Assembly: GCA_907165135.1 (NCBI GenBank) | Contig: OU015569.1 | Location: 2,356,001 to 2,420,000, forward strand | Direction of reading: 5' to 3' | Length of the DNA: 64,000 nucleotides | Origin: Oikopleura dioica | Taxonomy: Eukaryota; Animalia; Chordata | In this document: positions 1 to 64,000 of the stretch, piece after piece | Position numbering within the stretch: position 1 is the first letter of the stretch | Layout: each line of letters begins with the position of its first letter | Translations under genes and position numbers: made by a program | Notes under the pieces: generated by a model | Databases searched by the model: none | Told to the model about the DNA's origin: nothing | What the model saw: the letters and a program-made list of their open reading frames with translations, nothing else

Positions 1-3000
1 AAGGGAAACTCAATTATATGGAAATATAAAATGCTGCCTGTTCGGGATGTTCGATATAATAATACATAGTTGGTATCAGCATCGATACGAAAATGACGGT
101 ATCCATTAAATACCAGCTGTTATGATAAGAAATAAACTGTTAAATAAAGAACAAGTCATCTGTAAGAAAATTCTGTCTAAAAACCCTTTGCAAAAGCAGT
201 ATTCTCCAGTGCGCAAGCTCCAATTTGGCAGTAACAGTCTGGCAATGCCCCTGTCAACATCTTTGACATCGATAATTTCGTCAGGGTCTGTGCCATCAGC
301 ATAACCGCGGCACATGGGCAGCCAATCCGGATTTTGTGACCAGTCATCGGCGCTTTCCTTGGTTTCGTCGCAGGACGCGTTTACGTTTGTTGATTTATTC
401 AATTGAGATTCTAGCGCTCCCCGGTGCGCCATGTCATCAAGCAGCGTTATAAAAACATCTCTCAAGGGGGCAAAAATTACCTAGGACTTTCTGAGATTGT
501 TTACCCCGTCGAGAGTGGTAATTGCGACCAATTAAGAGACGCATATTTGCTGCATTCTCATAAACGCACGGGTGTAGCGAAAAATAACACTGTGAAAAAA
601 TGACTTTGAAACCATTAGCTATGAACAGACGTCCCAGATTGAGAGCAGCTTACGTTGGGCCGCTTCTTCCACAAAGTCCAGCGCATGTTATCGAACTTGC
701 ATGGGTTGATCTGAATTGGATCTTTCCGCGGGTTATCTTTTCGCAACCTAGCAGTTTACAAAATTCTCTATGACAATATAACCAAGGACACGTTGTACCT
801 TGGTATTATTTGGATAAATTATTTGCCACGACAAAGTGTAAAACTAATCATCATAACAAGCTATTATTAATAGTTTTAAGTGTGAGCTGTTTAGAGGTCC
901 CGTTTTAGCCACAAAGTGTGACTCTCGAGTGTTGCTGAGTCCCCTTTTCCAGTTATATAATAGACAAAGAAATTGTATTAAAAAAATAACCCTAACTTGG
1001 CTCGTCTGATTTTGCTTGCTATCGACTTGAACTTCGAGAAGGACTGAGCGTGAGCGGTAAATCGGACTGAGTGGAGTGTGTTCAAGCTTCGGCGGTTTAC
1101 AAGGCGGCTTAATGGTAAAGAAGTTCCATTGTTTGCCGTCTGGGATCGTATAGAGCCTGGCGGTGTTATTCGCTGTCGCCTTGATCGCATAATCGCTCTC
1201 GTACTGTGCTCGCCAGAAAAGAATCCCTTGATTGTCACTGTCGATGGATTAGCTTACTCAGAGTAAAGACGCCGTTTCCGCGTTTTATTAATCAATTATC
1301 GAGCTCACTTTTCGGAACTCACTTAAAGTGAATTCAAAAGAAAATCTTAAATTAAAAAAAAAACTGAGAAGTGATCAGATTGGCAATCCACTCCTGACCC
1401 TCGTGTCCGACCAGTTATTATCCGTTGTTCTGATGGAATAGGAGGTTTGTTTTCCATTTCCTTTCGCGTAGTTGACAGAAATCGCCACACAATCATTCGA
1501 GAATATAATATCCGTTTCAGTAGAATTAGAACTTGAAGATGGGTCAAGATTGACTGTCGAATTGATCGTACTACAAGTCCATGAAGGAGGCAGCAAACTA
1601 CAGAACTGTCAAAGAAACAGAATCAAGTTTCGGCCGATATATGAGCAGGAAGAAACTCGACTCAGTTAATTTCAAGGATTCAAAGGAAACCCGATAGATA
1701 GATAAAAGTTTAGTATGCAAGCAATTACTTCTTAGACCCAGGCCTGACAACAATTTGAGCTTCGCCTCCAGTGAACACTCAAAAGGGTTAAAAATTTTCG
1801 CTAACACATTTTAGTTAGAAAAAAAAATAATTAACCCGCGCTATCGGAGTGACGACATCTATTTCCACGGCAGTTGATACCTGACAACTCAACAAGCTAT
1901 TAAAAAAGCCTTTCTCGTCGCTGAGCGAGGCTTGAACGGAGATGGTATCGCCTGCTGTTATACCATCTATGTCAATGACCCTGTAAGCGACGTTCACTCA
2001 AGCGGCCCAAATTTGCCCCCTTAGTAAACTTGTTATGAACGTTTCCTGAGTTTGTATTCCCAATCAGCAGAAGTCTCCGTCACTCCATTCACCGTCCAGG
2101 TAGAGACGATGTTCGTGTTCTCAAACATGGACGGTCGCAGTCGATGGTACTCAACGCCATCAAAGGTACAAAGCTGAAGACGACAAGTCATCCTGTCAAG
2201 CTCTACTGCCGGCTTTCCATTGATCAGGTCAATCATGCAAACAGGGTCGTTTTCAGTTTGAGCTTGCGAGCAAATCACAACGTTTTGACAGACCGGGAGA
2301 TCAAATGCCATGAACGTTTTTGAGGTTGAAATCATTGAAACTTCATTGATAAAATCGATCTCCATTGTATATTGCCCTGTAAATTGAGAGAGTTCTGATT
2401 GACCGGCTCGCCAATATATTTTTTTAAGAAATCAATTCAAGTAAACAATTCTTACGGGGCATGACTTAACCCAAAAATGACGGGCACTGATGATAAGGGT
2501 TGAAAATACCTCCGAGGCATTGCTTCAGTTGAATTCAAACACTAAAATACTTGGCGAGCCGTTTGCTAGACTGAACGTTCCATCCGTCCTGTCCATCCGA
2601 AAAGATTGAAATAGCAGGTCAGGAAGAGAAAGATCGATTGTCGAGATTTTCACGTTGCTTGCGAAATAGACAATCAGGAAATCACGCTTGTCAAACACAG
2701 GAATACAGGCGCTTTCCTGCCCCGGAACTCAGCAAGTAATAATTATTTTAAACATTACCCGATGCGGAATAAAGCAATAAAGAAGAAAGATGAGATCGAT
2801 GAGGTTGCAAAAATTTTAGCTCATGACGTTTGGCGTCGAATGTTTGGCTCAACCTCTCGGTTCAACTATCTCGAAAAATTATTGTAAGCGGTTGTTTGGA
2901 GTTCTGTCCTGGCAGTTTCTTTTAAACTCCTCGTTGCTCGGGTGGTAGTACGCACGTGCTTATCAAGGTTCTGATAGTATTCCAAAAACCACACAATTAA

Positions 3001-6000
3001 TATCCACATTTACAAACACCAATTCAAACCCTGGCCTGTCGGGTACTCTAAATAAGGCAAAATAACAAGAGCTGCTTGGATGGAAACATCAAGGTAATAA
3101 GTTTTCTCCTCCGCTTCGTTGAAAAGCTCCAAGATAAGTTGGTACTCGACGATTTCGCTGGATGACTCGAATGAAAACGATGCACCGAAATTGCGACTAT
3201 TCTCCTCCAACTCCCAAGATATGTTTTGCGGCGCCACATTTGATACAGCTTGAAATCGAAGCTCAGTCGATACTGTCGCAAAAATCGTCGCCCAAATGTC
3301 TTCAGACGGATACGCAAGTAGTAATTGGTATAAGTTGGGAACACTTTTCTATAATCTTTTATGATAGGGCTTCGCGCCACAAGATCCTCCGGTCCTACTA
3401 GAGTCAAATCTCAAAAATAGGTATTTCTAAGGCAATGGTAATATCATATGACGTAAAGAAACACAATAATTTGCAAGTTAAAAGCTTATTCGCTGGTACG
3501 AGGAAGAGCGGTAGACGGTTTACCGTAAGCCACAAAGACAACAACAAAAGTGCTGGTAGCGACTGAGGTTTTAATAGTCATCTTCTGTACCCGTTCTCTA
3601 TTGATTCGCCATTCAGTAAGACAGCCTCCAACTCCACCTGCTCGACTACAGTGATAAAGATGGTCTTCCGCGCCTCACTTAGTCTGTTTGAAGCCTTGAC
3701 AGTTATATTGTAACGTCCGACAGAGCTGATTGATAAGGACTTGAAATCCTCAATACCGGAGTAACTTTGACTTTCGACTCCGGATATCAAAAACTGATAA
3801 GTTATGTTATTTCCCAATGATTTGCCCGTTTCGATTTTGAAACGCTTGTCAACTTTGGACAGCTTCATTTATGCATTGGTAGCTTTAAAAATACCGCAAA
3901 TTCAGCGATAAAATATGCCCCATTTTTCATTGACAATCTTGAAGCTTTCCTGGAACGTAATTTTCTGTTCTAAATTTCGTCACGGGCAGAACTTCGAAGT
4001 CGGCAATTGGCTCAAGAACTTTGATGGTGAGCTCGTAAACTTCGGAATCGCCGTTCAAGTTCGTCGCGTAAATGTTGAAATAATGATTTCCGTATTGGCT
4101 CACAGTGAAGGACCACGTGTCGGACACAGTTGCATCGTCGGCAATGACGGCATCATTGCTGTCCCGAACAGACCACTTGTAGAGAGTGACGGCTTCTGAA
4201 TCTTCGCTCAATCGGACGGTAAATCGCACCGTGGAATTTAAAAGCACATATTCAGAGTCCAAATTATTGATGACCACTTGAGAGATCTCGGGAGCCGCAA
4301 CGACATTTACAAAGACCGAATTTTCAATCGTGCCAAGGAGATTTACTGCTTGCAACTTTATTTCGTGCTGTCCAAGCGACTTCAAATGGGATTACAAACA
4401 TAAACGATTTTAGATAATGATAATTATAGAGCTTTTAATCCTTTGCCTTCATGGCCCAGTTGAGGGAGCCGGTCGGGTCCTCAGGTTCAAACCAGGCCGG
4501 AAAATCGGGCAAGATCTGATAGCGATACTGTAGGTGACTTCCTTTCTCCACGTTCGGGCGTATCCAGACCCTTCCATTAGGAGGAAGGGTATTTTTCGAA
4601 AGGTAAATACTTAGTCCCGATATTCGCTCCACCGCCAAGAAAGTAATGATAGATGATCGTGTACAATTCTCGCATGAACCACCGTTGCACATGATCGCCT
4701 CTGCTCGATAAGTTCCTGCCTGGTCGAGTCTGATTGGTTTTCTTTCGTCAGCTGCTGAGCCTTTCTCGCTGATGACTGTATTGTTTGTTTCTGTTCGTAC
4801 TACTTGCCATTTGATTTCGCGAATTCCAAAATCGTCTGCGTCGAAATTTCTCTCTATTTCCAAGTCGAACTCCACGCCAACTTCAGCAACATCTACAGGT
4901 TTGATTGTAAAGGAAGGAATGTCAAGTAAAATCGTTACGGCAAGGCTGCCAGTGATGACTTCGCCATCAAGTCGCCACGTGCGTGATGAAACTGTGTAAG
5001 TCCCAGTACGAGTGTACTCATGCTTCAAGTTCCCAAGTCCAGTGCTTTCTAAAGTTATGTTTTTCGGCCCAGAGCCGTCTCCGAAATCGACTTCAATCAG
5101 GTTGATACTTTCAGTTACAGAAGCGTTGCATTGAAGCTCGTTTAGTACGACGGCGATCGGGTCACATCGAAGCTGACTTTCTCCCGGGGGATCGATGACT
5201 TTAGTTAGCTTTTTAAATGAATTGGAAAACAGGGAATGCGTCTGTACATGATGTTTTACGTGGTTGTGTTCGTGTAAGGAGCTTAGATTGTGGAACACAA
5301 GTAAGAAGCACGTATATAGAAAAAAACTATGGCGCAGCTGAACATCATTATTCGTGTCCTTTAACCTAAAGATACTTCGTACTTTTCGTTTGATTTCAGT
5401 TCGACGGAAAGGTTCTGTTCTCACGTAATTTTCGGATTAATCACTTTGTTAAAAATCAGTATTTGTAAAAATCAGTAAAAAGCTTTTCCTGTGAGAAGAT
5501 GCGTAAGGGTTGCTTCGAACGGCGAAAAAGTGCTTCTAACAAAGCAGGAAATGTTAAATGTTCCTACTCGCGGGAAATAAACATCGACAGTATCTCCCAC
5601 CGCCTCATCTCCGTTCCCGAGATCCCAAACGAGCTCAAATCGCTCGTTCCAGTTCGCAAATTGTTGGAAATTGCCGACTACGTAGAGCTCAGTGCGCGCG
5701 TTTGTCACGACGCGCGAGGCAATCGTAAACGGTAGCAGGAACGTTGGCTTGATGACGGTCAACTCGATTCGCGGAGCGACGGCCACGATTTCCTCGTTAA
5801 CCTGCGAAAGGAGGCTAAAGTCCAAGCTGTTCGAGGGTTGCTAATTGTTCACAAACTAATGTCCATTGGCTTTGGTGGAGAATGGATAGTTCTATACTTA
5901 TTTTCTCGAAATAACATCATCCGCGCTAATGTTAATGTCCGCGCGTATCTGCAAACAAGTTAAGTTGTTTGTAGATACGCACAAGATGGTAGTCGGATGC

Positions 6001-9000
6001 TCAATTCTCGCTCGATGTATTCAAAATTAGCGACCCAAAGCTGAACGTGCCCGCGTTGCCAGGCGCAGTAAGCCGCAGATCATCCCCGTCGCTGAAGGTT
6101 TGAGAGAGAAGCGTCCCGCCGTCTACTTTGAGCGTATTCCCGTTCAAGTTGCTGACTCGGAGGGAGAAGGTCTCGCCAGTCTCAACCATGCGAACAAGCT
6201 CGCCTTCGATATTTTCAACCTCGACATTGAAGTCGGTAAATCGCTCCAGAATTATAACTTGCGCAGTGGCCGAAAGAACTATCTCCGGAATATCGTCCAA
6301 TTCCAACTCGACGAAGACTTGATACTGACCGGGCGATGAGAATCTGTACCGATTCTCCACCCTGTTAAAACGCTCATCTGCCGCTTCTCTGCCTTCAAAG
6401 AACCATGTAACCGTATAAGAAAGCGAGCTTGGCTAGATTTCCCAGTTGAAATAAAGTAATCGTCTTAGTTTTTATGTTACATGTTCGTCTCTAAAATCGA
6501 GCCGGGGAAAGCCGCAAAAGCGCATGTTCGGTTCTCATAAATCGCCGCAGAAGGCAAATCTTTACTTGTTACTCAAAAAATCAAGCGCTTTTCCCAGCCA
6601 AGCAAGAATTTCTTGACATCTTATTCAATCAGATTCTGTATGTAGAATTTTGAAATCCTCCCTTAGAGTTTGCGTATTCTCCATCGTAAGCCAAAAATCC
6701 ACCGTTTCATCGACAAAGTATGATTTCGCGGAATTGAACGAAATCTGTAAATTCTCGATTCTTTCAAAGGAAATTACGGACCAGCATCGATAAACGCTTT
6801 CTATGTGGTCGAATGAAATTCCATACTGCGCCAGCATCGGATGGAATTCGCCCATTTGCCAGGCCTCCGCGTAGACGTTCAGTTGAGCTTCCTCATTTCC
6901 CGAAAACTGTATTGAGCGATAATCGACCGTTACTGTGGAAATGTTCGCGTTATTCTGAAGGGAGATGTCGATGTTTGCGGAGGAGGCTCGTTCAAGACCA
7001 GTTTTCGTCAAGCTCTCAGAAAGTGAAGATCTGGAACTGTAGGACTGCGTTGAGACCTAAACAAAGTTGGCATTTGCATTATTCATGCATGGACTTGAAA
7101 TTGCAGCTGAATTGTAAAGGAGCTTCTAACTATATCTTATCATTTCAGATAAAATGGACAAGGGCACTTCATGCACATAATAATTTACGTGATGGATTTG
7201 GCCAGTGGCAATCAGTGCACTGACCTGGGCTCGGCAACCTGAGTAGAAAACCTGAGTCAGGGTCTGAAAGAGCAAAGATTAAAAGCCGCGTAGCGGCTTT
7301 TTTCGAAACGAAGTCGCGAAGCGGCTTCGCAAGATTATTATTCCATCTTATATTTAAATTCTGGCGAAGCCGCTTCGCGGCTTCGTTTCTAAAAAAGCCG
7401 CTACGCGGCTTTTAATCTTTGCTCTTTCAGACCCTGACTCAGGTTTTCTACTCAGGTTGCGGAGCCCAGTGTACTGAACAGAGTACACTCAGAGTTGAAA
7501 TTTGACCTTCTAAAGCTGGGAGACACGCTTTTTGAGGAGAATTCATTAATCAAAACAAAAGGGCCGCTTCCTGCCGTTCTGGGGGCAGCTCTTGATTTTG
7601 CAGAATTTTGTAAAACTGCGTCCGCGAGTACTGGAGCACTTTATTGCCGCGGTGGAAATTTGCAACTTATCTACTCGGCCGAGTTGGCCGCCAACCACAT
7701 GTCCTCCAGATTTTTTCCTCAGAATAATTAACTCTAACATTGGCCACAAGATTGCACCGTCTCAAAGCCCGTTAAGCTTCTTATTAGCGAGCGGATACAA
7801 ATATACTCGTGTTCGCGCGTACCTGAAGATCAGTACTCCCATCAACATAAAAGGTAAGTCTAAGCGGATCTCCGTCGAAATGGCAGTAACAAAGAGTCGT
7901 TCCATTATTACACGGGATCGTCGTCTCGTAGACACCGCTCAACTCCATACTGCTGTACTCAAAAACCCCATTTCCAAGATTTATTGTCGATTCGGGCACC
8001 CAACTAAGTAGACCAGCTGCGTAATTGTCTGTATTCGTATCGCGGAAAACGCCATAGCTTTCACGGGATTTTTTGAAAAACAAAAGATACAACTTTTATT
8101 TACGTTTGCGTAAAATGGGCTCCTAATAAGCAGCTATTATTTCTTCTCCTTGCGGAAAAGTGCTTATTTTTGGCGTTGGGAAAAAGAACGCGCGTGTTTC
8201 CCACCGTGGTCATAATTGATAGAAATCATCAGTTCCTGATTCGGGAAAAAAGCTCTTGTTATGCGTTAAGCCCATTCACTGGAGCTGACAAAGTACTGCC
8301 AATGTCACAAGCCACTAATAGTGATGTCCGCTGCCCCGATTCTATGTAGCTACTACAATTACTTGATCACAAATGACAAGTTACAAGATAATCTATCCAA
8401 GAGCAGGGAAAACTTGTTCAAAATCAGATCTGCCGTTTTGCAATTTGATTTTAAATGCCCCAGAAAGGACACCTCTGGAAAAGTACTAAGAAAGCCACAG
8501 GGTCTGGCTCAGGTTTACTGGATAGAAGTTTTGGTTTGTTTTCGTAAGCTTCAAGTGCAATTCGTGCGCGCGCCCAACCCATGAGGGTCCTTGCGTAAAC
8601 GGCTTACGCCAGACTTTACGAATTAAAACAACTCAGAATTAGAGCCACAGAATCCCGTCCCTGGGAGCGATGATTGCCGTCTTGTTCAGAAACACGTTTC
8701 CATCTGCGTCACGCACGATTCCGCGGTACTCGTCTGTGAACCCGATCGAGTTCTCTGTGTGCCCAAGGAGAAGAAACGCCATCGTAGTATTGAAGGTCGG
8801 GTGCAGTTCATCCCGGATTAGATACGTAAAGCCTTTTTAATGGATATCAAAAGATTTTTATACTTTCAACGTGAAAGAGCAAGAATCTGTCGAGTTCTGT
8901 GAAAACGAGAAGATGATCCATCTTTTCCTGTTGTATCTAGATCTGGATCAGCTGCCCCAAAAATAATCCCATACGATTTCGTTCCGTTGACGACAGCTAT

Positions 9001-9090
9001 GTATCGGAAATTCTCGCTTGGATAGATCTCCACCGTCTGGGCTAGCAACTGGACGAAGAAGACCCACAGCAGTTGAAACATCTTCAACAT
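1..9090 (-). CDS. Polycystin-1-like / PKD-domain secreted or membrane protein, multi-exon, 3' end outside the window
   Basis: Signal-peptide-like start MLKMFQLLWVFFVQLLAQ at 9090. Co-oriented minus-strand exons (8866-9090, 7784-8092, 6625-7011, 6001-6360, 5472-5825, 4435-5198, 3927-4385, 3578-3868, 3010-3237, 2033-2365, 1815-1997, 106-465) encode beta-rich Ig-like repeats with PKD signatures WDLGNGD and VDFGDGSG and G.Y.V/I motifs. The frame is still open at position 1. Exact exon boundaries are only partly resolved. Confidence 0.8.
7225..7469. mobile_element. MITE family A, full-length palindromic copy inside a PKD-gene intron
   Basis: About 100-bp inverted arms CTGGGCTCGGCAACCTGAGTAGAAAACCTGAGTCAGG...CCTGACTCAGGTTTTCTACTCAGGTTGCGGAGCCCAG with internal AAGCCGC(N3)GCGGCTT hairpins. 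Flanks tgcactga/tgtactga are TSD-like (one-base offset). Confidence 0.9.
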
Positions 9091-9630
9091 CCTCGTGTTT
9101 GTTTTTTTAGCCAAAGTTGAAATTCTCCATTTTTTGATTTTCGTTTTTTTTTCGCCAAATTGTGGATTCTCTCTGATTTTCTGACTCTGGCGCTTTTGTG
9201 CCCAAGTCCACTTATCCGAGAAGCAAAACTAACAGGCAGCTTTTGTTTTATATAAATGAGCTGAAGACTATGAAACTTCCACCACTCATTTACAAATATT
9301 TGGGCGTAAGCGCTTTAGGGCATGTTCGCTTCTCCCCGAAGCCCCAGCAAAGGTCAACACGCAGCATGTGATTTTTTCGAGTCCAGTTCGAGTAATTTTG
9401 AACGGTAAAAAAAGGTTTGCGATTGAAACGACCGTTGCACCACTTCTTTTCCGTAAAGCGGAAAATCAATTCGTTTTCAGAAGCCACTCGCAAAAAGAGA
9501 CTGTCTATTTTAACGCCTTCAGATGCGTCAAAACAAAGAAATTGTTATTCAGGTTTCGAAACTTTGCTAAATTTGTTTCCTCAGAAAAATAATGAGTCCG
9601 ATTGGAAAGAAAGCGAAGCTGTGTTATTAA

Positions 9631-9976
9631 GGACCCCCGTCAACAATTTTTGAAAAATCAAAAATCGGCTTTTCATAATTTTGACCCCGGAAATCGATTC
9701 TATAGGTCAAAAAACGATTTTGAGGCTTCATTTTTTCGGGGTCTATCTCGACTCTAACACCCTCAAAATCGCGTTTGAAAATTGGACTTTTTGATGAAAA
9801 ATGACGAAAAAGTCCAAATTTTGCTAAAATTTTAGATTTTTATTGGTCAAAAATTGCTCCGGACAAGTTTTAATGATGTATTGAACTTCCAGGCACACTA
9901 AGAAGCCAAAATATGGCTGTTTTGAAATTTTCGATTTTTTGAGGAAAAGTGTTGACGGGGGGTGGGGGGGGGGTCC
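9631..9976. mobile_element. MITE family B (TTAA TSD, GG termini; Kolobok-like, non-autonomous)
   Basis: TTAA|GGACCCCCGTCAAC ... GTTGACGGGGGGTGGGGGGGGGGTCC|TTAA. The interior is homologous to the copy at 27223. Confidence 0.8.
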
Positions 9977-11115
9977 TTAAAAGTCGATCTAAGGAATACT
10001 GTAATCAATGTTGTGGGTTTGGGTGGGGTTTAATACGCTTGCGCAAGCAAAGCAAAGCAAAAAAAAAGTCGACAAGCTGGATTGTTTTCAGTGAAAATGA
10101 AGCTCGTTTGTTAAATTTAATAATCGAGCGATCGAGCTGGGGAGGCCGTGTTTTGCAACTCTGTTTGGCGAAAAACATCGGCGACTACTTTTTTCGAATC
10201 CTATTTCGGGAAATCGTGTTGCCCACAATTCTACATGTTTTCAGCTAAACGCGACATGAACACGCCTGTGCACTTCTAAAAGGTTCCAAAAATTGCTTTT
10301 CTTGGCCAAATTTTACAACGCCCTGGAATGCAAATGTCGCCTCTGTTTCCAACAATTTGAAAGCTCAATTTTAGAAATTGGGCTGAAAGAGTTGCCAACG
10401 ATTTTCGAGAATTGGAGGCGAGTTACTGTAAGCAGCAGCGGAAGAATTTGATAAGCGGCGATCTGGTCGGTAGATATTTCACGAAAATGTGCTCAATGTT
10501 GGACCGTGCAGAATGGATTACTCTACTAAACCTTGAAAGCGGCGAGACTAAAGCCGCTTTCCACGAGTTCTCTTTTTCCGGCACAAAATGTCTTCCCATA
10601 GAAAGTGTCCTCCTGAGAAGCTTTCATAAGAGCGAGTTCACTTCGGCGTCGGCCTCGTTTTCACGGCACGGGGAGGTCCTTTTTGGATCCTCACTGGAGC
10701 TCATTGGAAATACATGTCACATGTGTTTCGAAAGCCTCACTGAATTGGGAAACGCGATTAACACGACTGTCACGCCAGGTGCTACTTTCAAATTTCATTT
10801 TTTCCAGGCGCAAATCAAATTTTCTGCATCTCCAACAAACACAACAAAATTAGAACCCAGCGGAGTTGATAAAACAAGCAATACTTGAAACGTCCCAGTT
10901 TGGAAGCTTGAAACTTCCAATTTTATAACATAAAATTTTCCTGTAAAATGTCATGTTCATTTTCAGAAATTGGCCTTTTCCGTCTGAGATTCAGTATCTT
11001 CAATATACGCAATAAAATAAAAGAAGTGTCATTATTTATAAACTCTAAGAGAAAAAATGGGACAAATTCGTGATTTACGATGTCCACCTCTTTTAGATTA
11101 CAAGAAATGTACTGT

Positions 11116-11228
11116 CTAGACTCGGCAACCTGTGTAGAAAACCTGAGTCAGGTTACGCGGCTACGCGGCTTTTCATTTTAGCTCTTCAAAGCCTGACTCA
11201 GGTTTTCTACACAGGTTGCCGAGCCCAG
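11116..11228. mobile_element. MITE family A, internally deleted copy
   Basis: Same terminal arms (CTCGGCAACCTGTGTAGAAAACCTGAGTCAGG ... CCTGACTCAGGTTTTCTACACAGGTTGCCGAGCCCAG), most of the interior missing. Confidence 0.9.
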
Positions 11229-11985
11229 ATTACTGTCACATAAAAAATGATTAAATATGGTTTTCGAAAGGCCTCGTTATTCTAAAAATACGAGATCAGA
11301 GGCGGAAGGATTGATAGGAAACGGAGAAGAAAAATTAATCCGGCCACATCTGCGGTTCAATCTTGTTCAAGCTTGGAAAGAGCGCGATTAAGTATGAACG
11401 GGCGGTTACAGTTACCACACTCGTCGACCAAACACTACTCTGGCCTTTTTCCCTTTCACCCTTGACGCGCTCAAGTTTTCGTTCGCGAGTTATCTCGGCG
11501 ATAATTGCGGGGATGGAAGAAGAATGCGCTATAAATATTTTGTTTGGCTTGGAAGGAGTCGGGCGCGCTACTCGGAATGGAACTAACGGGTCTAAATCCA
11601 CGTCTTTGGCGAAACCACGCGCTGCAATGCGCCAGCCGACCGCGGAATTCATTTTTCCGAAAAGACTATTTTCCGTTTCTGCAACGCATCATTCTATGAT
11701 CTTGTTGCTGCTCCGCGAAAAGTTCTTTCTTCTTGTTTGAAAAATATACGGGCCGCGTATCTTTTTTTCGCCTGAGAAAAAGAAAGATTCAAAAGAACAA
11801 ATGGCAATATCCCTCGGAGCTTTCCATTGAGTCGCGAATAAGAAGGACGTTCGAGTAAGTTCTCACGTTAGCTTCAGAGTCTCTATTAAACCCTCTGTCT
11901 CACTGTTTGTAAATTTGAAGTAGAGGGAGGTACGAGCTCTTATTCCCGAAACAAAAGTCTGCTTGAAATCGAACTCATAAGTTAA

Positions 11986-12824
11986 GGGTGTCAACAACGA
12001 TCGAATAAGGGCGTCTCTTATGATTCGACCAATAAGTATCTTTTTATTTAGCTTACAAGGATTCCAAATCTTTTTTCAGATCTGAAATATCTCATCTAGA
12101 ACACGAGATATGAAACATTCTATAGGCGCGCTAATGCACTAGCGCTTGAGCTACTGAAGTAGAAATGCACTATTAGAAAGGTGATTTTTTAATTTCCGGT
12201 TTTATACATCAAACTATATATTTTCTGAAAGCTTGAAAAAATCTCTATTCGCTGATACCAATATTGATAAGATCAGGCAATTTTTTCAAGTTCGAACTGC
12301 GCGCCAAAAGTCGCAAACACCTGCTCTTTGGCGTCGGGAAAGAGGATTAAGGGATTAATCAGTATACAATCTGAGCGCACCGGGTGATTGCCGAGGTATT
12401 AAACTATTATCCCTGTGAAAATAAGAATATTCGAGCTTTAGGAACACCACTAAAGTCGAGCACAAAAATTCGGAAAATCGTATGTTTACATAATGCATGC
12501 TGTCCGGATGCATGCATGCGAAATCGAAAAAAGGGCTTTCAGAGGCGTCGTACTTTTGTCTGAAGATTCTTCTCTGAAAATTTCAGATTCACACCTCATC
12601 TAGAATTCTAGTAACGGGGGTCAAAAGTTACCCCTATTTTGTGTAAAACGGGCTTCCTTTGAAGTCAGCGGGAGAATTAACGAGAGTACTAATCCAAAAT
12701 CGGGCTTTCAGAGGCGTCACAAAAGGGTTTAAACTTTCTTTTGACATATAAAGAATCTTGAACAACCCAACTTAAGGTACCTCTACCGGGGTCAAAAGTT
12801 GGCCGAAAATCGTTGTTGACACCC
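11986..12824. mobile_element. Non-autonomous DNA transposon family C (TTAA TSD, 16-bp TIR; Kolobok-like)
   Basis: TTAA|GGGTGTCAACAACGAT ... ATCGTTGTTGACACCC|TTAA with a perfect 16-bp TIR. Internal direct repeats GGGCTTTCAGAGGCGTC and GGGGTCAAAAGTT. No coding capacity. Confidence 0.85.
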
Positions 12825-15800
12825 TTAAGAAAAAAGAAGAGAGGGATTAAGTGGCGAGCACCTGCTGATTTTCAATTTCATTTAAAATGAATTAAGCGTA
12901 TCCAACTGTTGCTTAGAACTTCTAAACACCAAATTACGATGATAAACAAACAAAGCAAATACAATTGTATCTTCGCTTTTGTATTTTTCAACGTTATTTT
13001 ACCACCTTTGCAAGCTTGACAGTTTATGTCGTAGAAGTTCTTGTGTTCGAGTGTTTTCGAGTTGAGAGAATCGGAATTGTGAGAAAACCTGTGTAGAAAA
13101 TTAGGAGGTTTAGACGCGTGACTTGTTACCATGACGAGGCTTCATGTAGCTTGCGTGTTCGAAACACTAGAATCCGGGTTTCTACGTCCGCGCGGCGGAT
13201 CAACGCATCTCTCTTTTTTGAACGCGTGCTTTGATTTCTACCTTGCTAATTAAAGCGGTCACGAGCAGATTCCGCGAGTGGCGAGAGTCGTCAAAAAAAT
13301 CTTACGAAATCTAATGCGATCGAAAATCTGCGAAAAAAGCACCAGCGGATCCCGTTTTTTTTGCAAATCAAATTCGCTTTGGCAAAAATGATGCGCTTTC
13401 TAACCGCCCAAAACAGGCTGATCACGTGTCCGTGCGGGGAAAATAGCTACTTCTGCGAACTGCGCCAGCTCGATTATTAGGACTCGCACGTGAAAATTGA
13501 AGATTCACGGGCCCATAAGTGTCGGGGCATTAGTGTCGCTTTTCTTGATTCTTAGAAATCGCGACTCTTTTTTCTTCTTAGAGCATTGCAAAGGGAGAAA
13601 GAAGGCTGCGTTTCTTGTGTACATGGAATATTACGAACGGGCAGGGCTAAAAGAAAGATAAATGAATTGAACACAAACATTCGGGGAAGGGTGCCCGGAG
13701 CTTGCCAATCGTAATCGTAATCATAAATCTGCTGATAAGCGAGCCCTTCTTGGAAGATTATGCGTACCCGCAAATCAACGTCAATTCCAACTGTGACTTC
13801 TATTTTCCGTTCAACTTACAGTAATCAATCAAAGAAATCTGTCGTCGCAATTGTCCATCAATCAAATCTTTGACTGATAAATTAGAAAAAAGCGGAGATA
13901 ACTTAGTATCAGTCAACTTGACCAGCTCTTGTATAATCAGCTCACTGCATAATCATTTAGTCATTTATTGCTAATACTGGCATTGATAGTAAGTCGTTAC
14001 CTGTAACGTGGGCAAGACTAGAACCCTGAAGAATAAATGGCCATGATTCCTGACGAAATGAACGCGGATTTTGATAAAGAAAGGAGCGGAAAATTTGGAT
14101 CGTCTTTGGAGCAACAACGCTTGCCTCTCGAATTCACTAAAACATCAAACAATGAGGAGCACGGAACAGTGTGCGTTTTCTTTTTTCGGTGGATGATCTG
14201 GCGCAGATTCGCCAGTCCGCGGGGATTTATCTTGTTAACTCCCACGTTTTTGTCTTTTCGCAGTTGAAATTCCTCATTTTTCCAGCTGAAGCTTTCGTCC
14301 TTCAATAATAATCTATTTTTTCTTGTGCTATTTTTTGAAGCTTTTATCGGCTTATATTCTTCTCTCGAAGATTTCCATTATTGTGCGAGATTATTAAGTT
14401 CCGAAAAAGAGGGCAGAACTTGAGTAGTTCGGTAAGTGTTATGGGAGCTATCGGTGCTTGAAAGACTGTGAGCACGTGAGACGATAAGATTATCTGCGGC
14501 GGATCGCTCCTTCCAATAAAAGATTCTATCCGGATGCCGGCTTGGTTGAGCCACGTGCCCTGCAAAAACTAACCCGCTGATCATAATTACAGGCGCGCCT
14601 TCCGTATTTTCTAGCGGTTCCTGAATGCTTCTCTAAAATTTTTATCCTTCAAATTGCCTCCTTCGTTCTCTCTTCTCTGTTTATTACAGTAACAAGGCAC
14701 AGCGCTAGCTCTAGCTTATTTTAACAGAGGAGGAAAAATAAAATAAGCAGTAGCTGGGTTAATTATTGGAGCAATCGAACAGATAAGCGCGATAAGAGAA
14801 GCTCTCCCTGTCCAAATATTTGCCCAAATTGACAAGTGAAGGACGGAAAGCAGGTCCCGCGCTCTCCCGCTGCGTCTTATCAGTAGCATTCTGTAGAGTG
14901 TTCTAAGTAGAAGAGACGGCTGGAATCAACTTGGCAAAAGAAAATACTGGACGACAGTTGAGCTTCATCGCCAAAGTCTGTTCGCACTAGAAAAGGAATT
15001 CGTTTCTAATTCTAGATTTAGCGAAATAATCTGCAGCCAACGAAGAATTTAATCTTATTCACACAATTTTCTTCCAAGCTTTCTTCTAGCAATCTCGAAT
15101 TCCGAAGGAAAATTTGAAAAAAATTATCGTCGAAAAATTCAAATTCTTCCGGAGAGTCCTCGGCAATTCATTAATTAAAAGAAGCCTGAAAAATAGAGCC
15201 AGTACATTCTTGTGTCCGATAACCAAATGACCGGTCACCTGTGCTAACTCGAGATAAGCCAGCTCTTATAGCTACTCTCTTGGCGCGTGAAAACGTGAGT
15301 CCGTCACTGCTCGCCAGTAGATGCTACCGTCGAGTTTATCTGCCGATTTATTCTGACTATCGCCACTTGAAAGTCAATTTCAAGCACTTCAATACTGTAC
15401 TAAGATTCTAGCCTCGCAGCGTGGGTAATTAAGCACGTGCAGAAAAAAAGGTTCGTCGGAGGAAGTAAATATTTTACGTGGAAAGCGAAAAGACCAGCAT
15501 TCTTTAGAAAAATCTAAGAAGCGCCTGATTAACCTTACTCTATATAAAAAAGAGGAGCTCTAAAGAGGAAGATCACTGCGTTACCTCAAGCGGGCGGCGG
15601 AATCCGATAATCATCACTGGATTATCTGTAACCTCGCTTGTGGCTGCTTAGGCTGCCTCGCTGCGCTTCACAAAATTTATATTATTCAGGTAGCTCTTGC
15701 TTTTAATCCGCGACGAGAAGCAATACGGTAAGTAAACTTGTTGAAGCGGCGCTAATTACAGATACGTAAGCGACATTGGCTGCGATGACGTTGATTTTGA

Positions 15801-16369
15801 TGGAGGAGTCAAGAGCTCGTCATTAAGAGCCGAGGCGGCTCGATCTTGATTCGCACTTGGATCGTGCCGCTTTCTCAAATTGGAATTCTTTTCTCAGGCC
15901 TCGCTTTCAGGATTCTCGCTTTTTTGTTTAGGCGGAAAACGTGGCATTAAATATAGAAATATTTTCATCAACTTCAAGTTATCATAAATGAAAATAGTGT
16001 TACGCTGCCATTTCCGTATTATACAAATTATTACAGAGCTGCATAAGTGTATTTATCTTGCCATCAAACGTGGGCATAATTACCGTAGTGGTTGCTTTTT
16101 AATTTGTTTTTAATCTATTTATTTTTCTTTTCAAAATTCTAAATTATTCGCGCTTGAAGATAGAAGGGTCCAAAAAATGCCCGTGAAGTCGGTTCTCGCA
16201 AAAGGTCGGGTTTTCGTGGCACAATTGAATGATAAAAGGGTTGAAGCTGATTTTTATGTGGTCTGGTCGTTGGAGAGCTTCCTCTTCGTCATCTTTGTGG
16301 TGCTCCTTATTTGACTTCCAGTAAGCTGGATTGTGCTCTTCTTCTTAGGGCTTTCCTTAAGGTACCCTG

Positions 16370-16675
16370 CTGGGCTCGGCAACCTGAGTAGAAAACCTGA
16401 GCGTCAAAATTTTAGCGTCATCCAACTTTGTCGAAGAATCACCCAACTTAAGGCCCCTTTTAAAATTTCTTGTCATCCAAAAAGGGGCCTTAAGTTAGGG
16501 TTTCACTGTATTTAAATTCTGGCGAAGCCGCTTTGCGGCTTCGTTTCTTAAAAAGCCGTTTTGCGGCTTTTCATCTTTGCTCTTTCAGACCCTGACTCAG
16601 GTACCCTGCGCTCGGCAACCTTCGTGGAAAACCTGAGTCAGGGTCTAAAAGATGTAACACAGGTTGCCGAGTCCA
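16370..16675. mobile_element. MITE family A composite (rearranged copy plus short second copy)
   Basis: Left arm at 16370, foreign insert containing a TTAAGGCCCCTTTT...AAAAGGGGCCTTAA hairpin, right arm to about 16600, duplicated GTACCCTGC, then a second short copy ending GGTTGCCGAGTCCAG. Confidence 0.8.
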
Positions 16676-19623
16676 GGTTTCAGCTGTCGAGTAAACACCC
16701 TTGCTAAAATTCTTGATATGAGAAAGCCCTTGCGTAAAAGTAGAAGTGGTCTTGTTCGAGGAAGATTTCTCTTGAAAAAAACTCTTCCATCTGCAAAAAT
16801 TGACGTTGCGCTGAAAACTCCAAAAGCGAGCAATATTTTTACCATTTTAAAAATTGCCCGACTAAATTTTACTCGATTCTGGCGACGCATAAATTAGATC
16901 AGTTCAATATATTTTTTTCGTTTTCGCGTCACTTGAATAATTGAGGTGGCCTAACACTGGTAATGATTTATTTAAAAGCGAGCTTTCTACGGGTTTACTA
17001 TTTGGGAAACGTCATTTTCGATGCTTTCAATATTGGGACGCGATTTCAAGACGGAATTTAACCAAGTTCATTGCTGAAAAAACAGATTTATCGACGTTTT
17101 TTCAAAAAAAAATCATGAATTCCGGGCAGGTTTTCGAATCGGAAAATATGCCAGTAACTGTCACTGTATGTCGGAGCAGACATTTTATTTGGTTTCTGCC
17201 AGTTATTGTTATTTTTCTTTGCTATTTTTTTAATATTAATTGACAGCTCATTCGATCAAAAATGATTGTATACCTCTTTTTTTGGCGCTAGAAATTGCAG
17301 AAGAACAGATTACGTGTAAACTTTAAGTCCCTCGATCTTGAAATTGGTCGCTAGCCTCCAACTCCGAAGTTGGACGTGTTTCCAGATAATCGCAAATTAT
17401 ACCTTTCAAAAAATAACCTGTGCGGGTGCAAATGAAAATCTCGTTTTAAATCATCGCCATAGCTTCTTAATCCAATTCACAGTTCAAGCAAAATGGCCAC
17501 CTTTTTCCACAAAATCAAATGATCCAAAAATTCGAGTTACAAGAGTGTATTTTTGATGGTAGAAATTTGAAAAATTATTTGGCTGAAAATATAGTTCAAA
17601 GCAAAAGAAAATCTCATCTTTCTTTGTACAGTCATTTTATGCAAGCTTTTTATATATTTTTAAAGTAACACGAGGCTTCGCAATTCTTGAGGAAGAGGAG
17701 ACCACGTAGTTTACGAGAAAGGGACTTGAATAAATTGCATGACGCGGCCAAAGTGTGATAATACGCAAAGTTATAATGAGCACTGGTCGAGCTGGCCGAG
17801 CAAATAATTTCTTATTTGTATATTTCGACTTGTCACATCCTGTTCTTGCAAAAGACGTTCTAGTAGAACTACTAACTGTAGCATTTCCTACTCCTTTTTT
17901 CCATCAGCTTGCATTATTATCTATTCAGAATAGAATATTCTGTAGCTGCCGATTTTTGTCTACTTGCCGACTTTATTTAGTCTGATTGACACTAGCTATC
18001 TATCATCAGGTATTTCATTAAATTAAATATTCGGATTAAAAAAGGCTGTCTGCTAGACATTAGAATGAGCAGAGAGTCTCTGCCAGAGACACAGAAAACT
18101 TTGAACGCAAAACATTTAGTCAGAAGTAAGAAAAGTTCAACCATAATATTTTTTTAAACTGACTCAGCCCTTGAATATTCAGGCGCCGTTTAATAAAGCT
18201 GGCAATAATAGAAACGGGGCGAAAAATTTCTGCGACATTCCGTCGATCACTTCGAACGTGTCCTTCTGTGTGCCGTCACGATTTTCGTGAAGCTGGGATT
18301 TTCTAAAGCATACCAAGAAGTTTCCTCATCTTTTCGCGTCTTAAAACATTTAAGAATGCGGCAGATCAGGCAGCTTTTCTTTTGAACGAAAAATGCAAAA
18401 GAAGCTATACATTCCTGAGAAAAAAAAGTACAGGACAAGAATCGGACAAGCTCTTGAATCGTTTTCGCGGAAATAAAAACATAAATTCAGCCCGATAAAG
18501 AGAGCACCTGCGGATTGAGTCGTTCTAAATCGGAAGTATTTCCTACCCATGTTAAATCAAGTGCCGCTTTACAGAGTTATCAAGCGCGAGCGAAAATCGT
18601 AATATTGATGAACTCTCTGGGATTTAAGAGCCATTCTAAATCTGATAAGACGAGTTTGAGCAGCATCGTCACTATCGATTTTTTTTATTTTGGAATCTGG
18701 ACGAAGAAAAACGATCAAAGAAGCGGATCCGAGTGTGAAAGAAGCGCTCACCGAGTGGCCCCGCGCGAGGTTTACTCAAGTTGTTATTCCTAGCGTTTGA
18801 GGAGGAGATTGGGCGAATTTAATGTTTTCCTTCCTCTTCAAGTTGGACGGGCCTGCCGCCTTTGTATCTACGTTTTTCTCGAAAGCGTGCCAATTCCGCA
18901 AACTTTCAAACACGCTCTTATCGAAATCTTCTAACCGTTAGCAGAATCGACTACGCCCGCCTCTCGGCTTGCGGTCCACTCGCTGACAAACGAAAATCAC
19001 CAAACATAAATACATTACGAAAAGACACATCGTACTACTCTAACACTGTCAAAAATGAGGGATTCACTGTTTAATTTAATAACAGTCTGACAGAAAAGTG
19101 CGCCGTTGAAAAAACTTTGAAATTTATAATAAATTTTCTAGTTTGGATATATTTTATAATTTTCGAAAAATATATAAACTTTCTCTCTTTTTTTTTGCGC
19201 GGCGATGGAAAATCTGTTATTGAAAGTTTGTCGAATTTCACTTGTGGTCACTCAGAGTCACGTTTTGATTAGATTCAAGAGCGGCCCTTGCCTGATTCCT
19301 ACCTACAAGCCTGGTAATATCAACTGCCTTTCCGGCTTTTCTTTTTCAGCGAGAATTCCCTTGGATTATCCCAATTTAAACCCCTACGAGATCTTAGGTC
19401 GTTTCTATCATTTATTTTTCCAACTAACTAAGCTGTGGTTAATGTTAACAGAGTTGTAATAGAAAAGTGGTTAGAGATTGTAGTTGCTTTGTAATTATTG
19501 TCATGGGTCACGGACCAAGGCCAACAACACTGTGGAATATTTCACCGAAAATACAAGCTTCTTTTGGACAGAAAAAACTCGTCGTAATTGACGCGGTAGT
19601 AGGGGGTTATCATTCGAGCTGCC

Positions 19624-19689
19624 CCTAACCCTAAACCTAACCCAGGGGGCTTCGCCCCCCTTGAGAGTTCCTAGTCCCTAACCCTAACC
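19624..19689. repeat. Interstitial telomere-like (CCCTAA)n blocks flanking a GGGGGCTTCGCCCCC hairpin
   Basis: CCTAACCCTAAACCTAACCC-AGGGGGCTTCGCCCCCC...CCCTAACCCTAACC read directly. Confidence 0.75.
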
Positions 19690-20472
19690 ACGAGCCCAGA
19701 TTCTAGAGATATTGGATTGCTCGAATCATAGGCTCGAATGATACGATCGAGGCATTTATCTTACGAAACCAAAATTAACGGAATCGCTGCAATTTTGCTT
19801 CTTTTTCTAAAGAGAAAAAATATTGATAAGGGTGTCAAGATGTTAAAACTACGAGAAAAAAAAGGGGAGAAGAGGTTCAATCCCCTAATTTTTTTTAGAT
19901 CGATTGGGTCTAAAAGGATGTGTTCTGCATTTTGAAATTCAGAATTGTGAGGATTACGATTTCTCCGGAGCTGCTGAAGAAGTCCAATATGCTCCATCCG
20001 GGTTATGCATCAGAGCGATCCTTCTCTCGAAGGCGGCGAGTCGCGTTGCAGATAAGCCCGGCTCCGTCACAACTAAGTAGCGTCGGCTTTCCTCCAGGTT
20101 ACCCCGCTCAACCAACGTGCCTCAGCTGAAATTTAATGGCTATAAAAGTGTTCTCACGAATGTGCTTGTTAGCAACAGGTTTCGTAAATGGGCTCTATTT
20201 GATTGCGGTTGCTCTCCACTCAGAATCTGGCAGTTACGAGCGCCCTAGCCTCAATCACCCACCCGCGGTCTTAAATTTTCACTTAAAACATTTTATGTTC
20301 CATTTTCGGCAAATTGAATCAAATACACTAATTTTTATACTACTGTCCCTTTCAGAAGATTTTGCTATTAGCAAGATAAATTCAATTAATTACTTTAATC
20401 AATAAAATTTATTTCCTTCTTTGAAGCGGCTTCCCTAGAATATAAAAAATAGATTGAAATGATAATTCGGCT

Positions 20473-20572
20473 AAGCCGCTTTGCGGCTTTGTTTAAAAAG
20501 TCGCTCCATTTAGTTTCCATTTAGCTCTTTAAGACCCTGACTCAGGTTTTCTACACAGGTTGCCGAGTCCAG
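20473..20572. mobile_element. MITE family A, right arm only
   Basis: AAGCCGCTTTGCGGCTT ... CCCTGACTCAGGTTTTCTACACAGGTTGCCGAGTCCAG. Confidence 0.85.
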
Positions 20573-21021
20573 CTTACCCGTGAATTAACAAGATTTTGAT
20601 CAATTAATTAGACGTAATCAACTGAACAGTTAGTTGACGACCTTGAGGTTGTCTGACGAGTTCCTATTATTTGTAGAATTGCGTAGTTTTGAAGATTTGT
20701 TTGGAGTTTGATGATCTGCGTGGAAATTTGCAAAACCATTAGAAATCTCGGGCTCCTGGCAACAGTTGCCAAATTTAAAACAGTCAAAAAACTTTCGCAA
20801 ATAGAGAGAAAAATCACAATTTGGAATCAGAAAAAAAAACAGAATATAAGAAAACAAAAGGCTTGAAAATCTTCATTTATTTCTTGCGAAAATGGGAAAC
20901 TGTTGCAGCACGGAAAATAATGTTATTCAGCCAGACAATCATTCTTTAGGTTTGGGTCGATTACTTTTTTTGTCATAATTGGACAACAAGATGGAAAAAT
21001 TACCAAAAAAAAAGGAAAAAT

Positions 21022-21128
21022 CTGGGCTTGGCAACCTGTGTAGAAAACCTGAGTCAGGAATGGTAGTTTCGCGAAGGTTTGCTTGAAAATCAGACCCTGA
21101 CTCAGGTTTTCTACACAGGTTCGAGAGC
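21022..21128. mobile_element. MITE family A, short copy
   Basis: CTGGGCTTGGCAACCTGTGTAGAAAACCTGAGTCAGG ... CCCTGACTCAGGTTTTCTACACAGGTT. Confidence 0.85.
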
Positions 21129-23416
21129 TCGTGGTAGAATAATGAATCGATAGATTTTTAAAATTTATGCAATCAAAATTAAAAATTTTGGCAAAATTCA
21201 AATTTTAAGCATTATCTTATTAAAGTTATTAAATTTGATATATGCTTTATTCTTGAATTGAGCAAAAGTTATGTACTACTAATTTCAATAAAATATCTGC
21301 GAAACTGGAGAACTAAAAATTCGCAAAAAGGTTGAACGTGTATAAACGAAGCATATATAATTTTCGCGTGAATCTACGGTAAGCCACGTTATGAAATGAA
21401 GAAGAGCATTGTATAAGAATAAGAGCAAGTAGGCCCGTGCAATTTGCGAGTGCGGCCAACTTGCCGAAAAGCGGCCGAAAGCCAAAAGAATGGAAACACG
21501 TGCTTTGCGACATTCCTTCGCGAAATGTGAATTCCGAATCTCGCAAAATCTGACATCGCCAAAATTTCCGAGCACTTCCTAGCCCGTGCTTTTACAAGCT
21601 CTTACTCTTCCATCCTTTTCCTCTTTTCGACCCGAAAAAACAGCGTCGTCGACGAGCTACTACGACGAACAAGAAGCCCCGATTAAGATTTTCGCCGATG
21701 AAAGTCAACGACGACCCTCAAATGCTTCTCAAATCACGCACTTTTCCGACGACATTCTTAAAAAGTAAGGTTCCTGAGAAAAAATCCCTTTCCCTGAGCT
21801 CGGACAAGGCGTCACTAAGGGAGCTCTTTACTAATATTGACAGAAGCACAAGCCACATCACATGCAGTGTGTGAGATAAAAACGAAATGCTTAGACAAAG
21901 GTTAATCCTAATTGCTTTATGAAAAGCATCTGGCGCTTCGGAGGTATTTTTTGTGATGTCTGACGATCTTTGATCTATTTCGACCCTAATTGGTATTTTC
22001 GTTCAAATAGAATTCCTGGCGCCTGGGTCAAATATGGGTAATCAACTAGAAGTAGTGTAACTCCTCCGAGAAGGTCTAATGCTGATAATTACCCTCGGCG
22101 GATTTGAATTTTTTCATTTGCGAACGGCGCTGCTGCTCGAGTGCGCACTACTAACAAGCAAAAATATTTTCTTTTTGATAACGCCCGCACCGATTTAAAA
22201 GCATTAGAGAGTCGACGCCCAAAACGTCTGTTTAGACCCGCCGTCAAGCTTCCTGAAACGGTCGACATTGTCGAGGAAGACGGAGATTCGGCAGATGGCG
22301 ATTCGGCTTTTGAGGAGGAGCCTTCTGAGCTGCGAGATGCTCAGCCTTCGGTGGGGCCTATGCCTGCAGGATCGGTTTGCAAAGGGTCGATGTCCTGCTT
22401 AGCTTAGTAACTGATTTAGGGTCGATAAGGGGGCCCTTCAAGATCACCCGCATAGAAAACGCTATAGGGGCGCCCTCTTTTGATTGAGCTCTGAGATAAA
22501 ATCTGGCGCATAAAACCATTGAATCATAATTTCAAAATGAAGCTCAATGCTTAAAAATATCTGTATTCATATCGACATTTATTTTATCATAAAATGAAAA
22601 CGAAAGCTGTTTCTTCAATATCCTGAACTTTATGCCAGACCCTTTTCAATAAAAATGATTCTAAAGTGCTCTTTACATTGTAAATCGTTTAAAAAAGACA
22701 GAAGACATTCCACAGCTACACAGGAAGCAATTTTCATTTATCAGTCAGCTTCGAGAGCGGCGGACAGAATACACCAGGAGAATTTCAGGATGAAATCGCT
22801 CGAAAGTAAGTTTCCCTCTTCAGATAACAATGGTTTAGACATGTCATTAAAAAATAGACGCAGTGTTCTTCGTCAAATATGTACCCAAGTGAAACAGCTT
22901 TGCTGCTTGCAAATGAGCCAGTAAAGTTCGCTTTCGAAATGTTAATGGACTGCTCCATAACACGATCAGAAAGTCGCAGACAAAAAGAGTTTTTAAGCAG
23001 TTTAAAAAGGAGGATTTATTTTGTTTAGACGTACCGCGAAAGCCGAAAAGTCGAAAGTCCTGGATCGCGCTGCCCACGTCGCACAAGATCCCATCTGCCG
23101 AGGTTCTAGAGGAATCTTCCAAACACCAGGTGAGTCCTTTTAGAGGCATAATTCTACCCTAGAAAACATGTTAGAACAGATAAAGTGTCCTTTTTTTCGT
23201 GATTGTGATTGATAACGCTCACTAACAGAGACTCTGAGTCACGCTCATATTACGTTGACTGCTTATTTTGTTTGTTGGCGCTTTTTGACCCCACAACCAA
23301 GGATCATCATTTTACCACAATTGCTAACCAGCCTGGTTAACTCGGGTAAATAAATGTTACTCGAAGTTAAGAAAAGTACTGTAAATGAAGTGAGAATAAA
23401 TACGTCCTCTTTTCTA

Positions 23417-23829
23417 GGATCTGCATCATAAAGATCTCCACATCGTAGAAAATATCATCGAAGAAGAAGATTACTACCGAAAGACAATGAACCGAGGGCG
23501 GCCGAGCATAAGCATCCAGCCACAACCGGAGTCGGCCTTTCTCGCCGAGCTGCGAAGAAAACAGAACGAGCCGCAAGTCCGCATCGCCGAGGAGAACAGC
23601 CGCGAGAGCAGTAGGAGCGGGGCCAGCTATAATAGCAAAGGCAGCTTTATTCCGGTAAGTACCGCTAAGCACCCTCCCCAATTCGCGCGAATCACGTTGC
23701 CATCTCTCGAGAACCGATCTTTTTGTCAAGTACTATTTTATAATTAGGAGAAAGAAGAGACTAAAGTTAAATTCGAAGAAGACAGTAAACCCAGTACAGA
23801 AAGTACTGATGATACTATTGAAAAGGTCC
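23417..23829 (+). CDS. Exons of an unidentified charged/low-complexity protein
   Basis: Open exon DLHHKDLHIVENIIEEEDYYRKTMNRGRPSISIQPQPESAFLAELRRKQNEPQVRIAEENSRESSRSGASYNSKGSFIP ending in a GTAAGT donor, followed by exon EKEETKVKFEEDSKPSTESTDDTIEKVP|GTAAGT. Gene ends not resolved. Confidence 0.5.
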
Positions 23830-24504
23830 CAGTAAGTTTTACAAACAATTTCGCCCATCGAATTTGTTTGAAATCGACGCATGAACTAATCGCCAATTTC
23901 AGCCAATTTCGCGAAAATTTAGAAAAAAATTTCTAAATTTTTGAATTCAAATTTTGGAACTTCCATTTGAATATTATCTTCTCTAGAATATCGAATCAGA
24001 TTTTTGACAAGCCGAAAAATTCTTTCACAAAGTTGAATTCAAATCTCAAAATTTATTTTAGGTTAGTCCTCTTCACGAAGTCGACTGAGGAAGAAAAAAA
24101 ACGACCCTATCGAGAAAACTCTGACTGTATAAATTGGTGCTTTAGTGTGACTGTAAATAAATACGCGAAGATGTAGTTGTGAACTGTTGGAAGCGACTCG
24201 GCTAAAGCGAAGAAGCGAATTTCGCGTGTGTTCTTCAATTTGTAAAATTCGTGAGCGCGTGTAACCTGCGCGTACTCGTCTACCCTGATTATTTATGATA
24301 GTCGTCATTTGCTTGTAAGAAACAAGCGTTTTGGGCTCAATTAGTCTTATCAGCGGCAGTTTGGCGGATTTTGAATTCGCGTTCGTGCTGCTAATCGCGT
24401 GTTAGAACGTCTCGCACAGAGCTACCTATCGTTCAACTAAATCTAAGCCATAACATCGAAACTGGGGTCTCCCCTGCCAGAAGAGACAACCTAAAGATGC
24501 CCAT

Positions 24505-24558
24505 CTTCCGACCTGTGTAGAAAGCCTGAGTCAGGATTTCTACACAGGTCGAGTCCAG
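24505..24558. mobile_element. MITE family A, minimal collapsed copy (about 54 bp)
   Basis: CGACCTGTGTAGAAAGCCTGAGTCAGGATTTCTACACAGGTCGAGTCCAG, flanked by ATGCCCAT/ATGCCCAG (7/8 direct repeat). Confidence 0.75.
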
Positions 24559-24591
24559 ATGCCCAGATTTGCAAATTTTCGAAAATTTTTT

Positions 24592-24695
24592 CTGAGCTGA
24601 GCTAGCTGAGCTGAGCTGGCTGTTTTCGAAAAACTATTGAGCTGAGCTGAGCTGAGCTGACCCAAACCTGAAAATTGCTGAGCTGAGCTGAGCTG
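24592..24695. repeat. (GCTGA)n pentanucleotide microsatellite, three blocks
   Basis: CTGAGCTGAGCT...; TTGAGCTGAGCTGAGCTGAGCTGA; CTGAGCTGAGCTGAGCTG. Confidence 0.9.
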
Positions 24696-25216
24696 TAGCG
24701 GATTTTGAATTCGAGCGTCATCACTTTCTGCAAAAATGATAAATACGTAATTATTCTTGTGCGAGAATGTATGAATTATTCGGGAGGCATAGTTTTTAAT
24801 TTTGAAGAGGGAGCTATTTATTACTGCTACACAGATATTTGACATGCTTCAATTATGAAATTAACACACGTTGCTGTGTTCGTATCTCGCCTTGTTTGAC
24901 TGGCCAAGGTTGAAACTTGAAAGGTGCTGATTGTAATTATCAATTGCAATTTCATTGTTTCATCGCTTGTCGCAATTCAACGGCCATGTCAAATTCGCAA
25001 TACCAAGTGCGGTTTCTATGTAAGTCTAATTATGACGCTATTGTTTAACACTAGAACATCACCATCATCTCGTAACATCAACAACCCCCTGAAAAGACGC
25101 AATCCCTGATTCGCACTAAATTGACCCCAGAACAACGATTAAAAATCATAAGAAAATCTCGACGTTGGTTTTCATTTTTGAATCTGATTACGGTTTGTTG
25201 GAATGGCTCGGTCTGA

Positions 25217-26042
25217 ATGACATTATCTGATGAAGGAAATTTTCATTCTCTGCTCGACGCACTTGAAATCAGTTTCTTCAACTCAAATCTGAATAAACTT
25301 AAGTTTTTCATGTCAGAATCGGACTCTCAAAATACTTTTCAAGAGAGGTATGAAGCTTGGGCAAACCAGATTCCTTGTATTCGGACAAGTGTACGTGGTG
25401 ATTGGAGGGACTACGTCTGGGAATGGAATGAATCGTTGCCATGTGAGTCCTGTGAAGTGTAGGTCAACAATATTAATTCATTAAAAGTGAATTTTCGAAG
25501 TTTAACTGACATTATGTGGAAATTTGGAGAAAAATCCTGGTGTTCAGCATGTTATCTTAATTCGGACCCACATATTCGGAGAACTGGAAAGCCATACAGA
25601 GTTGATGCTATTCTCTTTTGCCAATGGTGTCAGAACAAGTTGTCTTTTTGGGAGGCGTGTGAAGGCATATGTTGCAACATAGGACTTGAACGGCAACAAT
25701 CATTGCAAACCACGTTTTTTATATTCGAAGAACCAAGTCTTCGCGACCGACACATTCCATTGGAACTAAAACAACTCGATGAAATCAAAAAAGAACAAAA
25801 ATTCCTTCAATACGACAATGAGCTTGCTAAGCTCAACTACGGGTTTTCACAAGAACTACTTGCGAAGCTCAAATACGAGTCCACACAAGAAAGACTTGCT
25901 CTTCACGACGAAAAGGAAAAAATGGCTCGTGAACGTTTAGGTCGAATCCTTATCAAGGCTGGAAAATCATTGATCGCCAACGGTAAGAGCAACTTCATTG
26001 TTTGTTTTTTATGAGTTTTCAGAGGACACAAAAAAGGGGTGA
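25217..26042 (+). CDS. Cys-rich (degenerate RING/TRAF-like) plus coiled-coil protein
   Basis: ATG at 25217. A 42-nt GT-AG intron (25459-25500) joins ...LPCESCEV|LTDIMWKFGEKSWCSAC...FCQWCQ...EGICC followed by a coiled coil. Second GTAAG intron after 25981. C-terminus uncertain. Confidence 0.7.
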
Positions 26043-27159
26043 AGATAAGCTTACAAGATGAAGAGATGTTTCCATTAATCACCCAAAATCAAATTCCCTC
26101 TTCTCATTATTATGTTAGGAATACAAGATTAATTTTATAAAGAAGTTCTATGAGTTACGCAGGAAAATTAAGCGACTGTTATTATTTTTCAGAAAATATT
26201 CTCAAGCCAACACTAAGACAACCCTAGAAAAAAAGGTTTAGAACAGCGAAGTTCGAATAAAGGCTTAGTTGTTATTAAAAATATTAAGTATTTTTTCGTT
26301 CGTAAGAAAGCAATTTGAAATCAAATATTTGAAATAAAAAAGAAGCTAGAATTCGATCACGTGAGGAAGAGCAAAATCAAATTGGGTCGAATTCCATTCC
26401 CAGGGATTGTGCTCCACGCACATCTGCTTACAGGCGAAAGAATTCTCCGCAATTTGGCGGCAACGTGGGTTTCTTTTTTCTATGCACAAGTAAAACAGGG
26501 CTAAAATGAGCTGTTTGAATGAAATCGCACAAAAACTAGCTCGGCGTTGTCGATTTTGCATATATTTTTGAGCGCCAAATGATAAGTAGAATTTCTATGA
26601 AGACTTCTTCCAAAGACTTCAGCGCTTTGTTTCGACAATCGTGGGAGAAAAAAAATGCATTTCTAATTGCGTAATTTAAGTACAACGTGGGTGAGCCCAA
26701 TACAGATGTTTTCGAGCGAGGACATGTGATATTGTAATTGATCTTTGATGACGAATGCCTCTCGTCAGGATGCAGAATTTAATGGCTTTATAATTTCCTT
26801 CTTTCCAATTTCCAGCGCTTCCCAGTTTTGCCCGCTCTCCAATTCTTCCGTAAAAGAAGGATTCAGTTCTGCGCTCAACTTCGAACTCATAAAACTCGCA
26901 CTTTGCTTTCCGGAAAAGGGGAAAGAAGAGTGATAACCGCGAACACGCCTCGCACCCCTTTTTACACGCAGTGATCGTCTTCCATTCGATCTCATTAGCG
27001 CGGCTGACGATTCCCCCGCAGAGGACAAATTTTATTCTCCATTTGTTACATCCGCTCAAACAATTAAATAAGCGACCTTTCTCATTTTTCCAGCAAGGTT
27101 TTCTTTCAAAAATGCCAAATAAAATAAGGGCTGCTCATTTTAACGGGAAACTACTTTTG

Positions 27160-27186
27160 TTAGGGTTAGGGTTAGGGTTAGGGTTA
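27160..27186. repeat. Interstitial (TTAGGG)4 tract
   Basis: TTAGGGTTAGGGTTAGGGTTAGGGTTA read directly, about 35 bp from a family B MITE. Confidence 0.9.
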
Positions 27187-27222
27187 ATATTTCTTATATT
27201 ACCCTAGATAGTCCCCTATTAA

Positions 27223-27484
27223 GGACCCCCCGTCAGCTTTTTTTGAAAAATCAAATTTCGGAATTTTTAAATTTTGACCCCGGAAATGGATTCTACGGGT
27301 CAAAATCGCATTTGAAAATTGGACTTTTCGCCGAAAATTGAAGAATTTGCACAAATTTCGATTTTTCTTGGTCAAAAATTCCTCTAATCAAGTTTTTGAA
27401 GCAAAGTTAACCTGCGGACGCATTAAGAACCAAAAGTATGGTGTTCTTCAAAATTTTCATTTTTTGAAGCTGACGAGGGGGTCC
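27223..27484. mobile_element. MITE family B, shorter copy
   Basis: TTAA|GGACCCCCCGTCAGC ... GCTGACGAGGGGGTCC|TTAA. The interior matches 9631-9976 with deletions. Confidence 0.8.
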
Positions 27485-28829
27485 TTAACACATAAAGCTG
27501 AGGCTATTAAATCCGTTAAAATGAAGCCATCCCGGGAGTATTAAGCTATTTAAATGTGAATCTAATATATTATTATAATTATAATTCTTCTAAATTATTT
27601 TCAAATAGAATCTCTAGCGGCTAAAGTTAAATCAAATTCAAGCCTCCCAATAATTAATCAAAGTCACTAAACATTTTTGTTAGTGGGTGCACGTAACTTG
27701 CTAATTAATCTTCATCGATTCTATCTTAGAAGACAACAAAAAAAGGATGAGTAGATGATTGTAATGTCGTTCTTTTTGCTTCGAAAAGACCAGCGTTCAA
27801 AACATGCAGCTAAATTACACTCAAATAATCAAATTATTGCGCCCCAACAAACCATTGCGCTGAAAACTCGACTTTTGCGAATTGGGAATTCCACCTGCCA
27901 CTAAAATTTACTGGCTTGTGGAGTTTTGACAACGCGCGCATTCCAAGTCCCCCAAACTCGCAAAAATATTCGAATCCGAAAAGATCAACGACTTCTCATC
28001 TCAGCCACCAAAATATACAAAAAGAAATTTGAAATTACTTAACGGGCGAAAATTGAATATTGCCAAAAGTAAAAGTGTTTATTCGTCGATGTCAATTTTT
28101 GGCAATTTCTGAGTAAATCCAAGGCATGTGGTCGAAAGTCTCCCATGAGCTGAAAATGGCCGTTTGGGCTATTCGGAGATCCTATAATCGGAAGTTCTTG
28201 AACTGAGGAGGAAGCCGCAGAAATAGCGAAAATTGAAATTCAAGTTTCTTCAAATTCTGAATTAGCCAAAGCCAAGAAAATCTGCCTCCATCGTGAAGAT
28301 ACAGTATTTGTCACAGTTGAAGTTATGGACGATCGAAAATGAAATTGAAGCGGAAGAAAGGCCAATCCGCAGGGTCGACGGATCTGGCTGCTTTCATAAA
28401 AGACGTTTTAAAAAGCCACTAAGTTGTTCTTGCGTGAACCCTTCGGCCGCGGAGCCGATTTAATCGTATTTCACGAGAATGCCGAACTCTGCCTTTCTAA
28501 TAACAGCACAATTGGTCGAAATCGACACATAGTTAATCCGGCTCAGCTGGTTAGTTTTAGGCTCAATTCTGGCCGAGAATGTATAAGGCAAAAAATCAAA
28601 AAAAAACATTTCTCTTTGGCCAAAAATCATGTATTTTTCTAAATCTCAAAAGCTCGTTTCGCGGCTTGAGCGCCTTAAACTCCTGACTAATGAAGATTTA
28701 CATCCGACTTTCTAAATCTTCGTTTTTAGAAGTACACGATAGAGTATCTTAGATAGTGCAAGAAAGAAAAGGTAGGTCACTTTTACAAGCTTCACTTTTA
28801 TAAGCTGATTCTGTCGGAAAAATGAAGAG

Positions 28830-29072
28830 CTGAGCTCGGCAACCTGTGTAGAAAACCTGAGTCAGGCTTTGAAGAGCTAAAATGAAAAGCCGCGTTGCGG
28901 CTTTTTTTAAAACGAAGCCGCGAAGCGGCTTCGCCAATATTTTCAAGTACATAAGAGTGATTGTGTTGCGAAGCCGCTTCGCGGCTTCGTTTTCAAAAAA
29001 GCCGCTACGCGGCTTTTCATTTTAGCTCTTCAAAGCCCGACTCAGGTTTTCTACACAGGTTGCCGAGCACAG
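28830..29072. mobile_element. MITE family A, full-length copy
   Basis: Complete palindromic arms. Flanks ATGAAGAG/ATGGAGAG (7/8 match, 8-bp TSD-like). Confidence 0.9.
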
Positions 29073-29206
29073 ATGGAGAGAAGCGAAAATTTTCACAAGA
29101 AATAAAAGAAATTCTTGAGGAAATCGTAACTCTCAAAATGAATCATGAACTCTGCCAGCTGGTTCGAATAGTAAAAGACGCCACCATTTATAATTGACAC
29201 ATATAA

Positions 29207-29788
29207 ATGACAGTTTCGAAAGCTACAGACCAGAAAAATAAAGTTGAAATCAAGAAAAAGCAAAAGAAAATGTGGAAAAGCTGCCAAGGAGCGCCTTTCC
29301 AGACCAAGTTCGGGCAATGCATTATTGAGTGCGCTGGCGTTGGGAGAACAGTTGCGGACACTTTTGGCGTTAACCGAATACTAAAAATTCGCCCGATCGG
29401 GTGCAGAACACCGAGCTACCATTTCAAAGATACTGGTGAGCTTGAAGCCGCTTTCTTGGAACATGGGACGTTGTCGACTGCCCAGGCGGATGCGGTTCTC
29501 ATTGCACGAGAGAAAAATGATCTCAACAATTTGGGAAAATTGACGATGAAACTCTACAAAGAAGAACAGCAGCGAAAAAGAGAAGCGCCAACAGTAATCA
29601 AGCTCAGCGCCAAGCCAAAGAAGCCCCTCACCGACGAGGAGCTCATTCAACATTTCGGAGAACCGGGAAAACTGCAGCTAAAGCGCCGAAAACGAAAGGA
29701 GCCAAGAAAGCCGCCAAGAAAAAGCCCAACCAAGGAAAAGCTCCAAATGCGATTCGAAAAACACAGAAACCGGCTCGACTCTGATTGA
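29207..29788 (+). CDS. Hypothetical basic (Lys-rich) protein, probably a terminal exon
   Basis: 193-codon ORF in AT-rich DNA, preceded by an acceptor-like GACAG. NLS-like KRRKRKEPRKPPRK. No recognised domain. Confidence 0.5.
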   Translation: MTVSKATDQKNKVEIKKKQKKMWKSCQGAPFQTKFGQCIIECAGVGRTVADTFGVNRILKIRPIGCRTPSYHFKDTGELEAAFLEHGTLSTAQADAVLIAREKNDLNNLGKLTMKLYKEEQQRKREAPTVIKLSAKPKKPLTDEELIQHFGEPGKLQLKRRKRKEPRKPPRKSPTKEKLQMRFEKHRNRLDSD

Positions 29789-29845
29789 TCTCTCACTTGA
29801 CAACCTAGCTGTCAATCTGCTCTTTCACTGTGCCTCTCCAAACTT

Positions 29846-29889
29846 TCGGCAACCTGTGTAGAACTCCTGAGTCAGGGTTTTGAAGAGCT
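29846..29889. mobile_element. MITE family A, left-arm fragment
   Basis: TCGGCAACCTGTGTAGAACTCCTGAGTCAGGGTTTTGAAGAGCT. Confidence 0.75.
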
Positions 29890-30424
29890 TCACAAATTGC
29901 TGTTACCATTTATTTTTCAATACTACCTAAGCCGTTTTGACTGACTGAGAATTTCTACACAGGAAAAAATATATTCGAATAATGAATTGAAGGGGCAAGT
30001 TCAAATTTCCCAAAATATCGACGGAAAAACAGCGAATAATTTAGTCGACTCAGCAGCGCTCGCGCGCTCTCCGCGGCTTCATGAAATCTCAAAAATACAC
30101 CGCGAGCGCCCTCCGCGCCTATGCCGAGAAGTACTTGAATTTTTCCTCTCGTCAAGTTTAGACAAAAATTTCAACCCTTTTTTACGTTTTCAGTGAGAGA
30201 ATATCTATTTCCGAAGATTGACGATGAAAGTGTCTGCGGTTCTTGCTTCTTGCGTTGCTGGTATGAAAGAGATTCACAAAGAGAAAGAATAGCTGAAGAC
30301 GGAACACTTGAAAATGCTTCTTTATTGGATAGATTAGAGTTTTTTTTTCCGTTCACGAATTTTGGAAAGTAATTATTGTTGTTTTTGTTTTTTGATAAAA
30401 CTTGAAAGAGAGCGAAAATACGAC

Positions 30425-30638
30425 GGCACTGAAAATGTCACGAATGTCACGAATATCACGAAATTGACCACTTTTTTCATGACACCGTCAGTAAGAGGGG
30501 CCGAAAAATTGAGTTGGGCCCGTCAACACAATGAGTTATCTACCAGATAATGCACGAAGAAGGACCCTTATAAAAACAGATTCGTGACATTTTTAGCCAA
30601 CTCGTGACATTCGTGACATTCGTGACATTTTCAGTACC
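30425..30638. mobile_element. Foldback/MITE with 38-bp TIRs built from 9-mer tandem repeats
   Basis: GGCACTGAAAATGTCACGAATGTCACGAATATCACGAA ... CTCGTGACATTCGTGACATTCGTGACATTTTCAGTACC (3 mismatches). No clear TSD. Confidence 0.75.
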
Positions 30639-33338
30639 TGCCGAAAAGATGCTTCAGAAGATTGTTTTCGTCATTCACAAAAACTCGTAAAAATCTTGCT
30701 GTTCAGGAGTCTTTCTCTGAGCCAGAATATTAATGTTATTATGACTTTTTCCGTAAAAATTAAAGCGATACAGTTTCATGAAGCTGTATTGTCATTAAAT
30801 TGCGCTCAATTTTATCGATAGCCCAATATTTCCTACACTAAGAATTCTGAAAATAAGTCAAGTCAAAAAAAAAATGTATAACAAAATTTCGATTTTGGAG
30901 AAGATCAATTTTAGTCAGCAATGCTTATTTAGCCACTTATTAACCTAGTTTTTACTCTACCCTCGAAATCGGAGAATGAGTTTTTTGGCATCTTCTTCGT
31001 TATTCAAAAGCTATTTTATTCGCGATCTCGAGACAATTGCCCGCCATGAAAATCCAAGCTCGGAACGTGGCACCAAAACTAGAGTCATGCAAAGTAAAAG
31101 TGCTTTATTCAAGAATTTCTTCAAAGTTGACACCTAGCGAGCTTGATCTCCGTTCCATAAAATTACGATTATTTTTGAAATTTAAATTCGATCTGATCGA
31201 TTTTTTATGCGATTATGAATTCTCCTTACTCGCGAAAAAACGACGTGAAGTTAGATACTACCCTTATGTTTCTTAATGATCATTCTCAATTATTTTTTAA
31301 TCGCTAAAAAACAGAAAAAATCTATCAGAAAAAACAGAAAAAAAATTTTTTAATAATTTAAAAAAAAATATTATTAAAAATTTTTTGTTCATTTTTTCGA
31401 TAGGCAATTATTATGTTTGTTATTATTCAATAAAGATACTGGGGAGAAGCATTTTCAAGTAGTGCTCAGCAGGCGCTGTTGCTAGAATAGTTCCTCGATC
31501 GCCATTTTCCCACCATGAGAAATAAAAAATTAAGCGGCGCATTCCCTTTTTTCGATGCTCATTCCTTTTTTTTAGTTTTTTTATTGTTTATGAAATATTT
31601 CATCAAATACTACTGGTAGTTGATTAGATCATCAAAAAATATAACTGGATTGTCAACTGACATTTTGGTCTGAAATCAAAATCCGCCAAAATTATATTTT
31701 TTTCTGGTCGCGAAAGTGGCGAGCTAAGGAGCTGTCCTAGCAAAAGCGCCATCCATGGTCAAACTGAACTTTTCAGGTAAGAGCCTAAACTGGGCCACTC
31801 AGATGGTTCAGATGGTGTTGATGGTGCTTGTAATTTTAATAATTTGCCATATTTTGTGAGCCACACAAGAATAAAACCCACAATTACGGGTTGTTTTTTT
31901 GAATTAGAATCGCGCCTTCTCAATAACACTTAGCTCGCACTGATGAGAGGTGCTGTAATATCATAATTTGACATTTTCTTAGGCGAAGGTTATCTTTGTC
32001 GGATTATGTCTGATCGGGTGTAAACGTGAGCTATCTGCCATCTTTTAACCATAACGAGGATCATGGTCCTTTCATATTAGCAAAAATACTTTTGAAGAAA
32101 CTGAACATAAGTTAGAAATTAGCATTAGCGCACCTACTCTGCTTCTTGGTCTAAAATTGCCGCAAAACTCTTGTGCACTTTTTAGTGCAAAAAATTTCCC
32201 TTATATCTCGCGAAAAAAGTAAAGGTTGTAAAAATATGATTGTTGAACTTAATTGTCGGAAATATGGGATAAATTAAGAGTGGATTTATAGAAAAGGATC
32301 GGGGCTAAAAATTGAAATGGGTGAAGATGTTCTATTCAGGAGGCTTTCAATTGGGCACTGACTACAACTTCGAGTGCCAGGAAAATGGAATTCTCGTCAC
32401 ATCCGAAGACTCTTCGTTTGTCTTGACTGATCGCGCAAAGAACATCGAGACGGAATGCAAAGGAATGGTTAATTTTGAAGCTTGCCACTTACAGTTTCTT
32501 AATTTTTTATTAATAATTCTTGTCGGGATACTTTAATTGCTAACTTTTGCTTTTTTTAAAAATTAAAATTATTATTTGAGATCTATGGATTTAAAGATTT
32601 TTGGTAGAAATAAAATTGAAGCCTTATTTTTTCATAACCTTTTGGAGCAACTTCGCATTGGAACAATTCTGGGGGTTCGATCTACTTGCCGCAATGCATC
32701 CAAATAAAAGAAGACACGCGTAACTGGTAATGATCCTTTTTTCTTTTGATTGTACTCCTTCTGGTTCACGGGAAATAATTTTGGTTGGGTCATTTTCTTG
32801 TTAACTTCGCTTGAAGGCTAATTGGATTTGTGGAAGCTAGAAACTGAGCAGAAACGATACTAAAAAGGGGTTGGCAAAGTATGCCAAATATGGACGGTAT
32901 GATTACTAGCAACAAATTAAGTTTAGAACGCGGCCCGCGTCTTGCGTTTGTTTCCCGAAATCGTAAATTGAACCAGCTTTTGCTTTCACAAAATAATTTG
33001 CATAACCCCTGCCGGATAGGCGAGATCATTTATTGAGCAAATAGGAGCTAACTTTTTTCGAAAACATAGCTTTTATGTCTAAAAATAAAGCTGACACTAC
33101 TGTTGATCCACGTCAGCCCTGTATAATAGCCCATATATAGACCATATTTGACTAGGATTGTACTACCTTCTTTGCAAGCAAATCACAAAGAATCTCTGTC
33201 AAAGATTATCGATTTTGGGTTTCGAAGAACTCTCCTTTTTCTGGGATTTATCTTCAATCTTGTGCTGCAAATTTCGATGTCTAGTCGAGGATTTAGGGGG
33301 ATGTCTCAATTAAAAATATATTTTTGGGTATTAACATT

Positions 33339-33583
33339 CTGGGCTCGGCAACCTGAGTAGAAAACCTGAGTCAGGGTATAAAAGATTAGAAATGAAAAGC
33401 CGCGTAGCGGCTTTTTCAAAAGCAAAGCCGCGAAGCGGCTTCGCAATATTATTCTTCAATCATATTTTTAACTTCTGGCGAAGCCGCTTCGCGGCTTTGT
33501 TTTTAAAAGAGCCGCTACGCGGCTTTTCATTCGTAATCCTATAAACCCTGACTCAGGTTTTTTACTCAGGTTGCCGAGCCCAG
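33339..33583. mobile_element. MITE family A, full-length copy
   Basis: CTGGGCTCGGCAACCTGAGTAG ... CTCAGGTTGCCGAGCCCAG. Same 245-bp length and layout as 7225-7469. Confidence 0.92.
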
Positions 33584-35562
33584 CATTCTGGGTCCCCGAA
33601 CCTGAGGGCTATTTAAATGCGTAGTATACCCTTATCCATCTGTTGCAAAGTCAAAACCCAACTGTTCAGGAACGGGCTGATCATCACGCGGAAAGAAGGA
33701 CCTCGCAAGTGGAAGTCGCAGACAATCTTCGTCGAATGCGTGACAGGAAAATCTGAGCATGACCCTAAACTTTAGTGCTACTAGAGTAACTATAGCAAGT
33801 GCTATAATCTCCGCGGTATATTCATTTGTAGATAATGTATATTTGTGTCTCTATTCCTTTTTTCGTGTTTGTCAAGCTCACAACAAGCAGTCCTTTTGCG
33901 CCAAAGTTATAAAAATCAAGACCCTTAATTTAAAAATTGTAACCAGGAAGTATTAACCTACGATATGTGCCAACGCCGCGATGCCACGCGCTTGGCAGAT
34001 TGATTTATTTAAGAGGCTGCCGAAACTGATGAAACTCACCATCCTCGCCTCCAAGTTCAATCAAAATTTGCAAAAAAAAAACAACATAAAAAGAAGAAAA
34101 TGGATCGCTTCGATTCCAAAATACGAGAAAACCTTGTAAAGAATAAAACAGCTTGATCCACTGTCAATTTTCGAATAAACTTGACTTTTGATTTTTCCTG
34201 CAAAAAAAAGATAACGAGTGTGTATTTCATTCTTATTAGAAAGTCCTCGAATTCGCGGGAAGAAGATAATCACTCACGCTGGCAGTGTAATGGATTCTAG
34301 ATCTGCTCTCCGGCGTCCGAGCCTGGCGGAGACTCGTCATTTTCGAATGAGGGAGTGTCGCCGACGCTTTTTTAATGTTGATTTTCACGGAAGTCCTTCT
34401 TTGATGAGATTGACTTCAACACTTTCCTGAAATCTACTTCGATCTCTTCCTGTTCGGCATCGTCCCCGTGTGCGTCTTAAAAGTCGTTGCTTTGCAATAG
34501 TAAAAAAAAAATTGAAAAATCACCAATTGCATCCAAATCGAAAGAATCACTTCCTCCGCCGCCATTGCTAGATTCCTCGTAAGCTAAATCGTCCCCAGCA
34601 GCGATTTCAAAGTCGCCATCTATTCCTAAAAAGACGAAGTTAATTCCGAGACAAATTTCAAGTAGTTAAACCTTCAAGAAGCATGAGACTTCGTTGACTA
34701 GAATCTTCAATCGAACAGGAAGTAAATAAATCCTCAGGACAGCTTTTCCGCTTTAACCAGTATTATTCCAAGAAAAAGCAAATGTAAGAGAAAGATAAGA
34801 CTGTTTCTTGAAAGCTCATCCAACGTGTTTGGCTCTAGTCGTTGACTGTTCATCGCAGAGGTGTTTTTCAAGCCTTGGCTTCGCGAGGTCCACAGCAGTG
34901 CCATCGACATCTTTCGGGCGCGATGATAGGCCGTGTTCAACGAAGGCGAAAATTTCAGCGCTAGTAAATGGCCCAACAGCCTAAGCTCGAATTTAAACGC
35001 TGGCTGATTCCGCGGGGCCGATGCGGCTTACTGCCGGGGTCAACCCCTAAAGACGACCTTCTCCCTCGAAGAACGGGGCACTTATACAACTTAGATGCTG
35101 CTCTTATACAACAGACCGTTTATTTAGCTCGGCCCCTGCCCAAAGACCTCGGAATGTTTTTCTCTTGCGTTTCTCGTTCATCAAAGTAGTTTTTTTTTTG
35201 AGAAAATGATTACCGCCGTAGCGATTAAAAACGATTACTACTTTACTTTACCCGCTGTTGATTTTCTTAACTTCGATTATTTTGAACCCTTATCTGATTA
35301 AAACCAAAGCTGCTTTTCATCAATCTGGACAAGACTAGGAGACAAAGAAGACATAATTATGGAGTAACGGTTGTTCAACAGCCCCAAAAATTTTGAAAAT
35401 TCAGAATCTAAGCTTTAAAAAGTGGATCGTTCTGATCGGAGAATGTTTCATTCTTCATCTTTCGTTGATAGTCTTTCGCTGATTCATCAGACGCCGCAAA
35501 AAAGAAAATCACAGCTTGTGGATTTTTAATTTTCAATCTTTGCGTAGTTGGTTTGAGAGAAA

Positions 35563-38500
35563 ATGGAAGCAAACAATTATGCTTACGAGTGTGATGTCAC
35601 TTCTAGCGGAATGTATGGACACTGCGACTATTGTCACCGGTAAGTCTTCCACAGGAAGTTTAACTTGATATAATTGCCCAAGTTATCCTCCTTCGACTAC
35701 GGAAGTCAGCGGCGCTAGACTCTGTTGGAACTGCTTTCATGAGAAGTACCCAGGAGTTCAAGCAGAATTCCAAGTCTCCGATGCCACTTTCAAATGCCTG
35801 GGCGAATACTGCGAGGAAGAAAGCCTCTCTTATCGTCAGTATATTGCTGGATCTTGCTGTTCGGTCGCCTTGAATTTTACAGTTTGTATGTTTATTCTTT
35901 TGGTGTATTATTATTATTATTCAATATGATAAAATTCAACTAAATTTGCCTAAATGAGATAAATTGACTGAGCTCTCTTTAGGCAATGTGTCCGACACAG
36001 CTTTCTTTGAAATCACGAAATTGTATAAAGAATCAAGGAGAGAGCAAGAGTCCGCTGAGAAAGAGTCGATGGCAGCTGAAGAAGAGCTCGAAGACGCGGA
36101 AAATGAGGTTGAAAAAATAAGAAAGTCCCTCATAAAGGCAAAGGCAACGGTCAAATTTGCGAAACGAAAAGCTAACGCTGCTGAAAAGAATCTCAAAGAA
36201 AGACGAAATTGGAGTGAGACGGTTAGAAAACGTGCTCTTGTCGTTGCGAATGATGCTCTAGGATATGGTGAGTATTCTTTCTTAATAAATGTGCAACAGT
36301 AGTGACTACTTTGATTCTTGTGAGTAGAATGAGGTTTATTTCTAAGGTACAGTGGTTTATAAGAGTGTTTGCAGTTACAGAGTAAACATGGACTTGCGCC
36401 CTTTGACCATGGCGTGATTCTGAATATCGCTGTAGTTGACTACGGGAACTTTCCGTAGTTCTTTTCTGACCTGCACAACCAGCCCCCCCTAAGAAAGAAA
36501 CACCTTATAACCCTGACCTCATTTTCCCTCTTATTTACCTTTCTATCCTATTATCCGATTATCTATCCTATTTTTCGTTAATTCTATCCTAAAAATCCCT
36601 TGTATTCCTCCCCCCTTTTGAAAACTGATTCCCTAATCATACTTAACCTCAAGGTAAAAATCACCATCCACTAGTGTCCAACGAAGGTTGTATTCTGGCC
36701 TATATGGCAGATCGTATGTGCTTATTGCCGCCATCGGGTATTTGCCTGATCCCAGTCCATCCACCTCTTTCAAAACCCCAATCACTGTATGGTCATTCAA
36801 AAAATGATGGTGAAAGATAAGTGACGACGTACACAAGTACATCTGTTTTAACTTTCTCACGTCTGTCGAAGTTGATCGTATGGTGATTCGCCAGGCGTTA
36901 TTTTCAAAGAAGTAAACTTGCGCAAAGTCCTCATTTAGCTCGATTAGCTTATGGATCTTCCGTCTGTCTCCATTCAGTGGGTGATATGGGTTATATAATG
37001 AGTTGAATAATTCGTAGGCGTATTCTTTCAATGTGGCGCCTTCCCTCACTCGCATTGTTTTTATTTCAAGAAGGTCGTCGTCCTTTCTGTCAGTCCGAAG
37101 ATCGTGATCTTGGTCTGCGAATTTGACCGTCCGCTGCAGTTGGTTATTTTCTCCCCTTTTTGTTGCAGTTGTTGTTCCAGCCGTTTCTGTTTCCATTTCT
37201 GACTCATTTCCTGCCGCAGTCGTTTTTACAACTCCAGTTGAATAATTGTCAATCGTGCCTGTATCCGGTGTGCCAGCAACCTCTGGTTCGGCATCCTCTC
37301 CCCCGCCTATTTCCGATCCTACGTCGACGTCGATGACCAGTGATCCATTTTCGACTTCCTCCAAAAAAGTTCGACCTCATTGTTTTCAAGCAGGGCTATT
37401 GAGCGATCCAGGTCAGTAGGGACTTGGTCGATTTCCATTTTCCTAAAACTTATTTTTAACTCATCCTTTGAGCTTTTTTTTAATTCTAGATTTCCTTATT
37501 TTTGGACCAGTTCCCTTTAGAACTGTCTTTCTGTTTGCTCAGTTTCCACTTTCCCTGTTGATGCAAACAATTGCAGCCAGCCACCGCCGGGCTTAACTGA
37601 TTTTCTTTTTACCTACTAAAAGAGAAATTTTTTAACCTATGACCAGAAGTATTTAAGACCGACTAATTTATGCTTTTTCCTACAAACTCTCTTCGTTTTC
37701 TAATCTAAAACAGTTGCAGATAAGTTCCGTTCCCCAGTAGCACGGAAATACTGGCTTAAATTTGTTTTTCGCTTTAATGTCTGTAAGTATCTGAAACGCG
37801 AGTATGTCGAAAAAAAATGCGTCTCTCGTCTCCAGTTTTGGTTTATGGTCAAATTTATACAACTTTAAGAGTTCCTCCAGGTTTTTACCTAAATTCTCCG
37901 TATTACCTACTTCTTGGGTTGCCTCAGTATTAGGGGGATCCGGGAATAAATATGAAGGGGGACTAGTCACTACTGTGGGAATATTAACATATGTACATTC
38001 CGATTCAGAGGAAAAACTCATTGTTATTATTTAAGTGGCAGATAAACCGAACGGCGTCCTTGGTTATTTCGAGTAAACTCCGACGTATCAGTAAGTTGTT
38101 CCTCTTCCGATCTGAACGTCACAATCGGCTCCCGCTGTTTTTTCTGAAAAAGCTTTCTTATGCTTTTAAAGCAGTTTCCACAGCCTACAAAACAGCCTTT
38201 TATGAATTGAAAACCCCTCCGTGTTGCTACAAAGCAACATTTAATCCTCAAATAACAACAATATAGTCCTAAAAGAACTACAGTAACACTCACAGTAATT
38301 ACAGTGTTAATGACCCACTGTGGAGCTATTTTAGATGCCATTGATATTCTCGGAAATTTATCTTCAAGTTTTTCCTTAGATCTTTCAACTAGTGATTTTC
38401 TTAAATCACCAAAATCTAGTGAACCTATTATCTCCGTATCCTCGAAATCTTCTTTTTCTGACAAAAATTTATTAAGTGACGATGTTTTTATTCCTGCCGT

Positions 38501-41074
38501 TATATCATAAAGTTTTACCTCCATCGTATAAGAATTATTTTTAGGGTTAGAAATTTTTCCTCCTACTCGAAATTCCGTTGTCGAACAACGAATCGTCTCC
38601 AGGTTCTCGCTTATCTCTAGCGCAGACACTCCTAATTTATCTCCGCTTTCTCTAACATCTAACTGTATATCCGTTTTTACCCCTGCCTTATCAATTGTCT
38701 GAAAATCACTAAAATGTGAAATCATCACAGTGTTTGACATCAAATCTCTCAAAAATAGGCAATCGGCTGGCAAAAGTAGCACATCGCTACTGCAGCTTGT
38801 CACTGCTTTGCCTGACAGTATTCCCCTAGAACACGGGTCCAGATAACTCTTTGTGATAAGAGATGAGTCGCAAAACCTTACAGCCCCGATCTCCTCGCAC
38901 GCGTCAAGGTTATAGACACGTTTCGATTTTTTGTCCCTGCCTATGATTTTCGGGGTAGACAACCTTAAATACGCGAATTCTTCCTTTTTCTTTCCAGCCG
39001 GAAGTGGTATATGATGGACCCGAAAGGTTTCATCGATTTTGGTTAACGTTGGTACGAAATAACCAATCACGAATTTAATTCCTAACTGTTTTTTGTGTAA
39101 TGTTACCTCAGACTGGACCAGGTCATAATGACCTTTACTGTAAAAATGATCACAGCCTTCCGTCGTCCCTTTGTTTAAATTTTTACAAACTCCACTAATG
39201 GTCCTGAAAACAATATGATTCGGATTTCGATTCAATACCGAAATTTCGAAGTCATGTATCGCGTTCAAGTAGCTGTTAAAATTTTCCATGACAAAATGTC
39301 TGAAGCTTGATTGTTCCAAATTAAGTTCAGAATTGCACCTCTGAAGGAGGTTGGTTTTGATAAGGTTCCTATTTTTGTTAACCTGAATGCCAACTTTCTC
39401 GAGTCCTTTTCCTAAGTTAGCCATCTCTATCTCATCCTCATTTATTCTATGAGTTACTTCCCCAAACTTTTTGTTCTCATTATATGAGTCGTAAAGGGAC
39501 TTTAAAAAGTTGAGAGAACTCAAAATTATCGCTACCTCTCCCGTATCACGCCTTTCCCTATTCGCGTGTCTGCTCCTTGCATTCGGATCTATGGTAATCA
39601 TATAGACCTCAGTTAATACAGTATCTTTGCAACTTCCCTCAAGGTGGTGTCCCCATATCGTCACATCATCCGAATCTAACACATATTCGAACAAAAGGTC
39701 AATCCTATGAAGATTTCTTCCCTTATCCCAGAATTCAGTTTTCACGTGATCCTCCAGATTGTAGTTAAAAAATTCAAATTGTAAATTATCCTCCAAAATC
39801 CTTGTACTTTCAACCTGATATTTAGCGTTTATCAAAATCGAGATTTTTGACTGTTGCTCAAATCTTTTTCTTAGTTGCAACACTACTCTAGCTGGAAAAA
39901 TCTCCGAAAAAAGACTTATTTTAACCCTGTTGTCTTTCTTATCGTTCGAAAAATACGAGCACTGAGTAACGAAGTTAAAACCTGTACTAGTTTTCCTATC
40001 AAAAACAGTTTTCTCCAGCTTTGTATTTGGCCACTCCGAAGGCTTGTCATACAATTTTAGGCTTACTCCACTCGTTGATACCTCACTTGTTATAAACTTG
40101 GGACTAAACTCCTTCTCCCATACCTTCAAGAGTAATATTCCTGAATCTGTCTTATCTAGTCTTGACTGCTGAAACGGTGTGAATTCACTCGGAAGTGCCC
40201 AAAACGAACTTAGTAGTTCATTTGTCAAGATCGTACTTTCCTCAGTATGGTTACCTCTTATAAGACCTAGACAATCCCTAGAGAGCAGATTCTCTTTCGT
40301 TAGTACTGTTGGAAACAGTTCAAAACTCAAAAATTGTCCTTCCTGTGCTTCTACAAAGTAGGAGGGCATTTCCTCAGTAAGAAGGATACCCGAGTCATTT
40401 AATTTTTGTTCCAAAGCGTAAGCAATAGGCGAGCAACTAAGCAGAGCGTAGAGTAGCGCCCAAAAGCGTCTACTCATTTTCTTCTTCTCAAGTTATATCC
40501 TGAACATTGATTTTTAGTATCCGATGATCCTGGAAATTCTAGTTTGAGTTTCAAATCATAATCAAGTGGGCTAAAAACATAGTTATCCATTTTTAGAGAA
40601 TCTAATACTATATTTTCTCACTTCAGTCACCACTTGCAACAGTAGTGACTACTTTGATTCTTGTGAGTAGAATGAGGTTTATTTCTAAGGTACAGTGGTT
40701 TATAAGAGTGTTTGCAGTTACAGAGTAAACATGGACTTGCGCCCTTTGACCATGGCGTGATTCTGAATATCGCTGTAGTTGACTACGGGAACTTTCCGTA
40801 GTTCTTTTCTGACCTGCACAAAATGGATTTTGACTGAAAATATCTTTCAGATGTTTCTTCTCATGACGCCTGCGAGATAAAGAAAGAAGAAGAAGAGACC
40901 GAGATGCACGAATGCAGACTGTGCTATAATCCTTACGGCGATGAGCGACCTGAAGCCGTCGTTATTCCATGCGGATACAAAGCCTGCTTCAACTGCCTAT
41001 CGACTCTCCCGCGGAAAGTATGCCCTCACTGCCGAGCAGAGTTCACTGACGACAAACTTCTCAAGCTCCACTGA
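35563..41074 (+). CDS. Cys-rich N-terminus, coiled coil and C-terminal RING-finger protein (4 exons; LTR element in intron 3)
   Basis: Exons 35563-35639, 35683-35885, 35983-36267 and 40851-41074 join in frame through GT-AG introns. The last exon encodes CRLC...IPCGYKACFNC...VCPHC (RING, with Tyr at the usual His ligand). Confidence 0.85.
36292..36477 (-). repeat. 3' LTR (186 bp)
   Basis: TGTGCAGG...GTTGCA on the minus strand. Contains a TATAAA-like box, AATAAA and an ACTACGG..CCGTAGT hairpin. Identical to 40635-40820. Confidence 0.95.
36478..36491 (-). promoter_or_regulatory. Polypurine tract
   Basis: Minus strand reads TTAGGGGGGGCTGGT, immediately followed by the TG of the 3' LTR. Confidence 0.8.
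36633..37364 (-). CDS. LTR-element ORF3, unknown protein with an acidic/Thr-rich N-half and globular C-half
   Basis: 243-codon open frame with no AUG at its start. An ATG at 37438 would join it with one extra T in the T6 run at 37363-37368 (268 aa). No RT, IN or CCHC motifs. Confidence 0.65.
   Translation of the reverse strand: MEEVENGSLVIDVDVGSEIGGGEDAEPEVAGTPDTGTIDNYSTGVVKTTAAGNESEMETETAGTTTATKRGENNQLQRTVKFADQDHDLRTDRKDDDLLEIKTMRVREGATLKEYAYELFNSLYNPYHPLNGDRRKIHKLIELNEDFAQVYFFENNAWRITIRSTSTDVRKLKQMYLCTSSLIFHHHFLNDHTVIGVLKEVDGLGSGKYPMAAISTYDLPYRPEYNLRWTLVDGDFYLEVKYD
37680..38021 (-). CDS. LTR-element ORF2, 113-aa protein with a PPSY (PPxY) motif
   Basis: ATG 5 nt after the env stop; contains VVTSPPSYLFPDPP. 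Confidence 0.55.
   Translation of the reverse strand: MSFSSESECTYVNIPTVVTSPPSYLFPDPPNTEATQEVGNTENLGKNLEELLKLYKFDHKPKLETRDAFFFDILAFQILTDIKAKNKFKPVFPCYWGTELICNCFRLENEESL
38027..40477 (-). CDS. env: Envelope/fusion glycoprotein (816 aa, intronless)
   Basis: Signal peptide MSRRFWALLYALLSCSPIAYA, furin-type site RERR|DTGEVAIILSSLNFL, heptad region, Cys-rich ectodomain, TM WVINTVITVSVTVVLLGLYCCYL with juxtamembrane Cys, and a basic tail. Located inside LTRs. Confidence 0.85.
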   Translation of the reverse strand: MSRRFWALLYALLSCSPIAYALEQKLNDSGILLTEEMPSYFVEAQEGQFLSFELFPTVLTKENLLSRDCLGLIRGNHTEESTILTNELLSSFWALPSEFTPFQQSRLDKTDSGILLLKVWEKEFSPKFITSEVSTSGVSLKLYDKPSEWPNTKLEKTVFDRKTSTGFNFVTQCSYFSNDKKDNRVKISLFSEIFPARVVLQLRKRFEQQSKISILINAKYQVESTRILEDNLQFEFFNYNLEDHVKTEFWDKGRNLHRIDLLFEYVLDSDDVTIWGHHLEGSCKDTVLTEVYMITIDPNARSRHANRERRDTGEVAIILSSLNFLKSLYDSYNENKKFGEVTHRINEDEIEMANLGKGLEKVGIQVNKNRNLIKTNLLQRCNSELNLEQSSFRHFVMENFNSYLNAIHDFEISVLNRNPNHIVFRTISGVCKNLNKGTTEGCDHFYSKGHYDLVQSEVTLHKKQLGIKFVIGYFVPTLTKIDETFRVHHIPLPAGKKKEEFAYLRLSTPKIIGRDKKSKRVYNLDACEEIGAVRFCDSSLITKSYLDPCSRGILSGKAVTSCSSDVLLLPADCLFLRDLMSNTVMISHFSDFQTIDKAGVKTDIQLDVRESGDKLGVSALEISENLETIRCSTTEFRVGGKISNPKNNSYTMEVKLYDITAGIKTSSLNKFLSEKEDFEDTEIIGSLDFGDLRKSLVERSKEKLEDKFPRISMASKIAPQWVINTVITVSVTVVLLGLYCCYLRIKCCFVATRRGFQFIKGCFVGCGNCFKSIRKLFQKKQREPIVTFRSEEEQLTDTSEFTRNNQGRRSVYLPLK
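40617..40632 (-). promoter_or_regulatory. Primer-binding-site-like sequence
   Basis: TGGTGACTGAAGTGAG, 2 nt downstream of the 5' LTR; TGG is complementary to a tRNA CCA end. Confidence 0.7.
40635..40820 (-). repeat. 5' LTR (186 bp)
   Basis: Base-for-base identical to 36292-36477 on visual comparison. Confidence 0.95.
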
Positions 41075-41769
41075 TTTTCTCATTCTTTCTGACAGCACAA
41101 CTATCGAAATTTTCACAAGTCTCCGATCTTCTGTCATCGAACACAACTAATAAAAATATCAAAATTAAGAATAGAGACTCATTTATTGCAAAATATATTT
41201 ATAAAGTAGAATAAATCATTCTTGGGGAAGGGATCCCATTAAAATAGCCAGCAAAAAAGTTCAAAACGCAGTGGTCAGTGAAAGAATGAGCTTGCGTCTT
41301 GGCAAAGGATGTTATGCAAATGTAAATGAGGGTACAGGTGTTTATGAGGCGCCCGTTGACGCGTCTAATGACATCGATTGACAGTGTAGATTGCGGTTTT
41401 CGTTATTGATTTCACTCTTCACCGTCCACAGTCACCGACAGTTCCCGCACTACTTTCATTTTCACTTTTTTTATCCTCATTAAACTTGCCCAGTCAGAAT
41501 TGACGTACTCCCTATTTTTGCTATGGTTTTTCTTGTTGTAGTTGTACAGAGAGTAAGTATCGTCCCAGCAGCTCGCCAACGAGTATTTATGTATTTACTA
41601 ATTACAGTATGAAGATCAGTTGCCTTCACTTTCACTTTTGATGCAGATTTAAATTAACTGGATAAAACACAAAACTCTGACCGGGATTTATTGATTGCTG
41701 AGTCAATGCAGTCTGCATAATCGTTTGGTTATAGCAATGAATAGCTAAGTGAATAATTAAGGCGCACAT

Positions 41770-44700
41770 TCCCCGAGAGATAAACAACTTCGAAGATGAT
41801 GATGAGCATTTCTCTGAGATGGAGCCTCTTCAAGATACGAGCTCCTGTCGAACTTCGAAAGAATCGGAGGTAAAAAGGACTTATCCCTAGTTGTAGACAC
41901 GAAAAGATTCTTTGTTGGATTAGCTCCTAATACTCGGACTAGTCTGAAAGAAATTATAGGCTTTTACTTAGAGTTTTAGGATCTAAGCCAGTAATCCAAA
42001 CGATCTACGGATTAACCGAGCTTTCTCTTCAAAAATTCTAAATGCTTTTAGTGGCATTGCCCTGAATACAACGAAGACAAGTTGCAATGTGTCAAACCTC
42101 TTCCAGAAAAGCGCTATCGAATCGTGCTAACTGTAGACAAGCAACGAAAGACGACAGTTTTTGCGTCAGGGCCAAATCCAAGTTGGAACCAGGACTTTAC
42201 TTTTGAACTCCCTGGACACAAGTTTGGACAGCTCATGGATTGCTCGAACAGATCAGGAAGAGTTCGATTGATTTCTTCGACATGGCGTCAGGAATAATTT
42301 TTGAGCTCTTGGAAGTCGAGGTAAAACTGGTGGAAAACTATCACTACGTAAATCGCGAAATCGGAAGCTGCCAAATCAAACTTGAAAACATTCCATATCA
42401 AAGGCTCGGCTAAAATAAGAATGAATAGAGTCCGACTCGATGGTCAGCTAATTAGCCGTAATAAGTCCTTGCCATGCCACATCTAACTGGTTTCGTCTAT
42501 TCTCCTCGATTGATGCTCAAGTTCAGGACAGAGGCTTTTCAATACAAATTCTTCAAAAATCGCTGCCAATAATTTCTATTGAAAGCCTCAATAAGTTACA
42601 AATTCGATACGACTTGATGTTTGAGCTTGATCTGAACCCCTCCGAGTTGCATCAGCTCGAAATCAAGCTGAATACATGGCGCGAGGGATCTAAATAGACG
42701 CTTATTGAAACGCTTCGGCGACATAAATATAGAACCCTCTTGCTAGACAGATCATCTGATCCCAAAGCGCATTGAGTATTCTCAGCAAGGAAACTGGAGA
42801 ATATATGTCCGATAAAATATCGCAAAAGAATGACATTAATGATCCATTGAAGTATCCATTTAGCGCGCCCAGATGCGTATAAAATACATATTAAAATTGA
42901 TGGCTCGTGTACTGCTTTAAGAATTTCCAATTAGATACGCACAAAAAAAAACGAGAGAAAGCGGGGAAAAAAGGATGAATAAACCAAGAATGAGGCGCCC
43001 TCGTTCATTCATAGTTGACTGCAGTCCACTGTCTTTTTAAGGCATTACAGTCAGAATTAATTTTCTTGTCTTGTCCAATTACTAATAGAAAATATCGAAA
43101 TCTATATATTCACCAAAGGGAAAATTGAGAGTAACGAGATGCCTGGCCATGGCGGCGAATATGGACGAAGAAACGACAGCCAGCTCCTCTGTAAGTACAA
43201 GCAGAACGTAGAAATAATGTATCAGTCAACACTCGCACTCGAGCTTCTCGGCCAAGGGCACATCTTTAGAGCATCTGCATTATTAGATCTATTCGATTGG
43301 CGAAAAAATCGGATATTTTTCTGATCCGAGCTTTACCAGCTTTTGAGATGGGGGAAATCCAAGAGAGAGTCCGCATGGAGGCAGGATGTAGACTTGCTGC
43401 AAATAAATTGGACGCCGTCTGAACTTAATATTTCACTAGTAGGTTCTATAAAATCTATAGGGCATTTTTCTCAGAAGGGGAGAGATAGTTAGGTGTCTGT
43501 AGATCGATAACGGAATGTAGATACTGACATGAATTGATAATGAAGACGGATGGCGTTGTCGATAGAGCTGTTACGCCCAAGCAGGAGCCGCTGAAGATGA
43601 CTCGCAGAACGTACAATACGTGCCCTAATTTGGCCTTAGCCAAGACCCCCTATATACGCAAATGGCAGTAATTGAGCTTTACTTTTTCAATGACCATAGA
43701 AATGGTTTTTTTTGCTGAGGACTACCTCCAGGTATTGTTTTATCAGAGAATTATTCAACTCGCGACGCAGTGGCAGGCGGATTAGGAGCGAGAGAAATCA
43801 TAGAAGAGAATCGCAAGAGAGAGAGAAAATATGGCTTTTTCAGATAATGGGCAGTGTTGTGGATTCCCTGCTGCGGCGCTCCACGGTGAAGATGGACACT
43901 TGTAATTCTTCTCAAGTGGTGAATCCGAACCGCTTCGTCCGCTCAAGTCCTGGAAGAGCTCGACAAAACGGTATGTTACTTCCGTTACGTTTATTGACGA
44001 ATTTTATGCTTTTGCGGATGTGTTGCTATAGGGAAATTCTGTTTTGTAAAGATTCTTTTCGAGCAATTATAAATTGTCAGAAATGATTTTTTAATGGAGC
44101 CTTGATTTTGATTCTGGCGGAACACATATACGCGTTCTTGACAGGGACGAAGCGACAGTAAGACAAAAATGTATCCGACGTCGTTTATGAATAATTCCAC
44201 CTGATTATAATCTGATATTAATATGCTATACACTGCCGTACTCTTCATCCTCAGCAGCAATCTCTTTTTTAAAAAGATGGACAAAACTATAATTACTGAA
44301 AATGAGAAAACGCCCAACAGTAGAAAGTCGGAGAGCTGCTGCAGATTTTCATGCGTCAAACTCAGGGAGCGTTTTGTAGTGAATGATAACATGATGTCGA
44401 CTTCGACTTGGACGGAAGGAGAGTCAGGAATTGGATCAGAACTGCTCAGGTCAACAATTCCACCTGAAAACGCCACATCAAGTAAGTTAATATATTACTC
44501 AAAATTATTATCAGACGCTCTCTTCTACTTAAAATGAGTCATAATAGGAAGTTGTATAAAGACTTCTCCGATAAAAGAGCGCGATTTCGCCTTACTCACG
44601 AGAAAAGCACCTTATGATTTTACGACTTGAAATCATAGTGAAACATTGTTTCTAGTGAATCGAAGCCAGCTTGTATCAATATCCGACGAGGTGGTGGAGG

Positions 44701-47700
44701 GTTCACGCCAGACTCCGAGAAACCGCTGGGCGCAGTGTAGAGAAATGAGCCTCAATAAAAGCAAACAACGCATATCTACTGCTCAGGTACTTATTCATTC
44801 ATTTCAAAAGACTTTGTTCAAGGTGTCTTTTAGAAAGATCTTGATGGAATCCTCAACATTGAAACCGAACAAAGAAATGCCTTGGCCGCCGTTAGTCGTA
44901 TTCTTAATCAATATTCATCACACAGGTTAGCTGTCATAATGCATACAGTATCTATTTTTTAATTAAATTCGAAAGGATAAGTTCAAATGCCTCGTGGTAG
45001 AATATAAATAAGCTGACAAACAGACAGCTCTCGAATAAGGCTTGTTCAGAGCATCTGCATGCGCTGACGCCCGACATCACCCGCGACGGAGCCGCAACAC
45101 CGATGCTGTGAATATGTCTGTTTACCGCAATACAGCCTCAGGTTTTTTCTCCTGTCGATTATGGGATGCACTCTAACACGATCTAATATAGCTCTCCTCT
45201 ACCCACATAGAAGTCACAATCTTGTTCTATGGACGGCAAAACATCCGACCTACTGTACAAATTGTGAGGGACTTCTTTGGGGAATCACCAGGGCGCGTAT
45301 CTTCTTAGCGTGTACATAACATACAGTTTATCTCTTTTGATACCTTGTCCTATGCGATTAAGTACTTGATGTAAGATCCGTGAATAGACAAGGTCTCAAA
45401 TGCTCTGACTGCGGGGTCAAATGTCACGAGAGGTGCAGAGACATGCTTTCTATTGATTGTCTCCAGCGTGCTGCTAGCAAAAAGAGCTCCAACAAAAATG
45501 ACACCCAGGAATTAAAGGAGTCGATGCTCCAACTGATCCAAGGCCGTCTTAAAACTGCTGCAGAGGAGCTGAAATTACTGGCGAATATCTTCAGTTTGAC
45601 GCCAAGCGAATCCCAGCGAAATCTAGACTTGGTGAAAGACAAGTTGCTGAAGAAAGATTTGATCTGGTCGGCGAAGCTGAAAGTGACAGTTGTGGAAGCA
45701 AGAGGACTCATGCCAATGGACAAGAACGGGCTCTCAGATCCGTATTGCGCAGTTCAAGTTGGCAAGCATCACAAAAACACGACGACAAAGAAAGAAACCC
45801 TCGATCCAAAGTGGAATGAATCATTCGACTTCAAAGTTGAGAGCGCGCGTGAGTCCATTAAAATACGAATCTGGGATGAGGACGATGATCTGCGAAGTCG
45901 ACTGAAAGACAAAATCCTACGAGAAGCGGATGACTTTCTCGGCCAAGTTGTGATTGACATACGCTCGATCACAGGTGACTCGGATAGCTGGTACGAGCTG
46001 CAACCAAGGACAGCGAAAACAACAATCAAGGGGAGCATTCGGATAAAGATTAGCATGACACGGAAAACTGACATTGATGGGGATGAAAAATTAGCGACAA
46101 TTCCAAATCAATTTCTGATTCTTCACAGCCACATTCTTTCATATCTCCAAGACCTCACTGGAAACTCTAATTCCTCGAAAACAAGTCCGATAATTTCCTG
46201 CTCTAGTTCGGGACAAGTCTCCGTTTCCAACAGAATCGCCCAGAAAATTCTGGATTCCTTCACGAAGCACTACGGCATCACAAAGATCTTCATTCAAATG
46301 GCCACATTCGGACATTTGACCGAAAACTTAAATATGATCGACGCGGCAGAAACACTTTGGATTATTTCTGGACATGCCATTGAGCATTATTGGAACGGGG
46401 TTAATATTTTATCAAGACAAGTAGCTCCCATGGCACAAAGTTTGAACATGAATAATACTGATCAAAATCTCAGCTCGCAAAGAATTTTTTTTTCGTGCAT
46501 AATTCGTTAAAATTTAAACCCTGATCTAGCCATGAACCTAACACGGCTCATCTGACAATGGATGAGCGCTTGTACGCATCAAATATCCAAAAGCGCAACT
46601 TGAGTGGACAGGTGAAAAAGGCAGAAATGTTCATCCGATTGAAGCTGAACTCCTATCGCATGCACTATGGAAAAAATTTGAATGAGCCGACCGCGCACAA
46701 TTTGGAACTCTCGCTCAAGATACTCATCAAACTCGTTGAGTTCAAGGAGAAAGTCTTGAAGGAGAACAACAGCAAGCTCGACGAAATGATTCTCGACTGC
46801 TGCAGTAAATGCCACGAAATTACGTACGGGAATGTTTTTCACGAAGCAGAAGAGTATCAAGTAAGAGCATCAATTGCAGGCTCAGTTGATGATGGAGACG
46901 GACTCTGGCAGGAAAAGTTGGCGTATTCTTGTAACACAGATATTTTTAAGAGTTTTCAAAAACTTGTATCCTAACTAGAAACAGCAACAGGGTGAAAATA
47001 CTGAGTCGAGTTGTGACCACTCAGCTCCACTGGAATTCTGGGAGCGTTTCTTGCGATGCGTTGTTTCACTTGTAGAAGAAGATATGGTCTACTACTCGCC
47101 CATTTTCACCTCCGTTATTCCCGATCTAAAGCTAACAACCTGCTCGGCGGTAAAGTTTTGGTCGATGTTGCTAAATGACTTGGTCGGGTTTTTGGAGCAC
47201 GAGTCGGATTGCCGCCATTGGTCAACTACTTCCGACTACATGAAGCTTCAAAAGCTTGTCAAGGAGGTTTACGAGAGGCTGAGTGCGATGATTGATGATA
47301 AAAATTTCACTGGATTAGGAATGAGTTTAAAACTGCCAAGCATCGAATGAAAGAGTCGTCGTTGATTGCACTTTTGAAAACTCATAAAAAGCCCCTTATG
47401 CTGAGCACTTCATTCCTTTCACTTGCATTTGGCTGGACGACTGTATAATTGAATACTGTAAATATGTAGAGAAAAGCTATCAGCTCGATGAGTCTGACGG
47501 CTTTCAGCGAACAAACGAATACGTCAAATTCTCCAGCTCAGTTGTTGACTTGTTCGACATGCTTAATCAGCTGGGAGCGTCTACATCAAAACTGCGCTCA
47601 GACTGCCACAAATTTAATGGAATACTAGGACTCGTCTCATAAATACAAATTGAGTTAATTTTGCATTCAGTGTTATTGAAGTTCCTATTCTGAGACTATT

Positions 47701-49393
47701 GTAGAAAACAAATTTGCTCAAGTTGTGACGACTGCAATTTTTCATTACATAGAAATCTTCATGAAGGTAATCATTTCAAATTTAATTTCATCTCGAATTT
47801 TCTTTTTAGGATTTTCGAAAGTACCTGAATGAGGCTAACATATCCTATGTGATGACGAACAACATTCAACAAATTCGCGAACAGCTTCAAGATCTTTACA
47901 TCACAATGGGCCAGGACCAACTTCACCCAAAGGCGCAAGAATATTTCAGAGAAGCTCAAAGCAAGTTATCCAAGACGATAGGTAAGCGGCTCTTTCTGTA
48001 TCTCTGTTACTCTTTTCTTCATTTTAGACAAATGCATACGAATGCTTGGAGTTTCTTTGAAGCCTTGTACGGATTCTGGCATCGTCGCAATGTATAACGA
48101 GCTCCAACAACTTAGCCAAAACTTAGCTCCCAATTCAGCAAACATTGCTGCAGCGAGAGAGCAAGTTTTCCAGGTAAGAATCGCTCATAAGATCTTCGAT
48201 ATAAAAAAATTTGATAGGCACTTATACCACTGGTAAACGAACAACTGGACCATCTGCACGAGCACATCGAGCAAAAACCATTCTTCAAAATCCTCAAAAT
48301 TGTCTGGAACTTTCTGATAGAAGGAATCCTGCACAAAATCATCCTCCATCCCGAAAGAATCGAGCCCATGGAAAACCGGACATATCTTTCGGCAACTTTG
48401 AAGGGAGGCTTTTCGAACTAAAATTAGTTGGCCCTTCATTGACTGGCAAATTGAAAGCTCTTATAAAGAAAACGCTGATTCGCACAGAAAGACCACTTAC
48501 AAATTTTCAAGTGGAAGTTATATCAAACGTCATTGTTTCGCTTGAAGACTACTTTCATCAAAATGGGGAAGGATTGAAAAAAGCATTTTTCAACAAAGAC
48601 AACTCCCTCCGCCAGCTAAAATACACTCTCGGCAAGTTGATGCAATCATTCGTTTTCTAATTATCTCTCCAGACAAATATACAGAAGAAACAGACGTGCT
48701 CATCTGGCGGCTAATGGATTCCTACACTTCAACAGCGAAAAAGATGCCTCCTGAACTCATTCGCCCTTCTATCGTTCTCGCATTCGAGCTCTCGCTCATT
48801 AAGAGCGGCAGAAAAACTTTCTCCTTGACGGTGAAAGTCAAATCTGTTGAGAACATGCCGCTAGAATTTTCAAAAGTCTTCCGCCCATTCGTTGAAGTTG
48901 CCGTCTACGGTCCGTCTGTGGAACAGATCGTTCATGTCCACGCTACTAAATCCAAGGTAAGCCAAAAGCCAAAAGTCGCAATTGTTCGCCAGCATGATTC
49001 TAGTACAACACTGCCAATGCAATTTTCGACCAAGAATTCTCCTCAACGTTGTCCAACGACTGGCGCAAATCCGAAATTCAGTTCTCGTTGAAAGATTTCT
49101 CGCTAATCGGAGAGAACCGATCTTTAGGACGGCACATTGTGCGCCTCTCTAATTTCAAAGATCTCCCACAAGTCGCAGAAACTGCTCCGCTCACCAAGCC
49201 GACTCCTTTTAGGTTTCTCGTCTTTTCTACTTTTCGTTTCTTTTACCCAATTTTTAGCAACAATGAAAACGTATTATTCCACTTGCTCCAGAAACGCTCA
49301 TTCGACAACGTCGCCAAACAGTTCATCAGCTTGAAAGATTTCAGCATAGCAAACCACACAGCTTCAAGATCAACTACGAGACAACAGAAATAA
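41770..49393 (+). CDS. unc13: Unc-13/Munc13 synaptic vesicle priming protein (C2A-C1-C2B-MUN-C2C), multi-exon; start approximate
   Basis: C2[21 protein letters not shown] (about 42150); C1 [54 protein letters not shown]; C2[43 protein letters not shown]; helical MUN exons; terminal C2 with stop at 49393. Confidence 0.93.
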
Positions 49394-50766
49394 CTTCTTT
49401 CGAATATAATTGAATAAATGCGACCCTACTTCCCAAGGCGGTTGATTTCAACTAACTCTCAAGCGCAATGTTCTTCAACGATGCGTCAAAAAAAGGGCTG
49501 GCTCGGGATAAAAAGTCTCGAAGATAGTCGCTAATCGGAGAATCGACCTAATTATGAGGCCCGGGCGACATTTTCGTCATCTAATTGCCCAATCGCGGGC
49601 AATGTTCCACTTCTTCAGATTCCAAAGTTGTGCCCTTTCAAATGCCGGGGATCATTCTTCAGTGACGAGGAGGATGCAGCTGGATTGATTGAGGATGTGA
49701 TGAGTAGAGCTCCAGTTTCGTATTTCCGAAAGGGCTCGCTCACGAGCTCGTCATAAATCAAAAAGAGTATTTAGCGTCAAAATGATCAAAACGCCTCGTC
49801 TAAGCGATTTTATAAAGCACTTTACGAGTTGACTTCAAAGTTGCACGAATGCGAAGTGTTTTTACTAAGTAACAACACGTCCTACTAAAAAACCGCTCGA
49901 TTCTCACGTAAATAGCTTCCGCAGGACAACCGTATAAATTGTGCGAAAACACGTGTTTACGACTCTATAAGAAGACCTATTTGTTACTTCTGGAAGCAAA
50001 GAAACTTCCTCCGTCGCTGGAAGAAATTGGAACCATTGACCTTGATCGTGGGGTGGCTCATTGATTGTCTTATTTCGAAAACGGGCATTCAATAAATCGA
50101 TTCTCCGAAAAACTGGAAGCTCGCTGAAGAAGAACTCTTTGAAAGTTATTTTTTCTACTTCCGATTGTCAAACAAAGAAATGGAAGTATTTTCAATGTTC
50201 CTACGAATTCGTAGTGTTTCTAACAGGAGACGATTTAATATGATGATGGAAGGCTTTAAGGATGTTTTGAAAGGACTTGAAACGCAGTTTAATCGAGTAG
50301 AATGAAGAAGGGAGTAGGAAAGAAGATAAAAGACGATGATAGAAAATGATTTCCACCCTGGGGTGGCGATGTGAGCTTCTGGCGCCTCACAATAAACTCT
50401 CTCCCGCTTTTTTTTCTGATGAGAAAAAAGAGCATCCAGCGACGGTGGCGCGTAGTAGCAGCAACACGACGAGTAACCACTCCACAATTTTTTTCTCTCT
50501 CTCTCTCTCTCAAATTAAGAGCTTCTTGGTCTAGTGGTGAGTAGCGAGTGTGTGTCGCAGCTCACTTTCGGGAAAACCTAACTTAAACGAGCTCGCCGAG
50601 AATTTTGCATTTTTCAAAAACGCTCCGAGCAAAATAAGAAAAAAGAAAAATATAACCACCGCGCTGAGATAAATTCCATTATAGAGAGCAACATCCAACA
50701 CTTCCAAAACACGAAGGAAAGAGAAAGCGGTTTCGAGGGAGGAACTGAGCTCAATTCCAATTTGCA

Positions 50767-52073
50767 ATGACAACTCCTCTTGCGCGAAAATCTGCCCCGG
50801 CGACCAGTTCCACTCAAGGTAATATCAATAATAGAAAGAAGCAATTGCGTCGATCAACTGTTTAGCCGCCGACTTTTACGGGGAAAGAAACACTGGAATC
50901 AGAATGGTTTCCACGGGCAAACTTGACGATGCCGCGGAAGAAGCCCGTAAAAATCTCATCAAGTCCATGGGCAAGAAGCCCCGTAACAGGTTCAAACGAC
51001 TTTTACATTACTCTCAGAGGACTTTTCACTTGTAATTTTACATCAAAACAAGTCTTGGTGATAATAACAACACACGGCGGCGTGTTTAGATAAGGCTGAT
51101 TGCCCTAGTCTCACAATAAGCTCATACTTTTCGAGCTCGAGCGAGTCGAGGGAATCCTGTTCCGCTTCATTTATGGCGGCTCGTTAAGCTTTCCAAAGTG
51201 TATCCTTTGCGCTGCGATCGGCAGATGGCATAGCCTTTTCAGCTAACAGAAATTTTGCGAAAAGAGCATTAATAATTAATTACCCGATGGTAACTATTGA
51301 TTACCGAAAAAAGTATGTCAGGAAATCATAAAATAATTGAAAGCCCCTATTGAGGGTAGGAGAATGGCAATACGCATCCTTAGGTTAATTAGGTTAATCT
51401 TATTGGGTGTCCATTTTTCGGCAAATTAGATTTTTGTGGAGTGATCAATTTGACACTGATTTCAGCGTCACTGACAGATGGAAGCCCAAAGAAGAGCCCA
51501 CTCAGGTGAGAGTTTGTTATTCTCAATATATCTCGGGGCTTAGCCCTTATTGTCATTTAAATTCTTTGTGCGTGAGTTCTGTACTCAAGACGAACTTAAG
51601 GAACAAAAGATTGGGCCGGACCAGAAGATTCAAAACTCGTACTCTGCGTACGAACAAAGGCGCAACTCGCGAATCGCCGAACGCACGGAGCAACTCAAGA
51701 AACTCCAAAAGGAACAGGAAGAAAAAGAAGCGGAAAGAATGGCCCGCATCGAGAAGCGTCGCAATGAGAGGTAAAAACAACAGATTCTCTTCTTTGTCTT
51801 CACTTGAAGAAATTCCAATTATGGATTTACTAGATTGCCTTATCCACCGAAAGATAAGCGTAAAAGCGTCTCAGAAGCGTATTGAAAAGGCCCGTCCAGT
51901 GGAATCACATTGAGTTAATCTCGGCGCCAGGCTTAGATTACTGCCTTTAATTGACTCATTACTTCAGATTGTCGTCAATCGGTGGTGTCGGGGAACCGGA
52001 TCTGGCAAACGGCGTTAAAGATCTCAAAATTGGCGCAGGCGTGTCAAGGAATGTGCTCAATTTCGAATCCTAG
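50767..52073 (+). CDS. Small coiled-coil protein with an N-terminal histone-H3-like ARKSAPAT motif
   Basis: Exons 50767-50818, 50866-50989, 51466-51505, 51577-51770 and 51968-52073 join in frame via GT-AG introns: MTTPLARKSAPATSSTQAADFYG...KKPRNSVTDRWKP...EQLKKLQKEQEEKEAERMARIEKRRNER.... A possible alternative last exon lies near 51833-51886. Confidence 0.72.
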
Positions 52074-53455
52074 AATCACTTTCGTTTCATAATTTTTCTA
52101 TTGTTGAGCAGTGGAAACAGTTCTAGTGTGCCAGCTTCGCGAAAAACCGCTCCTCTTCCAGCTTCTCTCGACGAAACTAGTAATTATCCCCGCCTTTCTC
52201 ATCGCTAATGTGGAGCAAAAAAAATACAAAATACAGATTTCACCCTGTCAAACCAAAATTACAGAAAAAGAGTTTTCAAATTTTCGTGAATTAACAACCT
52301 CTTCGTTCCTAAATTGTAATCGTTTACGCATGATATAGGACTCTTATTGACTGCTCATTATGGAAATAAAATTGCACTAGATGAAAAGCTAATTAGAGCT
52401 TTTAGAGAGTTGGAATTTTCAATTGTCCTATTCTCAAGCCTGTTCAATCTTTTCTTTCTCGTGCCTACAAAAAATGGTATAAATCCAATACTTGATCGGT
52501 AAGATCACTCTTGTAGACATCTTGGAAGCTTCGTGATCGTCTTTTGAAGAAAATAAGTACCTAAGGGAGCAAGTTGAAGTTGCTGTGTTGATTAAATCAT
52601 GCCCAGAATTTTGTTGCAAGGTTGCCGTCTTCGAAGTTCAAACTGCTTCTCAGAAAATTCGCGATTCAAGCTTGCTGATATTTTTTGAAAAAAAAAATGA
52701 TAAACAAACCGCAGAAGATTCTCTTTTTTCTTTTCTGCAGCTTAGGGTTAGACCCGATGCAAGATTGAGATTCACCTCAATCTTGCGCAGGTGAGCAGCA
52801 AGGCGATAGTGTCGAATCTCGGGAAGCGGTCTCGATTCTAAATCGCGCAAAAAGGTCGAATTCGAAAAACTGCAGTTGGAAGGAAATAGACAGAAAGAGA
52901 GAAATAGCTTCTAAGGCACAAACAAGCCGTCTAAAGGAGGCCGAACGCGGCAGAATTTACTAGTAACTGCCACCATCATTGGTATACTGTTGGATAATCT
53001 GACAGTGATCCGTTCCATGACAAACCGCGCCCATAATATTTTCGCTTTCTGAATACGCAAGAACAAGTGCACCGCACAGTTTATTTCTCTAAAAACGGAA
53101 ACGAAAGATTGTGAAACCATGATCTTGCAAAATCATCCCTTTTCTTACGAAAAAAAACGAACCTGGTGTGAAAAAGAAAGAAAGGATCGCGCGAATTCGG
53201 ATTTCCCGCAGCGGATCAGAGCCCGAGAATCATGCGATTGTTGCAGCTTAGGTTAACTGGCTCACGTTGGACATTATCAGACGGCGGCCGTGAGAGGATA
53301 ATAAGAAATATTAAGCCATAGGATTAATTCCCTCTCTACTAGAGAGACTAGAGAGTCTCTAGTCTAAAGAGTAGATAGCCCGAATCAAAGCGACTTTCCA
53401 AGTTCACGAAAAAGGGGAACTGAATTAGCTAATCAACGAGCTGATCAACGAATAG

Positions 53456-54229
53456 TATCCATCTCGGGACGACAAAGCTCGTCTTGCAAAATGCCTCAAC
53501 ATAGCTGAAAACAAGATTCAAGTATGGTTTCAAAATCGTCGAGCTCGAGACAGGTCCTAAAACTTTTGGGAGCTTTATTTAAATTTTCACAATTTTAAGG
53601 CGACCTAGAGGGAATCGCCGCAAAAGATTGGGACATCATGGAATGCCATTTCCGCCGTTCTCCCTGGGTCATCCGTAAGTTAAAAATTTTTTGTCTTTGA
53701 GCTCATGTCATCATTTTTTAAGATCGCCCTTCAACTCAGGATTCTTTTCATCGAGTAGTGATGGGCATGCGCCACAGATGTACCCCCCGCAGAACTTCAA
53801 CTGGCCGAAAATCAATTTTTCTTCACATTGTGAGTACTTCTGTGAATTTAATAATTAATCGACAGTAATGATAATTAGTAATATGCCGCCTTTGGTCTTA
53901 ACTTAAGCTAATGACAAATGAACGCATATTGGCTATCCTGGAGCATATTTATTTTAGATACGAACATATTTCCACAGAGCTGGTCGGCACCCTCCTTCGA
54001 AATACCACAACAACTTAACTCATTCGATAGGTACTTAATTTCAATGTTTAAAATCACGTAACCGATCCCAAGAACTGACCTGATGAGACTCAAACAATCA
54101 GAAGTCGCTTCGTCTCTCCAGTGGAGCAACAGTTCTTCAGTCGATTCCGACGTCTCTATTACGCCTCATACTCAGCATGTGACTGAGATTCCAAATGACA
54201 CTGACGGTGACTTCACTGATAACACATAG
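53456..54229 (+). CDS. Divergent homeobox transcription factor (helices 2-3 and C-terminal exons; N-terminal exons unresolved)
   Basis: Exon 53456-53553 encodes YPSRDDKARLAKCLNIAENKIQVWFQNRRARDR (Q50). Pro/Ser-rich exons follow, with a stop at 54227-54229. Confidence 0.85.
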
Positions 54230-54539
54230 CATTGATGCGACTGTTCTTTACATTTTTGCATGCATTTTCTATGAAATTCAAGGCCCTGCAATAATTAATA
54301 AATACACTTGATGTTTACAACTTTGATAAGCGTTCTTTTTACTTATCACCAAATGATTGAGATCTTTTTGTTTATTTGTGAAGCCTTCACAGTGAAGGCT
54401 TTGAAGAAACTGAGTCAAAACTGTTCATTGAGTGGTGGGCAGTATTATGACAGTTATAAATATGTTTGTTTTATAGCTACATAGAAAGTAAGAACTTGAA
54501 ACGGAATTCAATTGAAGATATTTTGTATAACTCAAATTT

Positions 54540-56025
54540 AGCACGATTTTAGTATAAATTGATGTGTATGTTCTTCAGCGTCTTTGTCTTGGATGACAAG
54601 TGTAGTCATATTTCTTCGAAAAAGACGCTATCCTATAGTTAGTGTAGTCCTCCGCAAAGTAAGGCTCGCATCCATTCATTCCCCCTCTAACGGCATCTAA
54701 CCGTGAAAAAAGTCCCTAAATAAGAAAGTTAAATGAAAAAAAAAACAAATATTATTCTTACGATCGGAACGGAATCATTGCCTTCTTCGTCGACAAGTGT
54801 TTCCTTTAAAAGTTTAATGTGGAACACTGGATATTCATCAGGATCACTTCTATTATCTGTCACAAAGCCCAATAGATACGAATATCTATGACAGACGCTC
54901 CAGTTTATGTCGCTACAAAACTTGCTCGCCATCGCTAGTTCTTGATCGTCTGTGATTTCAATATCAGCCATGAGAATCGGTAGGGCGGTCGCTGGGCACT
55001 GAAAGAACAATCAAAATGATGGAGTCTTAGCTGACTGACCTGAAAGGCGAATTTAGGTGGAAAATACAAATCTCCGACATCTACCTCCTCGTGATAACCA
55101 TAATCTACATAGTAACACCAAAGCCGGTAATCGTCATTATTCATCAACTTCTGATGGCGAGTAGGTTTTAGCCCGGGCGCGGATTCGAAAAAGAATCGCC
55201 TTCTTTCAAAGTATGATCTATGGTTGAGGTCAAACCACTTTCCGTGTTGAATGATTACTCGGTCGACCGCCTCGATACCTTCAGTACATTTAAGCAGCAA
55301 CATATTGGGCTTGAGATGTTGTTCTCTTCCTCGAACAGCGTATGGCGGCGGTAGTGATACAGTCGGTCGACTAGAATTCATTCCTCCGATTTCTTTTCGT
55401 CGCTCGTCTGCGAACTTCTGTAGCTTTTTAGTCATTTCCGATTCCATCAAATAGTATTCGTCGTCGGTGGTCCTCCGTATTTTTACAGCCATTTTTCGAC
55501 AGCTGACAAGGAACCCCGACTGAGCGTTTAGCAAAAAAGTTTTGCCATCTTCATCGCGATACTTCGCCTCTTCGAATATTTTCCATTTTTCTTCTCGCCA
55601 CAATTTCTGGTCTTGATCAGTCGCGATAGTTTCCAATTCAAAATTTTCAAGAGACGGACCAGTTTCGTTCGTTATTTTTTTCCCAAATAAATTGCGGTGT
55701 TGACGCCAGACCGGGTCTGAATCAAGGATAAAAAAGTCCATTTTCTTTTACTTACGCGACGATGGCTATCTCTTCAATGTTTTGAGCAGAGCGATCTTTA
55801 TATGCGGCCATTTCTTTCAAATGGGAAGCATACGGACTTGTTACCAAGTACAAAAGCATCTCTTCGTGGCCTTCAGCGATCGACTCCGGATATTGATAGG
55901 GCAGTCTAAATTTCGTCTGCTAAAGAGAAATGTTTTTGAAAGAGCCCACCTGAGAACAGCAAACGCATCGTACCCCTGATGAACTCTTGTTTGCTTATTT
56001 GCCCTTCGTAATTCTTCCGATCCAT
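54540..56025 (-). CDS. Hypothetical multi-exon lineage-specific protein
   Basis: 268-codon (54935-55741) and 93-codon (54729-55010) open frames separated by short GT-AG introns, plus a further exon at about 55760-55925. Joining frames not fully resolved. Confidence 0.5.
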
Positions 56026-56196
56026 CCAAGAGAGAGAACAATTTGACGAGAAGACTTGATGCCACACGGTCCGCTCGTAGTGTCTGAGCGAGTCTGTTGA
56101 TTCGGCGGTTCTGTTTCAGAGGCTGCGGTGCGGTCTTTCTCTGTTGCTATCTTGTACGAGCTGTGACGAATGAGAAGTAGTGCCCCCCACTAACAA

Positions 56197-59100
56197 ATGG
56201 TGGTGGAGGACGATGATGAACTGAATTCATCTTCCCGTCGCAAAAATAGAACAGAAGATGCAAGGATAAATGAGGATGAAAGAACAACATCCTCATGGTC
56301 TAACAAAAACGGTCAAAATACCCCCACGCAGCCAGAGCGTGGTAGGCGGTTAGACTCAAAAAGCACCGATGACGTGGAGGGTGACAGCAGGTCGAGCAGA
56401 TGGGATCTCGGAGGCGAGCGTCGCCTCGTCAACACGAAAGATGACCATAAAAGCCGATCATGGATATCAGAGAAATTCAACGAGCCTCAGGAATTGAGGT
56501 TCCTCCCTCCATGCACTCCACGTCGCAGAGCGCGAAGCGAGGACGAGTCGATGATGATGAGTCCCAAGCCAAAAAGTCAAGAGACGACCCTCACAACCAA
56601 TCACCACCTGCTAGAGGCTACACTCCGAGTTTCCGCGGTAAGAACAAAAGAGGCCGTGGACGTGGTAGAGGACGTGGCGCTGGCAGAGGCTCGGCCTTCC
56701 GGGCAAACAGAGGTGAGCTTTCAAAACGTACCCATTATATCAAACCCCTTTTCACAAGGCACGCAACGGGAACATGGCCAAGACAACATCAATCGGCCCA
56801 ACCAACCGCGTCGGCTCTTTGCTGGAATAGGAATCGATGATGGACGGGCGTCATCCTCGACCAATGACGCCGAAAGGAACACCAAAATTGTGAGGATCGA
56901 AGACATTAGGCACTATCCAGAGAATATCCCCATGGTAGAAGAACTTTTCGACGAGCGGGGAAAATTCCTCAGAAAGGAAAACGGGCACAATTACATCGCC
57001 AGCTCGGCTAAGGAACTTCTCACATACGAATACACCATGGACAAGATGATCATATTCAAAAAGGTCAAGTTTCACGAAGAGCGCTTTTACGAGGACATCA
57101 TCGCGAATGGAAGATTCCCACGAACTGGAATCATGCTCGACATGGACTGGATCCCCCCAAGCTGGAAGAATATGGAGTATGACCTTCATATAATCACATC
57201 GGTCACAGTATTCGTGATGCAAGACACACTCGACAAATTGTGCATCCCAATGAAAGATATCAAATCCATGATAGTCATCAAAGAGGACGGTTCACTAGTA
57301 CCCCTCAACTCAGGGGCGCTAACAGAAAACAAGAAGGCAACTGTAAGGGGCATACAGTTCTACTCTACAGTCTCCGCGCTGAAGATGATAACGCTGGCCA
57401 ACGAGTGCCTGTCGCCGGTAGACCCCTTCTACGGCTGCAATAAGATACCTAGAATGGCGATGTTCTGGTGCTCCACAGAGCGCAAAGACAGATTGGGGCA
57501 CTCGGCAATGGTTGCCACTCCCAATTGTGGAAAGACGATCATCGAAGTTCTATGCGCCGTCCTGAAACGCTACATGTACTACATTCGGAAATGCGGAGAA
57601 TTCTACACCTTTCACAGCAAGAGCAACGTCATCAACGTTCTCCCGCTACGAACTATCTTCGACCTGTCACTCAAGGAAATGGAGGATGAGAAATTCTCTC
57701 CCTCGTATGACAGGTTCAAGGATTGGATGAACCTCTACAAACCCTACGTGTTCGACAGAAGATGCGCGGCCATGTCAGTGTCCATTGAGAGATTCCATCA
57801 TCAAATGACCAAAACGGTACTCGCAATGCAAGAATACCATCTGGGCCGTGGCAACTCGCACTGGTTTACTATGTCCACCGACGACGCGTTCAAGATGAAG
57901 GTGAAGGATCAACAAGAGATCGCCAACGTCACGGAGGGAAAGATTACGATCGCCGATGTTGGTGCCAACCCTGACATTGGCATGTTTCGACCTGAGATCG
58001 CCAAAAGAAAAGGGGTATTTATGAACGATCTTGACAGGGTACGAGACGAACCAAGAGCGTGTGACAGCATCAAGCACATGGCCGGCGGCTCAGTTCAGGA
58101 GGTATCCGACGAACTCAAAAGAGTGGTCGAACAAACAAAGGACCAAGAGGAGGCTATCTCCAACGTCATGCTTTTCAGTCACTCCAACAACCGACAAGCC
58201 CTGAACTTTATGATCGAGATGCAAGCTATTAACACCAAACACGCAACTACGGTAGAGGAGAAGAGTGAAAAGCAAAATCTACTCGCCAAAATGCAAATCT
58301 ATCGAAAAGAGCACAAGCTCCTATTCGACACCGACCCAACGTTGCTGGGAACTGTTAAAAGAAGTGTCGGGGAGCAGATAGAATGGGGCGTAAATACGAG
58401 GAACGCGAACGGCGATAAATACCGGGTGCCAATTGCTGAATACCTCAAGGATGGACAAGGCGATCAAACGACGAAAATCGCGACTATCAAGACGAAGGAC
58501 CCGGAGTATAAATTCAACATTGCTGAATTCTACATGCAAGCCGGAAGTGAAGTCGCCCAGAAGTACATCCCTCCTGTCAAGGAAGATGCGAGGGTTCAAC
58601 CGATGGATGATGATGAAGCACCATCCTCCGTCCAAAACATTAGCCATCCCTTAGATAAATGTCAGAATGATGGTACATCGTCTATGGGCAGGGAGAGCAA
58701 AGGAGAGGACACAGATCTGGAATCGCTCCTAGATGAAGATGAAAAGAAGAAATCTCTGGAAGCAGCGAAGCTCACCGAGCCCAAACAATACCTGATTAAA
58801 CAAATGATGAAAGCAGCGAATGTGAGGATGTCAGCCTTCACGGACGATGATGCCTCTGAGGTATCGGTCTTCTGCAGCGCAGTCAGCCCGCCGGATGTGG
58901 CCAACGTAGCTGAAGTGGTGACTCCGAACCTAGTACAAATTTCAAAGATAGACAAAGGAAAGCCAGTGGACAAGGAAGTCATCGAAAACACCGGGTCTAT
59001 CGTAAGCAATGCTAAGGCAAAATGGAACGCCATCTCACCCGCCGAGGAAGAATCGTCATGGAGGAACACGGTCGCTGTCTATAGATCCGCGGATGAATTC

Positions 59101-62100
59101 CTGGAGAAAGAGAACCTTCAATCGTACCCCGACCCTGAGGCGTTCACGAAGGCTCAGACATTGGCGGAGTGTGCAAGGACTGACCTGGAAAACACGATTA
59201 GGAGATACATACAGTCTAGCAACAAAAATGACATTAACACGGCCTGTCGGAAATGGCAATCCCTGATTTACGGACTAAGGGGATCTCTGATTAATCGATT
59301 GGAGAAACTCATCAACTGCGCGGAGGGCGAGTCTGCAGCCTCTTTAGGCCTAAACGACCCGGAAAAGCTCAAAGAATGGAACGGTTTCCTGAGAGCAAAC
59401 CGGAACTTCAGGGAGGTGTTACACGACCCTGAGAAGCTAACCGTGCTTCATTGCTGCGACCCGGACGTCCTATCTCAAGACATGCCAGTCCCCAAATCAC
59501 TAGCGATCTACAACTATGTGAAACTGGCTGGAATGGAGATGAACATCGACTGCACAAAGACGTGTGCCAACATCGTCATGAGCCAGCTGGTCGCGCTTGG
59601 ACTAATCGTCACTAGCAGAAGAACTCACGCTGCAGTATACAATCCGGGCGAGCTGCCGGGACAACATCTTCTTAAATCGAAGCCCATCTTTGTTAGAGTA
59701 ATTAAGGTAGGCCCAGATTTTACACACAAAAGGTGGTTAATGGCCAAAGAGTTTGTAAGGACAGTTGCAATTAAGGAGTACAAGCAAGAACTTGACTTCA
59801 CTATAGACGACGTCCCCGACCTAGCCATGAATGAGCCACTTTTTCAGCTGTTTATAAATGAATTCTGGAGGAAGGTGGTGGCTAACAACCTCACGCTGGG
59901 GTTTAGAATCTGGATGAGGAAGCATGACTATCTAACATCATGCTCTTTTAGGGGTCTCACTAACGAAGATGACTCAAACTGTACAGACGGACTACCAGAC
60001 CTCCCCCATCCCCCACTCACCATCACCTTCAAACAATTCAAGAACCTGTGCGAGATACAAAGAATGAAGAACAAAACACACAAGGTAAATGATATCATTA
60101 GAAGTGGAGAGGTACCCAAAATGCCAATTAGTCATGATATTCCATCCCCCCATGTATTTGCCAAAGGGAGAGGCCTAGAAGGAGTATTACCTGCGGCTGA
60201 GAATCTCCCCAAACTTAAACGATCGAGTAAAAACATCATCCCAACTGAAGGGGATCTAGAGAAAGCCGTGACAGAACATAATGAAAAGGTTGTCTCTGCT
60301 GCAGACAACCTAACAGTTGTATGCGCCAATCTTGGAAAGTGCTCCACGCTGGACAAGATTAAAAAACTGGTCAGAAGGCACCGAGGAGCCCACATCTTCA
60401 CGGTGGCAGAGTTGTTTATCGAAAGAGATATGGCGTTAGACAGAGATAATTGGCCCGACGGATATCGTATACTGGCAGGCCAAGGGTCGACTGATGGGAA
60501 AAACCAATGCTTTTCCTTGATAGTAATTAGGTCTAACATAAAGGTTCTAAGGACAATCAACTGTCTACATCAAAACGCTGGGGCGCTATTGGACGTCAAC
60601 GGCATCGAGATCTACATATTCTCAGTATACAACTTCTGCAACTCAGCCTTCGATGGGTACAAGAACAAGTTCGGCGTCAGCAGAGATGTCCTATACGAAG
60701 ACCTCAACAAAATGAGGATGATGAGCACCGACCATCCTGCTATAATCGCAGGTGACTTTAATGTACAAGTCAATAATCCTAGGTGTCATGAGAGGAGTCA
60801 AGCGGACAAGATCCAGGCAGCAATGGACGGGTTCGAAAGGCTCACTAACTTCGTTACATTCAGGAGAGACTGTAAGAATGGGCGCACGATGGAGAGCTGT
60901 ATCGATCATATCTACTTCTCACCCGGGAAAATCGACACCAACGAGATCTCCTGCAAGCCTGCCGATCACAGGACATCACTCGGGTCAGACGGTCACTGCG
61001 GAGTCATCTGCGAAATCCCAATCAGAGCTCCCGAAGGCAAAATATGGAAACTCTGGAAGGTACCGGACCAGAAGGAGAAAGATGAATGTTATAAAATAGG
61101 TATGAAAATGATGCTAAATAATATCGAAAAACTAGATAGGATGAAAGGCGACATGGATGAGGTCCAGCTAAGGCATGAAATTTTGGTGCAATATGCTCAG
61201 AAAACTCGGCCACTAGTCGACAAAATTAAGGTAACAGATCCTTATAAAATTGTGCAATCAAAAGCTACCAAAGAATGGCTGCAAGCTGGCTTCTACATCG
61301 AAAACCTCATAAAACAGAGCAAGATCGACGAAGTGCCACGAAGATGGTGGATCAGCATCGTCGACCTGTGGAATGAAATAAAGAAGATGATTGTGAAACT
61401 GAAGTGCGCGGACCGTAGATACCATCTTGCAAGAAAGTGTGACCCCGAGGAGCTATCTCTAACCGACTCTTGGGGCCTCTTTGGGCGCGAAATCAAGACA
61501 GCGAATGCACTCAGCATAGACGGCACGCCAAACCAGATTGCCGAAGAATTCGTACAATTACAGAGAAACACGAGTCCGGAGCTAGAAGGTTGTGTCGGAG
61601 ACAAAGACGACCGCCTAACCACGTTACCAAAAGTATGTATAGAAAGATTCCGCGTGCACCCATGCGGAAAACTGCCAGCACTGGTAACAGTGTATAAAAA
61701 GTCCAAAAAAGCGACATGTGATGTCTTTAATATTAATAAGACTTGTCTAGAAACGCTGCCGCTCATAGGAGTACTGACGCTGGTCATCATGCCTGTAATG
61801 CTTGCTCTTCGAAACGGTAAGCTACTAAGAGTATGGAACTGCAACAGGGTAGTCCCAATACTTAAAAAGAACCTAAAGAAGCGACCTATAACCATCGCGT
61901 CCACAATAGGCAGTCTGGCAGAGAAAATGGTCTGCAAAACCTTCACGGACTATGTAATGCACTATGGCATAGTACCAAGTGTACAGTTTGGGTTTCGAAA
62001 AGCAAACAGCTGCGGAGCGGCTGTGTACCACTGTGCCAAGACGTTGTCCATGGCCATAGCTCCACAATTTGTGGATCATTGCGGCAGACAATTAGAGGAA

Positions 62101-64000
62101 GTAGTAGGAGGTATGGTCCTCATCGATGCCGCCAATGCGTTTGGCACGGTGGCTCATCCTCTGCTGATGAGCCTCCTGGGCCAATTCTGCTCGGATCTGT
62201 TCCTAGGATTCATTGAATCATTTTTGATCAGGTCCTTTAAAGTATGCATAAGGGGTTTCCTTAGCGAGGAAAAAGAACTAGAGGCTTTTGGGTTGCCTCA
62301 AGGCTCATCCTTGTCACCCATTGCATACAGCGTATTCAGCGCGGGCTTTCTTAAAAACCTCCGTTTAGATCCCGCTGAAGATAACTCTACCTGCGCCGAT
62401 GGGGCACAAACGATGTGCAACTGCGATCATCATCCGGGTGGACGAACGAGCTGCCTCGAAAACGGTTTGATCCTTGGCGAAAGAAAGGACGACAATGACA
62501 TTAGCGTTATAGCCGGACAGAAAGCCGCCTTCGCGGACGATCTGGCTGCATTGATCATCGCGCCAAACTCAACGGAAGCCGCCGTATCCCTGACATCCAC
62601 GATCAGCCGAGCTACTAAGGAGATCAATGAAAAAGGGCTCAAGGTCGCTGAAACGAAGACAGAATGCTTCTTTGTCAGTAAGTCTAAGATCCCCGAGGAA
62701 ATAACCTTTAACTCAACCACCATCAAAGCAAGTGAAAGCGTCAAGTACTTAGGAATTACCCTATCGGCAGAAAGAGGCAAAATATCCTATAGAATGCATG
62801 ACATGAACGTCATGAGGAGGATGAGGGCGAATCATCATAAACTCATGACTCTTAAAGGAACGATATCACCAGTAGCAAATGCCAATATGGCAAGAGCTCT
62901 GGACATCGGAGTCATTAACCACGGAGCGGACTACAAGCCACTACCTTGCATCTCTATCACCAAGAGTTGGCAAAAGATTTATTGTTATACCCTGGCTAGG
63001 GTCTCGCCAAGGCCATGGTATATTGTGGAAATGGAAAGAAAGCTAATCCTTGAGGGAGGAAACCTATCCTCAATAATGAGAACGCACGAACCTCTCTGGG
63101 TTTCACTGAATTATCAGAGACTTGTAGTAGGAAAGCCCAGAGCGGACGAAGGGCTCGAAACGCTGGACAGATTCCGGCAGCCAACAATCTTTGATAACCT
63201 GATCTGCATGGCTATCAACAATATGCATAAGGTATTCAGATTGCGCACACCGGACACAGCGTGGAAAGCTCTGAGAGGTTGTCTCATCATGGTCAATGAA
63301 AGAGGAGAAAGCATTGGTCCGTTATTCGATTTCGGACGATGTGACAGATACACCGAACACCTTAGTGAGGAAACTAGATTTAGTGATGTTAGAAAATATG
63401 GGTTGTTCACATCGAAAGAACACAGTCACATAACTAAACTACGTTTGAATAGAGCCAGATTTAGGGCACTCTTCAATGCACAGGCTGTGACAGTGCGGTT
63501 CACCCTACCTAGGTCTCAGGATAACGGTCTGAGAATTGACAGGACGCAATGGCCCTACAACATGATGGCTCATTTTAACGATCTGCCTGCAAGTGTAAGG
63601 GCGGACTTTGTGCAAGATTGGTTTCCGAGCAGTCTAAAGAGATTTATGAAAGACAAACATAAACACTGGAAACGAAAAATTTGGTGTGAAAAATGTAGAT
63701 ATAGTTCCCCGTTCTATAACTATGATCTGCAAGTCGAGCTAGGAGACGCTCATCAAGTTACTAGAAGCGCGAAAAGAACGTATAGCACAAAGGAGGACAT
63801 AAAAAGAGACAAGGAATACGATAAGTTATATGCAGAAATGCAGAATAACCAGGAAGACGCAAGCAAAATCCTGTCCATGCTCATTTGGTGGAGGCCATAC
63901 AGGCTCAATAATGTAGCATTCAAGGACTTCGAGGCTATAATGCAAGTCATTCGATACCTGATGGCATATAAAGGATCAGGCACAGATATCATGCGCTTGC
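56197..64000 (+). CDS. Single polyprotein of more than 2,600 aa: unknown N-terminal region, APE endonuclease, reverse transcriptase
   Basis: Manual translation of frame +1 shows no stop from ATG 56197 to the window end. APE motifs LTVVCANL (60310), IFTVAE, IAGDFN, IDHIYF and SDGH (to about 61000). RT motifs VVPILKK, RPITI, QFGFR, LIDAANAF, LPQGSSLSP, FADD (62530) and KYLGI. Confidence 0.93.
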   Translation, partial: MVVEDDDELNSSSRRKNRTEDARINEDERTTSSWSNKNGQNTPTQPERGRRLDSKSTDDVEGDSRSSRWDLGGERRLVNTKDDHKSRSWISEKFNEPQELRFLPPCTPRRRARSEDESMMMSPKPKSQETTLTTNHHLLEATLRVSAVRTKEAVDVVEDVALAEARPSGQTEVSFQNVPIISNPFSQGTQREHGQDNINRPNQPRRLFAGIGIDDGRASSSTNDAERNTKIVRIEDIRHYPENIPMVEELFDERGKFLRKENGHNYIASSAKELLTYEYTMDKMIIFKKVKFHEERFYEDIIANGRFPRTGIMLDMDWIPPSWKNMEYDLHIITSVTVFVMQDTLDKLCIPMKDIKSMIVIKEDGSLVPLNSGALTENKKATVRGIQFYSTVSALKMITLANECLSPVDPFYGCNKIPRMAMFWCSTERKDRLGHSAMVATPNCGKTIIEVLCAVLKRYMYYIRKCGEFYTFHSKSNVINVLPLRTIFDLSLKEMEDEKFSPSYDRFKDWMNLYKPYVFDRRCAAMSVSIERFHHQMTKTVLAMQEYHLGRGNSHWFTMSTDDAFKMKVKDQQEIANVTEGKITIADVGANPDIGMFRPEIAKRKGVFMNDLDRVRDEPRACDSIKHMAGGSVQEVSDELKRVVEQTKDQEEAISNVMLFSHSNNRQALNFMIEMQAINTKHATTVEEKSEKQNLLAKMQIYRKEHKLLFDTDPTLLGTVKRSVGEQIEWGVNTRNANGDKYRVPIAEYLKDGQGDQTTKIATIKTKDPEYKFNIAEFYMQAGSEVAQKYIPPVKEDARVQPMDDDEAPSSVQNISHPLDKCQNDGTSSMGRESKGEDTDLESLLDEDEKKKSLEAAKLTEPKQYLIKQMMKAANVRMSAFTDDDASEVSVFCSAVSPPDVANVAEVVTPNLVQISKIDKGKPVDKEVIENTGSIVSNAKAKWNAISPAEEESSWRNTVAVYRSADEFLEKENLQSYPDPEAFTKAQTLAECARTDLENTIRRYIQSSNKNDINTACRKWQSLIYGLRGSLINRLEKLINCAEGESAASLGLNDPEKLKEWNGFLRANRNFREVLHDPEKLTVLHCCDPDVLSQDMPVPKSLAIYNYVKLAGMEMNIDCTKTCANIVMSQLVALGLIVTSRRTHAAVYNPGELPGQHLLKSKPIFVRVIKVGPDFTHKRWLMAKEFVRTVAIKEYKQELDFTIDDVPDLAMNEPLFQLFINEFWRKVVANNLTLGFRIWMRKHDYLTSCSFRGLTNEDDSNCTDGLPDLPHPPLTITFKQFKNLCEIQRMKNKTHKVNDIIRSGEVPKMPISHDIPSPHVFAKGRGLEGVLPAAENLPKLKRSSKNIIPTEGDLEKAVTEHNEKVVSAADNLTVVCANLGKCSTLDKIKKLVRRHRGAHIFTVAELFIERDMALDRDNWPDGYRILAGQGSTDGKNQCFSLIVIRSNIKVLRTINCLHQNAGALLDVNGIEIYIFSVYNFCNSAFDGYKNKFGVSRDVLYEDLNKMRMMSTDHPAIIAGDFNVQVNNPRCHERSQADKIQAAMDGFERLTNFVTFRRDCKNGRTMESCIDHIYFSPGKIDTNEISCKPADHRTSLGSDGHCGVICEIPIRAPEGKIWKLWKVPDQKEKDECYKIGMKMMLNNIEKLDRMKGDMDEVQLRHEILVQYAQKTRPLVDKIKVTDPYKIVQSKATKEWLQAGFYIENLIKQSKIDEVPRRWWISIVDLWNEIKKMIVKLKCADRRYHLARKCDPEELSLTDSWGLFGREIKTANALSIDGTPNQIAEEFVQLQRNTSPELEGCVGDKDDRLTTLPKVCIERFRVHPCGKLPALVTVYKKSKKATCDVFNINKTCLETLPLIGVLTLVIMPVMLALRNGKLLRVWNCNRVVPILKKNLKKRPITIASTIGSLAEKMVCKTFTDYVMHYGIVPSVQFGFRKANSCGAAVYHCAKTLSMAIAPQFVDHCGRQLEEVVGGMVLIDAANAFGTVAHPLLMSLLGQFCSDLFLGFIESFLIRSFKVCIRGFLSEEKELEAFGLPQGSSLSPIAYSVFSAGFLKNLRLDPAEDNSTCADGAQTMCNCDHHPGGRTSCLENGLILGERKDDNDISVIAGQKAAFADDLAALIIAPNSTEAAVSLTSTISRATKEINEKGLKVAETKTECFFVSKSKIPEEITFNSTTIKASESVKYLGITLSAERGKISYRMHDMNVMRRMRANHHKLMTLKGTISPVANANMARALDIGVINHGADYKPLPCISITKSWQKIYCYTLARVSPRPWYIVEMERKLILEGGNLSSIMRTHEPLWVSLNYQRLVVGKPRADEGLETLDRFRQPTIFDNLICMAINNMHKVFRLRTPDTAWKALRGCLIMVNERGESIGPLFDFGRCDRYTEHLSEETRFSDVRKYGLFTSKEHSHITKLRLNRARFRALFNAQAVTVRFTLPRSQDNGLRIDRTQWPYNMMAHFNDLPASVRADFVQDWFPSSLKRFMKDKHKHWKRKIWCEKCRYSSPFYNYDLQVELGDAHQVTRSAKRTYSTKEDIKRDKEYDKLYAEMQNNQEDASKILSMLIWWRPYRLNNVAFKDFEAIMQVIRYLMAYKGSGTDIMRL
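56460..56840 (+). CDS. Overlapping 126-aa basic RG-rich ORF inside the retrotransposon 5' region
   Basis: Frame +3 ORF with KRGR and RGRGRGRGRGAGRG, overlapping the main frame. Confidence 0.5.
   Translation: MDIREIQRASGIEVPPSMHSTSQSAKRGRVDDDESQAKKSRDDPHNQSPPARGYTPSFRGKNKRGRGRGRGRGAGRGSAFRANRGELSKRTHYIKPLFTRHATGTWPRQHQSAQPTASALCWNRNR

Follow-up and report, generated by a model that had tools for sequence, protein, structure and literature searches.

What kind of retroelement keeps an intact gene for a viral-type fusion glycoprotein between two LTRs but has no gag or pol, and how does it arise? Such an element occupies positions 36292-40820, on the minus strand, of the window, by which we mean the whole 64-kb stretch of Oikopleura dioica DNA that was analysed. 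It is bounded by direct repeats of 186 bp, which are 100% identical (the repeat tool gives 187 nt, one flanking base matching by chance) and end in TG...CA when read on the minus strand. The 5' LTR (40635-40820) contains TATAAA and AATAAA motifs, and the 3' LTR (36292-36477) is identical to it. Sequence inspection revealed a 5-bp target-site duplication, CATTT on the minus strand, flanking both LTRs, with the 5' copy at 40821-40825 and the 3' copy at 36287-36291. A primer-binding site (PBS)-like stretch of 13 nt starting with TGG begins 2 nt past the 5' LTR (40632-40620), and a G-rich polypurine tract (PPT), an A followed by seven G (36490-36483), stands directly ahead of the 3' LTR, 5 nt upstream of it. 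Thus, all the features by which an LTR retrotransposon or endogenous retrovirus is recognised structurally (TG...CA LTRs, target-site duplication, PBS and PPT) are present, as the original prediction had stated. Neither a tRNA gene that could name the PBS primer nor a third copy of the LTR or a second copy of the element was found within the 64-kb window.

The element is inserted antisense in an intron of a host RING-finger gene. This intron (plus strand, 36268-40850, GTGAGT...TTTCAG) is now 4,583 nt long and would shrink to 49 nt if the element and one copy of the duplication were taken out, and the flanking host exons read through in frame into the RING finger and the stop. A LINE-type element with APE and RT and an unc-13 exon were also seen in the window. 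Such a LINE-type element and an intron as short as 49 nt are in keeping with an Oikopleura genome, though no proof of one.

The envelope-type gene is an ATG-initiated ORF of 816 codons (40477-38027), which starts 141 nt past the PBS and is intact, in agreement with the complete 816-aa env that had been predicted about 140 nt past the PBS. The probability that a frame stays open over such a length by chance is about 5e-23 per start. The encoded protein, Env, has a signal peptide, an R-E-R-R cleavage-type site at aa 307-310, which is followed by a helix of about 70 residues, eight family-conserved cysteines in the ectodomain, and a transmembrane segment at about aa 717-752, followed by a Cys-rich tail. 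The cleavage site and the cysteines are conserved across 16 relatives, and Env retains all family-invariant residues. The Pfam scan of env and of the two smaller ORFs, ORF2 and ORF3, returned no domains. Neither the word-indexed protein search nor the exact-protein look-up with Env gave a match, and the PDB sequence search gave chance-level matches only. The AlphaFold model of Env is moderate overall (mean pLDDT 59.5, pTM 0.41), with a core at aa 380-600 in which pLDDT exceeds 80. When the PDB was searched with the predicted fold, the best 50 matches were all F proteins of paramyxoviruses or pneumoviruses (E down to 2.8e-7), and the matches in BFVD include baculovirus F/Ld130 and paramyxovirus F0. 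By its predicted fold, Env is a class I F-type fusion glycoprotein of the paramyxovirus/baculovirus kind, and it is on account of this predicted fold that the 816-codon ORF can be called an env. The claim that the element keeps a functional fusogen stands insofar as a gene for an F-type fusion glycoprotein, as judged by the predicted fold, is intact. If transcribed, the copy could still express Env from its own LTR.

We searched for relatives of Env among representatives of 15 billion proteins. The search returned 15 representative proteins at E<=1e-3 (best 4.8e-41), all from marine metagenome contigs and 23-32% identical to Env, and no match above about 32% identity was found among these representatives. 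In seven of the nine distinct contexts retrieved, env directly follows a pol product, with RVT_1/rve Pfam matches where this product was scanned; in L017, the upstream product is cut by the contig end and was left unscanned. In L001, L005, L007 and L011, a gag was found as well; downstream of env, the contexts carry one to three further ORFs. Thus, the position of env downstream of gag-pol, which had been noted for Tor elements, applies to the relatives found as well, and so does the presence of ORFs behind env. L012 has no more than about 45 pol-tail codons ahead of env, with unrelated sequence beyond them; this copy may have decayed, or the contig may be a chimera of short-read assembly. The PBS is common to the element and to L001 and L007 (12-13 nt) and L005 (11 nt), where it lies upstream of gag. 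Apart from the PBS, nothing was alignable between the LTRs of the element and those of the relatives, so that the relatives share the PBS with the element but not the LTR. Additionally, a GAATCCACGC motif follows the PBS in L001 and L007 and is missing from the leader of the element. Hence, of the gag-pol elements with the same LTR ends and PBS, possibly lacking env, for which the original prediction called, only the sharing of the PBS was found, and the elements that share it keep env.

Env does not stand alone. Two further ORFs lie between env and the PPT, so that the description of the element as env-only has to be given up. The ATG of ORF2 (113 codons, 37680-38021) is located 6 nt past the env stop, and ORF3 (243 codons from stop to stop, without an ATG at its start, 36633-37364) occupies most of the 1.55 kb separating env from the 3' LTR; an open frame of the length of ORF3 would arise by chance with a probability of about 2e-7. 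ORF2 sits where ORFs of 107-168 codons directly follow env in the relatives. Its similarity to these post-env ORFs was not significant, and a profile of the small post-env ORFs, when run against the window, did not place ORF2 among its top matches. A short Ser/Thr-rich motif noticed in ORF2 by eye was dropped, as this profile misses ORF2. In the case of ORF3, the word-indexed protein search returned no homologue, Pfam no domain, and the PDB sequence search chance-level matches only, while the profile comparison with the conserved last ORF of the relatives gave a probability of 0.02. The single-sequence structure model of ORF3 had a mean pLDDT of 35.7 and no confident fold. One frame discontinuity may be present at the 5' end of this ORF.

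The absence of recognisable gag, protease, RT, RNase H and integrase sequence was borne out at the level of domains: Pfam detected none of them over the element, and the Gag and Pol proteins of the relatives had no match in it, the last eight pol codons excepted. There is no room for gag and pol, because env, ORF2 and ORF3 account for 3.5 kb of the 4.16 kb of internal sequence. The description as an LTR retroelement that lacks gag and pol, yet has all its cis signals and an unbroken gene for a viral-type fusion glycoprotein, holds. However, a short piece of pol has remained. The PBS and env are separated by a 47-codon open stretch (40474-40617), the TGA of which overlaps the env ATG (ATGA). 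The last eight codons ahead of the env ATG (40500-40477), which encode GYNLRRRK followed by the stop, match the Pol C-termini of the relatives (KYNLRRRK in L004, GYNLRRKK in L008, KYNLRSRR in L012 and NYNLRSRR in L001), and in each of these four loci the pol TGA overlaps the env ATG in the same way. The Leu and Arg codons differ among the loci, and the match is therefore one at the protein level. When all 64 kb were translated in six frames (90,407 residues), the motif was found a single time, in exactly this register. The eight-codon fragment was also the top match of pol-tail profiles in the window, but with weak E values of 0.12-0.16. The 39 codons that precede them in the open stretch resembled Pol tails no better than shuffled sequences did (1097 of 3000 shuffles reached the sum score). 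As far as can be judged from the sequence, only the last eight codons are demonstrably a retained pol C-terminus. A native env-first gene order was considered and ruled out, as the pol tail and the ATGA overlap mean that pol formerly preceded env.

The Env homology, the pol/env junction and the PBS are all shared with gag-pol-env elements, as expected of common descent. Taken together, the retained pol tail, the ATGA overlap and the architecture of the relatives argue for a gag-pol-env ancestor, from which the element would have descended by a single internal loss. The small number of codons assignable to pol, eight in all, and the weak E values of the pol-tail profiles count against this descent. 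We consider it highly probable that an env-carrying endogenous retrovirus of the Ty3/gypsy type, Tor-like and with an F-type env, gave rise to the element, which would be a young copy of it with an internal deletion. In the ancestor, the order would have been LTR-PBS-gag-pol-env-accessory ORFs-PPT-LTR. The loss would have removed about 5.5-6 kb, starting shortly past the PBS and ending no more than 120 nt short of the pol stop codon, and would have left LTR-PBS-pol tail-env-ORF2-ORF3-PPT-LTR.

As to when the loss occurred, we lean towards a step before integration, in which the Gag and Pol of a full-length sibling would have copied DNA from a subgenomic RNA, or the template would have been jumped. 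The likeliest RNA would be a spliced env-type mRNA in which the leader exon had been connected to pol at an acceptor within its 3' end. By analogy, such a source is quite conceivable, though we would not call it probable: the env mRNA of Tor3a is LTR-driven and spliced, with a donor near the start of gag and an acceptor just upstream of env (Henriet 2015, PMC4402516). A splice origin is not without difficulties. The PBS still has a GTGAG donor-like motif at its 3' edge, and acceptor-like sites are still present ahead of env; had they been used in a canonical splice, they would be gone. In addition, no acceptor position conserved before env was seen in the relatives. Reverse transcription with a template jump is the less likely of the two sources, and we regard it as rather improbable. 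By either route, the element is a by-product thrown off by a full-length family and a dead end, not the representative of an established env-only lineage. Such a deleted copy cannot copy itself; it is an ordinary defective provirus.

Within the window and the public collections searched, this copy is the only one known. No further copies were found in JGI metagenomes or IMG/VR. The pattern of LTR end plus PBS matched twice in JGI metagenomes, both times by chance in genes for bacterial chemoreceptors, and nowhere in IMG/VR, and the Env-based search for loci in IMG/VR gave no match. Thus, the other copies with the same junction, for which the original prediction had proposed to look, were not found in the window, JGI metagenomes or IMG/VR. 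Likewise, no helper with a matching LTR was found in the window or in the public collections searched. Being short, the identical LTRs give no more than a weak date for the insertion, as 0 differences in 186 sites bound the divergence only below about 1.6% (P=0.05), which is no tighter than the mean LTR identity of 98.5% of Tor copies (PMC4402516). At such an age, all ORFs would be open with or without selection, and an open env is therefore no sign of replication. The identical LTRs and the open env had been taken to indicate that the deleted form itself replicated recently; however, a deletion after integration in a young full-length copy would look alike.

Such a deletion, in which a full-length gag-pol-env copy was inserted and the host genome then lost the gag-pol block, is a real possibility, although an unlikely one. 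In that case, the form with env alone would at no time have existed as an RNA or have moved. This reading predicts the identical LTRs and the intact duplication equally, and one copy with the junction is known. In support of it, a 49-nt intron has swollen to 4.6 kb in a compact genome, where shortening may be favoured, and the putative packaging region is perhaps gone from a leader without the GAATCCACGC motif, which would make packaging in trans inefficient. On the other hand, both breakpoints fall in narrow windows, sparing the PBS at one end and the pol/env overlap and the start of env at the other, as would be expected of RNA processing or reverse transcription but not of random deletion. 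The argument loses some of its force through ascertainment, as it was the tidiness of the element that drew attention to it. The deletion would also have to precede any substitution in the LTRs, which is a weak constraint when the LTRs are 186 bp long.

It is unlikely that, in this group of tunicate-type retroviruses, elements with Env and accessory genes but without gag-pol arise as a recurrent heritable by-product or form a true non-autonomous lineage, in either case through reverse transcription of spliced env mRNA and with full-length siblings propagating them. If they did, both the present element and the unrelated L012 would have their breakpoint at the env splice acceptor, about 140 nt ahead of the env ATG. 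The original prediction proposed a satellite-like element of an established non-autonomous lineage, with env under selection; a gag-pol helper would mobilise it in trans and perhaps receive Env in return, as in a two-component retrovirus. The complete cis signals and the intact env with its family-invariant residues would fit this proposal. So would an Env without a close relative in public data, since unsampled siblings may exist, and the locus L012, which belongs to a different lineage and has only the pol-tail codons upstream of env. However, with no second copy and no helper sharing the LTR found in the window or the public collections searched, with open frames expected at this age in any case, with a pol product upstream of env in 7/9 contexts and L012 as the sole exception, and with a pol tail that speaks for a single internal loss, nothing supports a two-component retrovirus, and we consider it very unlikely. 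The pol tail points to exactly the outcome that had been named as fatal to the proposal, a one-off deletion of a full-length element. Finally, a mis-assembled PBS-to-env join or a collapsed full-length element is hardly credible, as the join lies in unique sequence and not in a repeat, the LTRs, the duplication, the host intron and the exon frame are coherent, and the window contains no Ns.

The internally deleted copy, as we prefer to read the element, has partial counterparts among known systems. Non-autonomous LTR elements mobilised in trans include ETn, mobilised by MusD, deleted IAP forms, and LARD and TRIM elements. As in these, functional gag-pol is missing, the LTR, PBS and PPT are kept, and the proteins of a sibling would be needed. 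In contrast to the element, of which one copy and no partner are known and in which env is kept, they are multi-copy, have a recognised autonomous partner and are not known to carry an env. Mouse Fv-4 and chicken ev6 are proviral loci without gag-pol that have kept an expressible env. Such loci are usually 5'-truncated, old and selected as host defence genes, whereas the element is young and has both LTRs, the PBS and the PPT.

Metazoan errantiviruses of the Ty3/gypsy type with an F-type env resemble the element in the predicted F fold of Env and in the GAG-POL-ENV order with LTRs seen in its relatives. Tunicate F-type elements are sister to Tor4b (eLife 2026, PMC13524379), and the errantivirus survey catalogued intact three-ORF elements (PMC13524379). 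The element differs from these in that two of the three ORFs are missing and in that its Env is 23-32% identical to the nearest found. As a predicted deep-branching F-type fusogen, Env would add a lineage to the spread of F-type env in invertebrate retroelements.

The Tor elements of Oikopleura dioica were reportedly described by Volff et al. in 2004. The element is like them in being of the Ty3/gypsy type with LTRs, in residing in a compact chordate genome, and in that the third gene encodes a furin-cleaved transmembrane glycoprotein. Tor copies are low-copy, recent insertions with target duplications of 4-5 bp and near-identical LTRs (PMC4402516); the described copies carry gag and pol, whereas the element has neither. 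The Tor groups are defined by Pol phylogeny, and the element retains no RT or integrase sequence for placement. The F-x-G tripeptide and the aromatic-flanked N-[L/V]-G motif of Tor3b/4b Env are absent from its ectodomain: its only F-x-G is in the cytoplasmic tail, and its single N-L-G has no flanking aromatics. Env also has eight conserved ectodomain cysteines, not the seven cysteines upstream of the transmembrane segment that are found in the Tor3b/4b subgroup (PMC4402516). The LTR-driven, spliced architecture of the Tor3a env mRNA, in turn, resembles the leader-to-env layout of the element. If the route that we favour is right, this copy would preserve, in the genome, a subgenomic env RNA from a Tor-like element. 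The position at which the family joins its leader to env would thereby be fixed, and it would follow that such RNAs can on occasion be copied and enter the germ line in a very compact chordate genome.

The element (36292-40820) lies on the minus strand. A repeat finder run over 35-42 kb returned a single pair of direct repeats, 100% identical (36292-36478 and 40635-40821); as one of the 187 repeat bases is a chance match of the flanks, the LTRs are 186 bp long (36292-36477 and 40635-40820, minus strand), and they start with TG and end with CA. A 40-nt LTR probe found two sites only in the whole 64 kb, both in the LTRs of the element, with 0 sites expected. In the minus-strand reading, the target-site duplication CATTT is present at both flanks, a TGG-initiated PBS is located 2 nt past the 5' LTR, and a PPT-type run of one A and seven G is located 5 nt ahead of the 3' LTR. 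The env ORF, which starts with ATG, comprises 816 codons (40477-38027, minus strand), and the chance of a frame open for this length is about 5e-23 per start at the element's own stop-codon frequency. Thus, the anatomy outlined in the original prediction (identical LTRs, 5-bp duplication, PBS, PPT, and 816-codon ORF) is real and far beyond chance. The designation "env-only" was right as to the presence of env, and missed two further ORFs, ORF2 and ORF3, as well as a pol tail; of the 4.16 kb that separate the two LTRs, env, ORF2, and ORF3 together occupy 3.5. Additionally, the leader contains an ATG-initiated uORF of 38 codons (40592-40474, minus strand), whose TGA overlaps the env ATG, and around the start of this uORF there is a 51-nt stretch, GTGAG...TTTTTAG, a candidate mini-intron by its size and ends.

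The element is inserted antisense to a host gene (35964-36267 and 40851-about 41000, plus strand) consisting of a coiled-coil exon, an intron, and a last, RING-finger-encoding exon. Seen on the plus strand, a GTGAGT donor precedes the insertion by 19 nt, and a TTTCAG acceptor follows it after 25 nt. The intron, now 4,583 nt, is 49 nt long when the element and one copy of the duplication are subtracted, and the flanking exons form one continuous frame from the coiled-coil region to the RING finger and a stop codon. The 49-nt intron and a long LINE-type ORF nearby are in keeping with an Oikopleura-like genome. The latter, open for more than 2,600 codons (56194-63999, plus strand), runs off the end of the window. 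Its domains, Exo_endo_phos (aa 1385-1578) and RVT_1 (aa 1889-2190), identify it as a non-LTR retrotransposon of the LINE type, whose N-terminal extension (>1,380 aa) is unusually long. It may represent Odin, a family reported in Oikopleura; its region is richer in GC (0.46-0.50) and strongly skewed towards A over T. At 45380-46510 (plus strand), a homologue of unc-13 (Munc13) is represented by a large exon with C1 and C2 domains. Fragments 99% and 92% identical to this exon occur in ENA and JGI metagenome contigs, indicating that the host species or a close relative was sampled in environmental data.

The product of the 816-codon ORF has a signal peptide and a single R-x-R-R site (residues 307-310), and its Cys-rich tail comes after a hydrophobic segment at about 717-752. 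When 1.84 billion cluster representatives, standing for 15 billion proteins, were scanned in full with HMMER, 15 relatives emerged (best E = 4.8e-41, identities 24-32%), all of them from metagenome assemblies (ENA, JGI, Logan), several from Tara or other marine samples. Across the 16 aligned sequences, there is no or almost no variation at the cleavage-site arginine, at eight cysteines of the ectodomain, and at several prolines. The AlphaFold model built on this alignment is moderate overall (mean pLDDT 59.5, pTM 0.41) and good for residues 380-600; directly past the cleavage site it contains a 70-residue helix. All of the top 50 fold matches in PDB are paramyxovirus or pneumovirus F proteins (E down to 2.8e-7), and the matches among predicted viral structures include baculovirus F/Ld130 and paramyxovirus F0. 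Taken together, the signal peptide, cleavage site, TM-type segment, relatives, and F-type fold bear out the env call, and the modelled structure assigns this envelope to the F type.

In seven of the nine distinct contexts that we fetched, a pol product is encoded directly upstream of the env relative. Where scanned, these products have RVT_1, RT_RNaseH, or rve Pfam matches. The other two contexts are metagenome contig L017, in which the product upstream of env is contig-truncated and without a Pfam scan, and L012 (see below). A gag gene precedes pol in contigs L001, L005, L007, and L011, and L001, L002, and L003 are circular permutations of a single 12.7-kb unit. Downstream, a small ORF at or just past the env stop is followed by one to three further ORFs. 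Therefore, the order of env, small ORF, larger ORF, PPT, and LTR in our element is the 3' half of the gene order of its relatives. Moreover, its PBS is found upstream of gag in three full-length relatives (L001 and L007, 12-13 nt; L005, 11 nt), so that all four use the same primer, which ties the cis signals of the element to this group.

The small ORF, ORF2 (38021-37680, minus strand; 113 codons), starts with ATG 6 nt past the env stop. Downstream of it, ORF3 (37364-36633, minus strand) is open for 243 codons from stop to stop (chance about 2e-7) and starts without an ATG; its 5' end may contain one frame discontinuity, or the frame may be accessed in another way. Neither has significant sequence similarity to its positional counterparts in the relatives, whose post-env ORFs are barely alignable even among themselves. 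In L005 (10263-10823) and L007 (10998-11462), an ORF downstream of env encodes a RING finger (39% identity between the two), an accessory gene of a kind that LTR retroelements are not known to carry as a rule. The final ORF ahead of the LTR in L001 (12595-13215), L004 (7835-8665), L007 (468-1598), and L005 (10852-11682) belongs to a conserved unannotated protein family with a C-terminal region in common; ORF3 did not match this family. A 59-nt unit is repeated in tandem about nine to ten times (L001:1-605) directly ahead of the 12.7-kb element's putative LTR/leader region.

The pol stop overlaps the env ATG as ATGA in L001, L004, L008, and L012, in which the last eight Pol residues are NYNLRSRR, KYNLRRRK, GYNLRRKK, and KYNLRSRR, respectively. 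In the element, the frame with the same TGA overlap at the env ATG ends with GYNLRRRK. As Leu and Arg codons differ between the loci, this match reflects conservation at the protein level and not a common DNA signal. Across all six translated frames of the window (90,407 residues), a pattern covering the variants has a single match, in exactly this register, and the pre-env fragment is the window's best match to the Pol-tail profiles of the relatives, with weak E-values (0.12-0.16). All profiles were made from aligned natural fragments in unaltered form. The frame is open for 47 codons, up to the PBS edge (chance 0.05). For the upstream 39 of these codons, similarity to Pol tails does not exceed that of shuffled sequence, and therefore we claim only the last eight as pol. 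Judged by this remnant, pol once stood in front of the element's env. The missing block extends from shortly past the PBS to at most 120 nt ahead of the pol stop; given the distance of 5.8 kb between the PBS and env ATG in L001, the loss can be put at about 5.5-6 kb.

The env mRNA of Tor3a, one of the Oikopleura Tor elements, starts in the 5' LTR and is spliced from a donor close to where gag begins to an acceptor just ahead of env (PMC4402516). Copied into DNA, a spliced RNA of this sort would have exactly the order LTR, PBS, short leader, pol tail, env...LTR, and it is quite possible that reverse transcription of an env-type RNA produced the element. A full-length sibling would have had to supply Gag and Pol, though for a single event only. 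A donor-like GTGAG at the edge of the PBS and sites resembling acceptors ahead of env are still present, so the splice, if any, used other sites. Genomic deletion after the insertion of a full-length copy, a somewhat unlikely course, would require no sibling proteins. An error within reverse transcription itself, either a template jump or an aberrant strand transfer, appears improbable; it would have the same single need for sibling proteins as the spliced-RNA route. The breakpoints are tidy, leaving intact both the PBS and, at the other end, the pol/env overlap, which favours either of the two routes by reverse transcription, although ascertainment weakens this argument. As a possible record of an env subgenomic RNA, the element has its main value in this and in its divergent Env.

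The original prediction regarded the element as a satellite lineage mobilised in trans by a gag-pol helper. Neither a second copy nor a helper was found in the window, JGI metagenomes, or IMG/VR, and none of the 15 billion proteins is an Env of at least about 50% identity, because the best cluster representative is 32% identical. Nor do the identical LTRs and open env signify very recent replication, as had been proposed: the LTR divergence is bounded below 1.6% (P=0.05), which is no tighter than the average of Tor copies, with their mean LTR identity of 98.5% (PMC4402516), and open frames at such an age carry no information on selection. What keeps the satellite idea alive, at a low level, is a single observation in a different lineage. 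In L012:1-668 (ENA ERZ27250700, k141_1735081), a 907-aa env follows only about 45 pol-tail codons, with 64% identity to L004; over 2.2 kb, the env genes of the two contigs have a DNA identity of 68%. The 530 nt upstream of this tail have no similarity to pol of L004, its close relative, and the family PBS was not found in L012. The break is about as far from the env ATG as that in the element. L012 may thus be a second copy devoid of gag-pol with a similar breakpoint, and the two breaks may mark a common splice acceptor; equally, the L012 break may reflect decay of the copy or a chimera in short-read assembly.

The element is not an autonomous one; it behaves like a defective provirus in which an LTR-driven env has been retained. 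Its Env does not have the motifs of Tor3b/4b Env, and as Tor groups are defined by Pol, it is not assignable to any of them. By descent, it belongs with Tor-like Ty3/gypsy elements with F-type env, an envelope type known in invertebrate Ty3/gypsy elements, those of tunicates among them (PMC13524379).

Follow-up and report, generated by a model that had tools for sequence, protein, structure and literature searches.

A two-copy motif resembling the K27–S28 segment of histone H3 in a six-exon orphan gene of Oikopleura dioica

The locus, its transcripts and its product

The window is the whole stretch of Oikopleura dioica DNA that was analyzed (64,000 nt of contig OU015569.1) and all features described here lie on its plus strand. 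The locus is a single-copy O. dioica gene of six exons, which total 555 nt including the stop codon and are joined in frame. The product has 184 residues, a MW of 20.5 kDa, a net charge of +10 and no cysteine. The related sequences used for comparison include two from sister O. dioica lineages, which are L009 (a contig of GCA_977009715.1) and L012 (an ENA metagenome contig), and two distant orthologues with exons 1 and 2 joined into one, which are L011 (a Tara Oceans contig) and L013 (a JGI metagenome contig).

A conserved block at 50335..50546, near-invariant in the alignment of the three O. dioica lineages, is probably the promoter and distal 5'UTR. Exon 1 (50767..50818) follows and contains the start codon, 17 codons and the first base of Ala18, the G at 50818 that opens a split codon. 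Intron 1 (50819..50865) is 47 nt long with GT..AG ends. Exon 2 (50866..50989) includes an invariant box, FYGERNTGIRMVSTGKLD (50874-50927), followed by a short helix, AEEARKNLIKSM, and is spliced to exon 3 by an RNA joint at 50989|51466 (GT..AG). Exon 3 (51466..51505), which reads S-VTDRWKPKEEPTQ, has RNA joints on both sides, while exon 4 (51601..51770), comprising 56 codons rich in Glu, Lys and Arg, is delimited by joints 51505|51601 and 51770|51968. The latter is a GT..AG joint supported by approximately 190 reads and a metatranscriptome contig, and leads into exon 5 (51968..52048), which reads R-LSSIGGVGEPDLANGVKDLKIGAGVS. Intron 5 (52049..52120) is 72 nt long and has non-canonical GA..AG ends, for which approximately 300 reads and a seawater metatranscriptome contig (X1) that spans exons 4, 5 and 6 are available. 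Exon 6 (52121..52208) closes the frame with TAA at 52206-52208 and its C-terminus, ...SNYPRLSHR, is also present in L009. A likely polyadenylation signal, AATAAA (52365..52370), lies within a 3'UTR block conserved with L009.

The RNA evidence comes from two RNA-seq runs (X7 and X8), the reads of which mapped at 90–95% identity with a threshold of 90%. The unaligned ends of these reads match L009 exactly and therefore the RNA derives from the sister, L009-type lineage. RNA joints cover exons 2–6, and the junction of exons 1 and 2 was placed by sequence and comparison. The joints corrected the downstream part of the first-pass annotation, which had ended the protein near 51885 at about 170 residues. 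Exons 4–6 contradict that model and a fifth exon at 51811-51885, ending in ...SVSEAY and a stop, is ruled out by the joints. Also ruled out is a basic frame for exon 4 (ORF 51407-51913), as the changes in the sister lineage fall mostly at third positions of the helical frame. The RNA joints likewise put exon 4 in the helical frame rich in Glu, Lys and Arg and not in the very basic one. The gene, an orphan that appears to be unannotated, now has a corrected model of six exons. Neither Rfam nor tRNA scans found a match in the conserved upstream and intronic blocks. The 40-nt spliced leader of O. dioica occurs in 49 exact copies in the genome, which comprises 64.3 Mb in 19 contigs.

Exon 1 required separate attention. 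Its ATG at 50767 follows an in-frame TGA at 50746-50748, six codons upstream, as had been proposed, and the 47-nt GT-AG intron keeps the frame, since L011 and L013, which lack intron 1, read through from the Met to the motif and the exon 2 box in one ORF. The 17-residue peptide is identical in L009 and L012, which differ from the window by 6 and 4 nucleotides in this exon, and all 10 of these changes are synonymous. Intron 1 is essentially unalignable with the 40-nt (L009) and 48-nt (L012) introns, and identity among the three lineages over the 100 nt ahead of the ATG is only 58–68%. The pattern continues downstream: exon 2 shows 13 synonymous changes relative to L009 and 12 relative to L012, exon 3 shows 4, and neither shows a nonsynonymous change. 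Judged by these substitutions and by the intron-less orthologues, exon 1 is coding in the frame given by the first-pass annotation. Relative to L009, exons 1–3 have 23 synonymous and 0 nonsynonymous changes while exons 4–6 have 24 and 14, so that, by this measure, constraint on the protein is strongest in its N-terminal third.

It is very improbable that exon 1 is absent from the mature mRNA of this lineage, in which case translation would begin within exon 2, at the in-frame ATG at 50904, and leave the H3-like peptide unmade. The Met in exon 2 would permit such a start and the RNA depth over 50767-50818 is almost nil at 90% likeness or more. This depth is uninformative, however, because the lineage that supplied the RNA shares only 88% DNA identity with the window over exon 1, which falls below the mapping threshold. 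Further, the synonymous-only change in exon 1, next to a diverged intron 1 and proximal UTR, extends to the stretch of exon 2 before 50904, and the intron-less orthologues use the same Met. An upstream ATG is found in none of the lineages, either in 50480-50766 of the window or between the upstream block and the start codon in the others. Finally, seven reads of 300 nt form an apparent joint, 50546->50864, which links 50521-50546 (the last 26 nt of the block) to exon 2. A direct splice that skips exon 1 is ruled out here, as the ends are AG..TT and no shift yields a usable splice site. Therefore, a poorly aligning 5'UTR and exon 1 most likely lie between the block and exon 2, and the reads are long enough to contain both.

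Structural models (AlphaFold2) place a helix over residues 6–55 of the exon 4 product with a mean pLDDT of 88, and this exon is predicted to form one long helix, either a coiled coil or a single alpha-helix. The 15 N-terminal residues around the motif, modeled with the L013 N-terminus, are without secondary structure (pLDDT ~60) and precede a short helix. The layout would be two disordered terminal tails, each with one copy of the motif, which flank the invariant box and, after it, a long charged helix. A histone fold is absent, the only long structured element being one continuous helix; the earlier claim to this effect agrees with the helix model and with Pfam scans of each exon translation, which matched no family, including histone (PF00125) and Nop16 (PF09420). 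A phmmer search of the PDB with exon 2 returned only designed armadillo repeats, through weak, repeated 17-residue stretches, the ESM Atlas gave no usable match and a search of the same genome found no paralogue. The protein is treated here as a larvacean-restricted orphan, as searches made exon by exon, which may have overlooked remote homologues, found it in larvacean-like sequences only.

Several identities were considered and rejected. The protein is not NOP16: none of its exons has a Nop16 Pfam match, and this genome carries its NOP16 gene at C2:11508539-11509448, 9 Mb away. Likeness to the PKA inhibitor PKI (PF02827) is superficial, confined to ADF...R-N-T-G-I-R, with no Pfam match at E up to 10; the PKI pseudosubstrate pattern F-x(n)-R-T-G-R-R-N-A-I is absent. 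An EB1-binding SxIP motif, sought as [ST]-x-[IL]-P in basic, Ser-rich surroundings, does not keep its register, the corresponding residues being TTPL (N-terminal) and SSVP (C-terminal) in the window, SVLP in L011, SSIP at the C-terminus of L009 and AEPV in L013. For a D-box RxxL (ARKNLIKSMG), geminin, stathmin, TPX2 and PP1 inhibitors, there was either no scan support or no conserved register.

Match to histone H3 and conservation of the motif

Positions 50767-50817 encode MTTPLARKSAPATSSTQ, in which ARKSAPAT (50782..50805; residues 6–13, with K8 and S9) is identical at 8/8 positions to residues 25–32 of canonical H3. This identity had been noted from the window and it holds equally for the canonical H3 of this genome, the three genes of which read ...LATKAARKSAPATGGVKK.... 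The extended conserved form of this first copy, PLARKSAPAT, begins at 50776. A degenerate DNA pattern for the 8-mer, allowing both Ser codon classes, has 5 matches in the whole 64.3-Mb genome: the 3 H3 genes, the studied locus and one separate locus, L008. The last is an H3-tail-repeat locus with several H3-tail-like stretches.

The match lies far beyond chance, as the first-pass annotation had supposed. Approximately 0.015 occurrences per genome are expected from six-frame residue frequencies and approximately 0.002 from proteome frequencies (7 million residues), and reversed-pattern controls gave 0 matches. The H3 likeness stops at exactly 8 residues; the flanks, MTTPL and SSTQA, are unrelated to LATKA and GGVKK in H3, and, compared with the H3 genes, the codons are different at 6/23 positions, which are third positions. 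Because the codons differ and the flanks are unrelated, the motif is not a recent copy of H3 DNA.

Relatives were sought with exon 4 in an exhaustive phmmer search of 1.84 billion representatives, which returned only two ORF fragments called on the genomic DNA of relatives: P0001 (from L009), 86% identical, and P0002 (from L010), 53% identical and with exons 3 and 4 fused. A word search with exon 2 gave two more ORF fragments of the same kind and, together with a scan of metagenome contigs, recovered L011 and L013. These are the two distant orthologues that cover the N-terminus; the C-terminal copy of the motif was compared between the window and L009. L011 begins MSESVLPASRKTAPASTTSANAETFYGERN..., while L013 begins MPAEPVQRKSAPATTADDYYGERN... 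following an in-frame stop. The exon 2 box is identical in L011 and differs by one residue (L to I) in L013.

The motif reads PLARKSAPAT in O. dioica, PVQRKSAPAT in L013 and PASRKTAPAS in L011. The aligned tails share only the initial M and then P-x-x-R-K-[S/T]-A-P-A-[T/S], and rejoin at the invariant box, YGERNTGIRMVSTGK. On this comparison, the motif has stayed conserved within a tail that otherwise evolves fast and is probably disordered. The residue before the Arg is A, Q or S and the Ser can be replaced by Thr. Three residues before the Arg is an invariant Pro with no counterpart in H3, which has K23 at this position. The 7-mer RKSAPAT is kept in L013 and appears as RKTAPAS in L011. Loss of the motif in orthologues had been named beforehand as a refutation. 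The core is kept and the proposal withstands this test, while the exact H3 8-mer occurs only in the three lineages of O. dioica. As aligned, the conserved unit is P-x-x-R-K-[S/T]-A-P and not the H3 8-mer.

A second copy of this unit, PASRKTAP (52131..52154; residues 160–167, with K164 and T165), is present near the C-terminus in exon 6. Its context is ...SSVPASRKTAPLPAS... in the window and ...SSIPASRKTAPAPAS... in L009. The eight residues are identical in the two lineages, with only synonymous changes in their codons, while the flanks vary (V>I, L>A, D>H, Y>F). This copy matches the N-terminal motif of L011 at 9/11 residues. In total, P-x-x-R-K-[S/T]-A-P is present in 5/5 instances: the N-termini of the window, L013 and L011, and the C-termini of the window and L009. 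Because its core persists in distant relatives and recurs close to the C-terminus, the unit is taken to be a real, functional short motif, for which histone mimicry is a candidate reading only.

Possible functions of the motif

The reading that we tentatively favor is that the motif combines an Aurora-type phosphosite with a 14-3-3-type docking site, which would correspond to the S28 half of the H3 module. Arg at -2 and a residue other than Pro at +1 are the signature common to the Aurora sites H3 S10 and S28. The sequence R-K-[S/T]-A, with Arg at -2 and a non-Pro residue at +1, is found in 5/5 instances and fits this Aurora-type consensus. In O. dioica, phosphorylation of H3 S10 and S28 depends on Aurora2/INCENPa (PMC10733467). 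In addition, 14-3-3 proteins read H3S28ph, where Pro at +2 is the canonical determinant and explains the preference for this mark (PMC3538786). Pro at +2 of the Ser or Thr is present in 5/5 instances, as in a 14-3-3 mode-I site.

The mechanism could proceed as follows. S9 and T165 would first be phosphorylated by a kinase that needs Arg at -2, of the Aurora type that acts on H3 S10 and S28. A 14-3-3-type reader would next bind the R-K-pS/pT-A-P so formed, which has Pro at +2, and the two copies of the motif would suit a 14-3-3 dimer. The likeness to H3 S28 would arise through common enzyme specificity and not by descent from H3. The interchange of Ser and Thr is of a kind that kinases and phospho-readers tolerate, and the motif region is predicted to be unstructured and so would be accessible. 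The kinase, the reader and any role in the cell cycle are suggested by sequence alone. Some features sit less comfortably with this phospho-switch. Canonical 14-3-3 mode-I sites (R-S-x-pS/pT-x-P) have Arg at -3 (or -4), whereas the present motif has Arg at -2 and Lys at -1. H3 S28 has the same arrangement and is bound by 14-3-3 all the same (PMC3538786). Further, a kinase and a 14-3-3 leave the invariant Lys, the Ala at +1 and the Pro at -5 unexplained, and RKSAPAT, present in two divergent species, exceeds the specificity that they would need, so that the K27 context might be recognized as well. Support for staining of non-chromatin organizing centers of the O. dioica coenocyst by anti-H3S28ph was sought in two papers and not found.

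A somewhat doubtful alternative is that the motif docks a partner unrelated to H3-tail enzymes, for example a proline-recognizing or basic-patch-binding domain, and that its identity to H3 is coincidental drift. The invariant Pro at -3 from the Arg and the A-P are not specific to H3, the exact 8-mer is restricted to three O. dioica lineages and the protein has no chromatin-related domain, all of which would suit such a partner. The coincidence that this asks for is considerable, however, as a 7/8 or 8/8 match to a heavily read histone segment is expected only ~0.002-0.015 times per genome. In addition, none of the registers of SxIP, PxxP, RxxK and P[ST]AP accommodates all five copies, and we know of no nameable domain-binding motif that fits P-x-x-R-K-[S/T]-A-P.

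Less likely still is a true H3K27 mimic. Here, Lys8, together with Lys164, would serve H3K27/K9-type lysine enzymes and readers (EZH2-EED, G9a-type enzymes, KDM6 and chromodomains) as a substrate, a decoy or an allosteric ligand, and the adjacent Ser or Thr would form a methyl-phospho switch. JARID2 K116, H1.4 K26/S27, the ARKT of G9a and NOP16 act in this manner. As structures of KDM6 and PRC2 show, A-P after the Ser or Thr sets K27 apart from K9 in H3, and the motif has it. The exact 8-mer is present, its 7-mer RKSAPAT is kept in L013 and the Lys is invariant in 5/5 copies. Other proteins with H3-tail-like sequence are encoded in the same genome (e.g., L008). A weaker match, ARRKAAP in NOP16, is already a precedent (10.1101/2023.06.13.544862). 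Moreover, O. dioica has H3K27me3 and duplicated EZH2 and EED, with no recognizable SUZ12 (PMC5240408). Against these points, the residue before the Arg, A25 in H3 and part of the ARKS reader motif, varies between A, Q and S, and the upstream TKAA context is missing, with an invariant Pro instead. The changes of S to T and T to S show that H3 identity itself is not selected. Of the two functions suggested in the first-pass annotation, a mitotic-kinase switch fits the pattern of conservation (R at -2, S/T and P at +2) better than a K27 decoy does.

An idea that we regard as improbable is that the protein is a dedicated, bivalent, soluble copy of the H3 K27–S28 module. Its two R-K-[S/T]-A-P tails would undergo methylation and/or phosphorylation by the EZH2-EED and Aurora2-INCENP enzymes of H3 itself, and the protein would titrate these enzymes or tune them allosterically. 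JARID2 K116, NOP16 and EZHIP are the analogues for such titration or tuning. If true, a bivalent copy of the H3 module would act in a chordate whose PRC2 lacks a recognizable SUZ12 and, with the separate cluster of H3-tail-repeat genes in the genome, would suggest a lineage-specific layer of histone-tail decoys.

Significance and relation to known systems

Histone-tail-like motifs in non-histone proteins are already known from H1.4, G9a, NOP16 and the viral ARKS/ARSK proteins. What is new is an unusually exact, evolutionarily conserved motif in two copies within an orphan protein, to which we assign a putative function by inference. If enzymes of H3 S28 or K27 act on it, the motif would be among very few endogenous histone-tail mimics that evolution has conserved, and would match the K27 sequence more closely than any other reported. 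The host is a model chordate in which the Polycomb system is unusual and the Aurora and INCENP genes are duplicated. The epitope matters in practice as well, as O. dioica laboratories use anti-H3S28ph and anti-H3K27me3 for meiosis staging and ChIP (PMC10733467, PMC6986761, PMC5240408). A 20.5-kDa non-histone protein with an identical epitope could cross-react in immunostaining or blots. The two-copy short linear motif is now defined and testable.

The viral ARKS/ARSK mimics, SARS-CoV-2 ORF8 and influenza NS1, likewise present a short histone-tail motif in a non-histone protein and are proposed to engage histone enzymes. Theirs are 4-residue matches, in contrast to the 8-residue match found here in a host gene and conserved across species. 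The histone mimicry of SARS-CoV-2 ORF8 is reportedly disputed. Within the cell, H1.4 K26/S27 (KARKSAGAA) and the automethylation site ARKT of G9a are ARK[S/T] modules outside H3, in which methylation of the Lys and Aurora B phosphorylation of the adjacent Ser or Thr form a binary switch that is read by chromodomains. These are chromatin proteins with known enzymes, while in the present motif the residue before the Arg varies and the A-P and upstream Pro are invariant.

NOP16 is a reported endogenous H3K27 mimic (ARRK29AAP), which binds EED and JMJD3 and alters H3K27me3 (10.1101/2023.06.13.544862, preprint). Like the present protein, it is a small, basic non-histone protein (178 versus 184 residues) with a K27-like segment near its N-terminus. 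The two are not homologous, and the match to H3 is closer here (8/8), although known from sequence. The pairing of 14-3-3 with H3S28ph resembles the present case in R-K-[S/T]-A-P, with Pro at +2 in both copies and two sites that suit a dimer (PMC3538786; PMC12238390), but canonical mode-I sites have Arg at -3 and phosphorylation here is presumed.

Histone H3 itself, at residues 25–32, is also a parallel. Both proteins present the identical ARKSAPAT in a flexible terminal tail, with a Lys beside a phosphorylatable Ser and a Pro at +2. The present protein differs in that it is without a histone fold, has unrelated flanks, different codons and a Pro at the position of K23, and bears a second copy of the motif at its C-terminus.

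Conserved non-coding sequence on either side of the coding region

Directly 5' of the ARKSAPAT gene lies a non-coding block of approximately 210 nt (window 50335–50546), which is nearly invariant across three O. dioica lineages and is better conserved than the synonymous sites of the gene itself. A CCACCC..GGGTGG palindrome occurs in it, as do T-runs and a (CT)n tract of variable length, and portions of the block (GGCGC...TCACAATAAACT) are recognisable 5' of the distant orthologue L013. Searches of the block against Rfam and for tRNAs returned no match. It is probably the promoter together with the distal 5'UTR.

At the other end of the gene, comparison between lineages revealed a block in the 3'UTR (window 52290–52370; 5170–5240 in L009, the locus of a sister lineage) that reads ...TTGTAATCGT.TACGCATGATATAGGACTCTTA.TGACTGCTCATTATG..AATAAA. 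The two lineages are near-identical here, while exon 6 is only 79% identical. The block may be a post-transcriptional control element. Further downstream, at approximately 53.4–54.2 kb, is a homeobox gene, which includes a plus-strand exon (53456–53551) encoding the C-terminal half of the homeodomain (...KARLAKCLNIAENKIQVWFQNRRARD; Pfam Homeodomain, E = 1.5e-11).

Three introns of the gene

Intron 2 (476 nt) has diverged from the sister-lineage loci L009 and L012 except for a block of about 75 nt at window 51130–51210, which is approximately 90% conserved in both. In poly(A)+ RNA from the sister lineage, this block is covered to a depth of 10–17, with the flanking exons no higher, and the reads over it continue into the intron sequence of L009 itself. 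RNAalifold predicted a hairpin, with covariation absent, and an Rfam search of the block gave no match. Possible identities for the block are a stable intronic RNA, a separate transcript and a regulatory element.

Intron 5 (52049–52120, 72 nt) is non-canonical, with GA..AG ends, and is backed by approximately 300 RNA reads from the sister lineage plus one metatranscriptome contig. Intron 4 is structurally polymorphic: in a near-identical strain (run X3, organism A), a DNA contig carries 81 other letters in place of the 70 nt at window 51815–51886.

A second ARKSAPAT locus in the genome

Outside the histones, ARKSAPAT has a second instance in the genome, at L008 (G000:C4:6153965–6156987; match at C4:6155465–6155487, plus strand), where it lies within a gene-like series of ORFs. 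A Pfam search of this locus returned no match. The ORFs contain three stretches resembling the H3 tail: one of 32 residues at an N-terminus, another of 30 residues and a third, LVTKAARKSAPAT, in which 11 residues equal H3 22–32, encoded by differing codons.

What the first reader, a model, noticed from the sequence alone, without database searches (positions are those of the whole stretch)
56197..64000. Non-LTR retrotransposon with one giant ORF of more than 2,600 aa and a 1,370-aa unknown N-terminus
There is no stop codon over 7.8 kb, and the ORF is absent from the supplied track only because it runs off the edge. APE-type LINEs usually have a separate ORF1 and an ORF2 of roughly 1,000-1,300 aa that begins with APE. 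Here APE is preceded in frame by about 1,370 residues with no CCHC knuckle or RRM that I can recognise, and more than 400 residues follow the RT core. The intact frame implies a young, possibly active element with a fused or novel ORF1 region.
Basis: partly seen in the sequence, partly recalled or inferred. Interest (0 to 1): 0.75.

Follow-up and report, generated by a model that had tools for sequence, protein, structure and literature searches.

The report
Giant fused-ORF LINE retrotransposon in Oikopleura
The 7.9-kb open frame is real: it encodes an intact 2,623-residue protein of a jumping gene found only in Oikopleura, in which a family-specific ORF1-like part is joined directly to the endonuclease and reverse transcriptase, and it is only the first 44% of an unusually large unit of about 18 kb.

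Summary
Observation confirmed. The ORF starts at window 56197, right after an in-frame TAA. It stops 69 nt past the window edge, giving 2,623 codons. APE motifs lie at residues 1376-1602 and RT motifs at 1896-2187, all intact.

The genome is Oikopleura dioica OKI2018_I69, and the copy is unique at DNA level. The 1,370-residue N-terminus is not a private accident. Divergent paralogues in the same genome (22-51% identity) keep two domains:
- Domain A (about 254-572) has a weakly RRM/ACT-like core.
- Domain B (about 951-1371) is a helical bundle with no known fold match.

A profile search of 1.84 billion proteins found domain A in only 18 proteins. Every named one is from O. dioica.

A marine metagenome contig carries the same layout as one unbroken 2,872-codon ORF. 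The distant paralogue C2b splits ORF-A from ORF-B with a textbook -1 frameshift signal, which would yield the same fusion protein.

The unit is larger than reported. A conserved 729-residue ORF-C follows. Conserved antisense coding blocks follow that, inside one 18-kb block of distinct base composition.

"Young and active" is not shown. The scan had already found this family at another locus (s1-390047).

The parts
56100..56196 (+). Probable 5' edge and short leader of the element
   Evidence: GC and A>T skew jump at about 56,100. An unrelated minus-strand ORF ends at 55741. No homology with the paralogues lies upstream of this point. The exact end was not determined.
56197..64000 (+). Giant ORF-AB of 2,623 codons; the last 22 codons and the TGA lie 1-69 nt beyond the window
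56197..56916 (+). Residues 1-240: R/S/E/D-rich, probably disordered N-terminal region
   Evidence: 73% disorder-promoting residues. Poorly conserved; homology to paralogue C1 starts near residue 118.
56956..57912 (+). Domain A (residues 254-572), the conserved core of the ORF1-like part
   Evidence: Aligns in five lineages with 14 invariant residues. The AF2 core at model residues 55-160 has pLDDT 65-89 and a ferredoxin-like beta-alpha-beta fold. The best structural neighbours are an ACT domain (Z 5.2) and many RRMs (Z 3.2-4.3). A profile search found 18 proteins in 1.84e9, and all named ones are O. dioica.
57913..59046 (+). Residues 573-950: acidic, variable linker. In C2b and C4 the ORF-A/ORF-B boundary falls in the equivalent region.
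59047..60309 (+). Domain B (residues 951-1371), a conserved pre-APE domain
   Evidence: Conserved in all lineages. AF2 gives a helical bundle with pLDDT 67-95 for residues ~970-1135. No PDB or viral match: best VIA Z 4.6, Foldseek E>0.1.
60322..61002 (+). APE endonuclease (residues 1376-1602)
   Evidence: Pfam PF03372. Motifs N1378, E1405, D1520/N1522, D1570 and D1598/H1600 are conserved across the family.
61882..62757 (+). Reverse transcriptase motifs (residues 1896-2187)
   Evidence: Pfam PF00078. Motifs RPI, DAANAFG, PQG..SP, FADD 2112-2115 and YLG are conserved. An insert of about 70 residues separates the PQG and FADD motifs.
63658..63696 (+). Conserved H-x-H-x6-C-x2-C motif in the C-terminal domain (residues 2488-2500)
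   Evidence: Present in C2ref, L043, P0010, C4, C2b and C5a. A zinc-binding role is inferred.

Best explanation
The ORF is the intact main gene of a LINE-type (APE + RT) retrotransposon lineage of Oikopleura dioica, most probably the family known as Odin.

It encodes a constitutive ORF1-ORF2 fusion polyprotein. Its parts, in order, are:
- a disordered basic/acidic N-terminus;
- the orphan domain A, with a possibly RRM-like nucleic-acid-binding core;
- a variable acidic linker;
- the orphan helical domain B;
- APE, RT and a C-terminal H-x-H...C-x2-C domain.

Inferred mechanism: the polyprotein binds its own RNA in cis, through domain A and the basic regions. APE then nicks the target DNA and RT copies the RNA by target-primed reverse transcription. 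In relatives such as C2b the same fusion product is made from two ORFs by -1 ribosomal frameshifting. The fusion is therefore the functional form, and this lineage has hard-wired it.

The ORF is the 5' 44% of a unit of about 18 kb. The unit also carries ORF-C (729 residues) and an antisense set of coding blocks.

Shown here: the ORF itself, its motifs, its domains, paralogue collinearity, the fused layout in L043 and the frameshift signal in C2b. Inferred: RNA binding, cis preference, target-primed reverse transcription, and mobility of the whole 18 kb as one unit.
For: - ORF and motifs.
- LINE type: APE lies N-terminal to RT, there are no LTRs or TIRs, and the nearest Atlas clusters are all APE+RT LINE proteins (score 0.96).
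- Species: the public model of this locus is Oidioi.mRNA.OKI2018_I69.XSR.g13921.
- Family: PMC4122922 names Odin as a non-LTR retrotransposon exclusive to Oikopleura. PMC8008620 classes the oikopleurid non-LTR elements as LINE/Odin.
- ORF-A/ORF-B homology in paralogues C1, C4, C5a and C2b.
- Frame breaks: those of C1 and C5a fall inside conserved domain B, at different places and at A5 runs. These copies are decayed, or mis-assembled, versions of a fused frame.
- Fused layout elsewhere: L043 has an unbroken 2,872-codon ORF followed by an ORF-C homologue.
- Frameshift signal in C2b: the A_AAA_AAC heptamer abuts the ORF-A stop, and a 10-bp GC hairpin lies 7 nt downstream (-29.4 kcal/mol, z -4.6).
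- ORF-C is conserved in C1, C4, C5a, C5b and L043.
- Antisense blocks are collinear in C1, and a few are also found in C4 and C5a.
- One 18-kb block with raised GC and positive A>T skew matches the homology span.
Against: - No target-site duplication, poly(A) or 3' repeat tail was found, so the ends are not defined.
- The copy is single at DNA level and has no truncated copies. Recent mobility is therefore unproven, and domestication cannot be excluded.
- The RRM-like reading of domain A rests on a 5-sequence alignment, a mean pLDDT of 53 and Z <= 5.2, which is within the background range stated by the tool.
- Odin membership rests on the literature and on host range, not on a tree with reference sequences.
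- The split in C4 has no canonical slippery heptamer and may be a simple indel.
- The assembly is nanopore-based (PMC8008620), so single-base frame states in the paralogues are uncertain.
Confidence: 0.75

Rival explanations
1. The retrotransposon is conventional in size, about 8-10.5 kb, comprising ORF-AB with or without ORF-C. The downstream antisense coding blocks would be host genes that happen to lie next to several copies, for example through insertion preference or segmental duplication.
For: No element ends were found. The antisense pieces match no Pfam family. C4 and C5a share only one to four short blocks with this locus.
Against: The order and orientation are the same in four lineages on different chromosomes at 25-50% protein identity. 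The GC and A>T-skew block runs without a break across the antisense part and stops where the homology stops. An independent follow-up at C2b reached the same view (s1-390047).
Confidence: 0.15
2. The locus is a domesticated or otherwise immobile relic. It would be a single-copy host gene derived from a LINE and kept intact by selection for a host function.
For: The copy is single, with no near-identical or truncated copies, no tail and no target-site duplication. Three ORFs remain intact even though the nearest relative is only 34-51% identical.
Against: All endonuclease and RT catalytic residues are intact. Sister copies show typical transposon decay: C1 and C5a have frame breaks, and C5b and C4b are truncated to RT fragments. 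Many deep lineages at low copy number is the pattern reported for O. dioica transposons (PMC4122922).
Confidence: 0.08
3. The single giant frame is an artefact. A one-base assembly error or private indel would have fused two ORFs that are normally separate.
For: The assembly is nanopore-based (PMC8008620). Paralogue frame breaks sit at A5 runs.
Against: Protein homology to C1, C4, L043 and P0010 runs without a break through the whole pre-APE region in the finding's frame. The independent metagenome contig L043 has the same fused layout.
Confidence: 0.02

Closest known systems
Odin, the Oikopleura-specific non-LTR retrotransposon family (Volff et al. 2004, as cited in PMC4122922 and PMC8008620)
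   Same: The host is the same. The element is APE + RT and lacks LTRs. The literature read here names no other non-LTR family for O. dioica. Every APE-RT locus found in this genome with this query belongs to one family.
   Different: I could not read any description of Odin's full architecture; Volff 2004 and Naville 2019 are not held. The 2,623-residue fused ORF, domains A and B, ORF-C and the antisense blocks may therefore be undescribed. Membership itself was not tested against a reference sequence.
L1-type LINEs with separate ORF1p (coiled coil, RRM, CTD) and ORF2p (APE, RT, Cys-rich domain). Comparison from general knowledge.
   Same: A nucleic-acid-binding-like protein part lies upstream of APE-RT. 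Domain A has a possible RRM-like core. A Cys/His motif follows the RT.
   Different: ORF1 and ORF2 are one frame here. Domain A has no sequence similarity to ORF1p or to any Pfam family. A conserved helical domain of about 420 residues sits between the linker and APE. There is an extra ORF 3' of the RT ORF.
Retroviral and LTR-retrotransposon gag-pol expression by -1 frameshifting or as an in-frame fusion. Comparison from general knowledge; see also the review PMC5009743.
   Same: Family member C2b has an A_AAA_AAC heptamer plus a hairpin at the ORF-A/ORF-B overlap. This copy makes the same fusion constitutively, as single-ORF LTR elements do.
   Different: The element is a non-LTR element and has no protease or integrase. 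With a constitutive fusion, no excess of free ORF-A protein can be produced unless there is processing or internal termination.
Terminons, the giant Athena/Penelope-like retroelements of bdelloid rotifers (Arkhipova et al. 2017). Comparison from memory.
   Same: It is a very large RT-bearing unit with several extra conserved ORFs of unknown function.
   Different: Terminons use a Penelope-like RT, with or without a GIY-YIG endonuclease, and lie at telomeres. Here the RT is a LINE type with APE, and the loci are interstitial.

Membership tests
APE-type non-LTR (LINE) retrotransposon | APE endonuclease N-terminal to the RT in the same protein, with catalytic residues present | tested here: met
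   PF03372 at residues 1384-1577 and PF00078 at 1888-2189. The N, E, D/N, D and D/H motifs and FADD are conserved.
APE-type non-LTR (LINE) retrotransposon | No long terminal or terminal inverted repeats | tested here: met
   Self-BLAST of 26 kb around the unit finds no flanking repeats.
APE-type non-LTR (LINE) retrotransposon | 3' poly(A) or simple-repeat tail, target-site duplication, and 5'-truncated copies | tested here: inconclusive
   None was found. With a single copy and undefined ends, this absence is not informative.
Odin clade | RT groups with reference Odin sequences in a phylogeny of non-LTR clades | not testable with these tools
   No reference Odin or other clade sequences were available. 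The word search with the APE-RT part was blank. Only an internal family tree was built.
Odin clade | Restricted to Oikopleura/larvaceans | tested here: met
   All named relatives are O. dioica. The rest are unnamed marine metagenome proteins.
L1-like ORF1p | RRM domain with coiled coil and CTD | tested here: inconclusive
   The AF2 core of domain A is ferredoxin-like. ACT scores Z 5.2 and RRMs Z 3.2-4.3, all within background. There is no Pfam or PDB sequence match.
CCHC-knuckle gag-like ORF1 (I, Jockey, CR1 types) | CX2CX4HX4C zinc knuckles | tested here: not met
   There is no zf-CCHC hit at E<=1. The only CxxC in the protein is at residue 2497, in the C-terminal domain.
2A-peptide single-ORF LINEs | D-x-E-x-NPGP motif separating the products | tested here: not met
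   No NPGP-type motif occurs in any family member.
-1 programmed frameshift between ORF1 and ORF2 | X_XXY_YYZ heptamer in the overlap plus a downstream structure | tested here: not met
   Not needed and not present in this copy, which has a single frame. It is met in paralogue C2b.

The most novel reading that the evidence does not exclude
The whole 18 kb is one retrotransposable unit. It would be a LINE that has reached virus-like complexity. It makes a 2,623-residue ORF1-ORF2 fusion polyprotein built around two orphan domains. It also carries a third sense ORF and antisense genes that appear to contain introns. Antisense genes can ride through the RNA intermediate because their introns are not spliced from the sense transcript. 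Downstream ORFs might be expressed the way Oikopleura resolves its operons, by spliced-leader trans-splicing; a pyrimidine-rich tract ending in AG lies about 23 nt before the ORF-C ATG, but this is speculation.
Probability: 0.5. Interest if true: 0.8.

Novelty: new variant of a known kind. Interest (0 to 1): 0.62.

Why it matters
LINEs are normally 4-8 kb, with ORF1 and ORF2 translated separately and ORF2 starting at the endonuclease. This family breaks several of those habits:
- Depending on the lineage, ORF1 and ORF2 are either joined in one frame or linked by a retrovirus-style -1 frameshift.
- A conserved ~420-residue domain with no structural match in our searches precedes the endonuclease.
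- An extra ORF and antisense coding blocks follow the RT ORF.

It offers a natural experiment on whether a LINE can work with a strict 1:1 ratio of ORF1 to ORF2. It also provides two orphan domains to characterise. Finally, it corrects a public gene model that splices away much of the RT and fuses it to the next gene.

Tried and rejected
**Searches that found nothing**
- Word-based protein searches with ORF-A, ORF-C and the APE-RT part were all blank.
- The ESM Atlas search with domain A gave no usable hit.
- PDB sequence searches with single sequences and with profiles found nothing credible. The only hit, domain B against a BtrH-N-like protein at E 0.003 and 19 bits, was rejected because the family conserves no Cys/His residues there.
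- Foldseek PDB and BFVD searches gave nothing at E <= 0.1.

**Ideas rejected**
- An env-like or membrane role for ORF-C: it has no transmembrane segments.
- 2A peptides.
- LTRs or TIRs.
- A target-site duplication: the only shared 12-mer lies inside the upstream gene and is at chance level.
- Pfam families on nine antisense pieces: only a sub-threshold RING hit.

**Tools and papers not available**
- Volff 2004 and Naville 2019 are not held.

**Handling of broken copies**
Broken paralogues were used piece by piece.

Full report
**Observation**

Frame 1 from window 56197 is open to the window end, a total of 2,601 codons. The ATG follows an in-frame TAA at 56191-56193.

The window is G000:C2:2356001-2420000. 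Reading on in the same contig, the frame closes at a TGA 67-69 nt past the edge, so the ORF has 2,623 codons.

Pfam finds only two families: Exo_endo_phos at residues 1384-1577 and RVT_1 at 1888-2189.

**Organism**

The genome has 64.28 Mb in 19 contigs. The public protein for this locus is Oidioi.mRNA.OKI2018_I69.XSR.g13921.t1 of Oikopleura dioica. This is not human sequence.

That public gene model is chimeric. It starts at window 56460 in another frame, skips 61816-62358 and 62704-64100 as "introns", and fuses onto the next ORF. Both skipped stretches are open, conserved coding sequence, and they include RT motifs.

**Relatives in the same genome**

The locus is single-copy at DNA level. 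Protein searches find divergent paralogous elements:

| Label | Location | Identity to this ORF |
|---|---|---|
| C1 | C1:12.19 Mb | 34-51% |
| C4 | C4:14.14 Mb | 24-26% |
| C5a | C5:3.71 Mb | 25-27% |
| C2b | C2:4.58 Mb | about 24% |
| C5b, C4b | C5:4.31 Mb, C4:12.85 Mb | RT fragments only |

Stop-to-stop maps show a common plan. ORF-A has about 900-1,100 residues. ORF-B has about 1,800 residues and holds APE and RT. A third ORF-C of 630-780 residues lies 3' of the RT ORF.

In this copy A and B form one frame. ORF-C starts at an ATG 61 nt after the stop (C2:2420131-2422320) and has 729 residues.

**Is the fusion private?**

No. A profile of domain A, searched against 1.84 billion representative proteins, found 18 hits. 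Five of them are 2,500-2,870 residues long. Every named hit is from O. dioica.

One hit, P0005, has the same length as and clusters at 90% identity with Bergen protein CBY22502.1. It lies on marine metagenome contig Ga0115008_10004838 (locus L043). There it is one unbroken ORF of 2,872 codons, followed 53 nt later by an ORF-C homologue that runs to the contig end.

P0005 and P0010 are collinear with the finding's ORF from domain A to the C-terminus.

**Frame breaks in the paralogues**

The frame breaks of C1 and C5a lie inside conserved domain B. They fall at different positions and at A5 runs. These copies are therefore decayed, or mis-assembled, versions of a fused frame.

In C2b and C4 the boundary lies in the variable linker.

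C2b has a textbook -1 signal. The heptamer A_AAA_AAC abuts the ORF-A stop, and a 10-bp G+C-rich hairpin lies 7 nt downstream. The fold is -29.4 kcal/mol, z -4.6, and none of 200 shuffles folds as well. Frameshifting there would yield the same A-B fusion product.

C4 has no canonical heptamer.

A midpoint-rooted RT tree gives (C2b,C4b) | ((this copy,C1),(P0010,(C4,(L043,(C5a,C5b))))), with five of six inner branches strongly supported. The fused and split states are therefore interleaved on the tree.

**Anatomy of the N-terminus**

- **Residues 1-240.** R/S/E/D-rich and poorly conserved.
- **Domain A (about 254-572).** It has 14 invariant positions across five lineages.
  - AF2 with only five sequences gave mean pLDDT 53. 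A core at model residues 55-160 scored 65-89 and has a beta-alpha-beta-beta-alpha pattern.
  - VIA-align lists an ACT domain at Z 5.2 (rmsd 2.8 over 62 residues) and many RRMs at Z 3.2-4.3. Foldseek found nothing below E 0.28.
  - I read this as a ferredoxin-like, possibly RRM-like fold. It is a lead, not a result.
- **Residues 573-950.** Acidic and variable.
- **Domain B (about 951-1371).** Conserved in every lineage, and always in the ORF-B frame where the ORFs are split.
  - AF2 gives a helical bundle with pLDDT 67-95 for residues ~970-1135.
  - No structural neighbour was found: best Z 4.6, Foldseek E > 0.1 in both PDB and BFVD.
- **Motifs not found.** There is no CCHC knuckle, no 2A motif and no transmembrane segment.

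**Enzymatic part**

APE motifs: N1378, E1405, D1520/N1522, D1570 and D1598/H1600.

RT motifs: RPI 1896, DAANAFG 1976-1983, PQG..SP 2033-2041, FADD 2112-2115 and YLG 2184.

All are present and conserved across the family. An insert of about 70 residues separates the PQG and FADD motifs. An H-x-H-x6-C-x2-C motif lies at 2488-2500.

The Atlas places the APE-RT part among ordinary APE+RT LINE clusters, with a score of 0.96.

**Beyond the ORF**

ORF-C is homologous in C1 (E 1e-65), C4 (7e-8), C5a and C5b, and in L043. It matches no family or structure.

Downstream of ORF-C, tblastx finds minus-strand coding blocks at C2:2424046-2428414 and a little beyond. They are collinear with C1. A few are shared with C4 and C5a in the same relative position. 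They carry no Pfam family.

A block of raised GC (0.44-0.54, against 0.37-0.43 in the flanks) and positive A>T skew (+0.1 to +0.3) runs from about window 56,100 to about C2:2,430,000. That is 18 kb, and it covers the antisense part. C2b shows a similar block of about 17 kb.

There are no LTRs or TIRs. I found no tail or target-site duplication.

**Earlier notes of this scan**

After I had seen the paralogues, the scan's notes showed that C2b had already been followed up as a "giant multi-gene LINE retroelement" of at least 17 kb (s1-390047). Its frameshift site had also been noted (s1-331770). My results on C2b agree with both. This locus is therefore a second, more intact and fused member of a family the scan had already met.

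**Verdict**

The giant ORF is best read as a constitutive ORF1-ORF2 fusion polyprotein of an Oikopleura-specific LINE family, probably Odin, within a much larger multi-gene unit.

Its N-terminus consists of two conserved orphan domains. "Young and active" is unproven, because the copy is single, has no close copies and has undefined ends.

The literature available to me gives no architecture for Odin (PMC4122922, PMC8008620), so the layout appears to be undescribed. I could not read the primary papers.

Noticed in passing
window 56460-64000 and C2:2420101-2422293: The public gene model OKI2018_I69.XSR.g13921.t1 (P0001, 2,614 residues) is chimeric. It starts in another frame at 56460 and splices out 61816-62358 and 62704-64100. 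Those stretches hold RT motifs and the whole C-terminal domain. It then fuses to ORF-C.
   Followed up: yes
L025:8780-8830 (C1), L029:8230-8300 and L030:200-250 (C5a): Three of the frame breaks in the decayed paralogues sit at the same kind of short motif, an A5 run followed by C. This points to slippage-type indels, nanopore homopolymer errors or programmed slippage; the three cannot be told apart here.
   Followed up: partly
L035:669-994 (C2:2430669-2430994): A segment of about 330 bp just beyond the 18-kb block has a 94-96% identical copy at C4:1809064-1809458 on the minus strand. It is a separate small repeat next to the probable 3' edge.
   Followed up: no
window 54935-55741 (-): A 268-residue ORF lies on the opposite strand directly upstream of the element. 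Its only hit is a sub-threshold Tudor match (E 0.1). It is not shared with the paralogues, so it is probably the flanking host gene.
   Followed up: partly
window 62320-62529 (residues 2042-2111): An insert of about 70 residues lies between RT motifs PQG..SP and FADD. It contains Cys/His residues that recur in most family members but is absent from C2b.
   Followed up: no
L003:3345-3854 (-): A 170-residue minus-strand open frame just 3' of ORF-C has a C-x2-C ... C-x-H-x2-C-x2-C pattern. Pfam gives zf-RING_5 at E 0.05, below threshold. It was not among the blocks conserved with C1.
   Followed up: partly
C2:2432030-2433025 (L035:2030-3025): An inverted repeat of about 190 bp at 77% identity lies about 2 kb beyond the block.
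   Followed up: no
L028:1287-4505 (-) (C4 ORF-A N-terminus): ORF-A of paralogue C4 has a long RGG/RG-rich low-complexity N-terminus. This is typical of RNA-binding proteins and is absent from this copy.
   Followed up: no
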